Virus genome (UHGV): UHGV-0069511
Source: a virus
DNA: 31,514 bases
Reading direction: 5' to 3' (one strand)
In this document: positions 1 to 31,514 of the stretch, in pieces
How the letters are laid out: the number at the start of each line of letters is the position of its first letter
Numbering within the stretch: position 1 is the first letter of the stretch
Program-made: the position numbers and the translations under genes
The notes under the pieces: generated by a model
Database searches by the model: none
What the model was told of the DNA's origin: nothing
What the model saw: only the letters and a program-made list of their open reading frames with translations

Positions 1-49
1 TCAAAAAAAAATAACGCCCTGCCATTTCAAGTAAAAATTACTAATATTT

Positions 50-1138
50 TCAGATAGTAGTGGCGTTAATTTTCTTCAGTTTTTTTTTATTTTTTCTTGC
101 AGGAAGTTTAGGCTTATATGCATTAACAAAAAGTTGATATGAATCCTGTAATGATAATCCGGGAAGGGTATCGTTTTTGGCACTAAATATTGAATAATAC
201 TTTTCGTATCGACTTATATCTTTTTCAAACACCCATGTCCATTCAGAATCATATAGTCTTTCCCCTCCTTTTTCCTTATTTTTGTTCTCAACTGTACGAT
301 TAATTATAAATTTGAAAACGGTATTATTCAAAGTTCTAATAAAATTCTCAACAATAAATGCGATTTGCTCGAGATCATCATTATTGAGTATTATCGGTTT
401 TTCTAAGTGCTTCATATGTTCAGCCAATCCTAGTCGGATTGCATTTTTCGAACCCAACTTACCAAATCGATGAACACAACAATGCCTTAACTCGCAAACT
501 TTCATGAATTCGCTTGAGCATTTCATCATTTCGATTGGTCGTTGTCCTTTCATTCCAATAATGTCCTTTAATGTTTCAAAAACATTATAAGGGCTTGCCA
601 ATGAAAAGTCCTCAAGTAAAGCTTCTGGTAATAACTCCTTTTTATGGTGTTGTGCCGCTGCATAACTAACGGCCTTATCAGAAACTATAGACTGTATATA
701 TTCATCATGATTAATTAGATTTCTGATAAGAGCTCGCAAATAACTTTCGGCTGCAGACACATAACCTAATAACAACAGATGGCTTAATGTGTTTGAAATA
801 TCACCAGATCTTAACAAGTGAAGTTGCTTTGTATTAGCTATAAAAAGATCTAACGGGGATTCCTTGCTATCAACAGGTAACTCATTAAATTTTTTGTGTG
901 TCTCAAACGAAAAAACTAGAGCTGGATTACTACATAGTTCAAAAAACTCTCTTCCATCTAAGTTATCATGGGTTGCAGTGACAACTGAGGACGCCACATT
1001 ATGATGAGTGGTCTCTTCATAATCCTCTTTTGATTCTAGTTCCATTTTCCCGACTCTTTTTAAATTAAACTTTTCAGATAAGAAAGACACGATTGACAAG
1101 TACATGCCATCAAAATTAAGACAAAAACTCTTCAACAT
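50..1138 (-). CDS. Hypothetical protein with HEPN-like R-x4-H motif (Abi-like); third gene of the cassette
   Basis: ORF-track frame 50..1171 begins with TTG; first in-frame ATG is at 1138 (overlaps the upstream gene stop by 23 nt), alternatives at 1105 and 1045. Motif 'ELRHCCVHRFG' fits the HEPN R-x4-H signature. No other catalytic motif recognised. Lys-rich C-terminus. Confidence 0.5.
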   Translation of the reverse strand: MLKSFCLNFDGMYLSIVSFLSEKFNLKRVGKMELESKEDYEETTHHNVASSVVTATHDNLDGREFFELCSNPALVFSFETHKKFNELPVDSKESPLDLFIANTKQLHLLRSGDISNTLSHLLLLGYVSAAESYLRALIRNLINHDEYIQSIVSDKAVSYAAAQHHKKELLPEALLEDFSLASPYNVFETLKDIIGMKGQRPIEMMKCSSEFMKVCELRHCCVHRFGKLGSKNAIRLGLAEHMKHLEKPIILNNDDLEQIAFIVENFIRTLNNTVFKFIINRTVENKNKEKGGERLYDSEWTWVFEKDISRYEKYYSIFSAKNDTLPGLSLQDSYQLFVNAYKPKLPARKNKKKLKKINATTI

Positions 1139-2822
1139 GTAATAACACTTTGTCCATAATTTTATTGGCAATTTTGGGTCCTATTCTGTGAATTTTTCTT
1201 AACTCACTCCCAGGGTCTTGTAAAGACAATACATCTCCTATAGTTTTTACTTTTTCCAGCCCAGATAGTTTTTGCATTTGCCAAGATGTTAGATGTGGTA
1301 CTTTTGACAGTGGAATAGACATGCACTGATTATAGGCCGACTCATCAATCAATTGATTCCCACAATGATGGCAAAATTTTTGATTGTCAGTCAATCGCGG
1401 AGTCTTGCAGTTATTGCATGGAGGTAAAGTTAGTTTAAGTCTCGCAAGTTGCTCAGCATTGAATAATGATGAAATGTTTCTTCTGACAGGATGCTTAGCA
1501 TTCTTTCTTAGTATTTTTTGAATAATCTGAGAAGGAGAAAAACCTCTACTTCCTTCGTTAAACACTCTTTCCTTTATTAATAAAGCATAATGAGGTATAT
1601 ATCTTTCATAAGTACGCCCATCACCATGAGAAATATCAGGAAGATTATAAAAAAGCCCTGTTTCAATTAATAGCTTAGTGAGTCGAGAAAAATAAACATT
1701 ATCATTTTTCTCTATACCGATTATGACTTGTTTCTCTTCTTTATATTGGGAGTTACTTTCCTTGAGTAATTCGACTACTTTTAATAAAAGTGATTCACCT
1801 AATGAAACAATGTCAAACAATCGAGGTAGCTTATCTTTTAGTGAACTGTATTCGCTGAGTCTAAGCTCAACATACCTTTCAATTATTTTATTAAATTTTT
1901 GCTGAGTTGTCTGACTTAAAGTTGTTTGATAATCTCTTAACATCATCAAAAAAGAACGTGGAATACCAAATGCTGAGAATTTAAATAACTCTTTCAAGTC
2001 ATCCGGAATGCCATCATACCCAGGAAACCTTGCCTGCGCTATAGCATCCATCACTGAGGAATAATTAGGGTGCTGTACCGAAATCCAAGCATCAATTGTT
2101 TCAGCATCATGAGCAACATGAAACCTTGGGCCATATTCGGTTGTTCCAGGATAAACCGATGCCTTTAAAGCTATTTTTGAGGTTTTTAGACTACGTACAA
2201 TATCAAAAAACTCGTAAAGATATTCAGGAGTTAAGCTTATTGCTGCATCGTCTAATAAAATAATGACTCTTTTACGTTCAAGCCAATCACATAGTGAACT
2301 CAACGAGGATATGACAGAAGAAACACTGATCAATTGAACAATGTTTTCTTGTTCTAATGATGGCGAAAGACCCTGCTCAAGCCTTACGATTAAATTAATT
2401 AGGAACTCTTTATCCGCTATGAGTATCGTTGACAAATCAAGATATTCAGAATCTTCAATATCGCAAGCAATTTCATAAGCAGAGAGTAGTATCTTTGCTA
2501 ATACCCATTTATGAAAGAGATCAATTGCATTTGGTTTATTTTTTAAAAGCGGCTCTAACTTAAAATATTTATTAAAAGAAACATAGAGTGGTAATGGTGC
2601 GTTATCATCGTTTTTACATTCAACCCAAGCATAACGCATCAAATGTGTTTTACCACATCCCCTAGGACCAACTATAAGTTTGATGCCTGGGGATATAAGA
2701 GCATTATGTATAATATCGAAAAACTCTCCAGATCTGATAGTATTATTTTTTATCGTATCCTCATCAATATAATCAGCTCGTTCCTCGATAAGAAAATTAC
2801 TATCTAATTCCACATCAGTCAT
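1116..2822 (-). CDS. P-loop NTPase with C-terminal zinc ribbon and helix-hairpin-helix
   Basis: ATG start at 2822 overlaps the methyltransferase stop by 8 nt. Walker A 'GPRGCGKT'; Walker B-like 'VIILLDDA'; C-terminal 'CNNCK...CHHCG' zinc ribbon followed by HhH-like 'IHRIGPKIANKI'. Confidence 0.7.
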   Translation of the reverse strand: MTDVELDSNFLIEERADYIDEDTIKNNTIRSGEFFDIIHNALISPGIKLIVGPRGCGKTHLMRYAWVECKNDDNAPLPLYVSFNKYFKLEPLLKNKPNAIDLFHKWVLAKILLSAYEIACDIEDSEYLDLSTILIADKEFLINLIVRLEQGLSPSLEQENIVQLISVSSVISSLSSLCDWLERKRVIILLDDAAISLTPEYLYEFFDIVRSLKTSKIALKASVYPGTTEYGPRFHVAHDAETIDAWISVQHPNYSSVMDAIAQARFPGYDGIPDDLKELFKFSAFGIPRSFLMMLRDYQTTLSQTTQQKFNKIIERYVELRLSEYSSLKDKLPRLFDIVSLGESLLLKVVELLKESNSQYKEEKQVIIGIEKNDNVYFSRLTKLLIETGLFYNLPDISHGDGRTYERYIPHYALLIKERVFNEGSRGFSPSQIIQKILRKNAKHPVRRNISSLFNAEQLARLKLTLPPCNNCKTPRLTDNQKFCHHCGNQLIDESAYNQCMSIPLSKVPHLTSWQMQKLSGLEKVKTIGDVLSLQDPGSELRKIHRIGPKIANKIMDKVLLHVEEFLS

Positions 2823-4023
2823 GTTTAATCCTTACAAGATGTATTTTTTTTAATGCATCCATTGTAATATGTTGTGCGGCTACACCACTACTCGCTCGAG
2901 ATAATTCCTCTTGCCCATCTTGAGAACAAAGAAAATCAAATAGTTTTTTCTTATCTCCACCAGAGGCTCGTATCAGAAAAATACAGTCACTGATATAAGA
3001 ATAGCCGCTCTCAACAAACAATATTTTTTTATGAAAATTTCGCCCAACTCTTGCTATTAATATATCACCAGGCTTAGCAATGACATCTAATTTTGATGGC
3101 TTCAATTCTTCTACAGAGTTGCAGTGGAATTTAATGTACTTTTCATCACCACTAAATTTTGTCGTATGAAAAACATGTTCCGTAATTTCCTTTGAATTAA
3201 ACCTACCTCTAAAAATTGAAATGTTTTTAAGCATCCCTATTGTGCTAAACCCTTTACCTTCATTTTTATTATAATGATAAGAGTAGTCCATTCTCTCAAC
3301 CGCATCTTCTTTTCTAATTAAAACAGGAGGCGACAATTCCCCATCTTTAGTTATACAATGTAATTGTATTTTATGATGAGGCATAATTTTTTTATTAAAA
3401 ATTAAAATATGTGTTTTAGCCTCTGTCCTTTTGAAGATATTCCTAGGCAATTCAATGACTTTTGTAATTGAATGTTCATTCAATAAATATCGTCTTAAAC
3501 CTATAAACTTTCTTGCTGTAAATATACCATCAGGTAAAATTATTCCAGCCTCACCGCCCTTTTTAAGAAACCTGATGACTTGAGATATAAATATTATCTC
3601 TGCTGGGACATATTTTGAGACAGATATATATTTATCTGCGCCAATCTCACTAATGATTTTAAAATAATCATCCCTCCATTCAGGGAGAGTGAATGGAGGA
3701 TTACATACTGCAACATCAAAATTTCCTTGATGTCGGGCAAGCATTTCAGGAAATGAATGAACAAGGGCATCTGTTACAATATGAGTAAGATTATCACATA
3801 CTTTTTTTGACATCCGAGATTCTATATCCAAAGAATATGCTTCTGCATTCTTCCATCGGTCTAAAGCAGCATAGGTTAAGCTCCCCTCACCAGAAGCTAA
3901 ATCAATAATATTATTGACTTTTTCAGCTTTCATCTGAGAAACCAATAATGCACTTATGGATTCTTTTGTATAGTATCTTCCGAGACTATCTCGTTGTGTG
4001 AATGGCATATAGTTACTGTTCAT
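2815..4023 (-). CDS. N6-adenine DNA methyltransferase (gamma-class) with HsdS-like target-recognition region
   Basis: ATG start at 4023. Motif X 'GRYYT', motif I 'IIDLASGEGSL', motif IV 'NPPF'; C-terminal 'GDILIARVG' resembles the conserved motif of type I specificity-subunit recognition domains. Confidence 0.8.
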   Translation of the reverse strand: MNSNYMPFTQRDSLGRYYTKESISALLVSQMKAEKVNNIIDLASGEGSLTYAALDRWKNAEAYSLDIESRMSKKVCDNLTHIVTDALVHSFPEMLARHQGNFDVAVCNPPFTLPEWRDDYFKIISEIGADKYISVSKYVPAEIIFISQVIRFLKKGGEAGIILPDGIFTARKFIGLRRYLLNEHSITKVIELPRNIFKRTEAKTHILIFNKKIMPHHKIQLHCITKDGELSPPVLIRKEDAVERMDYSYHYNKNEGKGFSTIGMLKNISIFRGRFNSKEITEHVFHTTKFSGDEKYIKFHCNSVEELKPSKLDVIAKPGDILIARVGRNFHKKILFVESGYSYISDCIFLIRASGGDKKKLFDFLCSQDGQEELSRASSGVAAQHITMDALKKIHLVRIKHD

Positions 4024-4264
4024 TTTTTATACTCATCTTAAGTACGCTACCGCCCTAGGCGTTACGGCTACCCAAGAACCAACACAATCATGTAATCTAT
4101 TGATATTTATAAACTTATCTTCAAATCTTTCAGCCCTAGAACCTAAAAAAGATAGAAGTGTAGGTAACAAAGGGCGATCGGATATAGGGCTAATGTTTAA
4201 ACTTAAGTATCAAAATATACGGTTTTAGGTCATTTTCCTAATCAATCCTATCATCACGTCAAAT

Positions 4265-5473
4265 CTACTTTGTAGCGTTCACCAGCAAAGAAATACATGA
4301 ATTATGATTAGCGTTTATATAGTCCGCATACCACTGCATCATCTCCCTACGTCCTTCCAAATACAACGCATGGTTATACGTCCCACGAATCGCATTTTTA
4401 TCAACGTGAGCCAGCTGGGTTTCAATCCACGCTGTATTGAAACCTTCCTCATGCAAAATCGTACTCATCGTGTGACGGAAACCATGCCCCGTTACCCTCC
4501 CCGTATATCCAATCCGCTTAAAAACCTGATTAATACTCGCTTCACTCATCGTCTTGCGGGGATCATTACGTCCCGGGAACACCAGTGGATATTGCCCTGA
4601 CATCACTTTGAGTTGCTGTACGATTTCCAGCGCTTGGGTAGAGAGGGGGACAAGGTGAGGCCGTTTCATCTTCATACGCTCGGCAGGTATCTCCCACACC
4701 GCTTTTTCAAGATCAAACTCACTCCAGAAAGCACCTCGGAGTTCGCCAGTGCGAACTCCCGTGAGGATCAGCAGACGTGCCGCAAGAACAACTAACGGGC
4801 TTCCTGTGTAGCCTGCGAGAGCTTTAAAAAAGTCTGGTAACTCCTCAACAGTAAGGAAGGGATAATGCTTCGATTCATGCCCTGACATCGCGCTGGTAAG
4901 ATCCGCTGCAGGATTGTATTCCGCACGACCGGTTACGATGGCGTAACGAAAGACTTCGCTGCAACGCTGGCGAACCTTCTTGGCCTTCTCTGTCGCGCCA
5001 CGGCTTTCAATTCGACGCAGCACATTAAGCAGAACCAGCGGTTTGATTTCATTCACCGGTTGTTGGCCAATATAGGGAAAAATATCTTTATTAAAGGCTT
5101 CGATAATGTCCGAGGCATAACCTTCTGACCATCGGCTCACCTTCGTTCCATGCCATTCAAGTGCCACAGCCTGAAACGTATTATTTAGCTGCACATCTCG
5201 AACCAGCTTTTCTTCTTTCTTGGCAAGCGATGGATCGATACCTTCGGCAAGCTTTTTCTTGGCGTCGTCACGCAGTGCCCTCGCTTGTGCAAGGGACACT
5301 GCCGGATAGACACCAAAGGCCATACGCTTCTCTTTTCCATTGAAGCGATATTTCATCCGCCAGTATCTGGAACCAGAGGGAACAACCTCAAGATACAAAC
5401 CAGCACCATCTGCCAGCTTATAGGCTTTCTCTCTGGGTTTAGCTGCGTCTACCTGTCGCGCATTAAGTTTCAT
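4265..5473 (-). CDS. int: Tyrosine recombinase/integrase, P4 (IntS/IntA) family
   Basis: ORF-track start at 5512 is GTG; ATG at 5473 gives N-terminus 'MKLNARQVDAAKP...YKLADGAGLYLEV' typical of P4-family integrases, with SD-like GGGAGA upstream. C-terminal catalytic region contains 'HGFRHT' and 'LAH...Y'. Confidence 0.9.
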   Translation of the reverse strand: MKLNARQVDAAKPREKAYKLADGAGLYLEVVPSGSRYWRMKYRFNGKEKRMAFGVYPAVSLAQARALRDDAKKKLAEGIDPSLAKKEEKLVRDVQLNNTFQAVALEWHGTKVSRWSEGYASDIIEAFNKDIFPYIGQQPVNEIKPLVLLNVLRRIESRGATEKAKKVRQRCSEVFRYAIVTGRAEYNPAADLTSAMSGHESKHYPFLTVEELPDFFKALAGYTGSPLVVLAARLLILTGVRTGELRGAFWSEFDLEKAVWEIPAERMKMKRPHLVPLSTQALEIVQQLKVMSGQYPLVFPGRNDPRKTMSEASINQVFKRIGYTGRVTGHGFRHTMSTILHEEGFNTAWIETQLAHVDKNAIRGTYNHALYLEGRREMMQWYADYINANHNSCISLLVNATK

Positions 5474-5636
5474 TGGGGGCATCTCCCTAGACCGAACACA
5501 AAATGCCCCCACTTATGCCCCCAACTGCGACTTGATTTCGGTTGAGTCTAGTTGATAACAGGAGATAAGATACGGGCCAGAAACCGCAGTATACGAGCTT
5601 TTAGTTGATTTCGGTAGACTTGGGAAGAGTTTGAAA

Positions 5637-5682
5637 TGGTGCCGATAATAGGAGTCGAACCTACGACCTTCGCATTACGAAT
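5637..5682 (-). other. att core: 3' fragment of tRNA-Thr(CGU) (anticodon loop to CCA end); not a complete tRNA
   Basis: Reverse complement reads 'ATTCGTAATGCGAAGGTCGTAGGTTCGACTCCTATTATCGGCACCA', matching the 3' part of E. coli thrW as I recall it. Sequence further 5' lacks the complementary acceptor strand (GCCGATA) and D-arm, so the tRNA is truncated. Confidence 0.7.
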
Positions 5683-5843
5683 CTGTAGCACCAATCATAA
5701 CTATCTGTTTTAGCAAGCATTAACCGCATTCACTAAGCTATAGTTGATGGCACAAACAGAAAGCTGATGCATGATGTTGTCATGTGTATGTCACAAATAC
5801 GGCACAACGATCTTCAAACATGTAGCCACTCAGCATAGAAGAG

Positions 5844-5877
5844 CACAAAGCCTTGCAATCCAGTGCAAAGCTTTGTG
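5844..5877. repeat. Imperfect hairpin downstream of tailspike gene (possible end-of-late-operon terminator)
   Basis: 'CACAAAGC' (5844-5851) pairs with 'GCTTTGTG' (5870-5877), with an inner TTGCA/TGCAA pair; U-rich stretch follows on plus strand only after about 9 nt. Strand and function are uncertain. Confidence 0.3.
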
Positions 5878-5966
5878 TGTCTCAGTTTTTATAAATTCTT
5901 AAGCAAGAATTATAGTTATAACTATTATGTAAGTTTTATGATATATATTGTATTTAAATGCTGGTT

Positions 5967-8045
5967 TTACTTATTAACCCAACCTGTAGCATTTGTGTTG
6001 CTTTCCTTTATATAAAGTACTGTATTTCCACCTCCATCAGAACGAGTGTAAATAGAACCAACTGGTGCTCCAACTCCGCTAGATGTTGGGTTGCCTTCTT
6101 GCCCAAATATCACAAGTGAGCTTTTATCTGTAGCTTGATTATTCTGTGTGGCTGATGTTCCAAATGAAACATTCCCTATAAATGACACGCTCTTACAGCT
6201 TGATGTAGCAAATATACCAACTGATGGTTTATTATTTGCAACGCCATCACGAATTTGATTTGAACTAACAATTACATTTTCTGCACCAGAGTCAATTCGT
6301 ATGCCATTATGGTTATTATCTGCGGTAGAAACCCCAACTATAATGTTTGATTGAATAGTAACATTTGAATATTTACCATTAATATGAATCCCATGCAGGG
6401 AAATATTTCTAAAGATGTTGCTAGAAATTACAACATCATGCGAAAAACCAGACCCTATAAATTCTTCTGCATTAGTTTCAGAAATCCATAAAGAACTTGA
6501 TGTTCCTGAATCGTATTCATTATTAGAGATGATTGATTTGTTAATAAAATCACCTTTGAAAAAACCGATTCCGCCTCTTGCTGTGTTTCCAGTGACAGTT
6601 AGTCCTGAAACCCATCTTGCGTCTACTGCATATGATTGAGACTCTGTAATAAAAATGGAATTGTTGGATATTACGATATCTTCATGAAATGCATCTGATG
6701 TATCTGTATATGGATATGTAGGTGCAGCCAGAAGAATCGGGGATCTAACGCCTTCAAAATAATTGCCAACAATGCGCCCCCTCCTTGCCCCCTGTGGTTT
6801 TGATGATGATGGGAATGGGGTTACATGAACTCCTCGCGCGGTACTGTTATAGAAAGAGCATCCGCTAACCACCCAATCATACCAGTTGAAAACCCTTACC
6901 CCGGCAAAGAGCATTCCATCGAACCTGCAGTTTATGACCCTTATATTTTTGTCCTGATTCCCATATGAATTAGCATGGTTCCCAACCCCCACCCCCCACG
7001 CCCCAAACCCAGTGGTGGTATTTTGTGGATTTGAACCAAAATAACAGTTATCAACAAGAACATTGATGTTTGGGTAATAATCGCCAAGAGATTCAATCCC
7101 CGGATCTAACTGGATCGCTTCTGAATAATTTCGGTTGGAAAGTGGTTTGAAGCCAAGAAACTTACAGTCTCTTATAATCACCCCTTGCCCGTCAGCAATA
7201 TCTACAGCATGAAAATCGACTACATCAAGAAATGTTACTCCAACAATAGAAAGATTTCTTGGTGAGGAGGCTGCAATGATGTCAAAAGGATCTGTAGGGT
7301 GGTCTTGTCCTCCTCCATCTAGTATTCCGCCTGTTATTTTAATGTTAGTGCCAGTATTAGGGCTTATTCTCAGCATGACGTCATTAGAAAAATTACGTTT
7401 AATGGTTACGCCATCAGTCATCTTTAGGTGAGTATTTGATTTTATTTGCAACTCAGAAAGCAAAGTATATATGCCTGGTAGTGAAAACTGTAGTGTACCT
7501 CCTCCAATGCTATATATTGCATCTAGCGCAAATTGCAGAGCTACTTTATTGTCAGCATTCGATGGATGAGCACCGAAGTCAAGAACATCAATGATTTGTT
7601 GGTTCTTTTGGTGTTGAGTTTGATTTGCTGCTCCGGGGAATGGTTGTTTCACCGACACTAATTCATCCCCATCACCATCATCAAAGGATGCCAACCTCTT
7701 CTGAAACTGATCAGGGTCATACTTCAGCACATTAGGAAAATAAAACTGCTGCGCACCATACGCATCATAAACCGCCATAGAATGGCCTTGCACAGTTACG
7801 AACTTGGCAATCTGTCCGTTATATACAGGGTAACCAGCAGCGTTAATGATGATTGGTTGAGAAACAGGAACGTGAGAACCATCTTCGTTCTCAACATAGA
7901 CCTGAATCTGGTTTTCAGGATTTACCGGGTCAGTGTCAATTTTACCGATATAAATTTTGCCATTGGCTACGGCTTTAAAAGAACGAGCCATAGTGAAGAG
8001 TTGCGAAGGCATACTCACTACAACATTGGCTGTAATGTCTGTCAT
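5967..8045 (-). CDS. Tailspike protein (P22 gp9-like N-terminal head-binding domain, divergent beta-helix receptor-binding domain)
   Basis: N-terminus '[43 protein letters not shown]...VLKYDPDQF' is the conserved P22/Sf6 tailspike head-binding domain; remainder is Gly/Asn/Ser-rich with beta-helix-like repeats. Confidence 0.9.
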
Positions 8046-8100
8046 TTAATTTGCTCCAGATACAATGAATCGCCGCAGCGTGGCCACGGTGAATTTTGGG

Positions 8101-8128
8101 CATAAAAAAACCCAGCCGAAGCTGGGTC
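8101..8128 (-). terminator. Rho-independent terminator between ant and tailspike
   Basis: Minus-strand transcript 'ACCCAGC-UUCG-GCUGGGU' followed by UUUUUUUAUG (plus-strand A-run 8104-8110, stem 8111-8126). Confidence 0.65.
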
Positions 8129-8145
8129 GTTGCGTTGGTTATCTG

Positions 8146-9069
8146 TCAGTAGTTATGTACTGAAGGAGGTAATTCTTTGTTCTTAAGTCTTATCCATGCT
8201 GAAAGGTTTGTTGGTCCGTCTGGCTCATTAATATCAACATCTCGTGTATGGTTGATTAAAACATCTCTCGCCATATCGATAATACGGGAGAACTCATAAC
8301 CGCAGTCATGACATCTGCCGGAATAGTTCGATTGAATTTGTTTTAGCGCCGGATACAATTCGCGGAATAATGCCTGTGAGCGGTTGGCATAATCCCATAG
8401 CCATACAAGGCTGTTTGCTTCTTTTGCAGAAAGCTCGTTGGTTTTCTTCTCTTGTTTGCCAATGAACTCACCTTCAAGCGGAACTCGAGCTGCAAGTGAC
8501 AGTGCTTCGGTAAACTGCTCCTCACTGATTTCTTTGTATGAACATCCAAAATGGGATTTCAGTGACGACCACATGGTGATCATCGCCTTAGCCTGTTTTT
8601 CCTTTGGCAGAGACTGACCGCGACTCATGACGAGTTGTTTAATGGCTTCCTGCTGTTCAGTGGTGATTTTACCCGGCAACGCCTTTTTAGCTTTGCGTGG
8701 GTTAACTACATGACCTTTAGTCCAGTACTCGTATAGCACATCGTCACACTCTTCCTGATACTGGATTACCTTGTCGCGGATTTCAGGACGGACTTTGTTT
8801 GGCTGAATGCTTGAAAGCCAAGCCGCAAACTTACGAAAGGCAAGGCATATCATTAACTGTTTACCGCCAGCAGAAGGTATTTCGATTTCCGAAATACCTT
8901 TGACAAATCTCTGTTTTAATTTAACAAATTGAGCAGCCCAAACCATACCCATGCCTTCTACAACGGGTTTCATAGGAACGTAAGGTTCATTGTTAATGCT
9001 GACCAAAAAGAGATTTGTTCCGTGGAATGGAACGTTGATTGTATGTTCTGCAATTGCTACACTCGTCAT
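8146..9069 (-). CDS. ant: Antirepressor Ant
   Basis: 307 aa, position downstream of arc in immI; N-terminus resembles phage antirepressor family proteins. Confidence 0.8.
   Translation of the reverse strand: MTSVAIAEHTINVPFHGTNLFLVSINNEPYVPMKPVVEGMGMVWAAQFVKLKQRFVKGISEIEIPSAGGKQLMICLAFRKFAAWLSSIQPNKVRPEIRDKVIQYQEECDDVLYEYWTKGHVVNPRKAKKALPGKITTEQQEAIKQLVMSRGQSLPKEKQAKAMITMWSSLKSHFGCSYKEISEEQFTEALSLAARVPLEGEFIGKQEKKTNELSAKEANSLVWLWDYANRSQALFRELYPALKQIQSNYSGRCHDCGYEFSRIIDMARDVLINHTRDVDINEPDGPTNLSAWIRLKNKELPPSVHNY
9035..9063 (+). promoter_or_regulatory. Candidate Psar promoter inside the 5' end of ant
   Basis: -35 'TTGATT' (9035-9040), 17-nt spacer, -10 'TACACT' (9058-9063) on the plus strand, antisense to ant. 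Confidence 0.4.
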
Positions 9070-9143
9070 GTCGTTAATTCCTATGCGTGGTTTTACGATA
9101 CCGAAGCCCTGACTGTTACCGCAGTTGGGGCTTCACTGTTTTT
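9068..9143 (+). ncRNA. sar: sar-like antisense RNA covering the ant translation start
   Basis: Predicted start just downstream of the -10 element; plus-strand hairpin GAAGCCC(9103-9109)/GGGCTTC(9128-9134) followed by 'CTGTTTTTG'. Length of about 75 nt is in line with the 68-69 nt P22 sar RNA. Ends are approximate. Confidence 0.4.
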
Positions 9144-9354
9144 GTAAGTCACTGTAGTTATAAAACCACTGACCACTCATTCTTGCTTTGATTGACTCTA
9201 CTGAATCACGGCAAGGAATGATTCCACCTGACATCATTCTGATCTCCGTAAATTCACCGCTCCTTACCGACTCAATGCCATTAACGTTAACTAAAGATTT
9301 ACCTCTACCAAGTGCATTCTCATAGCCAATCTCATCAACCTCAATAAACCTCAT
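9133..9354 (-). CDS. Hypothetical 73-aa protein inserted between arc and ant
   Basis: ATG at 9354 overlaps the arc stop as ATGA; SD-like GAGG upstream. No recognisable motif. P22 has no gene here as far as I recall. Confidence 0.4.
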   Translation of the reverse strand: MRFIEVDEIGYENALGRGKSLVNVNGIESVRSGEFTEIRMMSGGIIPCRDSVESIKARMSGQWFYNYSDLQKQ

Positions 9355-20132: not shown

Positions 20133-21404
20133 TTACGGATTACCGAAGAACTGACCGCCCATGTGAGGGTTAAAGCACACATATGCAGGCAGTAAGTCAA
20201 AGCGCATTTTTTGCACGTTGGCATCGCCATCTGCGTATTTATGTACGCGGATGGAGAAACCTTCATATGTTGCAACAGCAGAATCAATACTGTGCAGTTT
20301 CGGCAGTGGGATAGAGCCAAGTCCACAGAAGAACTTGTTATAGAACAGGTTTGGCTTCATTGTCTGGCTAGCAGTGCCTACTACAGATACGGCATCGCCT
20401 GCCGCTACCTGACGACTTACAGAGTTGTACTGCGGGTTTGTAGTGTCATAAATCGGAACACCAGAAAGCGTAACCGTCACATCGCCACTGCTGTCTGAAT
20501 TAGCATCAGCAGTAACCGTTGCAGTGAAGCTAATTGGTGTGGCTCCGTTATACAACGCCTGTTTGGTCTGCTGTTGCAGCCAGTAGGTATTGGTGAATTT
20601 AACCTGATCACCAGCTTTCAGAAAACCTGTAACGCTGGCTGTCGCTCCGGTCAATGTTACAGTGAACTGGTATGAGTCTTTAACTGCGTTATAGGTAACA
20701 GTTGGCTGTGTTTTGACTGTCAGTGTTCCGCCAAATGCCCCCTGCGTACGAGAGGCAAGCCCATTAGACATCAGTGCGCGAATGCCGCCAAAATTGGTTG
20801 GGATCTGTGCATTCTCCCATGCAGTACGAACCAATTGATCTGAAGCGTGCAAACCAGTCTGCGCATCAGCAAGTCGCTGTGCAGACCATGGATCCATTAC
20901 AGCATAGTTTTCACCTTCATTAACGCCGAGGTCTTTCAGGAAAGATGCCGTCTGCGCAACATCAGACCATTTGGTGATTGGAGTATTGGGGCTACCAAGT
21001 GACAACGCACCGTTATTCATCATGAAGTGAGCAAGCTCTGTTTCAAGGTCGGTAACGATTCGCTGGCGAACCGGCGCGAGAATTTCCTCCAGTTGGTTAA
21101 GCTTGATCGCTTCCTCCAGTTGCTGATATTCAACAGCAACAGTGATGTAGTTACCTACACGCCCCGTAGCTTTACCTGATATCAGGTTGTTTTTATTTTT
21201 CCCTGAAATATCACCAGTGGGAGTACGGAGGGATGAGAATTGATGCGGACGTTTAAAGCTAACGCTATCGCCAGTGCTGGAGTTGATTTCACCTGCCAGC
21301 AACTGACGGTCTACGGTTTTCGCCAGAACTAAATCTGACATAAAACACGGAAGGAATTTTTTCAGAACGATTTGACTGACGTTACTATCGAGATTGTTAG
21401 GCAT
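20133..21404 (-). CDS. Major capsid (coat) protein, Sf6-type
   Basis: 423 aa beginning 'MPNNLDSNVSQIVLKKFLP...'; near-identical over its length to the Sf6 coat protein as recalled. Confidence 0.95.
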   Translation of the reverse strand: MPNNLDSNVSQIVLKKFLPCFMSDLVLAKTVDRQLLAGEINSSTGDSVSFKRPHQFSSLRTPTGDISGKNKNNLISGKATGRVGNYITVAVEYQQLEEAIKLNQLEEILAPVRQRIVTDLETELAHFMMNNGALSLGSPNTPITKWSDVAQTASFLKDLGVNEGENYAVMDPWSAQRLADAQTGLHASDQLVRTAWENAQIPTNFGGIRALMSNGLASRTQGAFGGTLTVKTQPTVTYNAVKDSYQFTVTLTGATASVTGFLKAGDQVKFTNTYWLQQQTKQALYNGATPISFTATVTADANSDSSGDVTVTLSGVPIYDTTNPQYNSVSRQVAAGDAVSVVGTASQTMKPNLFYNKFFCGLGSIPLPKLHSIDSAVATYEGFSIRVHKYADGDANVQKMRFDLLPAYVCFNPHMGGQFFGNP

Positions 21405-21415
21405 TTATCTTTTCC

Positions 21416-22300
21416 TTATTCGATTTTTGCGCCGGGGCATAATTTGTTGAATTCGTCTTGTTTCGCATCAGCACCGCCACCACGTACTTCCGGCTCTGGC
21501 TTGATGGCTTTCTTTGGTTTTGGAGCAAGGCTTACCTGTTTGCTAATCTGCCCCAAGAGGAATGCTGCGCGAATTGGATCTGTCTCAGCGGCTACACGCT
21601 GGCGTAATTGCTGGCTCTTACCTAAGCCATAGGCGAGTAGTTCAGAGCCTTCGTCTGCACAGTGAATGATGATTTCCTGCTGAATTGGTGGTAGCTCACT
21701 AAGAACAATGGCTTCCATTTCCTGATAATCTTTCACAGGAAGTTTGGCTGCCCGTTGTTTATGCGCTTCTACCCTTTGCTGGAAACGCTGCTGGTATTCC
21801 TGTTGCTGACGTAGTTTTTGTTGCTGCTGCTGTTCGACACGGCCTTTTTTCTCATGCCAATCAGTCAATGCCTGTTCAAACGCCTGTTCGTCATAATCAC
21901 ACGACTCAAGAGTCGGTTTTGGTGGAATAGCGTCTGGTTGTGGTTGCTGATGTTCCGCAGGCTTGGCTAATGCTTCCTCAAGCTGGCGTCGCAACTCACG
22001 GTTTTCTTTCTGTGTTTCTTTGAAGCCTTTGCGAAGATCTTTCACCCATTGCGGTGCAGGTTGCCCGTCAATGTGATCATCATCGTCAGCGTTAAGCTGA
22101 ATTTCTTCATCACCAATACGCAAGGCGTAATCTTCTGGTGTCTCTTCGGTTTTTTCAGGATCAGTTGCCATCTCTTTTCCGTTGTCATCCTGGCTTTCAT
22201 TCTCAGGCTGTGACTCTGTTTGGATGATGGTTTCTTCTGCATTTTCCTGTGTTTCAGACAGGTCAATAACCTGACCGTCGATGATCAGTTCGTTTTCCAT
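21416..22300 (-). CDS. Scaffolding protein
   Basis: 294 aa, acidic and Gln/Glu-rich, located between portal and coat. Confidence 0.85.
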   Translation of the reverse strand: MENELIIDGQVIDLSETQENAEETIIQTESQPENESQDDNGKEMATDPEKTEETPEDYALRIGDEEIQLNADDDDHIDGQPAPQWVKDLRKGFKETQKENRELRRQLEEALAKPAEHQQPQPDAIPPKPTLESCDYDEQAFEQALTDWHEKKGRVEQQQQQKLRQQQEYQQRFQQRVEAHKQRAAKLPVKDYQEMEAIVLSELPPIQQEIIIHCADEGSELLAYGLGKSQQLRQRVAAETDPIRAAFLLGQISKQVSLAPKPKKAIKPEPEVRGGGADAKQDEFNKLCPGAKIE

Positions 22301-22313
22301 TGATTACTCCTGG

Positions 22314-24440
22314 TTAACTCGGCATTAAGTCTGCCGGTGACTGTGGTGGTGACTGGAATTGCTGTTGTTGTGACTCGGCGACATCTTTCAGAAGGCGTAT
22401 TACCTCCATCACTGCTTTGTCATCGATGTTTCTGGCTTGAGCCAGTTTATAGACAGTGTTTGCCTGACTCTCCATCGCATCCTGCTGGGCAGTAAATGCT
22501 TTGATTTGAGTTTGAGCAGTTTCGTTAGTTGCTTTTTGCGCTTCTGCCTGCGCTGCTACCATTTGCGCCTGAGCGAGAACCATTTCAGGATTTGGCTGGC
22601 TTTGTGCTGCCATTTGCGCCTGTTGAACAATCTGCTGCTCTTTCTCATTGCGTGGTTTTGCAATACCAGATATCAGCAGTTGGTTTCGGTTGTACTCTTT
22701 GAAGTCATCAAGGCCTTCGCCATCGATATTGTCCAGAATAATACCCTGAATTGCCGGGCGCATTGGGTCTGTTGGAAGCATAGAGCTAAGGACATTTGTC
22801 AGTACAGAAACCGTTGCATCACGTCGTGCTGTGTAGCTTGGTCCAACATCAACCGTCACATCGTATCGACCGACAGAAAGGTCATTTAACGCAACAACAG
22901 CCCCTGTTTGCCTGTCAACAACCTGTGCGCTCAGGACAGCGATATCATCGCTTCCATCTTCGTTAACGATGCGCACTTCACGCTCTGAACCGTACACTTC
23001 ACGCGCCATTGACAGCCATACTTCACCAGCGCGTTTAAGACTTTTCGCCATATTGTCCAGATAGATAAACGAAGCCATATCTGCTCTGTTCATCAAGTTG
23101 TTAACCGTTTCCTGAGCAATATTACTTGGCATCTGCTGCATGGCCTGACTGCCGCCTGTAACCTCCTGAATATCAGCACTGGTTTGCTGTAGTAATGCAG
23201 CCAATGCCTGATTCATAACCGCAGGCTGTGTATATCCTGCCGGGGTAGCTCCAGCGATAATGTTGCCAGATTTATCTCTCACTTCGCGCAACGGCAAGAA
23301 CGCTGGGCGTTTCTTGTTGCGAGCCTCCCAGTGCTTCTCAAGTCCACGAATTTGCTCCATGCCAACTATAGGGATCTGACCGGGGTCTTGCGCTGCAGTA
23401 TCAGCCAGCATTGAAACCTGAAGGTTGTACAAACGCTGTGGATCCATTGCTTTTGCAATGTGCCCTTCGACACGCTCAATGTCATCAATGAACCAGCGTT
23501 TTCCATAAACCGGGATGAGGGGGATATGCTCACCAGGAATACGTCGAGGTTTCTCAAGGAAACCATCACCATCCACTACGGATACATACACACGACGGCG
23601 CTTCACTGAGCGCCTTGCCACTTCCTGAAATCCAGCTATTGCCAGTTCATCTTCAATATCTTCAACCTGATCACTGTCGTATGTTGCAATCTCTCCAGTG
23701 ATTGGATGTCGATAACTGATGACGTCAACAGACTCTTTACGAACTTCGTAATACTTCGCTATGTAAATAACATCTGCATCAAACCAGTCATATTCCCAAC
23801 TGGTCATAGACGTTACATCCAGAGAAGCAGGAGGTTTCTTTCCGTATTCAGCCTCATATTTTTCAGGTGACAACGAATACATGCAGAACGCCCACAACGC
23901 GTCAGATTTGTCGTACTTCTTAGCGTCGGGGTCAAACCACACAGAGCGCGACGGGTCGTATATTGGTTCAATAGCAATACGCTGACGATCGTCCATGGGG
24001 TCGTATTCATTGACCAGCATCGACGTCAAACGGAAGCAACCGAAACCACCAGTAGCAGCGTCGTCAAATGCATTATCGCAAGCCTCACCGCCATCGGTTT
24101 CTTCGTAGTCAGCACGGAACAGACCATTTAATTTATTGGCTAACTCTTCGCTTGCCTCTCTGTCACCAGGACGAAACTTAACGGTGATTCTGTTATTGCG
24201 GTATTCTGCAATGATGCGGTTAAGTTCAGTTGCTACCTTATTGATTTCAAACTTAGGATACTTCTCGAACTGCTCATCAAGCTTAGTTCCAGCCGCCGTT
24301 GCTCCTTCCCATTGACCTCCGGGGACACGAGCAAACCTCGTAGCTTCAATGCACTTTTCGCGCACTTCCTGCTGTGGAGAATAGGCGCGGTCAAACCTGA
24401 GCATGATCCGCTCATGTTTTTTCTCTAATGTCTCTGCCAT
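22314..24440 (-). CDS. Portal protein
   Basis: ORF-track start at 24512 overlaps the terminase gene; ATG at 24440 ('MAETLEKK...') lies 3 nt after the terminase stop and gives 708 aa. Gln-rich C-terminus typical of P22-like portals. Confidence 0.9.
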   Translation of the reverse strand: MAETLEKKHERIMLRFDRAYSPQQEVREKCIEATRFARVPGGQWEGATAAGTKLDEQFEKYPKFEINKVATELNRIIAEYRNNRITVKFRPGDREASEELANKLNGLFRADYEETDGGEACDNAFDDAATGGFGCFRLTSMLVNEYDPMDDRQRIAIEPIYDPSRSVWFDPDAKKYDKSDALWAFCMYSLSPEKYEAEYGKKPPASLDVTSMTSWEYDWFDADVIYIAKYYEVRKESVDVISYRHPITGEIATYDSDQVEDIEDELAIAGFQEVARRSVKRRRVYVSVVDGDGFLEKPRRIPGEHIPLIPVYGKRWFIDDIERVEGHIAKAMDPQRLYNLQVSMLADTAAQDPGQIPIVGMEQIRGLEKHWEARNKKRPAFLPLREVRDKSGNIIAGATPAGYTQPAVMNQALAALLQQTSADIQEVTGGSQAMQQMPSNIAQETVNNLMNRADMASFIYLDNMAKSLKRAGEVWLSMAREVYGSEREVRIVNEDGSDDIAVLSAQVVDRQTGAVVALNDLSVGRYDVTVDVGPSYTARRDATVSVLTNVLSSMLPTDPMRPAIQGIILDNIDGEGLDDFKEYNRNQLLISGIAKPRNEKEQQIVQQAQMAAQSQPNPEMVLAQAQMVAAQAEAQKATNETAQTQIKAFTAQQDAMESQANTVYKLAQARNIDDKAVMEVIRLLKDVAESQQQQFQSPPQSPADLMPS

Positions 24441-24442
24441 GT

Positions 24443-25855
24443 TTACCAACCGGAGGATGAGGGAACGTATATTTCTGTTTCTTCGCGGACCAATGCCGGG
24501 CAATGCATACACATCATCAGCGCATCAGCCAGGTTAGGAGATGGAATACCGAGCTTCTGCTTCATTTCGACCTTAGTCATAAGCTCCAGCTTCCCGTTAT
24601 TATTGAATTTGCGCTGAATCTGCGTCAGTTCTGCAAACAGCTTCTCCAGCATCTTCTCGCCTATCGCTTCTTTGTCGAAACTCAGCATGTCGTCTGGGTC
24701 TGCATACTCACCGTGAACAACCGCCCGATATGTCAGATACAGCCTGTCAGCCAGCGCGTAATAGAATTGTGCTCGCTTATTGCGGAACACATCGCCAATA
24801 GTGCGAACGTTGTCACCCTGTACGACTTCATCAGCCCATGCTCCGGCCTGATACGGCGCATCTTCATCGAATGGCGATTCACTGCCCTTGAACATCGTGG
24901 CGGTGATTTTCTTGCCGGAGAACGCTTCCGTTGTCTGTCTGCGTAGCCCCGCACCGACGCCATCACCATCCCACAGGTAATGGTCAGCGCCGTCTTCAAT
25001 CGCCAGCGAAGTTGCCCAGTCAGCACCTTCATTGATGTCCATCAGCAGGCCTTCGGCAATGCGCTTAACTACCGAACCGTGGCGCGATGCATAACCTTTA
25101 GCATCCGGTCCTGTATCTGACGGGTCATGCGCAGAGACAACAGCGCCTTTCGCCTTCCATCCGAGTTTCTTGTGCGCATCGGTTGCGGCTTCAAGCCATT
25201 CACGTTTGATGATTGCCATATCACTTGCGCTCACTGGCTCACCAAGCCAGATGTGACGATACAGTGTCGGATTTCTGCGTTTACACTCTTCCATCTCCAG
25301 ACGGAGAACTTCAGGAAAGTGCGGGTTGTCGGTGTAGTTCACCGTCAGCAGACAAATATCATCAGGAGGGTTTACTACGAATCGCTGATAGGTATCGTCG
25401 AGGATGTTCTTCGGGTTAAAGCTCACCCATATTTCAGAGAACGGCTTACGGATGGTTGGGATCAGGATATCCCACGATTCCTTTGTTACCGCTTCCGCTT
25501 CTTCCACCCAGCAGATATCAATGCCTTCGAGCGATTTAATCTTCGTCGGGTTGTTTTTTATGCCGTAGAACATGAATTCAGCATTCGTTCCGAGATGACG
25601 AATCATTGAACGCTGAATTTCAAACTCAGCCGAATATCCTTCACGCTCGATGGTGTCTTCAAGCAGCCGGATTACCGAATCGCTGATACTGTTTTGCAGT
25701 TCACGAGCACAGAGGATGCGCACAGGCTGCCGACGCGCCGCTTCAACAAGCAGCCTCGCAATTGCCCATGACTTACCGCTACCTCGACCGCCTTTGGCGA
25801 CTTTGTAGCGATGCGCCTCAATGAACGGTTCAAAGATAGGATTAATCGAGGTCAT
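24443..25855 (-). CDS. Terminase large subunit
   Basis: 470 aa; Walker A 'KGGRGSGKSWA'; start overlaps small-subunit stop. Confidence 0.9.
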   Translation of the reverse strand: MTSINPIFEPFIEAHRYKVAKGGRGSGKSWAIARLLVEAARRQPVRILCARELQNSISDSVIRLLEDTIEREGYSAEFEIQRSMIRHLGTNAEFMFYGIKNNPTKIKSLEGIDICWVEEAEAVTKESWDILIPTIRKPFSEIWVSFNPKNILDDTYQRFVVNPPDDICLLTVNYTDNPHFPEVLRLEMEECKRRNPTLYRHIWLGEPVSASDMAIIKREWLEAATDAHKKLGWKAKGAVVSAHDPSDTGPDAKGYASRHGSVVKRIAEGLLMDINEGADWATSLAIEDGADHYLWDGDGVGAGLRRQTTEAFSGKKITATMFKGSESPFDEDAPYQAGAWADEVVQGDNVRTIGDVFRNKRAQFYYALADRLYLTYRAVVHGEYADPDDMLSFDKEAIGEKMLEKLFAELTQIQRKFNNNGKLELMTKVEMKQKLGIPSPNLADALMMCMHCPALVREETEIYVPSSSGW

Positions 25856-26292
25856 TTTCCGAACAGAGTGCTCATCGGTGATGTTTCAATCTGGATTGCG
25901 CCGCCGTCTTTGCCTGTTAGCTCGTGATCAACCTTGTCGCGCCATTTATCCTTCTGTCGGTTCTTAAGCCAGAAAATGGCAGCGGTTGTATCAGGCGGGT
26001 AATACTTCTCAAGCGGAGTTTCGACAATTCTGTTTTCAATAACACGAATATCGATATCTGGAGCCACGAAGCCCATAGCGCGTTGATAAAGACGATCACT
26101 AACTTCTGCATCAGCGACGGCCTTACCCTTTTTTATGGACTCCGAAAACTTAGGATAATCAAGCTTCCACTTGTTAATAGTTGACTCACTGACTTCAAAG
26201 AAATCAGCAAGCTCTGCATCGGTGTAGCCCAGCAAGCACAGTTTGCGTGCCTGTTCGGCGTACGCCTCTTGATACTTTGTTGGGCGCGCCAT
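25852..26292 (-). CDS. Terminase small subunit
   Basis: 146 aa with N-terminal HTH-like region; C-terminus 'GKDGGAIQIETSPMSTLFGK' as in Sf6-type small terminase (recalled). Confidence 0.8.
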   Translation of the reverse strand: MARPTKYQEAYAEQARKLCLLGYTDAELADFFEVSESTINKWKLDYPKFSESIKKGKAVADAEVSDRLYQRAMGFVAPDIDIRVIENRIVETPLEKYYPPDTTAAIFWLKNRQKDKWRDKVDHELTGKDGGAIQIETSPMSTLFGK

Positions 26293-26294
26293 GT

Positions 26295-26537
26295 TTATGC
26301 TCCGGTAGTAAACAGGTCTAACGCTTCCTTCGATTTACGCACCGCTTCGATAGTGCGGGTCGTGATATCTGAATTAGCGCCGCCTGACTGGAAGTGAATT
26401 TTGAATAGCTCAAGCTTCAGCTCGTCAGTGCCAATGAACTGAAATGCTTCCTCTGCGGCTGCGTTCTGGTTCATGACCAGCTTGTAAATCTCTAACTGGA
26501 ATTTCTGTTCTTCAGTCATGGGAATAATCTCTGCCAT
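26295..26537 (-). CDS. Hypothetical 80-aa protein upstream of terminase
   Basis: ATG start with GGAG SD; no motif. Confidence 0.45.
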   Translation of the reverse strand: MAEIIPMTEEQKFQLEIYKLVMNQNAAAEEAFQFIGTDELKLELFKIHFQSGGANSDITTRTIEAVRKSKEALDLFTTGA

Positions 26538-26765
26538 TGTTGGCTCCGTTTATCCGTTAAAAGGGATATCAGTTAAGTTATCCCGTGTAGGGTATAAGCC
26601 ATTGTCGAGACCATTCATTGAATGGCCTCTGCAATAACCGATGTCTTTCCATCAGTCCGCCACCACAAAGAATCTTTTTTGCCATAAGGCTGGAGATTCA
26701 TCTTTCAGTGGCTGCCAGTGTTATTTCCCCCACTTACTGGCTTGGGTTGTTTCGCGGTGCTGCCG

Positions 26766-27308
26766 TTAATTGGTGAGTCCGGGGATTACGGTTTGCCCGT
26801 GCTGTTCAAGGCGTTCAATTCTAGCCAGCAGCTGTGGCTTCTTAATTTTTCCCCAGCGATTTAGCAGGCGACCTGACATGCTGGCAACATCCTTCTCTTT
26901 CATGTACTCCAGCATTACGGCATTTCGCTCTTCTTCAAATTGACGATTACCAACCTGAAGCATGGCGTACATCCAGTTGAATGCGTTGATGTAAGCAATT
27001 TTGATACGCATTGCTTCTTTTTTGGTGTAGGACATAACCAAAAGCATCAACCCATCCTTACGTAGCCGATAGAATTTTTGTGGCTTACCATTCTGTAACT
27101 CATTGTTTTTATAGCAAACCTCAAAATTGAGTTTTGTATCAAACTCTTCAGGACAAGCAGCGATTGTTCTTTCTACATCACGCACAACGTTGTCATGTCG
27201 CTTACGAAATGCTTTCGCCACCATAAATGAATCGGTGACAGGGTCATTGTTGGTAATAAAAACCAGTTCTTTGAAATCAATGCCGTCAACGATAGTTGGA
27301 TAATTCAT
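26766..27308 (-). CDS. rha: Phage regulatory protein Rha
   Basis: N-terminal 'VTDSFMVAKAFRKRHDNVVRDVERT' matches the Rha family signature. Confidence 0.75.
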   Translation of the reverse strand: MNYPTIVDGIDFKELVFITNNDPVTDSFMVAKAFRKRHDNVVRDVERTIAACPEEFDTKLNFEVCYKNNELQNGKPQKFYRLRKDGLMLLVMSYTKKEAMRIKIAYINAFNWMYAMLQVGNRQFEEERNAVMLEYMKEKDVASMSGRLLNRWGKIKKPQLLARIERLEQHGQTVIPGLTN

Positions 27309-27445
27309 CGGTAATTACCTTTTAGTGATGAACCTTGTCACACAGGATTCCGGCCCACAGAAAGGCACCGATAACCAAACCGGCATCCTCAAGGGTCATC
27401 CTGAAAGGCTCTGTGTTCATAAGTCGCGCGTGTGAAGCGCATTTA

Positions 27446-27469
27446 CTGAGGACATAAAAAAGCCCCGCT
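27446..27469 (-). terminator. Rho-independent terminator downstream of the lysis cassette
   Basis: Minus-strand 'GCCUCGC-AGAA-GCGGGGC' followed by UUUUUUAUG. Confidence 0.6.
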
Positions 27470-27521
27470 TCTGCGAGGCATTTTCCTGAAAGTCACTTGT
27501 TAAATTTCAGTGAAGTTAAAA

Positions 27522-27980
27522 TTATTTTAAGCACTGAGTCCTGGTGTACTCCTGCAGGTAGTTAACCTGCGCGGTTATCCTGTCGATTCCACTTCGGAGA
27601 CGGTAATAATTGAGTTCAGCATCTGCTGTAAGTCCTGGGCTTTCTCCATCGCCCATGCCGCTGGCTCCGGTCGTTGACTTTGCACAGGTGGCGGCGACTT
27701 GCAGGCGCTTACGACCAGCAGAAACATCAGCACGGAGACTTTCGATAGTCGCGTTAGCATCAGCAAGCTCCTTTGTGTATCTTGCGTCGAGTTCTGCTAC
27801 ATCACGTTGACGCTTCCGCATGTCAGCGATGGTGGCGTTCGCCTTCTCCAGTTCACTGGCCTTGTTATCGCGCTGCTCTTTGTAGGCGATTGCGTTATCA
27901 CGGTAATGATTAACAGCCCATGACAGGCAGACAATGATGCAGATAACCAGAGCGGAGATAATCGCGGTTAACCGACTCAT
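27522..27980 (-). CDS. Rz: Rz i-spanin
   Basis: From ATG at 27980: N-terminal transmembrane segment '[20 protein letters not shown]' then coiled-coil region; '[11 protein letters not shown]' as in lambda Rz. Confidence 0.8.
27575..27760 (-). CDS. Rz1: Rz1 o-spanin (lipoprotein), embedded in Rz in the +1 frame
   Basis: From ATG at 27760: signal peptide with lipobox 'VSAC', then Pro-rich '[13 protein letters not shown]'. Confidence 0.75.
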
Positions 27981-28068
27981 GACATCAACACCCCAACGGC
28001 CAGAAACCACGGCCACGCATCGTTGCCATTCAATGCGAGCAACGCTGCCATGAAAAAGCAAATCATGC

Positions 28069-28572
28069 TCATTGCTGCCCCCACAAACAGACTTCACGCT
28101 CAATCTCACGGCGAGTCATCAGCCCTTTCCATTGCTTACCGCCAGCGTATGTCCAGCGACGTAGCTGGTCACATGCGCCATTGATATCGCCCTGGTTGAT
28201 TTTGCGAAGAAGCGTCGATGTTCTGAAATTGCCTGCGCCCACGTTATAGACGAACGAATAAAGAGCGCCGCGCGTTGTTTCCGGTATATCGACTTTGATG
28301 TACGGGTTAATTTGTCTGGCGACCGTGGCAAGGTCTTTATTCAGGAGGGCTTTGCATTCTGCTTTGGTATACGTTTTACCGAGCATGATGTCTTTTCCTG
28401 TATGCCCGTGACATACAGTCCATACACCAACAATATCTTTGTATGGTATGTAGCTGACACCTTCCAGACCATCGTTACCACTTGGCCCAGTGATTAACAC
28501 AGATGCTATAGCAATAGCCCCACCACTTATCGCCGCTATTACGCTATTTCGTAGTGCCGGTGACATTGCCAT
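28069..28572 (-). CDS. SAR endolysin (lysozyme), phage 21 R21-like
   Basis: Gly/Ala-rich N-terminal SAR segment '[17 protein letters not shown]' followed by lysozyme domain. Confidence 0.85.
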
Positions 28573-28747
28573 TCAATCTGTCCTCGCGCTCTTTGCGCTT
28601 GTAGTACCAGTTGATGCCAAATGTGCCGACAGTACAAAGAATACCAATGATGACAGCCCAGTCATTCAGGGAGAGAATGCCACCCATCGCAGTCAGTCCT
28701 CCGAAGCTGTAACTGAACCATTCTCTGATTTTGTCCATACGGTACAT
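28544..28747 (-). CDS. Class II holin (pinholin-like) with dual start
   Basis: Two predicted TMDs and charged C-terminus 'KRKEREDR'; in-frame Met codons at positions 1 and 4 ('MYRMDK') suggest a holin/antiholin dual start. Confidence 0.7.
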
Positions 28748-28868
28748 GCTCTACCCCTTCATTGAGGGGATTTGCTCTATTTAATTAGGAATAAGGTCGA
28801 TTACTGATAGAACAAATCCAGGCTACTGTGTTTAGTAAACAGATTTGTTCGTGACCGATATGCACGGG

Positions 28869-28904
28869 CAAAACGGCAGGAGGTTGTTAGCGCGACCTCC
28901 TGCC
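28869..28904 (-). terminator. Hairpin with short U-tract downstream of the tRNA genes
   Basis: 9-bp stem GGCAGGAGG/CCTCCTGCC with 12-nt loop, followed on the minus strand by GUUUUG. Confidence 0.35.
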
Positions 28905-28991
28905 ACCCGCTTTCACGAAGGTCATGTGTAGAAGGCCGCAGCGTAACTATCAATGATGAATTCAGGATAGCCAGTGGCTACGGCTCAGTTA

Positions 28992-29067
28992 TGGTGCTGG
29001 TTAACGGACTTGAACCGCTACCCATTCGCTTACAAGGCGACTGCTCTACCATTGGAGCTAAACCAGC
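28992..29067 (-). tRNA. tRNA-Thr (anticodon UGU)
   Basis: Manual fold of the reverse complement: 7-bp acceptor stem GCTGGTT/AACCAGC, D-arm GCTC/GAGC, anticodon loop CTTGTAA, T-loop TTCAAGT, encoded CCA end. Confidence 0.6.
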
Positions 29068-29072
29068 ATATT

Positions 29073-29147
29073 TGGCGGGACAGCGTGGACTCGAACCACG
29101 ATAAGAAGGTTAACAGCCTTCCGTAATGACCTTTATACGACTGACCC
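29073..29147 (-). tRNA. tRNA-Asn (anticodon GUU), slightly aberrant
   Basis: Manual fold: perfect anticodon stem GAAGG/CCTTC with loop CTGTTAA, T-arm CGTGG-TTCGAGT-CCACG, CCA end; one acceptor-stem mismatch and a 3-bp D-stem. Confidence 0.45.
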
Positions 29148-29210
29148 AAATAAAAAATCCCGAAACCGTTGTGCAGGCTCTAACTATTACCTGCGAACTG
29201 TTTCGGGATT
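29148..29210 (-). terminator. Candidate tR' terminator downstream of the late promoter
   Basis: Minus-strand 11-bp stem (AATCCCGAAAC/GTTTCGGGATT) enclosing an inner GCAGG/CCTGC hairpin, followed by UUUUUUAUUU; ends 1 nt before the tRNA-Asn 5' end. Confidence 0.45.
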
Positions 29211-29340
29211 GCATTTTGCAGACCTCTCAGCCTGCGATGGTTGGAGTTCCAGACGATACGTCGAAGTGACCAACTAGGCGGAATCGGTAGTAAGCGCCGC
29301 CTCTTTTCATCTCACTACCACAACGAGCGAATTAACCCAT

Positions 29341-29369
29341 CGTTGAGTCAAATTTACCCAACTTTATTC
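29341..29369 (-). promoter_or_regulatory. Candidate late promoter pR'
   Basis: Minus strand: -35 'TTGACT', 17-nt spacer, -10 'TAAATT', about 55 nt downstream of the Q stop. Confidence 0.4.
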
Positions 29370-29421
29370 AATAAGTCAATATCATGCCGTTAATATGTTG
29401 CCATCCGTGGCAATCATGCTG

Positions 29422-30045
29422 CTAACGTGTGACCGCATTCAATATGTTGTCTGCGATTGACTCTTCTTTGTGGCATTGCACCACCAGAGCGTCATACAGC
29501 GGCTTAACAGTGCGTGACCAGGTGGGTTGAGTAAGGTTTGGGATTAGCATCGTTACAGCGCGATATGCGGCGCTTGCTGGCATTCTTGAATAGCCGACAC
29601 CTTTGCATCTTCCGCACTCTTTCTCAACAACTCTCCCCCACTGCTCTGTTTTGGCTATATCAACCGCACGGCCTGTACCGTGGCAATCTCTGCATCTTGC
29701 GCCCGGCGTCGCGGCACTACGGCAATAATCCGCATAAGCGAATGTTGCGAGCACTTGCAGTACCTTTGCCTTAGTATTTCCTTCAAGCTTTGCCACACCA
29801 CGGTATTTCCCCGATACCTTGTGTGCAAATTGCATCAGATAGTTGATAGCCTTTTGTTTGTCGTTCTGGCTGAGTTCGTGCTTACCACAGAATGCAGCCA
29901 TTCCGAATCCGGCTTGTGATTGCGCCATCCCCATAGCAGCCATCACATCAGTACCGGAAAGAGAGTCAGAAGCCGTAGCCCGTGGTGAGTCGCTCATCAT
30001 CGGGCTTTTTGGCGAGTGAAATTTAGCTACGCTTTCGAGTCTCAT
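29422..30045 (-). CDS. Q: Late gene antiterminator Q
   Basis: 207 aa with zinc-binding 'CRDCHGTGR...CGRCKGVG' and position between the nin region and the late promoter. Confidence 0.75.
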   Translation of the reverse strand: MRLESVAKFHSPKSPMMSDSPRATASDSLSGTDVMAAMGMAQSQAGFGMAAFCGKHELSQNDKQKAINYLMQFAHKVSGKYRGVAKLEGNTKAKVLQVLATFAYADYCRSAATPGARCRDCHGTGRAVDIAKTEQWGRVVEKECGRCKGVGYSRMPASAAYRAVTMLIPNLTQPTWSRTVKPLYDALVVQCHKEESIADNILNAVTR

Positions 30046-30230
30046 CGTCTTCCCTTTTTGCCTGGCGTGACCATCAGGACGCCGTTAACTATTACGTGAC
30101 GCTCGCCTTTGCTGTCTCGGTTGTACTTGAGCACTGTTCCTCTTGCGCAGGAAAGCATCCTCGCCACTTCGGTCTGATTGCCTCGTGTCTGGATAAGAAG
30201 CTCTGGTATCGTTTGAATTGTGGCGTTCAT
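30042..30230 (-). CDS. ninH: NinH-like DNA-binding protein
   Basis: 'TIPELLIQTRGNQTEVARMLSCARGTVLKY...VIVNGVLMV' resembles lambda NinH as recalled. Confidence 0.7.
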   Translation of the reverse strand: MNATIQTIPELLIQTRGNQTEVARMLSCARGTVLKYNRDSKGERHVIVNGVLMVTPGKKGRR

Positions 30231-30589
30231 ACGTTCTCCAGTTCGGTGATTTTTATTCCAAGCCTTCCGCCTGGTACTTTCACGCCACGAATTACGCGAA
30301 TGTCATCGAATTGCTCGTCGTCTTCCGCAAATCCGGCGTGGATAAGGGAGTCGAGTAAACCCTTCAGGATGTTATCGAGGTCGCGGCGGCGGGAGTCTGG
30401 AACGTCTGCGATGACTTTGATGCGGAGTCGTGATTTGGTGAAAATATCTAACTTGAGTTGGCGGATGATTTGCTGAACGTCTTTTCGGTATTTCTGGCCT
30501 TTATCGCTGATGTAGTATTGGCTTCCCCGTCTTCGCCAGTAGGTATTCACCGACGGCGGGTATGGAAGCACAAACTGATATTCGTTCAT
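30227..30589 (-). CDS. rusA: Holliday junction resolvase RusA
   Basis: 120 aa beginning 'MNEYQFVLPYPPSVNTYWRRRG', characteristic of RusA. Confidence 0.85.
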   Translation of the reverse strand: MNEYQFVLPYPPSVNTYWRRRGSQYYISDKGQKYRKDVQQIIRQLKLDIFTKSRLRIKVIADVPDSRRRDLDNILKGLLDSLIHAGFAEDDEQFDDIRVIRGVKVPGGRLGIKITELENV

Positions 30590-30876
30590 GACTTAATCTT
30601 CCCCTCCTTCAGCAGTATCGCCTGCGTCCTGATCACGCCTTCGAGGTGGTAAAGTCTGGCGTCTTTGTTGTCGAGGTTATGGGTGCGTCGGTCGACTTCA
30701 TCGTGACACGCGCTACAAGCCCATGCGCCGATCAGGTCGTCAGGTTTCATTCCCGTTCCGCAAATTCCAGCCATCCGGTAATGTGCCAGAACTGTAGTTT
30801 CAGGGTTGCCATTGCATACGCCGTAAATACGTACCTGGCATTCTCTGCCGCGCGCTTCTTTGCGTAGGTTAGCCAT
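30586..30876 (-). CDS. YbcO-like (DUF1364) zinc-binding protein
   Basis: 96 aa; 'RGRECQVRIYGVCNGNPETTVLAH...CSACHDEVDRRTH' resembles E. coli DLP12 YbcO as recalled. Confidence 0.65.
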   Translation of the reverse strand: MANLRKEARGRECQVRIYGVCNGNPETTVLAHYRMAGICGTGMKPDDLIGAWACSACHDEVDRRTHNLDNKDARLYHLEGVIRTQAILLKEGKIKS

Positions 30877-31081
30877 TTACCTTCCCTCGCAACTGAAGAA
30901 TTGACTGAAGGTCTTTTTTAATAAATATGCGAGTGCGAATTGAGCAGTAGTTTTCCTTCATTCTGGCGTAGTAATAGTCCTTTCGTTGTTTAAGCTTGTT
31001 GGCATCCGCTGTCATCCAGTCTTTTACAGCAAACTTAATTAACCAGCGGTGGCAGAGATACCATTTCAGGTAATCACTCAT
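30869..31081 (-). CDS. Hypothetical nin-region protein
   Basis: 70-aa ORF with ATG start, co-oriented and overlapping neighbours; no motif. Confidence 0.45.
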   Translation of the reverse strand: MSDYLKWYLCHRWLIKFAVKDWMTADANKLKQRKDYYYARMKENYCSIRTRIFIKKDLQSILQLRGKVNG

Positions 31082-31250
31082 CGTTTTCTTCCTCGTACAT
31101 TGAGCTATTCGGATCGCTCATCAGTTCTGCGCAGCAGTGCTCACACACGTGAACTTCCAGCACATGCAGCTTCTGACCGCAGTTAGCGCACGTTAAAGCC
31201 CGCTCGACGCTTTCTTTCTGGTATTGAAGTGATTGGGATGGACTAAGCAT
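31074..31250 (-). CDS. ninF: NinF-like protein (58 aa; below the ORF-track length cut-off)
   Basis: Manual translation from ATG at 31250: 'MLSPSQSLQYQKESVERALTCANCGQKLHVLEVHVCEHCCAELMSDPNSSMYEEENDE', resembling lambda NinF as recalled. Confidence 0.55.
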   Translation of the reverse strand: MLSPSQSLQYQKESVERALTCANCGQKLHVLEVHVCEHCCAELMSDPNSSMYEEENDE

Positions 31251-31514
31251 TATTGGCGTCCTGCATCATGAGAAATACAATCATGGCGGCGCGGAGTGTG
31301 TTGTTGTCTATGGTAATAAATTCACAAAATCTATCCGCCTCCCACCAATATTCATTCTTCATTCCAGGATTATTTCTTTCGTATGCACATATGCTGATAT
31401 GATGTTTTGCGATTACAGGCCATGAGGCGCTCGGATCATTGCAGTAGTCAGGTAAAGGGTTTAATGGCTCAAAAGTTGTATCAGCATTTCCGTAATACCA
31501 TTTGTTGGTGTTAT
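31245..31514 (-). CDS. Hypothetical protein, C-terminal part only (5' end beyond window)
   Basis: Open minus-strand frame running into the window edge, ending '...RAAMIVFLMMQDANNA' with stop at 31245-31247. Confidence 0.35.

Follow-up and report, generated by a model that had tools for sequence, protein, structure and literature searches.

A mobile methyltransferase, ATPase and HEPN gene triad beside an E. coli thrW integrase is a candidate R-M-like anti-phage module

The locus described here raises the question of which function is served by a DNA methyltransferase (MTase), a P-loop ATPase and a HEPN protein encoded side by side next to an integrase, and whether they constitute, as a sequence-only reading had proposed, an uncharacterised defence system. 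The window, i.e. the whole stretch of 31,514 nucleotides analysed, carries the three genes tightly packed and co-oriented on the minus strand of E. coli DNA in the order MTase, ATPase, HEPN (Table 1). RefSeq, too, lists these genes in identical E. coli DNA, with the HEPN gene starting at position 1138. The end of the MTase gene shares 8 nt (2815-2822) with the beginning of the ATPase gene, while the start of the HEPN gene is ambiguous: the ATG at 1138 creates a 23-nt overlap with the end of the ATPase gene, and alternative ATG codons at 1105 and 1045 are located 10 nt and 70 nt past the ATPase stop, respectively. Across 35 related loci the two junctions show medians of 0 and -1 nt, with 4-nt overlaps being common, and therefore the proposed translational coupling of the three genes, with which the 8-nt overlap agrees, stands. 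A consensus promoter scan of the region upstream of the MTase gene yielded a number of sites not above that of shuffled controls, so that no promoter was assigned. The triad is not a chance set of open reading frames: these are long, lie in DNA of 33% G+C and are conserved as a block in other species. The AT-richness pointed out before is confirmed, as G+C amounts to 0.32-0.36 over positions 1-4000 compared to 0.46-0.51 elsewhere in the window (33% for the cassette against about 50% for the genome).

Table 1. Features of the cassette and the adjoining integrase islet (window coordinates).
Feature	Position	Strand	Basis or remark
HEPN gene	50-1138	-	362 aa from RefSeq start; longest ORF 50-1171
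HEPN catalytic motif RHCCVH (R-x4-H)	470-487	-	translation
ATPase gene	1116-2822	-	568 aa
ATPase C-terminal helix-hairpin-helix, ~residues 496-567	1122-1337	-	model helices 496-567
ATPase zinc ribbon CxxC-x11-CxxC	1362-1418	-	translation; C469, C472, C484, C487 invariant
ATPase Walker B LLDD	2247-2258	-	translation; D191, D192 invariant
ATPase Walker A GPRGCGKTH	2643-2669	-	translation
MTase gene	2815-4023	-	402 aa
MTase catalytic motif IV NPPF	3691-3702	-	translation
Intergenic region, presumed operon promoter	4024-4264	-	241 bp upstream of MTase gene; sequence
P4-type tyrosine integrase of cassette-carrying thrW islet	4265-5512	-	Pfam Arm-DNA-bind_3, Phage_int_M, Phage_integrase
thrW (tRNA-Thr) 3' fragment, 46 nt	5637-5682	-	attachment-site remnant between islet and P22-like prophage

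Profile searches, models and fold searches are concordant with respect to the domain identities of all three proteins. The MTase is predicted from its sequence to be an active gamma-class N6-adenine DNA methyltransferase with an intact catalytic motif. The motifs GRYYT, DLASGEGSL and NPPF, on which this assignment had been based, are all found in an order (X-I-IV-TRD) consistent with the gamma class, and NPP[YF] is invariant in 39 of 39 homologues, its last residue being either Y or F. Pfam N6_Mtase matches the protein (E 1.7e-22), the PADLOC MTase_II model PDLC03285 matches it over its full length (784 bits), and a PDB sequence search relates it to HsdM of EcoR124 and EcoKI. The catalytic domain (approximately residues 1-235) is followed by a single target recognition domain resembling half of an HsdS subunit (approximately residues 236-402). 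The claim of an HsdS-like region holds in part: the C-terminal portion gives two weak-to-moderate profile matches, to a model of the S subunit MAD5 (E 6.9e-5) and to the half-S protein Esub1 (PDB 8VSQ; E 8e-5), whereas Pfam Methylase_S does not match it. With a mean pairwise identity of 0.36, compared to 0.39 for the catalytic domain, and with values never below 0.25, the recognition domain is not hypervariable, unlike the specificity domains of classical restriction-modification (R-M) systems, which weakens an analogy with diversifying self-marking.

The ATPase belongs to the ORC/Cdc6-STAND (“archaeal ATPase”) group of AAA+ proteins. Its AAA+ core is followed by a lid, a helical hairpin, a winged helix (approximately residues 368-417), a zinc ribbon and a C-terminal helix-hairpin-helix (HhH), the last three of which are predicted DNA-binding modules. 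The Walker A and B motifs, the zinc ribbon and the HhH, all noticed previously, are present and invariant or nearly so across homologues. Within and beside Walker A, 20 homologues share G52, P53, R54, G55, G57, K58, T59 and H60 without exception; the zinc ribbon is matched by Pfam Zn_ribbon_3 (E 0.0013), and within the HhH, for which the Pfam HHH_8 match is weak (E 0.054), G529, D530, P537, L541 and G548 are conserved. The third protein is predicted to adopt a HEPN fold and to act as an RNase effector. Its conserved core spans approximately residues 75-345, while for residues 1-59 both sequence conservation and model confidence are low. The R-x4-H motif ascribed to it is intact, with R218, H219, C220, V222, H223 and R224 invariant in 19 homologues. 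HEPN domains bearing this motif serve as RNases in CRISPR, abortive-infection and toxin-antitoxin systems as well as in systems linked to R-M (PMC3710099). The protein itself gives no match to any family in Pfam or NCBIfam. The nearest curated HEPN family is RiboL-PSP-HEPN (PF18735), by which name UniRef labels certain homologues and to which a member of a sister clade is matched with an E of 0.0012; the protein of the window and 19 aligned homologues do not match this family even at E 1, and an L-PSP domain is absent.

Neither the ATPase nor the HEPN protein is placed by profile searches in a named restriction or Abi family. No family in PADLOC, NCBIfam or Pfam covers the pair: the best PADLOC matches of the two proteins are confined to the P-loop and reach at most 20 bits, the best NCBIfam match scores 32 bits where 75 are required, and we found no publication which names the pair. 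The searches detected neither a DNase nor a helicase domain in the triad proteins, in agreement with the reported absence of such motifs, and therefore RNA cleavage is proposed as the sole killing activity. Alternatively, the ATPase or the HEPN protein might be a DNA endonuclease of unrecognised nuclease fold, turning the triad into an ATP-dependent restriction enzyme of type I/III-like character. The three DNA-binding modules of the ATPase and the match of the methylase to a model derived from the type II methylases in the restriction-enzyme database would suit such an enzyme; we hold it to be hardly probable at all.

Among 5,426 complete genomes of E. coli, 145 contain the cassette, always on the chromosome; carriers in this species include the strains HS and NCTC9113. 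Beyond these, 48 genome loci from Proteobacteria and Bacteroidota were recovered with the HEPN protein; the three genes are kept together in all 44 whose contigs are long enough, the remaining four ending at a contig edge, and likewise in 5 of 5 loci on viral contigs. The genes are arranged as MTase-ATPase-HEPN or as ATPase-HEPN-MTase, just three gene clusters recur and no conserved fourth gene accompanies them. The pairwise identities of each protein correlate with those of the other two (r 0.67-0.87). The three genes are thus transmitted and evolve as one unit. The proposal of a defence system is supported in that neither of the two outcomes named beforehand as speaking against it, membership in a named family and lack of conservation as a block, occurred.

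As to the genomic context, the thrW islet consists of the integrase and the cassette and adjoins BREX-1 in certain E. coli strains, in others not. The window, which is identical to L001 up to position 5682 and diverges beyond, contains only a fragment of thrW, since this site has also been used for insertion by a P22/HK620-like prophage. In E. coli genomes that lack this prophage, thrW is intact and separated from the end of the annotated integrase gene by about 160 bp, whereas ARAGORN detects no intact tRNA beside the integrase in the window. Hence, of the integrase-linked tRNA island postulated earlier, the P4-type integrase at thrW is retained, while the tRNA within the window is reduced to a remnant. 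The mobile-element context as such turned out to be stronger than assumed, since it includes, besides integrase islets, a lambdoid prophage copy in the moron slot between the Q antiterminator and the endolysin and a copy in a P4-like element adjoining primase and integrase. Integrases make up 9 of 118 flanking genes, and scattered neighbours include a type IIG R-M system, DpdF, PsyrT, LmuA, DrmMII and HEC-06. Two observations count against a defence role: many loci are flanked by housekeeping rather than defence genes, and no match to the cassette was found in 50,697 sequenced phage genomes. A selfish cassette which stabilises its islet, prophage or plasmid by post-segregational killing, methylase loss leading to unmarked DNA or an unopposed RNase, would need no dedicated anti-phage role. 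R-M systems and HEPN toxins are known addiction modules (PMC3710099), and the constant residence of the triad on mobile elements would fit. Addiction modules, however, concentrate on plasmids, while the cassette is present on only 5 of 72,556; several chromosomal copies are surrounded by housekeeping genes and have no element that they could stabilise, and decayed copies exist (L048 and L049). We therefore consider a pure addiction function distinctly improbable, although addiction and defence are not mutually exclusive.

The statement that no named system can be assigned stands insofar as no named match was obtained; the triad is less isolated than this implied, as DUF499/Hma systems and MADS share its logic. 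These BREX-related DUF499/Hma systems and MADS are its closest described relatives, and the triad falls outside both. An ORC/Cdc6-type ATPase together with a methylase forms the core of BREX and DUF499/Hma systems, some of them with a fused HEPN domain (PMC12839542). Like the latter (“type-1 BR”; Rakesh & Krishnan 2026, PMC12839542), the triad is mobile, follows an R-M-like logic and combines an N6-adenine methylase with a STAND/ORC-Cdc6-type AAA+ ATPase containing winged helices. In contrast, its ATPase of 568 aa, compared to about 1,000 aa, does not match DUF499 and has a zinc ribbon and an HhH at its end, where those systems have RRM-like domains; its methylase possesses a half-S recognition domain of its own; the HEPN RNase, which about half of the DUF499/Hma systems carry as an ATPase fusion, is separate and the sole candidate effector, and the Swi2/Snf2 helicase-nuclease, their primary effector, is absent. 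Compared to type 1 BREX (PglX, BrxC, PglZ, BrxL, BrxA, BrxB), the triad lacks PglZ, BrxL, BrxA and BrxB, the match to the PglX model, at 28-31 bits, stays below the cut-off of 500, and E. coli NCTC9113 as well as the other species carry the cassette but no BREX. Within MADS (methylation-associated defence system, MAD1-8), MAD2 shows distant similarity to the methylase, MAD5, which is S-subunit-like, to its C-terminal domain, and MAD8 to the ATPase P-loop, but scores remain far below the curated cut-offs (58.6 vs 720, 21.8 vs 400), and MADS comprises eight genes with no equivalent HEPN protein detected, while the triad has no further conserved gene. With the R-M-linked anticodon nucleases EcoprrI-PrrC and RloC the triad shares a HEPN-type RNase, in the triad presumably under ATPase control, embedded with an HsdM-like methylase, and would share RNA as target; there, however, an ABC-type ATPase is fused to the nuclease inside a complete type I hsdMSR operon, whereas the triad has a separate AAA+ ATPase and no HsdR. 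Type IV CoCoNuTs (Bell et al. 2024, PMC11090510) also pair a restriction-type NTPase with HEPN nucleases predicted to target RNA, not DNA, and are, as is the triad, a purely computational prediction; they employ McrBC GTPases and coiled-coil proteins without a methylase and show no sequence relationship to the triad.

We give about an even chance to the triad being a horizontally mobile conflict module, most likely an anti-phage one of an R-M-like abortive-infection type. A sister clade (Hoeflea, Pantoea, a Limimaricola plasmid) consists of the ATPase and HEPN genes without a methylase and keeps the HEPN motif as RHAVVH; this pair is therefore taken as the core, in which the ATPase would be the sensor and the HEPN protein the effector. 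The ATPase may assemble on DNA in an ATP-dependent manner and then activate the HEPN RNase, which would cut cellular and/or phage RNA and thereby stop the infection. In the three-gene clade the methylase, probably a dimer reading a symmetric or bipartite site, would add self/non-self discrimination by marking host DNA, and its recognition domain, the sole sequence reader available, might report unmethylated incoming DNA to the ATPase, a role modelled on M2S in type I systems and PglX in BREX. Since the two-gene clade lacks a methylase, methylation cannot be the universal trigger.

This very clade also suits a self-sufficient abortive-infection sensor in the manner of STAND/Avs proteins or RADAR RdrA, which would respond directly to a phage DNA structure or protein. 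In that case the RNase would not be gated by the methylase, an accessory which might shield the element's DNA from other restriction systems, tune expression or methylate phage DNA. A fold search places the ATPase equally close to NLR, Avs and RdrA proteins and to BrxC, and the recognition domain bears no sign of specificity swapping. Yet the methylase persists in every member of the three-gene clade, its catalytic motif unimpaired; it has diverged in step with its partners (r about 0.7), and in either gene order the junction that links it to them measures about 0 nt, all of which argues for an integrated role rather than for a passenger. We thus regard such independence of the methylase as somewhat unlikely.

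An integrated role could also be that of a guard, the methylase, alone or with the ATPase, keeping the HEPN RNase latent until phage inhibitors of HsdM-like methylases (Ocr-, ArdA- or Stp-type) set it free; the cassette would then be a trap for phages which disarm type I or BREX systems. EcoprrI-PrrC provides a precedent and a survey of HEPN proteins argues likewise for HEPN domains linked to R-M (PMC3710099); the methylase resembles HsdM, and the BREX-1 system adjoining the cassette in certain E. coli strains is a known Ocr target (PMC7261183). However, neither in E. coli nor among the other 48 loci is the cassette consistently linked to BREX or type I systems, and the two-gene clade stays silent without any methylase, so that we consider this mode of control unlikely. 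If the R-M-like abortive-infection reading is true, the triad would represent an anti-phage system that kills by means of an RNase instead of a DNase; it is worth testing.

The cassette comprises three minus-strand genes encoding a methyltransferase (MTase), an ATPase and a HEPN protein (see the table for coordinates). Its DNA is found at 100% identity in E. coli chromosomes, in which RefSeq annotates the MTase as "HsdM family class I SAM-dependent methyltransferase", the ATPase as "ORC-CDC6 family AAA ATPase" or "zinc ribbon domain-containing protein" and the third gene product as "hypothetical protein" with a start equivalent to window position 1138. As stated in the sequence-only reading, the MTase and ATPase genes overlap by 8 nt and the block is AT-rich, its G+C content amounting to 0.32-0.36 compared to ~0.5 in the remainder of the window. 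Where the third gene starts is ambiguous, candidate ATGs being present at 1138, 1105 and 1045, and the first ~59 residues of its product are unconserved and modelled with low confidence. A consensus promoter scan of positions 1-4400 revealed sites no more numerous than in shuffled controls and no promoter was assigned.

Features of the window and of related loci (L numbers are handles for the loci compared with the window)
Feature	Sequence	Position	Strand	Remark
MTase ORF, 402 aa	window	2815-4023	minus	ORF call
ATPase ORF, 568 aa	window	1116-2822	minus	ORF call
Third (HEPN) gene, longest ORF	window	50-1171	minus	ORF call
RHCCVH motif (R-x4-H)	window	470-487		
46-nt 3' fragment of tRNA-Thr thrW	window	5637-5682	minus	between islet and prophage
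P22/HK620/Sf6-like prophage	window	5683-31514		tailspike 5967-8045
Thr-TGT and Asn-GTT tRNA genes	window	28992-29147	minus	within prophage part
Two-gene locus, 574-aa ATPase + 274-aa HEPN	L052	5277-7831		
Two-gene locus, 574-aa ATPase + 274-aa HEPN	L054/L055	4267-6825		
Two-gene locus, 574-aa ATPase + 274-aa HEPN	L050	4968-7523		
Methylase-HEPN fusion, 522 aa	L059	251-1819		also L060, L061
Distant ATPase relative and flanking genes	L051	3357-10043		Planktothrix plasmid
Frameshifted genes between cassette and BREX-1	L001	9772-11864		E. coli FDAARGOS_1058
Second three-gene set	L003	9011-12921		
Triad in lambdoid prophage	L065	257-5519		L066 similar

The proposal that these genes form one unit is borne out by their distribution. 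A search with two conserved HEPN peptides against one genome per species (185,579 species) yielded 48 loci from Gamma-, Beta-, Alpha- and Deltaproteobacteria as well as Bacteroidota, and all three genes are present on one strand in every locus with enough sequence. Their order is MTase-ATPase-HEPN, with ATPase-HEPN-MTase found in four loci. The coupling is tight in the related loci too, with junction medians of 0 and -1 nt and frequent 4-nt overlaps. Upon clustering of all flanking ORFs the three cassette families alone recur (45-47 loci), the next commonest real family being an integrase (6 loci), and no fourth conserved gene emerged. As the pairwise identities of the three proteins are correlated (r 0.67-0.87), the proteins evolve as one block. 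Pseudomonas bharatica CSV86 harbours two cassette copies (L048 and L049), each adjoining an integrase and each with its ATPase and HEPN genes broken into several pieces, so that they look like decaying copies. Three loci encode a 522-aa protein which joins the catalytic half of the methylase to the HEPN core with no ATPase nearby. This fusion has the appearance of a cassette derivative that arose by in-frame deletion and was found in three runs with consecutive accession numbers; according to a 2013 survey of the HEPN superfamily, HEPN domains do not fuse to methylases (PMC3710099).

The first protein belongs to the gamma-class N6-adenine DNA methyltransferases (N6_Mtase, HsdM-like). It matches Pfam N6_Mtase (PF02384; E 1.7e-22) and, over its full length, the PADLOC type II methylase model MTase_II PDLC03285 (784 bits), and it is similar to HsdM proteins of solved structure. 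The gamma class, assigned earlier from sequence, follows from the order GRYYT, DLASGEGSL, NPPF and C-terminal domain (X, I, IV, recognition domain); all 39 family members share NPP[YF] and the SAM-binding D/E-L-G-x-G-x-G loop is conserved among the homologues. The region described as HsdS-like is moderately supported. Searched as a profile, the C-terminal 167 residues match the S-subunit-like MAD5 model (E 6.9e-5) and Esub1 (PDB 8VSQ; E 8e-5), a protein presented in its original description as one half of a type I S subunit (PMC11754733), while Pfam Methylase_S is matched by a single one of 21 members (E 0.14). Since the latter model gave nothing usable, the assignment of a probable half-S-like domain draws on MAD5 and Esub1. 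From a half-S domain one would expect a target site that is palindromic or symmetric bipartite. The methylase carries a single recognition domain, fused to it. We looked for hypervariability of this domain and did not find it: its mean pairwise identity is 0.36 (minimum 0.25) compared to 0.39 for the catalytic part, and in close comparisons it diverges only modestly faster than the rest of the protein.

For the ATPase a confident structure model (pLDDT 86) was obtained in which an AAA+ core and lid are followed by a long helical hairpin and a winged helix, then by a zinc ribbon with four cysteines and, at the C-terminus, a helix-hairpin-helix. Both Walker motifs, A and B, and all four cysteines of the zinc ribbon are invariant among homologues; motifs and model thus agree with the Walker motifs, zinc ribbon and helix-hairpin-helix recognised previously. 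The combination of Walker A/B and an AAA+ core with helical lid, followed by the winged helix, is that of the ORC/Cdc6-STAND group of AAA+ proteins. The third protein shows the four-helix up-down fold of the HEPN superfamily with R-x4-6-H after the third helix. The R-x4-H motif noticed in the sequence-only reading is RHCCVH, invariant among 19 homologues. No Pfam or NCBIfam family and no sequence match in the PDB was found for this protein, and its single PADLOC match (RTasHEPN, E 0.0056) is sub-threshold; a Pfam search with the 19 homologues brought up nothing relevant even at E 1. The ATPase sequence likewise matches no solved structure, so that for both proteins fold comparison alone is informative. 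The HEPN family is small, as a profile search of 1.84 billion representative proteins retrieved 415 relatives. The genes, the domain identities of their products, the intact catalytic motifs and the co-evolution of the three genes can be regarded as established.

Within E. coli the cassette occurs in 145 of 5,426 complete genomes (~3%), chromosomally every time. It is the sole cargo of an islet bounded at thrW by a P4-type integrase and on the other side by an IS1 element. Beyond IS1 lies BREX-1 in strain FDAARGOS_1058 and a set of lactate-utilisation genes in NCTC9113; because these genes differ between strains, thrW is a hotspot for variable cargo. At the same site, ST131 strain EC958 holds a type I restriction-modification (R-M) system whose methylase is a different enzyme (PMC4659465). 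Between the cassette and the BREX-1 operon of FDAARGOS_1058 lie a hypothetical gene and an IS1 transposase, both frameshifted. This layout suggested an accessory of BREX, an explanation we rejected: NCTC9113 has no BREX there, the BREX-side junction is kept in 36 E. coli genomes only, compared to 145 with the cassette, and the flanks in other species are devoid of BREX genes. Of the "integrase-linked tRNA island" originally described, the integrase at thrW stands, while the tRNA in the window is reduced to a 46-nt fragment. The latter is left by the prophage, which is integrated at this tRNA in tandem with the integrase islet. Known phages match about half of the prophage at 95% identity. A search for a further thrW attachment core that would delimit the islet was negative. 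Adjacent Thr-TGT and Asn-GTT tRNA genes lie within the prophage part.

The full triad is also present on five viral contigs of IMG/VR. On two of these it occupies the classic moron slot of a lambdoid prophage, flanked by a Q-like antiterminator on one side and the endolysin on the other, where Shiga toxin genes and other morons are found, while on a third it adjoins a repressor, a P4-type primase and an integrase. In sequenced phage genomes neither DNA nor protein matches the cassette; the reading as a phage gene was dropped on this ground in favour of prophage or islet cargo. On plasmids the cassette is rare (5 of 72,556). Integrases make up 9 of the 118 nearest neighbours across related loci, and known defence genes are scattered among the neighbours. 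The cassette is hence a mobile module. In L003 a second three-gene set directly adjoins it, comprising a PRTase-CE protein, a full-length ORC-CDC6-like ATPase of 668 aa (Pfam PF24389, E 1.9e-95) and a protein of 308 aa without a family. Similar genes are found in about four other loci (e.g. L007, L022 and L025), and this set may constitute another candidate conflict system repeatedly co-locating with the cassette in unrelated genomes.

The sequence-only reading could not assign the block to a named system. In keeping with this, the ATPase and the HEPN protein fall into no named family of PADLOC-DB 2.0.0, NCBIfam 20.0 or Pfam, and the first two databases contain no model for either protein; the models of NCBIfam 20.0 extend to recent systems, MADS and DS-41 among them. 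The literature, including the DefensePredictor supplement and the three RefSeq accessions, provided no paper naming the system, REBASE and the newest DefenseFinder being outside the scope of this search. The reported absence of nuclease and helicase motifs holds, as no DNase or helicase domain was found in the three proteins, and neither a helicase nor a PD-(D/E)xK domain is found in the cassette or a conserved neighbour. Type I R-M systems possess an HsdR helicase-nuclease and a two-domain HsdS, both of which are missing here, while an orthodox type II system needs a cognate DNA endonuclease and the partners of this methylase lack a DNase fold. The cassette is, as proposed, not a standard type I or type II unit. 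From the BREX type 1 set (PglZ, PglX, BrxC, BrxL, BrxA and BrxB) it lacks PglZ, BrxL, BrxA and BrxB, and PglX models score 28-31 bits against the methylase at a cut-off of 500.

Nearest among described systems, and related in logic, are the DUF499-centred BREX-related (Hma) systems, in which a methylase is combined with an ORC/Cdc6-STAND ATPase, often with an N-terminal HEPN domain, and a helicase-nuclease (PMC12839542). Their defining set of DUF499 ATPase, Swi2/Snf2 helicase (usually with nuclease) and methylase differs from the cassette, which has neither DUF499 nor a helicase; the Hma-associated HEC-02A models of PADLOC reach at most 20 bits and match P-loop segments only. MADS is defined by eight genes, MAD1-8, above NCBIfam equivalog cut-offs, whereas the cassette has no further conserved genes and scores 58.6 bits for MAD2 (cut-off 720) and 21.8 for MAD5 (cut-off 400), with a match to mad8 (E 0.004) confined to the P-loop. 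In PrrC and RloC an ABC-type ATPase is fused to the nuclease inside a type I R-M operon, whereas here the AAA+ ATPase is a separate polypeptide and hsdR and hsdS are missing. HEPN-MNT toxin-antitoxin pairs include an adjacent minimal nucleotidyltransferase, which is found neither in the cassette nor in conserved neighbours. CoCoNuTs, predicted to target RNA, are based on McrBC (PMC11090510), which the cassette lacks. BREX, MADS, EcoprrI-PrrC and CoCoNuTs are related to it in logic, and each differs in its defining components. Judging from domain content, the cassette appears to consist of familiar parts in a previously unnamed arrangement and would belong with the modification-based systems built on a methylase and an ORC/Cdc6-type ATPase.

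The module first noticed in the window is real, conserved and mobile, and its reading as a defence system is supported to the extent that we consider it a candidate anti-phage system, found in defence-related surroundings (a prophage moron locus, a P4-like element, integrase islets and defence-gene neighbours). In the reading we favour, the methylase would supply the self mark, and its single recognition domain would be the only reader of sequence through which unmodified DNA could be reported, in the manner of type I M2S complexes and of the proposal made for PglX of BREX. The ATPase would act as a DNA-bound, nucleotide-dependent switch, and the HEPN protein, the sole effector of the system, is predicted to be an RNase which stops infection. 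A more far-reaching version, put forward tentatively and with rather low confidence, is "epigenetic RNase restriction": the methylation state of specific DNA sites would be read by the methylase through its recognition domain and passed on via the ORC/Cdc6-type AAA+ switch, thereby deciding whether the HEPN RNase fires. R-M-like systems with an RNase as only effector are predicted for CoCoNuTs and for HEPN-fused DUF499 ATPases; a report demonstrating one was not found in the literature.

Loci of a sister clade bear on these proposals. Those of Hoeflea and Pantoea, amid housekeeping genes, consist of an ATPase and a HEPN gene alone, overlapping or 9 nt apart, and a Limimaricola plasmid encodes a 30%-identical ATPase followed by a 274-aa HEPN homologue, again without methylase. 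The sister HEPN clade, which keeps the motif (RHAVVH in the plasmid-encoded homologue), comprises ~50 protein clusters; one member weakly matches Pfam RiboL-PSP-HEPN. Since these loci have the pair without methylase, the ATPase-HEPN pair is the core and the methylase a clade-specific addition. On the Limimaricola plasmid the pair is followed by a 442-aa protein without detectable family. A Planktothrix plasmid encodes a more distant relative of the ATPase, 29% identical over its AAA+ part, which is flanked by a PAPS-reductase-family gene and by a DEAD/DEAH helicase with another ATPase. The layout is reminiscent of modification systems of the phosphorothioate type (BREX type 4 or Ssp-like). That the recognition domain is not hypervariable and that the two-gene clade needs no methylase are points against simple R-M logic. 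Because of them we retain, beside the favoured reading, three further explanations: a stand-alone ATPase-HEPN sensor to which the methylase is accessory, a guard that watches over the methylase in the manner of PrrC, and an addiction module. The methylase-free clade offers a natural control by which the share of methylation can be separated from that of the ATPase-HEPN core.

Carriers of the cassette include the colonisation model strain E. coli HS. BREX accounts for only part of the broad phage resistance of this strain (bioRxiv 10.64898/2026.05.19.726188), and its published PacBio methylome (BREX paper) reports the BREX motif alone. The cassette is directly testable in E. coli and, three small proteins making up the whole function, provides a reduced model for the sensing of unmodified DNA and the signal to an effector. 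To our knowledge, how a methylase-ATPase pair senses unmodified DNA is a long-standing question, unsolved for BREX itself. If epigenetic RNase restriction is true, DNA modification would distinguish self from non-self, and the molecule destroyed would be RNA instead of DNA; the cassette would be the smallest known modification-based immune system and a tractable three-protein model for unmodified-DNA sensing by BREX-like methylase-ATPase pairs. If defensive, it would represent an unnamed addition to the immunity of E. coli, present in ~3% of complete genomes.

Follow-up and report, generated by a model that had tools for sequence, protein, structure and literature searches.

thrW as a shared integration site

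The tRNA gene thrW ranks with the most frequently used tDNA sites (PMC7545054). The phages SfI and SfX integrate there in tandem (PMC3306764), and the BREX island of Escherichia coli HS, which has a P4-family integrase, also sits at thrW (PMC9009780). Both the tandem occupation of thrW and the HS island have already been published, and the locus is ordinary in this respect. A survey of E. coli defence islands mentions neither thrW, proA and tRNA-Thr nor a P4-like integrase or a tandem arrangement (PMC10121019). The sequence considered here is a stretch of 31,514 nucleotides from the virus genome UHGV-0069511, hereafter called the window. At positions 5637-5682, it very probably contains the tailspike-end junction of a P22-like prophage that lies in thrW next to a pre-existing island with a P4-type integrase.

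In the SfI/SfX tandem lysogens of Shigella flexneri, as in the window, two att-bounded elements share thrW downstream of proA, and the element that arrives second inserts at the tRNA-proximal site of the first one. However, both of those elements are serotype-converting phages with related integrases, whereas one element of the window is a P4-integrase island with a shorter core, and its phage has no gtr or oac genes at the tailspike end.

Phage P22 (NC_002371) shares with the window the 46-nt thrW identity and the P22-type virion gene set; both would also have the order gene 9 ... attP ... int, in which int reads toward attP. In contrast, the attP arms are unrelated in sequence, and in P22 the gtrABC genes separate gene 9 from attP. 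The Int of the analogous prophages of strains HS and MB53 is of the HK542 type and shares only 54.7% identity with P22 Int; HS encodes a phage Int with 100% identity to that of HK542, and the annotation of MB53 lists the same protein as in HS (WP_223696218.1).

The island resembles the satellite phage P4 not only in the sequence of its Int: int is transcribed away from a core from which it is separated by about 150-165 nt, the 3' end of a tRNA gene forms the core, and GGGGGCAT arm repeats in 12-nt tandem spacing lie on both sides of the core, one of them overlapping the int start. It differs from P4 in its target, which is thrW; P4's own target is leuX. The cryptic prophage CP4-6 of strain K-12 (thrW ... 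intF - ptwF) also occupies thrW and is bounded by the same 46-nt repeat, in exact copies. Its far repeat is followed by a remnant of an SfX-type int 3' end, and the same remnant flanks the empty site. CP4-6 with IntF was rejected as the same island: IntF is 22% identical to the island integrase over 147 aa and is located at the far end, on the other side of the repeat.

The HS thrW locus (NC_009800) has the same element order as the window, namely proBA - thrW - P22-like prophage - thrW fragment - P4-type int - methyltransferase cassette - IS1 - BREX-1, and its att module is likewise of the HK542/SfX type. Window positions 4-5878 are 99.83% identical to HS; they take in the cassette and the integrase, then the 46-nt fragment, and ~200 nt at the start of the phage arm. 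Beyond 5878, similarity occurs in patches only. HS has a different P22-like mosaic with another tailspike and two IS3 insertions; its att site and tailspike are separated by three small genes and a remnant of an integrase.

The features of the window are as follows, with the evidence for each in brackets.

50-1171, minus strand: cargo gene 3, a protein without assigned function, start codon uncertain (ORF list)
1116-2822, minus strand: cargo gene 2, ORC/Cdc6-like AAA ATPase (Pfam ORC-CDC6-like, E 1.2e-9)
2815-4023, minus strand: cargo gene 1, N6-adenine DNA methyltransferase (Pfam N6_Mtase, E 1.7e-22)
4265-5473, minus strand: P4-family tyrosine integrase of the island, 402 aa (Pfam domain set, P4 Int homology)
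5475-5482, 5503-5510 and 5515-5522, no strand: three P4-type arm repeats GGGGGCAT (island att site)
5637-5653, minus strand: 17 nt of the thrW 3' end matching the island's own att repeat (distal repeat in M217 and L022)
5637-5682, minus strand: 46-nt 3' thrW fragment, the phage att core (exact, unique)
5683-5889, plus strand: phage-side arm of an HK542/SfX-type attP (attP homology and flank alignment)
5844-5877, plus strand: 14-bp hairpin and T-run (inverted repeat)
5967-8045, minus strand: tailspike of the P22-like prophage (Pfam Head_binding, E 1.5e-67; Beta_helix)
8146-31514, minus strand: remaining P22-like prophage in the window (Pfam matches, gene calls)

The thrW fragment and the prophage side of the junction

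The 46 nt of the fragment match the 3' end of the 76-nt thrW gene, tRNA-Thr(CGU), as annotated in E. coli M217, HS and K-12, exactly; they cover thrW positions 31-76, including the anticodon CGU. The fragment occurs once in the window, and none of 100 shuffles matched even with three mismatches. The match is thus real, and the first-pass annotation, which was made from the letters alone and had described a 46-nt 3' part of this tRNA gene, was correct on this point. Identity to thrW ends precisely at 5682, where thrW continues with GCGCTGC and the window with CTGTAGC. ARAGORN reported no tRNA at 5637-5682, as expected because the thrW copy is truncated. The identical 46 nt are found in the attP sites of P22 and HK542 and in the thrW genes of all comparator genomes. 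This tRNA piece is to be annotated as a prophage att junction and not as a tRNA pseudogene of obscure origin.

On the right side of the junction, the annotated attP regions of HK542, HK75, mEp213 and HK446 share 94-96% identity with window positions 5631-5889, and the SfX attP is 93.9% identical to the phage arm of the window. The hairpin in this arm has a fold energy of -24.9 kcal/mol (z = -2.7). Positions 5811-5879 are 85.5% identical to lambda 27473-27536, which is ~190-250 nt from the att core of lambda, on the flank opposite to int. We take the hairpin to be the likely counterpart of the lambda int terminator/retroregulator tI/sib; possibly it also terminates the late operon.

The spacer between the fragment and the tailspike (5683-5966) measures 284 nt and contains no ORF longer than 50 aa; therefore, no gtr or oac gene lies there. 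The earlier claims that a P22-like tailspike follows the fragment and that serotype-conversion genes are missing between tailspike and att both hold. The region beyond the tailspike comprises ant/arc/mnt, a moron block, the genes for ejection proteins, needle, gp10, coat, scaffold and portal, the terminase, the lysis genes, two tRNAs, Q and nin genes. Its Pfam matches include P22_portal (E 7e-179), P22_CoatProtein (1.6e-141), Phage_stabilise (4.8e-296) and Phage_tail_NK (5.6e-108), together with Terminase_3, Antiterm and Phage_lysozyme; P22_gp7, Inj_translocase and Phage_P22_gp16 are among the gene calls. By these matches and the head-binding domain of its tailspike, the prophage has the P22-type virion module of a Lederbergvirus-type temperate phage.

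The integrase and attachment system of the island

The integrase ORF extends over 4265-5512 on the minus strand. Its likely start is the ATG at 5473, which gives 402 aa, as in the RefSeq model. The protein combines the Pfam domains Arm-DNA-bind_3 (E 3.8e-29), Phage_int_M (4.8e-34) and Phage_integrase (7.3e-23) and shares 44% identity with P4 Int along its entire length (BLASTP; 416 columns, E 1.7e-123). P22 Int, in comparison, matches at just 24% over 120 aa (E 0.06), and the resemblance to P22 and HK542 Int is confined to the catalytic domain. In an alignment with P4 Int and the MB53 allele, R241, H330, R333, H356 and Y366 are invariant and thus candidate catalytic residues; by motif position, they presumably represent the catalytic R, HxxR, H and Y. 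The start codon is 163 nt from the thrW fragment, and transcription runs away from the fragment into the island cargo. These data agree with the first-pass annotation, which had assigned the integrase to the P4 family, not to P22-like Int, and had noted its direction away from the fragment. At the DNA level, the integrase gene is 100% identical in many E. coli chromosomes.

The three GGGGGCAT repeats correspond in consensus and 12-nt tandem spacing to the annotated arm repeats of the P4 attP. Two further copies are found at the distal island end in M217 (L017 7225-7244). The distal junction of the M217 island, ~61 kb from thrW, contains the 16/17-nt repeat TGGTGC-GATAATAGGA (L017 7148-7163), and a second strain (L022) has it as well. 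The repeat that had been proposed at the left end of the island is thus present in M217; the bounding repeat is known from these two comparators, not from the window's own genome. Two island variants that differ in their distal cargo have the 1-nt-deleted form of the distal repeat in common. The far end of the HS island shows no second 46-nt copy and no exact core stretch of 13 nt or more, and runs into an IS3 and a truncated fimbrial gene; in HS, an IS3-associated deletion has removed the distal end of the island. An empty thrW locus, which had also been suggested for comparison, is seen in LY180. By sequence comparison, the island has an att system of its own, as shown by the P4-type Int with its conserved candidate residues, the arm repeats, the distal repeat and the empty site of LY180.

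That the integrase might instead be part of the prophage, the window then showing a single element or a free phage genome read tailspike - attP - int, finds some backing in the circular P22-type genome, where the tailspike side and int do flank attP. However, the 3' end of the HK542 or P22 int converges on the core, whereas the P4-type int of the window diverges from it, and the similarity of its product to these integrases does not go beyond the catalytic domain. Moreover, the left flank is 100% identical to island DNA that stands beside an intact thrW without any phage, and related thrW prophages bear a P22-family int of their own at the other end. That the integrase and the phage genes all belong to one element is virtually ruled out, as island and phage each occur separately. 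The P4-type integrase should accordingly be annotated as part of the island (methyltransferase cassette, then BREX) and not of the prophage.

Independence of the two elements

Among 5,426 complete E. coli genomes, 526 have an unbroken stretch that contains the island-int flank together with an intact thrW and proA. The combination of P4-type int, core and HK542-type arm is found in 13 genomes. HS and MB53 share the order proBA, intact thrW, phage int, P22-like prophage, tailspike, 46-nt fragment and P4-type int. The MB53 prophage lies between two direct copies of the 46 nt that are 40.1 kb from each other, and its int is next to the intact thrW and proA. In both strains, a P22-family integrase and an excisionase are found at the end opposite to the tailspike, converging on the intact thrW. 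The expected intact thrW at the far prophage end is therefore present in HS and MB53, and the statement that int and tailspike occupy opposite prophage ends is true of P22, HS and MB53. From these two strains, it is also predicted that the present prophage ends at its far side in an intact thrW and a phage int.

In other strains, the thrW fragment next to this island leads into a lambda-like or yet another prophage, and no fewer than four types of prophage share this position beside the island. The phage, in turn, recurs at 99.99% identity over window positions 5635-18045 beside a different flank in assembly L008. A 98.5% identical tailspike region is located at dacD in ST131, where the att module is therefore swapped. 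The ST131 prophage was rejected as the same element with regard to the att module, given the dacD site and homology that starts only at window position 5842. Taken together, these comparisons show that island and phage are independent elements.

No complete E. coli genome has exactly this phage beside this island. The sole assembly identical to the window is the metagenome scaffold ENA ERZ28573074 scaffold_390 (100% over window positions 1-18045), which ends ~400 nt past the right end of the window. This identity involves a scaffold that crosses a 46-nt exact repeat, through which phage and island contigs of different strains might have been joined by the assembler. Two short-read assemblies with the same tailspike do break at or near the repeat: L010 stops two bases beyond the core, and L009 ends ~314 nt beyond the tailspike. 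The same phage has another flank in the L008 sample. Against such an artefact, which seems very improbable, stands the correct orientation and register of the join for an attP x attB product. Similar junctions are, moreover, found in the finished isolate genomes of HS, HCP8S3_I1, MB53 and about eight more; therefore, the join is biologically normal.

Integration history

A four-way comparison of flanks relates the junction to its putative parents. The window reads island flank, core, phage arm. M217 reads island flank, intact thrW, proA side. The HK542 attP reads int 3' end, core and the same phage arm as in the window, and the far prophage end in HS reads int 3' end, intact thrW. Seen against these flanks, the junction corresponds exactly to the product that recombination of an HK542/SfX-type attP with an island-bearing thrW should give.

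The proposed course of events begins with the island, which would be driven by its own P4-family integrase and would use only the last ~17 nt of thrW together with the GGGGGCAT arm sites. The DNA downstream of thrW would already have been held by this island before a phage came whose attP was of the HK542/SfX type, with a 46-nt core identical to the thrW 3' end. Recombination inside the core would have rebuilt a complete thrW at the int end and left the 46-nt 3' copy at the tailspike end. The phage integrase, predicted to be of the P22 Int family, would be located beyond the right end of the window, beside the intact thrW and proA. Because the island was already downstream of thrW, the fragment would now abut the island integrase. 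Each element would keep a complete site pair of its own because the fragment retains the island's whole short core. In principle, island and phage could therefore each excise independently, and we infer that they may be competent to do so at present.

The same structure would result if the P22-like phage had entered thrW first and the 46-nt fragment at its tailspike end had afterwards served as the target of the island. The fragment contains the entire 17-nt island core, and this history would yield exactly what is seen, so the geometry cannot separate the two orders. The frequencies speak against it: the island joined to an intact thrW is ~40 times commoner (526 vs 13 genomes), and this arrangement is 100% identical across many strains. 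With at least four prophage types at this position, the reverse order would also need repeated insertion of the island into a fragment and not into the intact gene. In addition, the 1-nt deletion of the distal repeat in two island variants suggests one old island insertion, and the near identity of the phage in two contexts points to its recent arrival. The arrival of the phage before the island is accordingly quite improbable. Of the first-pass claim that an island settled at thrW and was followed by a P22-like phage, the stack itself stands; the order, unprovable from a structure that is the same either way, is favoured by the population data.

With the island placed before the phage, thrW would be a clean textbook case of a tRNA site occupied in layers: first an old remnant of an SfX-type int, next the island with its 17-nt core and last the phage with its 46-nt core.

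Island cargo and its possible transfer

The product of cargo gene 1 matches the PADLOC model MTase_II PDLC03285 (E 8e-237), and the RefSeq product names for that of cargo gene 2 include zinc-ribbon protein. Cargo gene 3 had no match in Pfam, NCBIfam or the PDB sequences and only a marginal one in PADLOC (RTasHEPN, E 0.0056); it is conserved beside the same integrase in M217, HS, BE311 and WCHEC005237. For the two cargo proteins other than the methyltransferase, PADLOC, NCBIfam, Pfam and the PDB sequences offered no usable name. The one paper that pairs ORC-Cdc6 proteins with anti-phage methyltransferases deals with BREX components and not with the cassette of this island. P4 genes for replication or helper exploitation (alpha, sid, delta, psu) were seen neither in the window nor in the islands of HS and M217. 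On the matching scaffold, the methyltransferase-ATPase-unknown cassette is followed downstream by IS1 and a type 1 BREX system.

Beyond correct annotation, the junction matters little. If the prophage is active, the direction of packaging would probably turn the neighbouring defence island into a passenger, which is a generic idea. In P22, pac is located in the small-terminase gene, and packaging proceeds one way toward the 3' end of this gene in headfuls of ~44 kb (PMC8575938). The candidate small-terminase gene of the window (25852-26292, minus strand), assigned by position only, is oriented toward the island, with the late genes and the tailspike in between. A role of the prophage in carrying the neighbouring defence island by lateral transduction is nevertheless a tentative and rather doubtful proposal, which requires an inducible prophage with late excision. 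The distance from the junction to the brxL end is 20.7 kb in HS. If the proposal is true, the first in-situ headful would consist of ~20 kb of phage DNA and ~23 kb of island, and one headful could hold the integrase, the methyltransferase cassette and the whole BREX-1 operon.

The thrW junction

The core, the 46-nt 3' end of thrW, lies between the integrase of a P4-type island and the tailspike gene of a P22-like prophage.

Features on both sides of the junction
50-4023, minus strand: cargo cassette, three genes adjoining the island integrase
5473 (ATG) to 4265, minus strand: island integrase with Arm-DNA-bind_3, Phage_int_M and Phage_integrase domains
5637-5682, minus strand: thrW 3' fragment of 46 nt, exact copy, the single occurrence in the window
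5844-5877, plus strand: 14-bp hairpin followed by a T-run, within the phage att arm
Right of a 284-nt spacer: tailspike of 692 aa with a P22 head-binding domain

According to the annotation of E. coli M217, HS, MB53 and K-12, the fragment represents positions 31-76 of the 76-nt thrW gene, tRNA-Thr(CGU), and includes the anticodon. Identity to thrW stops precisely at 5682, where thrW reads GCGCTGC and the window CTGTAGC. Shuffled sequences gave zero matches to the core, even with 3 mismatches allowed, and ARAGORN called no tRNA at 5637-5682. The first-pass annotation, which had recognised the 3' 46 nt of tRNA-Thr(CGU) here with an integrase on the left and a tailspike on the right, was correct in all details.

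Window positions 1-18045 are 100% identical to the ENA metagenome scaffold ERZ28573074 scaffold_390. This scaffold spans the 46-nt exact repeat, and two short-read assemblies that contain this tailspike end at the repeat or near it (one two bases past the core, the other about 314 nt past the tailspike). A mis-join in metagenome assembly is very improbable, and the arrangement as such is real in isolates.

For all copies of the core in the loci compared, the flanking sequences were aligned.

Flanks of the 46-nt core
Window: left, island DNA ...GGGAAGAGTTTGAAA; right, CTGTAGCACCAATCATAAC...
M217: left, identical island DNA; right, 5' part of thrW, then proA
HK542 attP (free phage): left, 3' end of the phage int; right, window-type CTGTAGCACC... 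arm
HS, far end of the thrW prophage: left, 3' end of the phage int; right, 5' part of thrW

By this comparison, the window junction corresponds exactly to one of the two products of recombination between an HK542-type attP and an island-bearing thrW; the reciprocal product of such a cross is present in HS. The stretch 5631-5889 is 94-96% identical to the annotated thrW-type attP of HK542, HK75, mEp213, mEp043, HK446 and mEpX2, and 93.9% identical to SfX. The attP of P22 shares the 46-nt core, but its arms are unrelated. The 284 nt between fragment and tailspike contain no ORF of more than 50 aa; they match the HK542-type arm and are thus not empty, being the phage arm of attP.

The P4-type island

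The island integrase had been described as unlike that of P22. It aligns with P4 Int over the full length (44% identity, E 1.7e-123), whereas the Int proteins of P22 and HK542 match only part of the catalytic domain (24-27% identity), in agreement with that description. Its candidate catalytic residues are conserved. In M217, the island covers about 61 kb, starting at thrW and ending at a CbtA/YeeU toxin-antitoxin pair with a yagP remnant next to it. The further direct repeat sought at the island's left end was found in this comparator, with TGGTGC-GATAATAGGA, a 16/17-nt copy of the thrW 3' end, at the distal junction. A second island-bearing strain (L022) with other distal cargo harbours the identical copy with the identical 1-nt deletion. 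Three copies of the motif GGGGGCAT lie between core and int: one, at 5475-5482, overlaps the start of int, and the other two form a 12-nt tandem at 5503-5522. Two further copies, again as a 12-nt tandem, lie at the M217 distal end. The annotated attP arm repeats of phage P4 share their consensus, spacing and placement. Judged by its sequence, the island appears to carry its own P4-type att system. Its entire short core falls inside the 46-nt fragment, so that island and phage would each keep their own pair of sites.

Of the three proteins encoded by the cassette at 50-4023, one is an N6-adenine methyltransferase and another an ORC/Cdc6-like AAA ATPase, which RefSeq lists as a zinc-ribbon protein. 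PADLOC named only the methyltransferase, and searches of NCBIfam, Pfam and PDB sequences assigned nothing to the other two. The genes are kept in the same position in HS, M217, BE311 and WCHEC005237 and may constitute an uncharacterised restriction-modification-like defence cassette.

The P22-like prophage and its relatives

The remainder of the window corresponds to the late genes of a P22-type phage (portal, coat, gp10, ejection proteins, large terminase, lysozyme and Q) with an Sf6-type needle knob. E. coli HS shows the complete series. After proB, proA and an intact thrW comes the phage int, which converges on thrW, and then an excisionase-like gene, early genes, repressor, replication genes, nin genes, Q, lysis, terminase, portal, coat and tailspike. 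Past the tailspike follow the 46-nt fragment, P4-type int, methyltransferase, ATPase, an unknown gene, IS1, and BREX-1 from brxA to brxL. On its island side, HS has 99.83% identity to window 4-5878. E. coli MB53 has the same order of elements and a prophage nearer to that of the window (98.4% identity from coat through terminase); its two copies of the core are direct repeats 40.1 kb apart. The HS phage integrase matches HK542 Int at 100% identity and P22 Int at 54.7%; the same integrase protein (WP_223696218.1) is annotated in MB53.

The order in P22 is gene 9, gtrCBA, attP, then int converging on attP, which places int and tailspike at opposite prophage ends, as had been claimed. The intact thrW to be expected at the far end is present in HS and MB53. 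The matching scaffold ends, by its coordinates, about 400 nt past the right end of the window; we therefore infer the far end of this prophage from its analogues.

The sole tRNA genes found by ARAGORN in the window are a phage-borne tRNA-Thr(TGT) and tRNA-Asn(GTT) pair (28992-29147, minus strand) between the Q antiterminator and lysis genes. The pair is also annotated in phages Kapi1, mEp506, vB_EcoP-720R6 and SPN9CC, and is absent from P22 and from the thrW prophages of HS and MB53. At 9904-11712 (plus strand), in the place of sieA in P22 and MB53, a block of three genes separates mnt/arc from the gp16 ejection gene. It encodes an unknown protein of 239 aa, a PIN/VapC-like protein of 182 aa and an unknown protein of 140-161 aa. 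This block, also present in an ST131 prophage at dacD, may be a toxin-antitoxin or exclusion module.

Independence and order of arrival

The island and the phage are two independent elements. The island-int flank, intact thrW and proA form one contiguous stretch in 526 of 5,426 complete E. coli genomes, and P4-type int, core and HK542-type arm are joined in 13 (3 of them versions of HS). The same island adjoins the thrW fragment and then a lambda-like prophage in WCHEC005237, or a prophage with baseplate genes in BE311. Conversely, the window's phage (5635 to 18045) is 99.99% identical in another assembly (L008) with a wholly different left flank. The ST131 prophage has a tailspike region of 98.5% identity; its homology begins only at window 5842 and its site is dacD, which implies an exchanged att module.

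In L008 (ERZ21878735 NODE_30, a 120-kb contig), a different element that carries a resolvase and numerous small ORFs lacking annotation (12410-22079) stands past the same phage and core, in place of the P4-integrase island. In WCHEC005237 (L015 14949-16389), a CBASS-like pair of SMODS nucleotidyltransferase and SLATT-domain genes occupies the att-proximal end of the lambda-like prophage that shares this thrW position and the neighbouring island.

The empty locus, seen in LY180, consists of a yagP remnant, a 3' end remnant of an SfX/HK542-type int, intact thrW and proA. The int remnant of about 70 nt (LY180 L021 ~4020-4088, immediately downstream of thrW) is also found on the outer side of the resident island's distal repeat, both in M217 (L017 ~7080-7147) and in K-12, there just beyond ptwF (L006 39256-39330). 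It looks like what is left of an old thrW prophage common to LY180, M217, L022 and K-12. The locus thus records at least three events: an old SfX-type prophage of which a remnant survives, then the P4-type island, and lastly the P22-like phage now present.

The first-pass annotation had the island integrate first. This order is the more parsimonious, but the structure does not force it: if the phage had come first and the island had then inserted at the 17-nt core within the fragment at the tailspike end, the product would be identical. That reverse history is nevertheless quite unlikely, and arrival of the island first is favoured, because of the 526 to 13 genome ratio, the variety of prophages that take up this position next to the same island, and the near identity of the window's phage in two different contexts.

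Precedents and possible mobilisation

Tandem integration at thrW has been shown experimentally for SfI and SfX (PMC3306764), thrW is among the most used tDNA sites (PMC7545054), and the HS BREX island has been described at thrW with a P4-family integrase (PMC9009780). The HS reference genome already contains the arrangement of the window; stacked elements at thrW are a correct but already known and ordinary finding.

Packaging in P22-type phages starts at the small-terminase gene and proceeds in a single direction, each headful measuring about 44 kb (PMC8575938). The candidate small-terminase gene (25852-26292, minus strand) is oriented towards the island, and no part of the HS BREX operon is farther than 20.7 kb from the junction. 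By analogy, and speculatively, the first headful packaged in situ could carry the integrase, the cassette and an HS-style whole BREX operon by lateral transduction.

The hairpin in the att arm

Around the strong arm hairpin, 69 nt (5811-5879) match lambda 27473-27536 at 85.5% identity. In lambda, this stretch lies about 190-250 nt past the core, on the side opposite int, and is the location of the int terminator/retroregulator (tI/sib), of which the arm hairpin is probably the counterpart. In the prophage state, it is split off from int.

Follow-up and report, generated by a model that had tools for sequence, protein, structure and literature searches.

The tailspike of a P22-like prophage integrated at thrW joins a conserved head-binding domain to an exchangeable beta-helix cassette that most likely recognizes, and probably depolymerizes, the K2 group 2 capsule of Escherichia coli. 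The gene is intact, begins with ATG, encodes 692 amino acids and lies at 5967..8045 on the minus strand of the window, by which we mean the whole 31,514-nucleotide stretch of UHGV virus genome UHGV-0069511 that was analyzed. K2 is probably the receptor, going by genomic co-occurrence of the cassette with the capsule locus, and we infer that the module is an enzyme. In the mechanism that we propose, the N-terminal ~115 residues would dock the spike onto the tail hub, and the right-handed beta-helix cassette that follows the YDPDQF hinge would recognize, and probably depolymerize, K2, a teichoic-acid-like poly(galactosyl-glycerol-phosphate). With the capsule depolymerized, the short tail would be able to reach the outer membrane. 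In its action the spike would resemble that of CUS-3, which is specific for K1, and differ from those of P22, Sf6 and HK620, which are O-antigen endoglycosidases.

Domain architecture and relatives of the tailspike

The open reading frame matches both the Head_binding and the Beta_helix families of Pfam. Residues 1-113 align to positions 1-113 of the 113-position Head_binding profile (PF09008, E=1.5e-67), and Beta_helix (PF13229) matches residues 457-598. In a search of all PDB sequences, the alignment to P22 gp9 chains was limited to residues 1-115, and the Sf6 gp14 alignment extended over residues 1-186; its first 115 residues differ at 9 positions (~92% identity), and similarity beyond them is weak. 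DNA homology to HK620, Sf6, CUS-3 and many E. coli prophages begins at ~7701-7707, which corresponds to residue ~115 and the YDPDQF hinge. The Pfam profile, the Sf6 gp14 and P22 gp9 alignments and the DNA homology place the coding region of the head-binding (tail-attachment) domain, residues 1-115, at 7701..8045 (minus strand). The coding region of the receptor-binding beta-helix module, residues 116-692, a putative K2 capsule depolymerase, occupies 5967..7700 on the same strand. These boundaries agree to within a few residues with an earlier note made from the sequence alone, which had assigned the first 110 or so residues to the P22/Sf6 head-binding domain and the remaining 580 to a different beta-helix module. 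That note had also proposed structure prediction as a check, and in an AlphaFold2 monomer model built with 23 homologues, residues ~150-692 form a right-handed beta-helix that is predicted with confidence (pLDDT mostly >90). The N-terminal domain was poorly modeled because few of the aligned sequences include it.

By its N-terminal domain, its fold and the position of its gene, the protein belongs to the P22-like tailspike family: it has PF09008 at the N-terminus and a right-handed parallel beta-helix body after the hinge, and it is encoded by the last gene of the virion block, after ant, arc and mnt and beside the attachment site. Copies that are 99% identical are named “phage tailspike protein” in RefSeq, and the exact protein is present on 12 public contigs. 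The head-binding domain, the hinge and the overall beta-helix spike plan are common to Sf6 gp14, P22 gp9 and HK620 gp9, whose genes likewise follow ant/immI, at the end of the late operon nearest to att. Past residue ~115, however, the module is unrelated in sequence to these three, and its carriage tracks capsule type and not O type, which by sequence and host association places the tailspike outside the group of P22, Sf6 and HK620 O-antigen endoglycosidases. The closest functional analogue is CUS-3, a P22-like temperate phage in which a capsule-directed module is likewise mounted on the head-binding domain. Its virion genes and spike N-terminus are common to the prophage, whereas its endosialidase has no sequence similarity to the module and targets K1 where K2 is predicted here.

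Comparison of the C-terminal 580 residues with the characterized tailspikes of P22, Sf6, HK620 and CUS-3, which the note had suggested, yielded no close relative of the module; in PDB and phage searches only the N-terminus was common to these proteins and the tailspike. The HK620 spike matches residues 1-297, at 47% overall. The same searches gave no homology of the module to any spike of known O-antigen specificity, and none was found to a characterized capsule depolymerase (endosialidase, K5 lyase). The best phage matches of residues 113/116-692, at 46-49% identity, are tail spikes of Vectrevirus (LL11, 6948, 101101UKE1, vKMB47 and others) and of vB_Eco_K-01. The note held that identity to a characterized tailspike of known specificity would make the domain swap unremarkable, and the best match is instead this 46-49% identity to Vectrevirus second spikes, themselves without characterization. 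Homology to the second spikes (vKMB47, vB_EcoP-101101UKE1, LL11, 6948 and others) covers the whole beta-helix module (E ~1e-160) at ~47% identity and includes the same invariant motif and C-terminal tail. The second spikes differ in their N-terminal attachment domain and in being carried on a lytic T7-like chassis; the Vectrevirus-type attachment module is absent from the tailspike, which has the P22 head-binding domain in its place, and the relatives have PF18668 or short N-termini.

The next phage matches are spikes of Bacillus subtilis SPO1-like phages, at 27-30% identity. A large protein collection returned one 90% cluster of 336 E. coli sequences under the source name “hypothetical protein”, together with metagenomic relatives and a Rahnella protein that is 59% identical and likewise has the head-binding domain. 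Beyond P22 and Sf6, the PDB sequence search gave only weak matches of the tailspike body to PfbA, an adhesin of Streptococcus pneumoniae that was also the best solved structure by fold search (PDB 3zpp, 4mr0); the fold searches returned generic beta-helix matches only. PfbA is a cell-wall-anchored bacterial adhesin and not a phage protein, matches only ~370 residues of the module and has no known depolymerase activity. The best PHROG family is labeled “tail spike protein with colanic acid degradation activity” (E=7e-117, with much of the score coming from the N-terminal domain).

In an alignment spanning 25-63% identity and including a Bacillus phage spike, H279, D282, C294, F296, G298, F299, R305 and E309 are invariant, as are I311-P315, C334, G355-H357, G382, W388, F398 and an asparagine ladder. 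The conserved block of H279, D282, R305, E309, Q312, D314, N356 and H357 is the probable active site. K2 has no uronic acid, and a lyase is therefore unlikely; the putative depolymerase would be a glycosidase or a phosphodiesterase. K2, a poly(glycosylpolyol phosphate) polymer, is synthesized by a TagF-like polymerase and is similar to type II wall teichoic acid (PMC5974469). This similarity accords loosely with the presence of distant homologues in phages that infect Bacillus, a bearer of teichoic acid. A bolder idea, which we hold only tentatively and consider doubtful, is that the module could be the founding member of a beta-helix family whose depolymerase activity is directed at teichoic-acid-like poly(glycosyl-polyol-phosphate) polymers. 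Such a family, with members among Bacillus phage spikes facing wall teichoic acid, PfbA and K2-degrading coliphage spikes, would use the invariant His/Asp/Arg/Glu block, and the module might cleave a phosphodiester and not a glycosidic bond. To our knowledge, phosphodiester cleavage has not been described for tailspikes of Gram-negative phages.

The C-terminal tail of the tailspike, residues ~650-692 (5967-6095), has the consensus GAPVGSxYTRxDGxxxTxLYVKESGTxxxGWVAK and is kept in relatives down to ~30% identity, but is absent from the spike of Bacillus phage Adastra; it may be an assembly or trimerization element. AVS wastewater ST131 strains have an ISEc52 element between the tailspike and ant genes, and the annotation of strain A1.S1.18 splits the tailspike into two open reading frames, which suggests a frameshift.

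Carriage of the module and the K2 capsule locus

To test the O-antigen proposal of the earlier note, we surveyed 5,426 complete E. coli genomes, with carriers defined by ≥99% nucleotide identity to the module. This yielded 24 carriers (99.1-99.9% identity), which are mostly clonally related ST131 and represent about five or six independent events, not 24. The K2 marker was 1.5 kb of the region-2 gene annotated “CDP-glycerol glycerophosphotransferase family” in the group 2 capsule (kps) locus of ST131 strain 4433. The K2 type strain CFT073 has its three region-2 proteins under the same RefSeq accession numbers as strain 4433, and the marker therefore denotes the K2 locus. The O25 marker was the wzx gene from an O25b:H4-ST131 genome.

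The K2 marker is present in 141 of the 5,426 genomes and in every one of the 24 module carriers, both non-O25 carriers included, while none of the 5,285 marker-negative genomes carries the module. The O25 wzx gene is found in 22/24 carriers vs 460/5,426 genomes overall. When both markers are considered, the module is carried by 22/74 genomes with O25 and K2, 0/386 with O25 without K2, 2/67 with K2 but not O25, and 0/~4,899 with neither. Fisher tests of the K2 marker against carriage, whose p-values ignore clonal relatedness, gave p=1.8e-19 within O25 and p=1.8e-4 within non-O25. Spike type follows the capsule (K) type of the host in these genomes, as in capsule-specific tailspike depolymerases of the CUS-3, K1F and K1-5 type, and does not follow its O serogroup. 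Within K2-marker genomes the module is commoner in O25 than in non-O25 (p=1e-5), which is most simply explained by inheritance within ST131, though it leaves room for an O-antigen role.

For the two non-O25 carriers, O types were read from the rfb annotation: strain 317 is O6, and strain 755 has a different O cluster in which the rml genes are absent and wzx is cut by IS1. The cluster of strain 755 contains a truncated flippase gene beside the IS1 and a short polymerase gene, and this strain may be without a complete O antigen. A first reading of O25b as the receptor, taken from the 22 O25 carriers, was dropped after typing of these two exceptions and the capsule-marker test. The same results bear on two statements of the earlier note. 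It had proposed that the domain swap sets O-antigen specificity, a view not borne out by carriage that follows the K2 locus better (24/24) than O25 (22/24). Its prediction that the module reveals the O serotype of the host is not supported by the O25 genomes that have no K2 marker, none of which carries the module, nor by the presence of one module allele in both O6 and O25b hosts. Since carriage tracks the K2 marker and an allele is common to O6 and O25b strains, the likely receptor is the K2 capsule.

Lytic phages add a further line of evidence. Vectrevirus vKMB47, which forms clear plaques with halos, has two spikes, the first of which resembles the K5 lyase of K1-5 (PMC11162368), and its second spike is 48% identical to the module. 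The host given in the vKMB47 record is CFT073, which is K2 and not K5, and the second spike is therefore the natural candidate for K2 recognition. The genus also includes K1E, which infects K1-capsulated hosts (10.1101/2024.01.12.575291), and K1 is the sole context in which the Gaborieau preprint refers to Vectrevirus; the Vectrevirus homologues, at 46-49% identity, need not have the same specificity as the module. A K2 capsule for the window's own host is a prediction that could fail, as only 8 of the 147 complete genomes with the same thrW island as the window are positive for the K2 marker.

The association with K2 could in principle be secondary to another receptor. The module might be an O-antigen endoglycosidase targeting O25/O25b, with a K2-bearing ST131 sublineage having inherited the prophage, and in its favor are the excess of O25 among carriers, both overall and within K2-marker genomes, the O-antigen activity of the characterized P22, Sf6 and HK620 spikes and the report that prophage spikes of the genus Lederbergvirus usually match the O type of their host (PMC10408124). 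We nevertheless consider it quite unlikely, as O25 genomes that have no K2 marker are devoid of the module, the carriers include an O6 strain and one with a different, IS1-disrupted O cluster, an identical allele occurs in O6 and O25b hosts, and two separate ST131 insertions (beside dacD and at argW) are both found in K2-marker genomes. Some other receptor, such as colanic acid, the LPS core or another glycan, would make the K2 link a matter of hitch-hiking in phylogroup B2 ExPEC clones. The colanic acid label of the best PHROG family points this way, notwithstanding the share of its score that comes from the N-terminal domain, as do the small number and phylogenetic clustering of the carriers and the occurrence of the window's thrW island mostly in genomes without the K2 marker. 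This explanation is unlikely in our judgment: both non-O25 carriers are positive for the K2 marker though only 67/4,966 non-O25 genomes are (p=1.8e-4), colanic acid and core types are too widespread to account for the lack of carriers among the 5,285 genomes without the marker, and a lytic phage with a homologous spike was propagated on the K2 type strain (PMC11162368).

It is also conceivable, though highly improbable, that the module binds K2 or another glycan without cleaving it, as a lectin-like adhesin spike resembling PfbA. Short-tailed phages on capsulated hosts generally must depolymerize the capsule, and the eight polar residues of the conserved block are invariant down to 25% identity, Bacillus phage spikes included, a degree of invariance that is more usual for active sites than for binding surfaces. 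The haloed plaques of the Vectrevirus relative also argue against binding alone (PMC11162368).

If recognition and depolymerization of K2 by the module are correct, this would be the candidate first K2 capsule depolymerase. The reference uropathogen CFT073 has a K2 capsule, as does a sizeable share of pandemic ST131, with the K2 marker in 74 of the 460 O25 genomes. A published list of E. coli K-specific phage depolymerases is without K2 (PMC12488582), and our literature search found no K2-specific phage spike; it likewise found no usable account of an O25b- or ST131-specific prophage tailspike, nor of phages LL11, 6948 and 6949. The gene would then be a ready-made K2 depolymerase for capsule typing, anti-virulence use and retargeting of therapeutic phages, and spike typing of E. 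coli P22-like prophages would in some instances indicate the K type instead of the O type. The modular exchange of spikes is already established, as are P22-like phages with capsule specificity, and the K2 assignment is new as far as the literature search shows. The principle itself would not surprise a specialist, but a candidate K2 depolymerase is practically useful and directly testable.

Exchange of the cassette among prophage backbones

The module is located in P22-like prophages at no fewer than four chromosomal sites. The thrW site is occupied in the window and in two metagenome contigs. A site adjacent to dacD is assigned to 20 carriers, at least one of them named ST131, by sequence identity to strain 4433, the sole carrier in which this site was read. 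The argW site, next to intS, was read in ST131 strain 4993 and in strain 755, whose allele MB1159 also carries, and strain 317 has its prophage adjacent to ybhB-bioA. At none of these sites (thrW, dacD, argW and ybhB-bioA) is the module prophage physically linked to kps.

Across these backbones the module retains 99.2-99.9% nucleotide identity vs 92.8-96.7% in the adjoining head-binding segment, a contrast characteristic of a cassette that has been exchanged recently. The immI and accessory regions vary between carriers. Two alleles of the module exist, seven amino acids apart, and allele B, with its seven substitutions, is identical in O6 strain 317 and O25b strain 4993. On the K2 reading, one receptor-binding module, which also has homologues in lytic podoviruses, would recently have moved between four or more prophage backbones.

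In the argW carriers 755 and 4993, argW is followed by intS, and the oppositely oriented tailspike gene comes only 145 bp after intS. Integrase and spike genes are neighbors in the Sf6 prophage as well, but Sf6 has oac in the slot that is empty in these two carriers.

Prophage surroundings and the thrW attachment site

The window contains the late half of a mosaic P22-like (Lederbergvirus) prophage, the early half of which falls outside it. From the tailspike gene, the order is ant, sar RNA, arc, mnt, three plus-strand accessory genes, gp16, gp20, gp7, a needle gene with a Sf6-type knob, gp10, an HNH endonuclease gene, gp4, coat, scaffold, portal, terminase, lysis genes, two tRNAs and Q. The best phage matches of the prophage are vB_EcoP-611R6, HK620 and Sf6, with ~95% identity over 38-52% of the query, and the exact prophage was not found in any complete E. 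coli genome of the collection. The immediate upstream neighbor of the tailspike gene is the antirepressor gene ant of the immI region (8146..9069, minus strand; Pfam P22_AR_N and P22_AR_C). Between the two genes, at 8109..8128 (minus strand), is a terminator-like hairpin with an 8-bp GC-rich stem followed by a T run. A second terminator-like hairpin with a 14-bp stem lies 90 nt past the tailspike stop codon (5844..5877, minus strand), within a downstream stretch of 125-132 bp that is kept in other carriers.

The right end of the prophage is marked by a 46-nt 3' fragment of the tRNA-Thr gene thrW at 5637..5682 (minus strand), read from the sequence as the attR core; ARAGORN found no complete tRNA at this fragment. 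Prophage-free E. coli genomes align to positions 1-5682 of the window, with identities reaching 100%, and have an intact tRNA-Thr where the match stops; positions 1-5636 are therefore a separate thrW island. The stop codon of the tailspike gene is 284 bp from the thrW fragment, and the longest open reading frames wholly inside this gap are ≤43 amino acids on either strand. Acyltransferase, GtrA, Gtr and glycosyltransferase domains gave no Pfam match among the window open reading frames that were scanned. The earlier note's remark that no gtr or oac genes follow the tailspike is accordingly right for the canonical slot, where the gap has no credible open reading frame. If the receptor is a capsule, however, gtr and oac are the wrong genes to look for in judging whether the receptor is modified. 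CUS-3 carries the capsule O-acetyltransferase gene neuO after its spike gene, and that slot is empty in the prophage.

Several smaller features of the prophage were recorded. The sar RNA (9071-9137, plus strand; Rfam 77.7 bits) is antisense at the start of ant, and the immI region is therefore of the P22 type. The arc-like open reading frame at 9351-9572 is called as 52 amino acids on other contigs, and its start codon is hence uncertain here. The three co-oriented accessory genes (9904-11712, plus strand) lie between mnt and gp16, where P22 has sieA, and encode a 239-residue protein (phrog_19868), a PIN-domain protein with a start codon overlapping the stop of the gene before it, and a 161-residue protein. 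They gave no PADLOC match, are kept in the ST131 dacD-site prophage and are replaced in other carriers by SieA or a P63C protein; they may be an unrecognized exclusion or defense module. The HNH/NUMOD4 gene (18714-19298, minus strand), probably a homing endonuclease gene, is inserted between the tail-accessory genes gp10 and gp4. Genes for tRNA-Thr (TGT) and tRNA-Asn (GTT) at 28992-29147 (minus strand) lie between the lysis genes and the Q antiterminator gene.

Finally, the thrW island contains a P4-type integrase gene (4265-5512), a Type II N6-adenine methyltransferase gene (2815-4023; PADLOC MTase_II, E=8e-237), a gene for an ORC/CDC6-like AAA ATPase (1116-2822) and one for a 373-residue protein without assignment (50-1171). 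The integrase was considered as the prophage's own and rejected, since prophage-free genomes have the same integrase island right after an intact thrW. The same island was found in E. coli HS, and in one metagenome contig it runs on into BrxA, BrxB and BrxC.

Follow-up and report, generated by a model that had tools for sequence, protein, structure and literature searches.

The immI region of UHGV-0069511

The DNA analysed here, referred to throughout as the window, is the 31,514 nt viral sequence UHGV-0069511, a P22-like prophage of Escherichia coli. Its immI region contains the RHH repressors Arc and Mnt, a P22-type antirepressor, and overlapping divergent promoters with the operators Omnt and Oarc. 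A further ORF of 73 codons (ORF73) occupies the interval between arc and the terminator of the antisense RNA sar, which we call the arc–sar slot. The features of the region are as follows.

8146..9069, minus strand: ant, antirepressor of 307 aa (Pfam P22_AR_N, 136 bits, and P22_AR_C, 98.5 bits; PHROG 245, anti-repressor Ant)
9035..9063, plus strand: Psar, candidate promoter inside the 5′ end of ant
9070..9143, plus strand: predicted sar antisense RNA of ~70 nt (Rfam; ends placed by homology with the P22 annotation)
9103..9134, plus strand: sar terminator hairpin, 14 bp stem and 4 nt loop, followed by a T-run at 9139-9143
9133..9354, minus strand: ORF73, 73 codons, in the arc–sar slot (ATG 9354-9352, TGA 9135-9133; phrog_11805)
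9351..9509, minus strand: arc, 52 aa (Pfam Arc, 94 bits)
9363..9370, minus strand: Shine–Dalgarno (SD)-like GAGAGGGG of ORF73, 8 nt upstream of its ATG, within the arc codons for R-E-G
9526-9548: Omnt, position carried over from the P22 annotation by offset and alignment
9544-9572, plus strand: Pmnt, from a promoter scan
9552-9572: Oarc, position carried over in the same way as Omnt
9577-9549, minus strand: Pant, from a promoter scan
9600..9854, plus strand: mnt, 84 aa (Pfam Arc, 93.7 bits; Repressor_Mnt, 49 bits)

All matches to the Arc, Repressor_Mnt, P22_AR_N and P22_AR_C families exceed the Pfam cut-offs, and gene order and orientation are those of P22 immI (Sauer et al. 1983; BK000583). 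The mnt–arc intergenic region, which holds the operators and promoters, is 95.6% identical to that of P22, and arc is 89.8% identical over its first 147 nt. The 5′ half of sar and the N-terminus of ant belong to a different allele. As a MAFFT alignment of the window with P22 misplaced the sar segment, segment-wise BLAST and a short alignment were used for these comparisons. The region is a canonical P22-type immI switch, comprising Mnt with Omnt, Arc with Oarc, Pant, ant, and sar lying over the ant ribosome-binding site (RBS). An earlier, sequence-only reading of this DNA had recognized Arc, Mnt and both operators, which the Pfam matches and the operator identity confirm, and it had placed every element that it described correctly or to within a few bases.

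The sar antisense RNA and its candidate promoter

The same reading had proposed that a promoter-like element in the 5′ end of ant, and a plus-strand hairpin with a U-tract beyond it, correspond to P22 sar and its promoter, and both parts of this proposal are upheld. The full-length Rfam model RF00262 matches the plus strand at 9071-9137 with 77.7 bits (gathering score 43, E 8e-15), and the RNA is predicted to fold into two stem-loops at −28.3 kcal/mol (z −5.2 against shuffled sequences). The predicted transcript begins at 9070/9071, beside the ant ATG on the opposite strand (9069-9067), so that the complement of the ant SD sits in the 5′ stem-loop and the 3′ stem-loop forms the terminator. The candidate Psar has a −35 element TTGATT (9035-9040), a 17 nt spacer and a −10 element TACACT (9058-9063), and it stands in precisely the register to the ant ATG in which Psar is annotated in P22 (1437-1465 of our P22 record, L001). 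With 8 of 12 consensus positions matched, it falls below the threshold of the generic promoter scan and is therefore unlisted there.

Comparison across loci is in keeping with this assignment. sar was recognized in all seven of the tested loci that carry ORF73 or its homologue ORF84 (L002, L003, L006, L007, L009, L019 and L020; 58.8-87.7 bits). When a MAFFT alignment of 12 sar variants was given to RNAalifold, the only stem returned was that of the terminator, which is invariant. The 5′ parts were then folded individually; despite their differing sequences, each of the 35 distinct versions from 140 loci forms a stem that is paired from nt 1 onwards, the 5′ stem being maintained by compensatory changes. 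The terminator hairpin is 100% identical to that of P22, still 90.6% identical in the divergent locus L020, and present in 833 of 5426 complete E. coli genomes. On the basis of this homology and conserved structure, the plus-strand element is identified as sar.

An additional ORF between arc and the sar terminator

The arc–ant interval measures 281 nt (9070-9350), one less than the 282 bp first reported; the extra interval itself stands, as does the contrast with P22. In P22, arc ends in KKEGRIGA* only 4 nt before the same hairpin, with no intervening ORF, whereas arc of the window ends in KREGITV* and is followed by the 73-codon gene. The claimed coupling is also found: the ATG of ORF73 overlaps the arc stop as ATGA at 9354-9351, and its RBS, GAGAGGGG, lies within the final arc codons.

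At its other end ORF73 meets sar. The last two bases of its TGA start the terminator hairpin, and the codons at its end, AAA CAG, are complementary to the terminator U-run. The overlap that had been noted between the ORF and sar thus holds for the terminator and 3′ end of the RNA (~9133-9143, covering the stop codon plus about three codons before it), and not for the sar body that pairs with the ant RBS, which lies outside ORF73. ant has its own SD (AGGA) and ATG, 63 nt downstream of the ORF73 stop.

Conservation and distribution of ORF73

This arrangement is not unrecorded. ORF73 is already catalogued as orf73 of Salmonella phage vB_SemP_Emek and as PHROG 11805, function unassigned, and is annotated as a hypothetical protein in Escherichia phage vB_EcoP-611R6 (URC09203) and in RefSeq E. 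coli genomes. The Emek and 611R6 products are the same gene, with 90-92% amino acid identity to ORF73, and share the arc–ORF–sar–ant position and the ATGA overlap. Their flanking arc, mnt and ant alleles differ from those of the window, as does the ant 5′ region in both; only the last 62 nt of arc in 611R6 align with the window. ORF73 is present in 51 of the 5426 complete E. coli genomes, 51 of the 833 with the sar hairpin, and 8 of 120 IMG/VR loci, or ~6-7% of sar-bearing loci. A contig scan of a collection with one genome per species returned no relative, the representatives evidently being without this prophage, and a literature search returned nothing on ORF73, on phage FlbD-like proteins or on the arc–sar slot. 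A 541-aa repeat protein (P0009) returned by an exhaustive HMMER search was rejected as spurious because it shares only the repeated motif GQWSYSY.

The reading frame is intact in ~70 copies, among them 18 phage loci besides the window, with seven distinct DNA sequences in all, and it is full length in all 51 of the E. coli genomes that carry it. Truncated or deleted variants (P0006 and P0007) and a stop-loss variant (P0004) also occur. Its sole distant homologue is ORF84, a protein of 84 aa with 67% identity, which is found in the same context (mnt–arc–ORF–hairpin–ant) with a GTGA overlap with arc. Pooled dN/dS is ~0.35 over the seven distinct sequences, with conservative replacements, and the comparison of ORF73 with ORF84 gives 0.19 (pS 0.61, pN 0.21); these values rest on few independent events, the family being so narrow that 1.84 billion representatives contain just two clusters of it at 50% identity, and they apply equally to one antisense frame, whose third codon positions coincide with those of the sense frame. 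We prefer the sense frame on account of its start codon, RBS, coupling to arc and fold prediction, and because five unrelated ORFs span the same interval from the arc stop to the TGA at the hairpin. Judged by these sequence features, ORF73 is a real gene that is predicted to be translationally coupled to arc and evolves in a manner indicative of purifying selection. The far greater divergence of the arc context around ORF84 suggests that occupancy of the slot is of long standing.

Predicted structure of the ORF73 product

The ORF73 product is acidic (pI 5.3), and AlphaFold2 predicts a compact fold (pLDDT 78, pTM 0.66, from just six sequences) consisting of a small β-barrel and a helix. FlbD/SwrD (PF06289) is the only Pfam family matched by both ORF73 and ORF84, in the same register and below threshold in each case (12.5 bits, E 0.11, and 14.0 bits, E 0.038, respectively, against a gathering score of 24.7). 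The best BFVD matches of ORF73 are phage proteins annotated as FlbD-type (E 2e-4, more exactly 2.3e-4; TM-score 0.69/0.78; 30% identity), a comparison in which query and targets are both predictions. A Foldseek search of the PDB gave nothing significant, no solved FlbD structure was among the PDB fold matches, and a profile search of PDB sequences gave a single match at chance level (E 0.095). Profiles of defence systems in PADLOC matched neither ORF73 nor its neighbours.

Context also separates ORF73 from FlbD/SwrD, which belong to flagellar operons, whereas ORF73 always occurs as mnt–arc–ORF–sar–ant in P22-like phages. The resemblance to small β folds of the RemA/LytTR type is weak, with neither a clear fold match nor a basic DNA-binding surface, and a DNA-binding reading of this kind was given less weight in view of the weak scores and of the acidity of the protein, which is atypical of DNA binders.

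Exchangeable small ORFs in the arc–sar slot

Among 120 IMG/VR phage loci with the sar hairpin, arc abuts the hairpin in 66, so that the slot is empty, as it is in P22, in about half of them, and a small ORF fills the slot in 38. The occupants of these 38 loci are ClpX-type zinc-ribbon proteins (22), ORF73 (8), a 57-aa protein, ORF57 (5), and an 89-aa membrane protein, ORF89 (3); overall, at least four other unrelated small ORFs can fill the place of ORF73. The junctions are constant. In every occupied slot, arc ends in DSLKREG(I/V)x(V/A/I)*, the cargo overlaps it by (A/G)TGA, and the cargo TGA stands at hairpin position −1. GAGAGGGG precedes each cargo ORF in the related loci, and the arc C-terminus of the window, DSLKREGITV*, is of the type linked to an occupied slot. 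The stop codon lies at the first hairpin bases in all five cargo types, and the arc stop lies ≤10 nt from the hairpin in all loci where arc abuts it. On its right-hand side the cargo slot has a conserved boundary, formed by the sar terminator hairpin. The slot is subject to a three-way coding constraint that involves the C-terminal end of the cargo protein, its stop codon and, on the opposite strand, the sar terminator.

The type of cargo and the alleles of arc and ant assort independently of one another: ORF73 alone was found with three arc types and five ant N-terminal types, including, in L007, an unrelated Ant N-terminus that appears by eye to be of the BRO-N type. Exchangeable cargo of the arc–ant operon, and not a core regulator, is therefore the best description of ORF73. 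The suggestion that it might be an added regulator is not sustained, given this independent assortment, the acidity of the protein and its sub-threshold FlbD- and RemA-like resemblances. The further suggestion of a moron is correct in that the gene is optional and exchangeable, with alternative occupants and empty slots occurring among otherwise syntenic relatives. It is not a classical moron, as it is coupled to arc and lacks a promoter and terminator of its own: the promoter scan found no minus-strand promoter-like site from 9133 to 9509, and no sense-strand terminator was found after ORF73.

Discussion

The immI region of P22 is a textbook circuit, and Arc, Mnt and sar are model systems. 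We found within its arc–ant operon a base-precise slot that is filled by unrelated small genes in roughly a third of the sampled relatives, and that offers a defined and easily engineered place in which to seek new early phage effectors. For the window itself the result is modest: the additional ORF is a real gene that databases already list as hypothetical, and its role is probably accessory. We consider it likely that the region combines a canonical immI switch with a real 73-codon gene of optional accessory role, which fills the conserved cargo slot lying between arc and the terminator of sar.

The arrangement is consistent with a mechanism in which ORF73 would be transcribed from Pant together with arc and ant. 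Such co-transcription would give a burst of ORF73 after infection, or whenever Mnt is absent, followed by shut-off by Arc. As sar covers only the ant RBS, it should not block ORF73 synthesis. Read-through from the late operon could likewise express the gene. Its product, modelled as a small acidic β-barrel with a helix, would most likely act by binding another protein, and its role may be that of an optional early accessory factor in host takeover, counter-defence or competition between phages, outside the switch itself.

The principal alternatives give ORF73 a place in the circuit. It could be a third component of immI that modulates the stability, activity or DNA binding of Arc, Ant or Mnt, which we regard as unlikely: P22 and the 66 sampled loci with an empty slot work without it, it is combined with several arc types and with ant N-termini as different as that of L007, its pI is atypical for DNA binders, and its structural matches are weak, the Foldseek search of the PDB being empty. 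It could instead be a translated leader comparable to icd of P1, in which the passage of ribosomes to the foot of the hairpin matters and the amino acid sequence is irrelevant; the ribosomes would open structure in the ant mRNA or compete with sar pairing. The position of the stop at the first hairpin bases in five cargo types, and close to the hairpin where arc abuts it, is in line with such a leader, and icd provides a precedent by position, its record noting that it is ‘apparently required for expression of ant’. The P1 immI region (c4 antisense RNA, icd, ant1/ant2) does resemble the window in several respects, as icd also has 73 codons and immediately precedes an antirepressor gene, and its operon is likewise under the control of an antisense RNA. 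The identical length had suggested homology with Icd, which was rejected (BLASTP E 15). The two systems also differ in design: icd overlaps ant1 and is the target of c4, whereas ORF73 lies 63 nt from ant and overlaps arc instead, and sar targets the RBS of ant and not that of ORF73, which is touched by the sar terminator only. The shared geometry of stop and hairpin is explained more simply by the need for the last codons to encode the terminator U-run. Moreover, ant retains its own RBS at a distance of 63 nt, equal to that between the arc stop and ant in P22, so the insertion leaves the geometry unchanged, and the signs of purifying selection on the protein and its compact predicted fold argue for a role of the amino acid sequence. 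P22 arc-null mutants over-produce Ant, so ant can be expressed without upstream translation, which also counts against a leader. Taking these points together, we consider a leader function very unlikely.

It is most improbable of all that there is no functional gene here, and that ORF73 is a chance or decaying ORF or the shadow of a plus-strand product, such as an antisense ORF of 45 aa (9188-9325) or an RNA made by read-through of sar. Both the window and L020 keep this antisense frame open, with peptide conservation about equal to that of the sense frame (~68% against 67%, counted manually), and the truncated, deleted and stop-loss variants point in the same direction. Against this, five unrelated sequences keep the sense frame open exactly from the arc stop to the TGA at the hairpin, all of them starting with ATG or GTG behind an identical RBS. 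For the antisense ORF, the only start codon is TTG and the sole promoter would be read-through of a strong terminator. The sense protein is confidently folded in prediction and resembles FlbD-like phage proteins, and every E. coli copy is full length.

The reading of ORF73 as optional cargo can be extended, tentatively, to the site itself. The 3′ end of arc and the sar terminator may, although we think it rather less likely than otherwise, form a dedicated cassette-exchange site that delivers interchangeable, small and uncharacterized immediate-early effectors at the start of infection, with ORF73 as one inhibitor with an FlbD-like fold. The cargo set would then comprise ORF73, mimics of the ClpX zinc ribbon, the 57-aa protein and the 89-aa membrane protein, and the targets of these effectors might include host defence, the adaptor function of ClpXP or rival prophages.

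Gene flux in this part of the genome has been described on a larger scale. In the ‘ant moron’ of P22-like phages genes turn over rapidly, 16 genomes containing 10 types of this region (Villafane et al. 2008, PMC2629481), and, like the boundary sequences of lambdoid phages, it involves optional genes swapped between conserved linkers, in this case from gene 16 to the tailspike gene (PMC2629481). The slot described here differs from the wider ‘ant moron’ in being a sub-site inside the arc–ant operon with base-precise junctions. The sar hairpin falls inside the boundary sequence ‘bsq2’ of the phage CUS-3 record. Separately, that record, and the published claim that CUS-3 is without arc, appear to need correction.

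The immI region and the ORF between arc and ant

The window is a P22-like (Lederbergvirus-type) Escherichia coli prophage, and positions 8100-11200 match three complete E. coli chromosomes with 99.9% identity. Its P22-type immunity switch (immI: Mnt, Arc, Ant and sar) is located at the 'ant moron' site, with gene 16 on one side and the tailspike gene on the other; Villafane et al. 2008 (PMC2629481) report rapid gene flux there and distinguish ten types among sixteen genomes.

Features of the prophage referred to in the text
4265-5512, minus strand: integrase
5967-8045, minus strand: tailspike
8146-9069, minus strand: ant (Pfam match)
9071-9137, plus strand: sar
9133-9354, minus strand: ORF73
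9351-9509, minus strand: arc (Pfam match)
9526-9548: operator Omnt (transferred from the P22 annotation)
9544-9572: promoter Pmnt (promoter scan)
9552-9572: operator Oarc (transferred from the P22 annotation)
9577-9549: promoter Pant (promoter scan)
9600-9854, plus strand: mnt (Pfam match)
9904-11712, plus strand: three ORFs 3′ of mnt
11737-13860, minus strand: gene-16-type DNA transfer protein

The sequence-only reading had recognized Arc, Mnt and both operators; Pfam matches bear out the two proteins, and Ant likewise, and the operators could be placed by annotation transfer because the stretch between mnt and arc shares 95.6% identity with P22. The promoter-like element noticed on the plus strand within the 5′ end of ant (TTGATT 9035-9040, 17 nt, TACACT 9058-9063) has the register of the annotated P22 Psar, the -10 element stopping in both cases 3 nt short of the complement of the ant ATG; a generic promoter scan missed this candidate because it matches only 8 of 12 consensus positions. 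The suspected sar-like antisense RNA and its terminator correspond to a full-length Rfam match (RF00262; 77.7 bits against a gathering score of 43, E 8e-15), and its fold comprises two stem-loops (z = -5.2), the second of which is the terminator hairpin (9103-9134, plus strand), followed by TTTTT at 9139-9143. Taken together, these comparisons show an immI of the P22 type in which sar looks functional. The Omnt core reads GGGTCCACCGTGGACCC in the window and AGGTCCACCGTGGACCT in P22, the outermost position being altered symmetrically in both half-sites; the Mnt protein also differs from that of P22 (mnt DNA approximately 82% identical).

The proposed departure from P22 was upheld by alignment: the P22 arc stop lies 4 nt from an identical hairpin with no ORF between, whereas here a 73-codon ORF (ORF73) intervenes, coupled to arc as had been described, its ATG (9354-9352) overlapping the arc TGA (9353-9351). 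The sequence GAGAGGGG lies 8 nt 5′ of this ATG, within the R-E-G codons of arc, and the ORF73 TGA (9135-9133) provides the first two hairpin bases on the mRNA strand. The reported overlap with sar holds for the terminator end (about 9133-9143) and does not reach the segment of sar that pairs with the ribosome-binding site of ant.

A fixed slot with alternative cargos

We refer to the interval from the arc stop to the hairpin as the slot, and to a small ORF occupying it as cargo. The hairpin was found in 833 of 5426 E. coli genomes and in 59 phage records, including that of phage phiv205-1, where a 57-aa ORF lies 5′ of it. In the record of phage CUS-3 (CP000711) it lies inside a feature named 'bsq2; boundary sequence', which also holds an unannotated arc (approximately 2037-2177, minus strand) and, overlapping arc, an unannotated Cys-rich ORF of 67 aa (1837-2040, minus strand); CUS-3 has been said to apparently lack arc (PMC2629481). 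We classified the ORF ending at the hairpin in 120 IMG/VR loci that carried the hairpin pattern among the matches listed.

Occupancy of the slot in the 120 sampled loci
Slot empty, arc abutting the hairpin (mostly P22 type): 66
CxFC(G/H) zinc-ribbon ORFs, 60-74 aa: 22
ORF73: 8
57-aa ORF: 5
89-aa ORF, predicted membrane helix and coiled coil: 3
No ORF of at least 30 aa at the hairpin: 12
Upstream sequence too short to classify: 4

Both junctions are constant in all occupied slots. On the left, arc ends DSLKREG(I/V)x(V/A/I)*, encoded by AAGAGAGAGGGG...GGT(A/G)TGA, and the ATG or GTG of the cargo overlaps the arc TGA. On the right, the cargo stop is a TGA at position -1 of the hairpin, GAAGCCCC, preceded always by AAA and then CAG, AGT, CGT or TGT. 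On the opposite strand these final codons are the U-run of the sar terminator, which is why unrelated cargo proteins end in K-Q, K-S, K-R or K-C. In four loci (L044, L067, L108 and L120) only 33 nt separate arc from the hairpin, encoding a 12-codon remnant, VIRLDAAKKSKQ*, which derives from the 57-aa cargo by the in-frame loss of internal sequence between two 'LDA' repeats and shows cargo loss with both junctions intact.

The commonest occupants, the zinc-ribbon cargos (CxFC(G/H)...CxxC), were seen in loci L060, L030, L140, L051 and L023 (CUS-3) and in 17 further IMG/VR loci. The L060 cargo is a bona fide Pfam zf-C4_ClpX zinc finger (43 bits against 27, E 4e-11); others have sub-threshold matches to the ClpX zinc finger family and are interlinked via PHROGs 7150 and 5259. 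The zinc-ribbon cargos may mimic the N-terminal domain of ClpX as stand-alone proteins, co-expressed with Arc and Ant.

ORF73 as a protein-coding gene

ORF73 matches no Pfam family at E <= 0.1 and belongs over its full length to PHROG 11805 (function unknown). It occupies the same arc-ORF-ant position in Salmonella phage Emek, where it is annotated as orf73, and in Escherichia phage vB_EcoP-611R6, as a hypothetical protein. Full-length copies are present in 51 of 5426 complete E. coli genomes, adjoined by an Arc gene in all, and ORF73 occurs in 16 IMG/VR contigs. The family is very narrow: a word-indexed search gave seven clusters, five full-length and at least 90% identical to the query and two truncated or deleted variants, and an exhaustive HMMER search of 1.84 billion representatives added one true distant relative, ORF84 (84 aa, 67% identical, with an 11-residue insertion). 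The ORF84 locus, on a short metagenomic contig, has the window's order of mnt, arc, ORF, hairpin and ant, with a GTGA overlap.

Close ORF73 copies differ at 15 variable sites (pooled dN/dS approximately 0.35), with conservative replacements (R/K, V/I, N/D, A/S, F/L). Between ORF73 and ORF84, pS is 0.61, pN 0.21 and dN/dS 0.19, with 18, 14 and 31 differences at codon positions 1, 2 and 3, although dN/dS cannot separate the strands, because the antisense frame that has ORF73's third codon positions is also open and similarly conserved (peptide conservation approximately 68% antisense and 67% sense, by our own count of aligned peptides). This frame holds a 45-aa ORF with a TTG start (9188-9325, plus strand), and is open in the ORF84 locus too. 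We chose the sense frame on the strength of its start codon, ribosome-binding site, coupling to arc and the slot census, and consider it very improbable that the interval holds no sense-strand gene at all. Three variants, a 90-aa form that has lost its stop and reads through the hairpin (P0004), a 45-aa form with an in-frame 28-codon deletion and a 48-aa truncation (P0006 and P0007), indicate that the gene is occasionally damaged in nature. The combined comparisons show that ORF73 is a true protein-coding gene, and that the slot which it fills in the arc-ant operon is polymorphic and precise to the base.

Mosaic surroundings of the slot

ORF73 is 95-99% identical across loci whose neighbours cannot be aligned. 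In phage 611R6 and in loci L007 and L020 (the ORF84 locus), the arc match is confined to the last 46-62 nt; in most loci the 5′ half of sar and the 5′ end of ant do not match the window, and the L007 downstream antirepressor has an unrelated N-terminus, BRO-N-type by eye. The hairpin is 90.6-100% identical across these loci. ORF73 accompanies three types of arc and five of the ant N-terminus, and other cargos likewise combine with different arc and ant types; cargo type is thus unlinked to the neighbouring alleles. Rfam recognizes sar in every ORF73 or ORF84 locus tested with non-matching flanks, and all 35 distinct versions of the sar 5′ part that were collected fold to a stem-loop closed from nucleotide 1 with differing stem sequences, which amounts to compensatory change.

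Predicted fold and possible role of ORF73

Among predicted viral structures, ORF73 is matched best by small phage proteins whose annotation is of the FlbD type, 'flagellar and swarming motility protein' (E 2.3e-4, TM-score 0.69/0.78, 30% identity). The one Pfam family that ORF73 and ORF84 both match once thresholds are relaxed is FlbD, in the same register, with 12.5 and 14.0 bits, below the 24.7-bit cut-off. As the Pfam matches are sub-threshold and the protein is acidic (pI 5.3), we term it an FlbD/RemA-like small beta fold, a member of neither family, and consider DNA binding unlikely.

Pant would transcribe ORF73, with translation coupled to arc, so that the product would appear as a burst upon infection or in the absence of Mnt and would then be shut off by Arc; sar should not block ORF73, since it covers the ant ribosome-binding site only. 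Read-through from the late operon may also contribute. Because more than half of the sampled loci have an empty slot, the different cargos are unrelated to each other, and cargos are freely recombined with different alleles of arc and ant, ORF73 is probably an optional accessory protein acting on some other target and not part of the switch; host functions, host defences or competing phages are the likely candidates. Its position, a weak RemA/LytTR resemblance and the existence of ClpX-like cargos would instead suit a modulator of the circuit, which we regard as unlikely. Still less probable is a translated leader of the kind exemplified by P1 icd, which is likewise 73 codons long, 5′ of ant and under antisense control, but has no similarity to ORF73 and a different geometry.

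The immI and sar parts are textbook, and ORF73 is already deposited as a hypothetical protein with a PHROG. In the open-access literature searched, we found no description of the fixed slot with its alternative cargos, nor of the common junctions in which the sar terminator is encoded as well.

Other loci

The three plus-strand ORFs at 9904-11712, at the place of P22 orf59a and sieA, encode a 239-aa protein (phrog_19868, no Pfam match), an overlapping 182-aa PIN-domain protein (Pfam PIN, 40.8 bits; phrog_21691) and a 161-aa product with no match. None was matched by PADLOC; co-transcription with mnt, if it occurs, would mean expression in the lysogen and make them candidates for an exclusion or defence function. 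Two adjoining tRNA genes lie at 28995-29147 (minus strand; Rfam tRNA, 61.5 and 55.3 bits). Lastly, Escherichia phage PhiR12_1 (PV340549) carries a full mnt, arc, sar hairpin and ant module at 860-2336, set among tail genes of the lambda type, with those for tail tip assembly proteins K and I at one end of the module and that for L at the other; immI is therefore not restricted to P22-like podoviruses.

Follow-up and report, generated by a model that had tools for sequence, protein, structure and literature searches.

The 31.5-kb stretch of viral DNA analysed here (UHGV-0069511; below, the window) derives from a P22/HK620-like E. coli prophage with a lambda-type Q/pR'/tR' control region. According to ARAGORN it holds exactly two tRNAs, both on the minus strand, at the following places among the late control and lysis elements, given in the direction of transcription:

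29422-30045, minus strand: late-gene antiterminator Q of the lambda type, a 207-aa open reading frame with 206 of 207 residues identical to lambda Q
29351-29379, minus strand: pR'-type late promoter with -35 TTGACT, a 17-nt spacer and -10 TAAATT (consensus scan; lambda alignment)
29148-29345, minus strand: 6S-RNA-like pR' leader of about 194 nt, its start placed by the lambda alignment (alignment and fold)
29148-29209, minus strand: intrinsic terminator tR', an interrupted hairpin (29209-29157) followed by U6AU3 (fold; aligns with lambda tR')
29073-29147, minus strand: tRNA-Asn(GUU), called by ARAGORN and Rfam RF00005, with encoded CCA, G73, U4·U69 and U13·U22
29068-29072, minus strand: spacer AAUAU, 5 nt from the CCA of tRNA-Asn to G1 of tRNA-Thr (read directly from the sequence)
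28992-29067, minus strand: tRNA-Thr(UGU), called by ARAGORN and Rfam RF00005, with encoded CCA, A73, G1-C72, C2-G71, G27·A43 and U28-A42
28748-28991, minus strand: conserved late-operon leader, common by alignment to lambda (upstream of S), Kapi1, HK446 and BTP1
28870-28904, minus strand: leader hairpin GGCAGGAGGU / ACCUCCUGCC, then GUUUU (fold; identical in lambda)
28754-28769, minus strand: small hairpin CCCCUCAAUGAAGGGG immediately before the start of the holin, counterpart of the upstream (sdi) stem-loop of lambda S
28544-28747, minus strand: class II (S21-like) holin with the dual start MYRM, first gene of the late operon (open reading frame)

The original prediction had placed two tRNAs, Asn(GUU) and Thr(UGU), in this region and had proposed running a tRNA finder over it. 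ARAGORN was run and called both, as did Rfam RF00005, for which, at a gathering score of 29 bits, tRNA-Asn reached 55.3 bits (E-value 1.7e-9) and tRNA-Thr 61.5 bits (E-value 3.4e-11). ARAGORN puts both anticodons at position 34, within 7-nt loops reading CUGUUAA in tRNA-Asn and CUUGUAA in tRNA-Thr, and both tRNAs have canonical loops, with U33, A37, G18G19, a GTTCRA T-loop and a 3' CCA. AsnRS recognizes G34, U35 and U36 together with G73, and ThrRS recognizes G1-C72, C2-G71, G35 and U36; all these identity elements were found in the sequences of the window tRNAs. Judged by sequence, both tRNA genes are real and probably functional. The order Q, pR', leader, tR', tRNAs, leader hairpin and lysis genes is as had been claimed, each listed element being found in place or at most about 10 nt off.

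With a lambda-family Q adjoining its cognate promoter, 6S leader and tR', the lambda-type late control module is present, and from promoter to terminator it differs from lambda by three substitutions when pR', the 6S leader and tR' are aligned. The promoter-like element suspected downstream of Q turned out to be TTGACT-17-TAAATT at 29379-29351(-), which aligns with lambda pR' with a single substitution, within the spacer, and whose -35 lies 5-10 nt beyond the range first given. The Q-binding and pause region of lambda follows directly downstream, and the HK446 record labels the equivalent promoter site 'similar to lambda PR''. The 198-nt 6S-like leader stretch folds at -68.5 kcal/mol (z = -3.5). 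The long hairpin with a U-tract, 29209-29157 with U6AU3 running to 29148, is indeed strongly structured (-28.3 kcal/mol, z = -5.93; none of 200 shuffles was equally stable), and it was undetected by a simple terminator scan because of its large inner loop. That the tRNAs lie directly after this terminator could be seen to the base: G1 of tRNA-Asn (29147) is the nucleotide immediately following the T-tract. A run of at least five T within 14 nt upstream of the first base occurred in 109 of 126 tRNA-Asn loci, and this association was seen behind several different terminator hairpins.

P22-like Salmonella phages match at about 97% from the T-tract to the holin. The further hairpin that had been noticed before the holin is a 10-bp stem (28904-28875) with GUUUU to 28870, and its surrounding segment folds at -25.2 kcal/mol (z = -2.98). 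It is not specific to tRNAs, because lambda has the same hairpin, and it may act as a weak back-up terminator or stabilizer. Among 62 loci the stem (28875-28904) gained no support from covariation; most variants have an uncompensated mismatch at the fifth pair, and the hairpin therefore has no structural support beyond sequence conservation. The holin itself was located where expected downstream of the tRNAs (28544-28747, minus strand); its region is 98% identical to that of BTP1 at the DNA level, and the junction between lambda-type and BTP1-type sequence sits in the loop of the small hairpin at 28754-28769.

Both the cassette and its placement are already known, common and annotated. Of 5426 complete E. 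coli genomes, 347 contain the Asn-Thr tRNA pair; PGAP annotates the cassette in hundreds of E. coli genomes, papers on phage genomes have described it from phage 21, Sf6 and ST64T onwards, and the SfI genome paper does so as well (PMC3636060). In phage 21 (AJ237660) both tRNAs are 100% identical to those of the window and likewise start where the T-tract of the terminator ends, but where the window has lambda Q/pR'/6S/tR', this phage has Q21, a promoter of its own and a late terminator with a short hairpin, and the sequence common to the two starts at the T-tract. The Salmonella P22-like prophage BTP1 (LT714109), with an identical tRNA pair and the same lysis cassette, is 98% identical from the T-tract through the holin, but differs in its host and in a Q21-type Q and terminator; transcriptome data put the start of its lytic operon immediately after the tRNAs (PMC7067206). 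The spacer between the two tRNAs is AACAU in phage 21 and BTP1 versus AAUAU in the window. Phages HK446, mEp506, Kapi1, and phiv205-1 have the lambda-type Q, pR', tR', tRNA-Asn, tRNA-Thr and leader in common with the window (97.4-97.5% identity over 686 nt), but continue with a lambda S-type holin, whereas the window has a class II holin of the S21/BTP1 type. The GenBank record of HK446 is without tRNA annotation.

A likeness to Stx phages had also been suggested, and it holds for position: ileZ-argN-argO of phage 2851 fill the same slot, from Q to stx2, and in lambdoid Stx phages, 2851 and those with the 933W-type ileZ-argN-argO cluster among them, tRNAs lie between a Q-controlled terminator and the first late genes. 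Phage 2851 retains the T-tract and about 27 nt of a window-type tRNA-Asn. Its anticodons, on the other hand, are CAU (ileZ type), UCG, and UCU according to ARAGORN, reading AUA, CGA and AGA, versus GUU and UGU in the window, and the Stx-phage tRNAs precede stx, whereas those of the window precede the holin; the window pair does not belong to the ileZ-argN-argO cluster and has only the genomic slot in common with it. The tRNA-Asn - tRNA-Thr tandem of P1 and P7 has the same order and a short spacer, with 81% column identity over the aligned tandem for P7, whose tRNA-Thr has its acceptor and T arms in common with that of the window. It differs in belonging to the C1-controlled ban operon rather than lying behind a Q terminator, in its type of tRNA-Asn, and, in P7, in a tRNA-Thr with a full 5-bp anticodon stem and paired CNG. 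In lambda, the segment of about 165 bp that the cassette replaces was searched for a decayed tRNA; a permissive Rfam search (E up to 10) gave no tRNA-like match, and lambda is therefore without trace of cassette loss.

We consider it very probable that two functional phage tRNAs form a mobile Asn-Thr cassette at the 5' end of the late operon, expressed by Q-dependent read-through and keeping ACA and AAY codons decoded. A consensus scan of the coding strand from pR' to the holin found no second sigma-70-like promoter, so that read-through of tR' would be the simplest account of tRNA expression. By homology to lambda, pR' should fire constitutively and, without Q, the transcript should stop at tR' as a 6S-like RNA, while Q-modified RNA polymerase would pass tR' into tRNA-Asn, tRNA-Thr, the leader and the genes for lysis and morphogenesis. 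Both CCA-encoding tRNAs would presumably be released by RNase P and 3'-trimming enzymes and could keep ACA and AAY decoding going during late protein synthesis. The tRNA-Thr would rescue cells after loss of the single-copy host tRNA-ThrU, as has been shown for the identical phage 21 sequence, and extra ACA decoding for ACA-rich late genes would be a compatible second benefit. A like replacement role may be supposed for tRNA-Asn, host tRNA-Asn being a secondary target of Old and of PARIS AriB.

The tRNA-Thr is the better understood of the pair. In its alignment 94.8% of cells are paired and both sides have changed at 8 of 21 pairs, values reached by none of 500 shuffles; in the controls for the two tRNAs, with 500 shuffles each, slid alignments were 18-51% paired. 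The ThrRS elements G1-C72 and C2-G71 are invariant in all 20 distinct variants. The anticodon arm, GUCGC-CUUGUAA-GCGAA, contains a G27·A43 mismatch, retained in 19 of the 20 variants, which leaves a 4-bp anticodon stem, and a U28-A42 pair. Over all 76 nucleotides this tRNA is identical to that of phage 21, the tRNA-Thr21 of PMC12445682. Govande et al. (2025) reported that cells with the phage 21 tRNA-Thr are protected from P2 Old and that this tRNA, which replaces a host tRNA destroyed by the anti-phage nuclease, withstands cleavage in vitro; its resistance to the Old Toprim nuclease is due to a shortening of the anticodon stem and a change of the C28/G42 pair (PMC12445682). The rescue, from a plasmid, was partial, and over-expression of the host tRNA-ThrU gave no rescue of Old toxicity (PMC12445682). 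The marks of the Old-resistant class (tRNA-Thr21 and tRNA-Thr6, PMC12445682), namely UGU, a short anticodon stem, and C28U/G42A, are all found in the window tRNA-Thr, which is without CNG at 28-30 and 40-42, while the two CNG motifs are present in host thrU. Lambda Gam sets off P2 Old and P22 Abc2 does not (PMC12445682); the anti-RecBCD region of the present phage lies outside the window.

A second Toprim nuclease, AriB of PARIS, cleaves host Lys(UUU), Thr(UGU), and Asn(GUU) tRNAs at a U36AAU39-C40/N41 site (PMC12409363). The anticodons of the window thus name two of the three main AriB targets, including the primary target of Old. The corresponding host tRNAs contain both U36AAU39 and paired CNG, while neither motif occurs in either window tRNA; at the AriB site the phage reads UAAGC/G versus UAAUC/A in the host for Thr, and UAACC/U versus UAAUC/C for Asn. 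Substitutions at this site are the mark of AriB evasion in the T5-type set, and T5 (tRNA-Lys/Thr/Asn; PMC12409363) resembles the window in having Thr UGU and Asn GUU with position-39 substitutions that abolish U36AAU39, a likeness of anticodons and motif loss and not a claim of sequence homology. Unlike the window, T5 is virulent, has a large tRNA set and possesses the decisive tRNA-Lys(UUU), which rescue requires and which also marks PARIS-evading sets: both window tRNAs are non-Lys, and no tRNA-Lys was present in any cassette variant found. Without tRNA-Lys(UUU), the primary AriB target, the pair alone is not expected to defeat characterized PARIS. Only tentatively may the Asn(GUU)-Thr(UGU) pair be regarded as a dedicated two-tRNA counter-defence cassette against P2 Old and PARIS AriB in which tRNA-Asn is resistant too. 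Resistance of tRNA-Asn would come from A28-U42 and C39, which leave neither paired CNG nor UAAU, and perhaps from U4·U69, and the placement behind the Q-controlled terminator would match the supply of replacement tRNAs to the period when late proteins are made. The absence of CNG and UAAU from tRNA-Asn is, however, weak evidence, because many tRNAs are without them by chance, and paired CNG is found in 17 of 121 cassette tRNA-Asn copies (Klebsiella type).

It is also possible, though not probable, that the tRNAs simply supplement codons for AT-richer late genes and that nuclease resistance is incidental. The original prediction had proposed to look for ACA and AAC/AAU enrichment in the late genes, and the first part was borne out: ACA makes up 33.5% of Thr codons there versus 14.1% in host genes (odds ratio 3.1, p = 1e-8), or 19.9 versus 7.9 per 1000 codons in 15 host genes, and the SfI paper had found the same ACA bias, 17.3% versus 7.1% (PMC3636060). 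The second part was not, the choice between AAU and AAC showing no significant shift between late and host genes (p = 0.058), although Asn codons as such are more frequent (54.9 versus 43.2 per 1000). The host reference consists of 15 flanking chromosomal genes only, because the chosen host region held a P2-like prophage. The defence hotspot of that prophage carries Lamassu (LmuA/B/C), not Old or PARIS, which has no bearing on the finding. Supplementation would suit the single host tRNA-Thr(UGU) gene (median one copy per genome), but the host has four tRNA-Asn copies, and ACA is only the sixth most enriched late-gene codon, after AGG, AUA, AGA, CGA and UCA, none of which is read by the window tRNAs. 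Furthermore, the conserved G27·A43 and U28-A42 of tRNA-Thr are the exact features that confer Old resistance, and, as noted above, more of the host tRNA-ThrU does not rescue from Old.

Late expression is central to the reading we prefer, and one alternative moves it to the lysogen, where constitutive pR' and a leaky tR' would yield a basal tRNA supply of benefit to the host, for example against tRNA-targeting toxins. In lambda, pR' is not under repressor control. Leaky read-through of tR' in lysogens may occur, and the hairpin at 28870-28904 with its short U-tract could halt unmodified polymerase that leaks past the terminator; lambda, however, has this second hairpin too although it is without tRNAs, and the hairpin lacks covariation. 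The BTP1 tRNA genes, which are identical to those of the window, were highly represented in RNA-seq of lysogen cultures, Owen et al. listing five genes with TPM > 100 'excluding the two tRNA genes' (PMC7067206), but spontaneously induced cells in BTP1 and Kapi1 cultures could explain such a signal. A main role in the lysogen seems to us unlikely.

The original prediction had further suspected that tRNA-Asn, owing to an acceptor-stem mismatch, may be a pseudo-tRNA. The mismatch is real: in the Rfam alignment two pairs are non-Watson-Crick, U4·U69 in the acceptor stem and U13·U22 in the D-stem. Non-Watson-Crick pairs at 13:22 are common among genuine tRNAs, and 17 of 19 distinct variants keep U4·U69 even as compensatory changes occur at five other pairs (5:68, 6:67, 7:66, 28:42 and 29:41), which makes the mismatch a conserved trait of a covarying, widely kept family rather than a sign of decay. 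In this alignment, whose D-arm and part of whose anticodon arm, including column 39, were fixed by the search pattern, 90.5% of cells are paired and both sides have changed at 11 of 21 pairs, again reached by none of 500 shuffles. G73 is present in 18 of the 19 variants, and the same tRNA-Asn sequence occurs in the window, phage 21, BTP1, and ST64T. The isolated tRNA-Asn folds only marginally better than shuffles (z = -1.7), and the SfI authors saw no codon rationale for it, as would befit a decaying gene riding along with a functional tRNA-Thr. Yet the standard 7-nt loop with its GUU anticodon, G18G19, the GTTCGA T-loop, G73 and the encoded CCA are all there, and a truly degenerate family member looks different: in the copy in the Thr slot of ST64T the loop is reduced to 4 nt, and ARAGORN rejects this copy. 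We regard a pseudo-tRNA as very improbable.

Hardly credible, finally, is the view that these are structural or processing punctuation, or integration-site remnants, and not decoders; the location in an untranslated leader whose 5' part must part from the late mRNA, and cassette boundaries that are mosaic junctions, would fit it, but anticodon, identity elements and CCA are conserved, the identical tRNA-Thr requires the UGU anticodon class for rescue of ACA decoding, lambda manages without tRNAs in the same leader, and an att-site remnant was rejected on the same conserved elements and on int/att lying far from the Q-lysis region in the relatives Kapi1 and BTP1.

As a sequence feature the cassette is ordinary, and its value lies in the context. 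Here, a lambda-type late control region is joined, at the T-tract of the terminator, to a module of tRNAs, leader and lysis genes that otherwise stands behind Q21-type regulators, and the tRNA-Thr of the window is one that is now known to get round P2 Old. If it is true that tRNA-Asn is a nuclease-resistant replacement as well, this would explain why both tRNAs travel together in temperate enterobacterial phages.

Across the 31.5 kb of the window, ARAGORN calls two tRNA genes and no more; both are minus-strand genes, and each scores above the gathering score of the Rfam tRNA model. Sequence, promoter scan and folds confirmed the remaining elements of the original prediction, namely a promoter-like element, a long hairpin with a U-tract upstream of the tRNAs and a further hairpin before the holin, so that its anatomical interpretation, with two tRNAs directly after the putative tR' terminator, was right. 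The minus-strand layout is as follows.

29422-30045 (-): 207-aa ORF, 206/207 identical to lambda Q
29379-29351 (-): promoter match TTGACT-17-TAAATT
between promoter and terminator hairpin (-): structured leader, ~195 nt
29209-29157 (-): long interrupted hairpin, then U6AU3 to 29148
29073-29147 (-): tRNA-Asn(GTT), ARAGORN; Rfam tRNA model 55.3 bits, gathering score 29
28992-29067 (-): tRNA-Thr(TGT), ARAGORN; Rfam tRNA model 61.5 bits, gathering score 29
3' of tRNA-Thr (-): leader, 244 nt, holding a 10-bp hairpin (28904-28875), then GUUUU
28544-28747 (-): holin, 67 aa, then SAR-type endolysin

Folding of the long hairpin with its U6AU3 tract gave -28.3 kcal/mol (z = -5.9), no shuffle being equally stable; G1 of tRNA-Asn is the base immediately after this tract, and only 5 nt separate tRNA-Asn from tRNA-Thr. 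Three positions differ from lambda in the segment that starts at the end of Q and includes pR', the 6S leader and tR'; the alignment with lambda resumes 3' of the tRNAs and reaches the start of S. The tRNA pair (~160 bp) stands in place of ~165 bp of lambda that include the 3' portion of hypothetical orf-64 and in which a permissive Rfam scan found no tRNA-like match. A P22-type sar RNA (RF00262; 77.7 bits, gathering score 43) at 9071-9137 (+) marks the P22-type immI (ant/mnt/arc) region; the window is an HK620/Sf6/P22-like podovirus prophage, yet its Q module is of lambda type. Lambda-type leader gives way to BTP1-type class II holin sequence within the loop of a small hairpin 5' of the holin start (28744-28775, minus strand), which reads CCCCUCAAUGAAGGGG in the window and CCCCUUAUUGGGGG in lambda. 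The holin N-terminus, MYRM, is a dual-start motif and S21-like.

The near-identity to lambda and a consensus scan that found no further coding-strand promoter match between pR' and the holin lead us to infer Q-dependent read-through of tR' into the tRNAs. The second hairpin is not specific to the tRNAs, since it is identical in lambda; covariation gives it no support, and a role as back-up terminator or stabiliser is a guess. In Salmonella prophage BTP1, whose tRNA genes are identical, the two tRNAs were treated separately from five other genes exceeding TPM 100 and the lytic operon start was placed directly 3' of them (Owen et al., PMC7067206), a signal that spontaneous induction could explain. 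RNA-seq of Kapi1 lysogens is reported to show a clear antisense signal over both tRNAs, and the same study reported a comparable signal in BTP1 between the tRNAs and the holin (PMC12922286). The equivalent window region is 28992-29147 (+), and the only plus-strand promoter-like match nearby is ATGACA-17-GAGAAT at 28650-28678, within the holin gene.

The acceptor-stem mismatch on which tRNA-Asn had been suspected to be a pseudo-tRNA is genuine: the Rfam alignment places non-Watson-Crick positions at U4·U69 and, in the D-stem, at U13·U22. Decay, however, is unsupported. U4·U69 is kept in 17 of 19 distinct Asn variants (4:69 is U-A in one distant relative and U·G in another), while the Watson-Crick type switches at the neighbouring 5:68, 6:67 and 7:66 as well as at 28:42 and 29:41 of the anticodon stem; the alignment thus points to a tolerated or selected feature. 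Counting cloverleaf pairs, 90.5% of cells were paired for Asn, with 11/21 pairs changed on both sides (slid controls 34-51%), and 94.8% for the 20 distinct Thr variants, with 8/21 (slid controls 18-47%); none of 500 shuffles reached these values in either case. Invariance of the Asn D-arm and positions 30-40 is uninformative, because the search pattern fixed those columns. Both genes encode CCA. tRNA-Asn has the established AsnRS identity elements, G73 and GUU; tRNA-Thr has those of ThrRS, namely G1-C72 and C2-G71 (both in 20/20 variants), G35 and U36. Neither phage tRNA is a recent copy of a host gene, identity over aligned positions being 48/78 to host tRNA-Asn and 55/78 to thrU.

The Asn-Thr cassette is already known, common and routinely annotated. 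HK446, mEp506, Kapi1 and phiv205-1 share the entire layout (lambda-type Q, pR', tR', Asn, Thr, leader) at 97.4-97.5% identity, both tRNAs being annotated in the Kapi1 and mEp506 records. Of 5426 complete E. coli genomes, 347 have the pair, annotated by PGAP, and 80 genomes have it in the full lambda-type context. In one E. coli genome (NZ_AP027212.1, 869859-871223), the otherwise collinear Q-tRNA-holin region falls into two segments, and an HNH endonuclease gene is annotated where it matches. The SfI genome paper described tandem Asn(GUU) and Thr(UGU) genes downstream of Q, and one or both at the same position in Sf6, ST64T, PS3 and phage 21 (PMC3636060). Phage 21 and BTP1 carry a pair 100% identical to that of the window, but the Q before it is Q21-type and the terminator hairpin differs; homology with the window starts at the T-tract. 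Among 126 loci with this tRNA-Asn (IMG/VR, phage records and the window), 95 were Asn-Thr, seven Asn alone, seven Asn-Gly and six Asn-Phe-Thr-Arg, the rest being rarer combinations. At 109 of the 126, the 14 nt preceding position 1 of tRNA-Asn hold at least five consecutive T, and the hairpins before these T-runs are of several unrelated kinds. In contrast, a long hairpin without T-tract is typical of Klebsiella-type (Asn-Phe-Thr-Arg) cassettes, as in Klebsiella phage ST101-KPC2phi6.1 (1130-1200, AGGGCUCUUG...CAAGAGCCCU, 5' of tRNA-Asn), and may be a different late-terminator or processing structure.

The proposed likeness to Stx phages holds for position and not for tRNA identity, because Stx2c phage 2851 has ileZ-argN-argO in the slot that the window fills with Asn-Thr. 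After its Q21-type terminator, phage 2851 keeps the T-tract and ~27 nt of a window-type tRNA-Asn 5' end (1501-1534 of its locus), followed by unrelated DNA and ileZ-argN-argO, which puts the breakpoint of this swap inside the tRNA. P22-like phages of the ST64T/PS3 type have a degenerate tRNA in the Thr slot: the ST64T copy (1294-1362) has a 4-nt anticodon loop and is rejected by ARAGORN (Rfam 42 bits), so the pseudo-tRNA of the family is found in this lineage and is not the Asn of the window. An IMG/VR contig (L123, 232-307 of the segment) has a chimeric tRNA-Thr, its 5' half phage-type and its 3' half that of host thrU, followed by a glyT-like tRNA-Gly(UCC); Asn-Gly(UCC) occurs in seven other loci. 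This suggests exchange of parts between the cassette and the host thrU-tyrU-glyT operon through recombination inside tRNA sequence.

Codon usage, compared between 19 late genes (6082 codons) and 15 chromosomal genes of a related E. coli, bore out the expected ACA enrichment (33.5% versus 14.1% of Thr codons; odds ratio 3.1, p = 1e-8) but not a shift in AAU/AAC choice, which did not differ significantly (p = 0.058). Asn codons numbered 54.9 per 1000 in late and 43.2 in host genes. AGG, AUA, AGA, CGA and UCA were enriched above ACA, and the median host gene number is one for tRNA-Thr(UGU) and four for tRNA-Asn.

For the tRNA-Thr, a counter-defence function is already published. P2 Old kills cells by excising the anticodon arm of host tRNA-ThrU, and phage tRNA-Thr(UGU) species rescue Old-exposed cells; tRNA-Thr21 of phage 21 is likewise protective and in vitro resists cleavage at Site 1 (Govande et al. 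2025, PMC12445682). The window copy is identical to that of phage 21 (76/76) and has its features, G27·A43 (a mismatch kept in 19/20 Thr variants), U28-A42 and no CNG on either strand. P7, a P1 relative, has its own Asn-Thr tandem, closely spaced and controlled by C1/Op(ban) (1425-1575 of its locus); the acceptor and T arms of the P7 tRNA-Thr are shared with the window copy, but its anticodon stem is a full 5 bp with a paired CNG, so that by motif it would be Old-sensitive.

Among host tRNAs, the PARIS effector AriB cuts Lys(UUU) and Thr(UGU), and with lower efficiency Asn(GUU), at 40|41 beside U36AAU39, and U39A abolishes cleavage (Belukhina et al. 2025, PMC12409363). Position 39 is not U in either window tRNA, and the phage tRNA-Asn lacks the paired CNG of its host counterpart, which makes it plausible, if on thin evidence, that tRNA-Asn also has a counter-defence role, as a nuclease-resistant replacement. 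Against it, such motif absence occurs by chance in many tRNAs, CNG is present in 17/121 cassette Asn copies, and no tRNA-Lys accompanies the pair. In addition, the Old trigger is Gam and not P22 Abc2, and the anti-RecBCD region of this phage lies outside the window.
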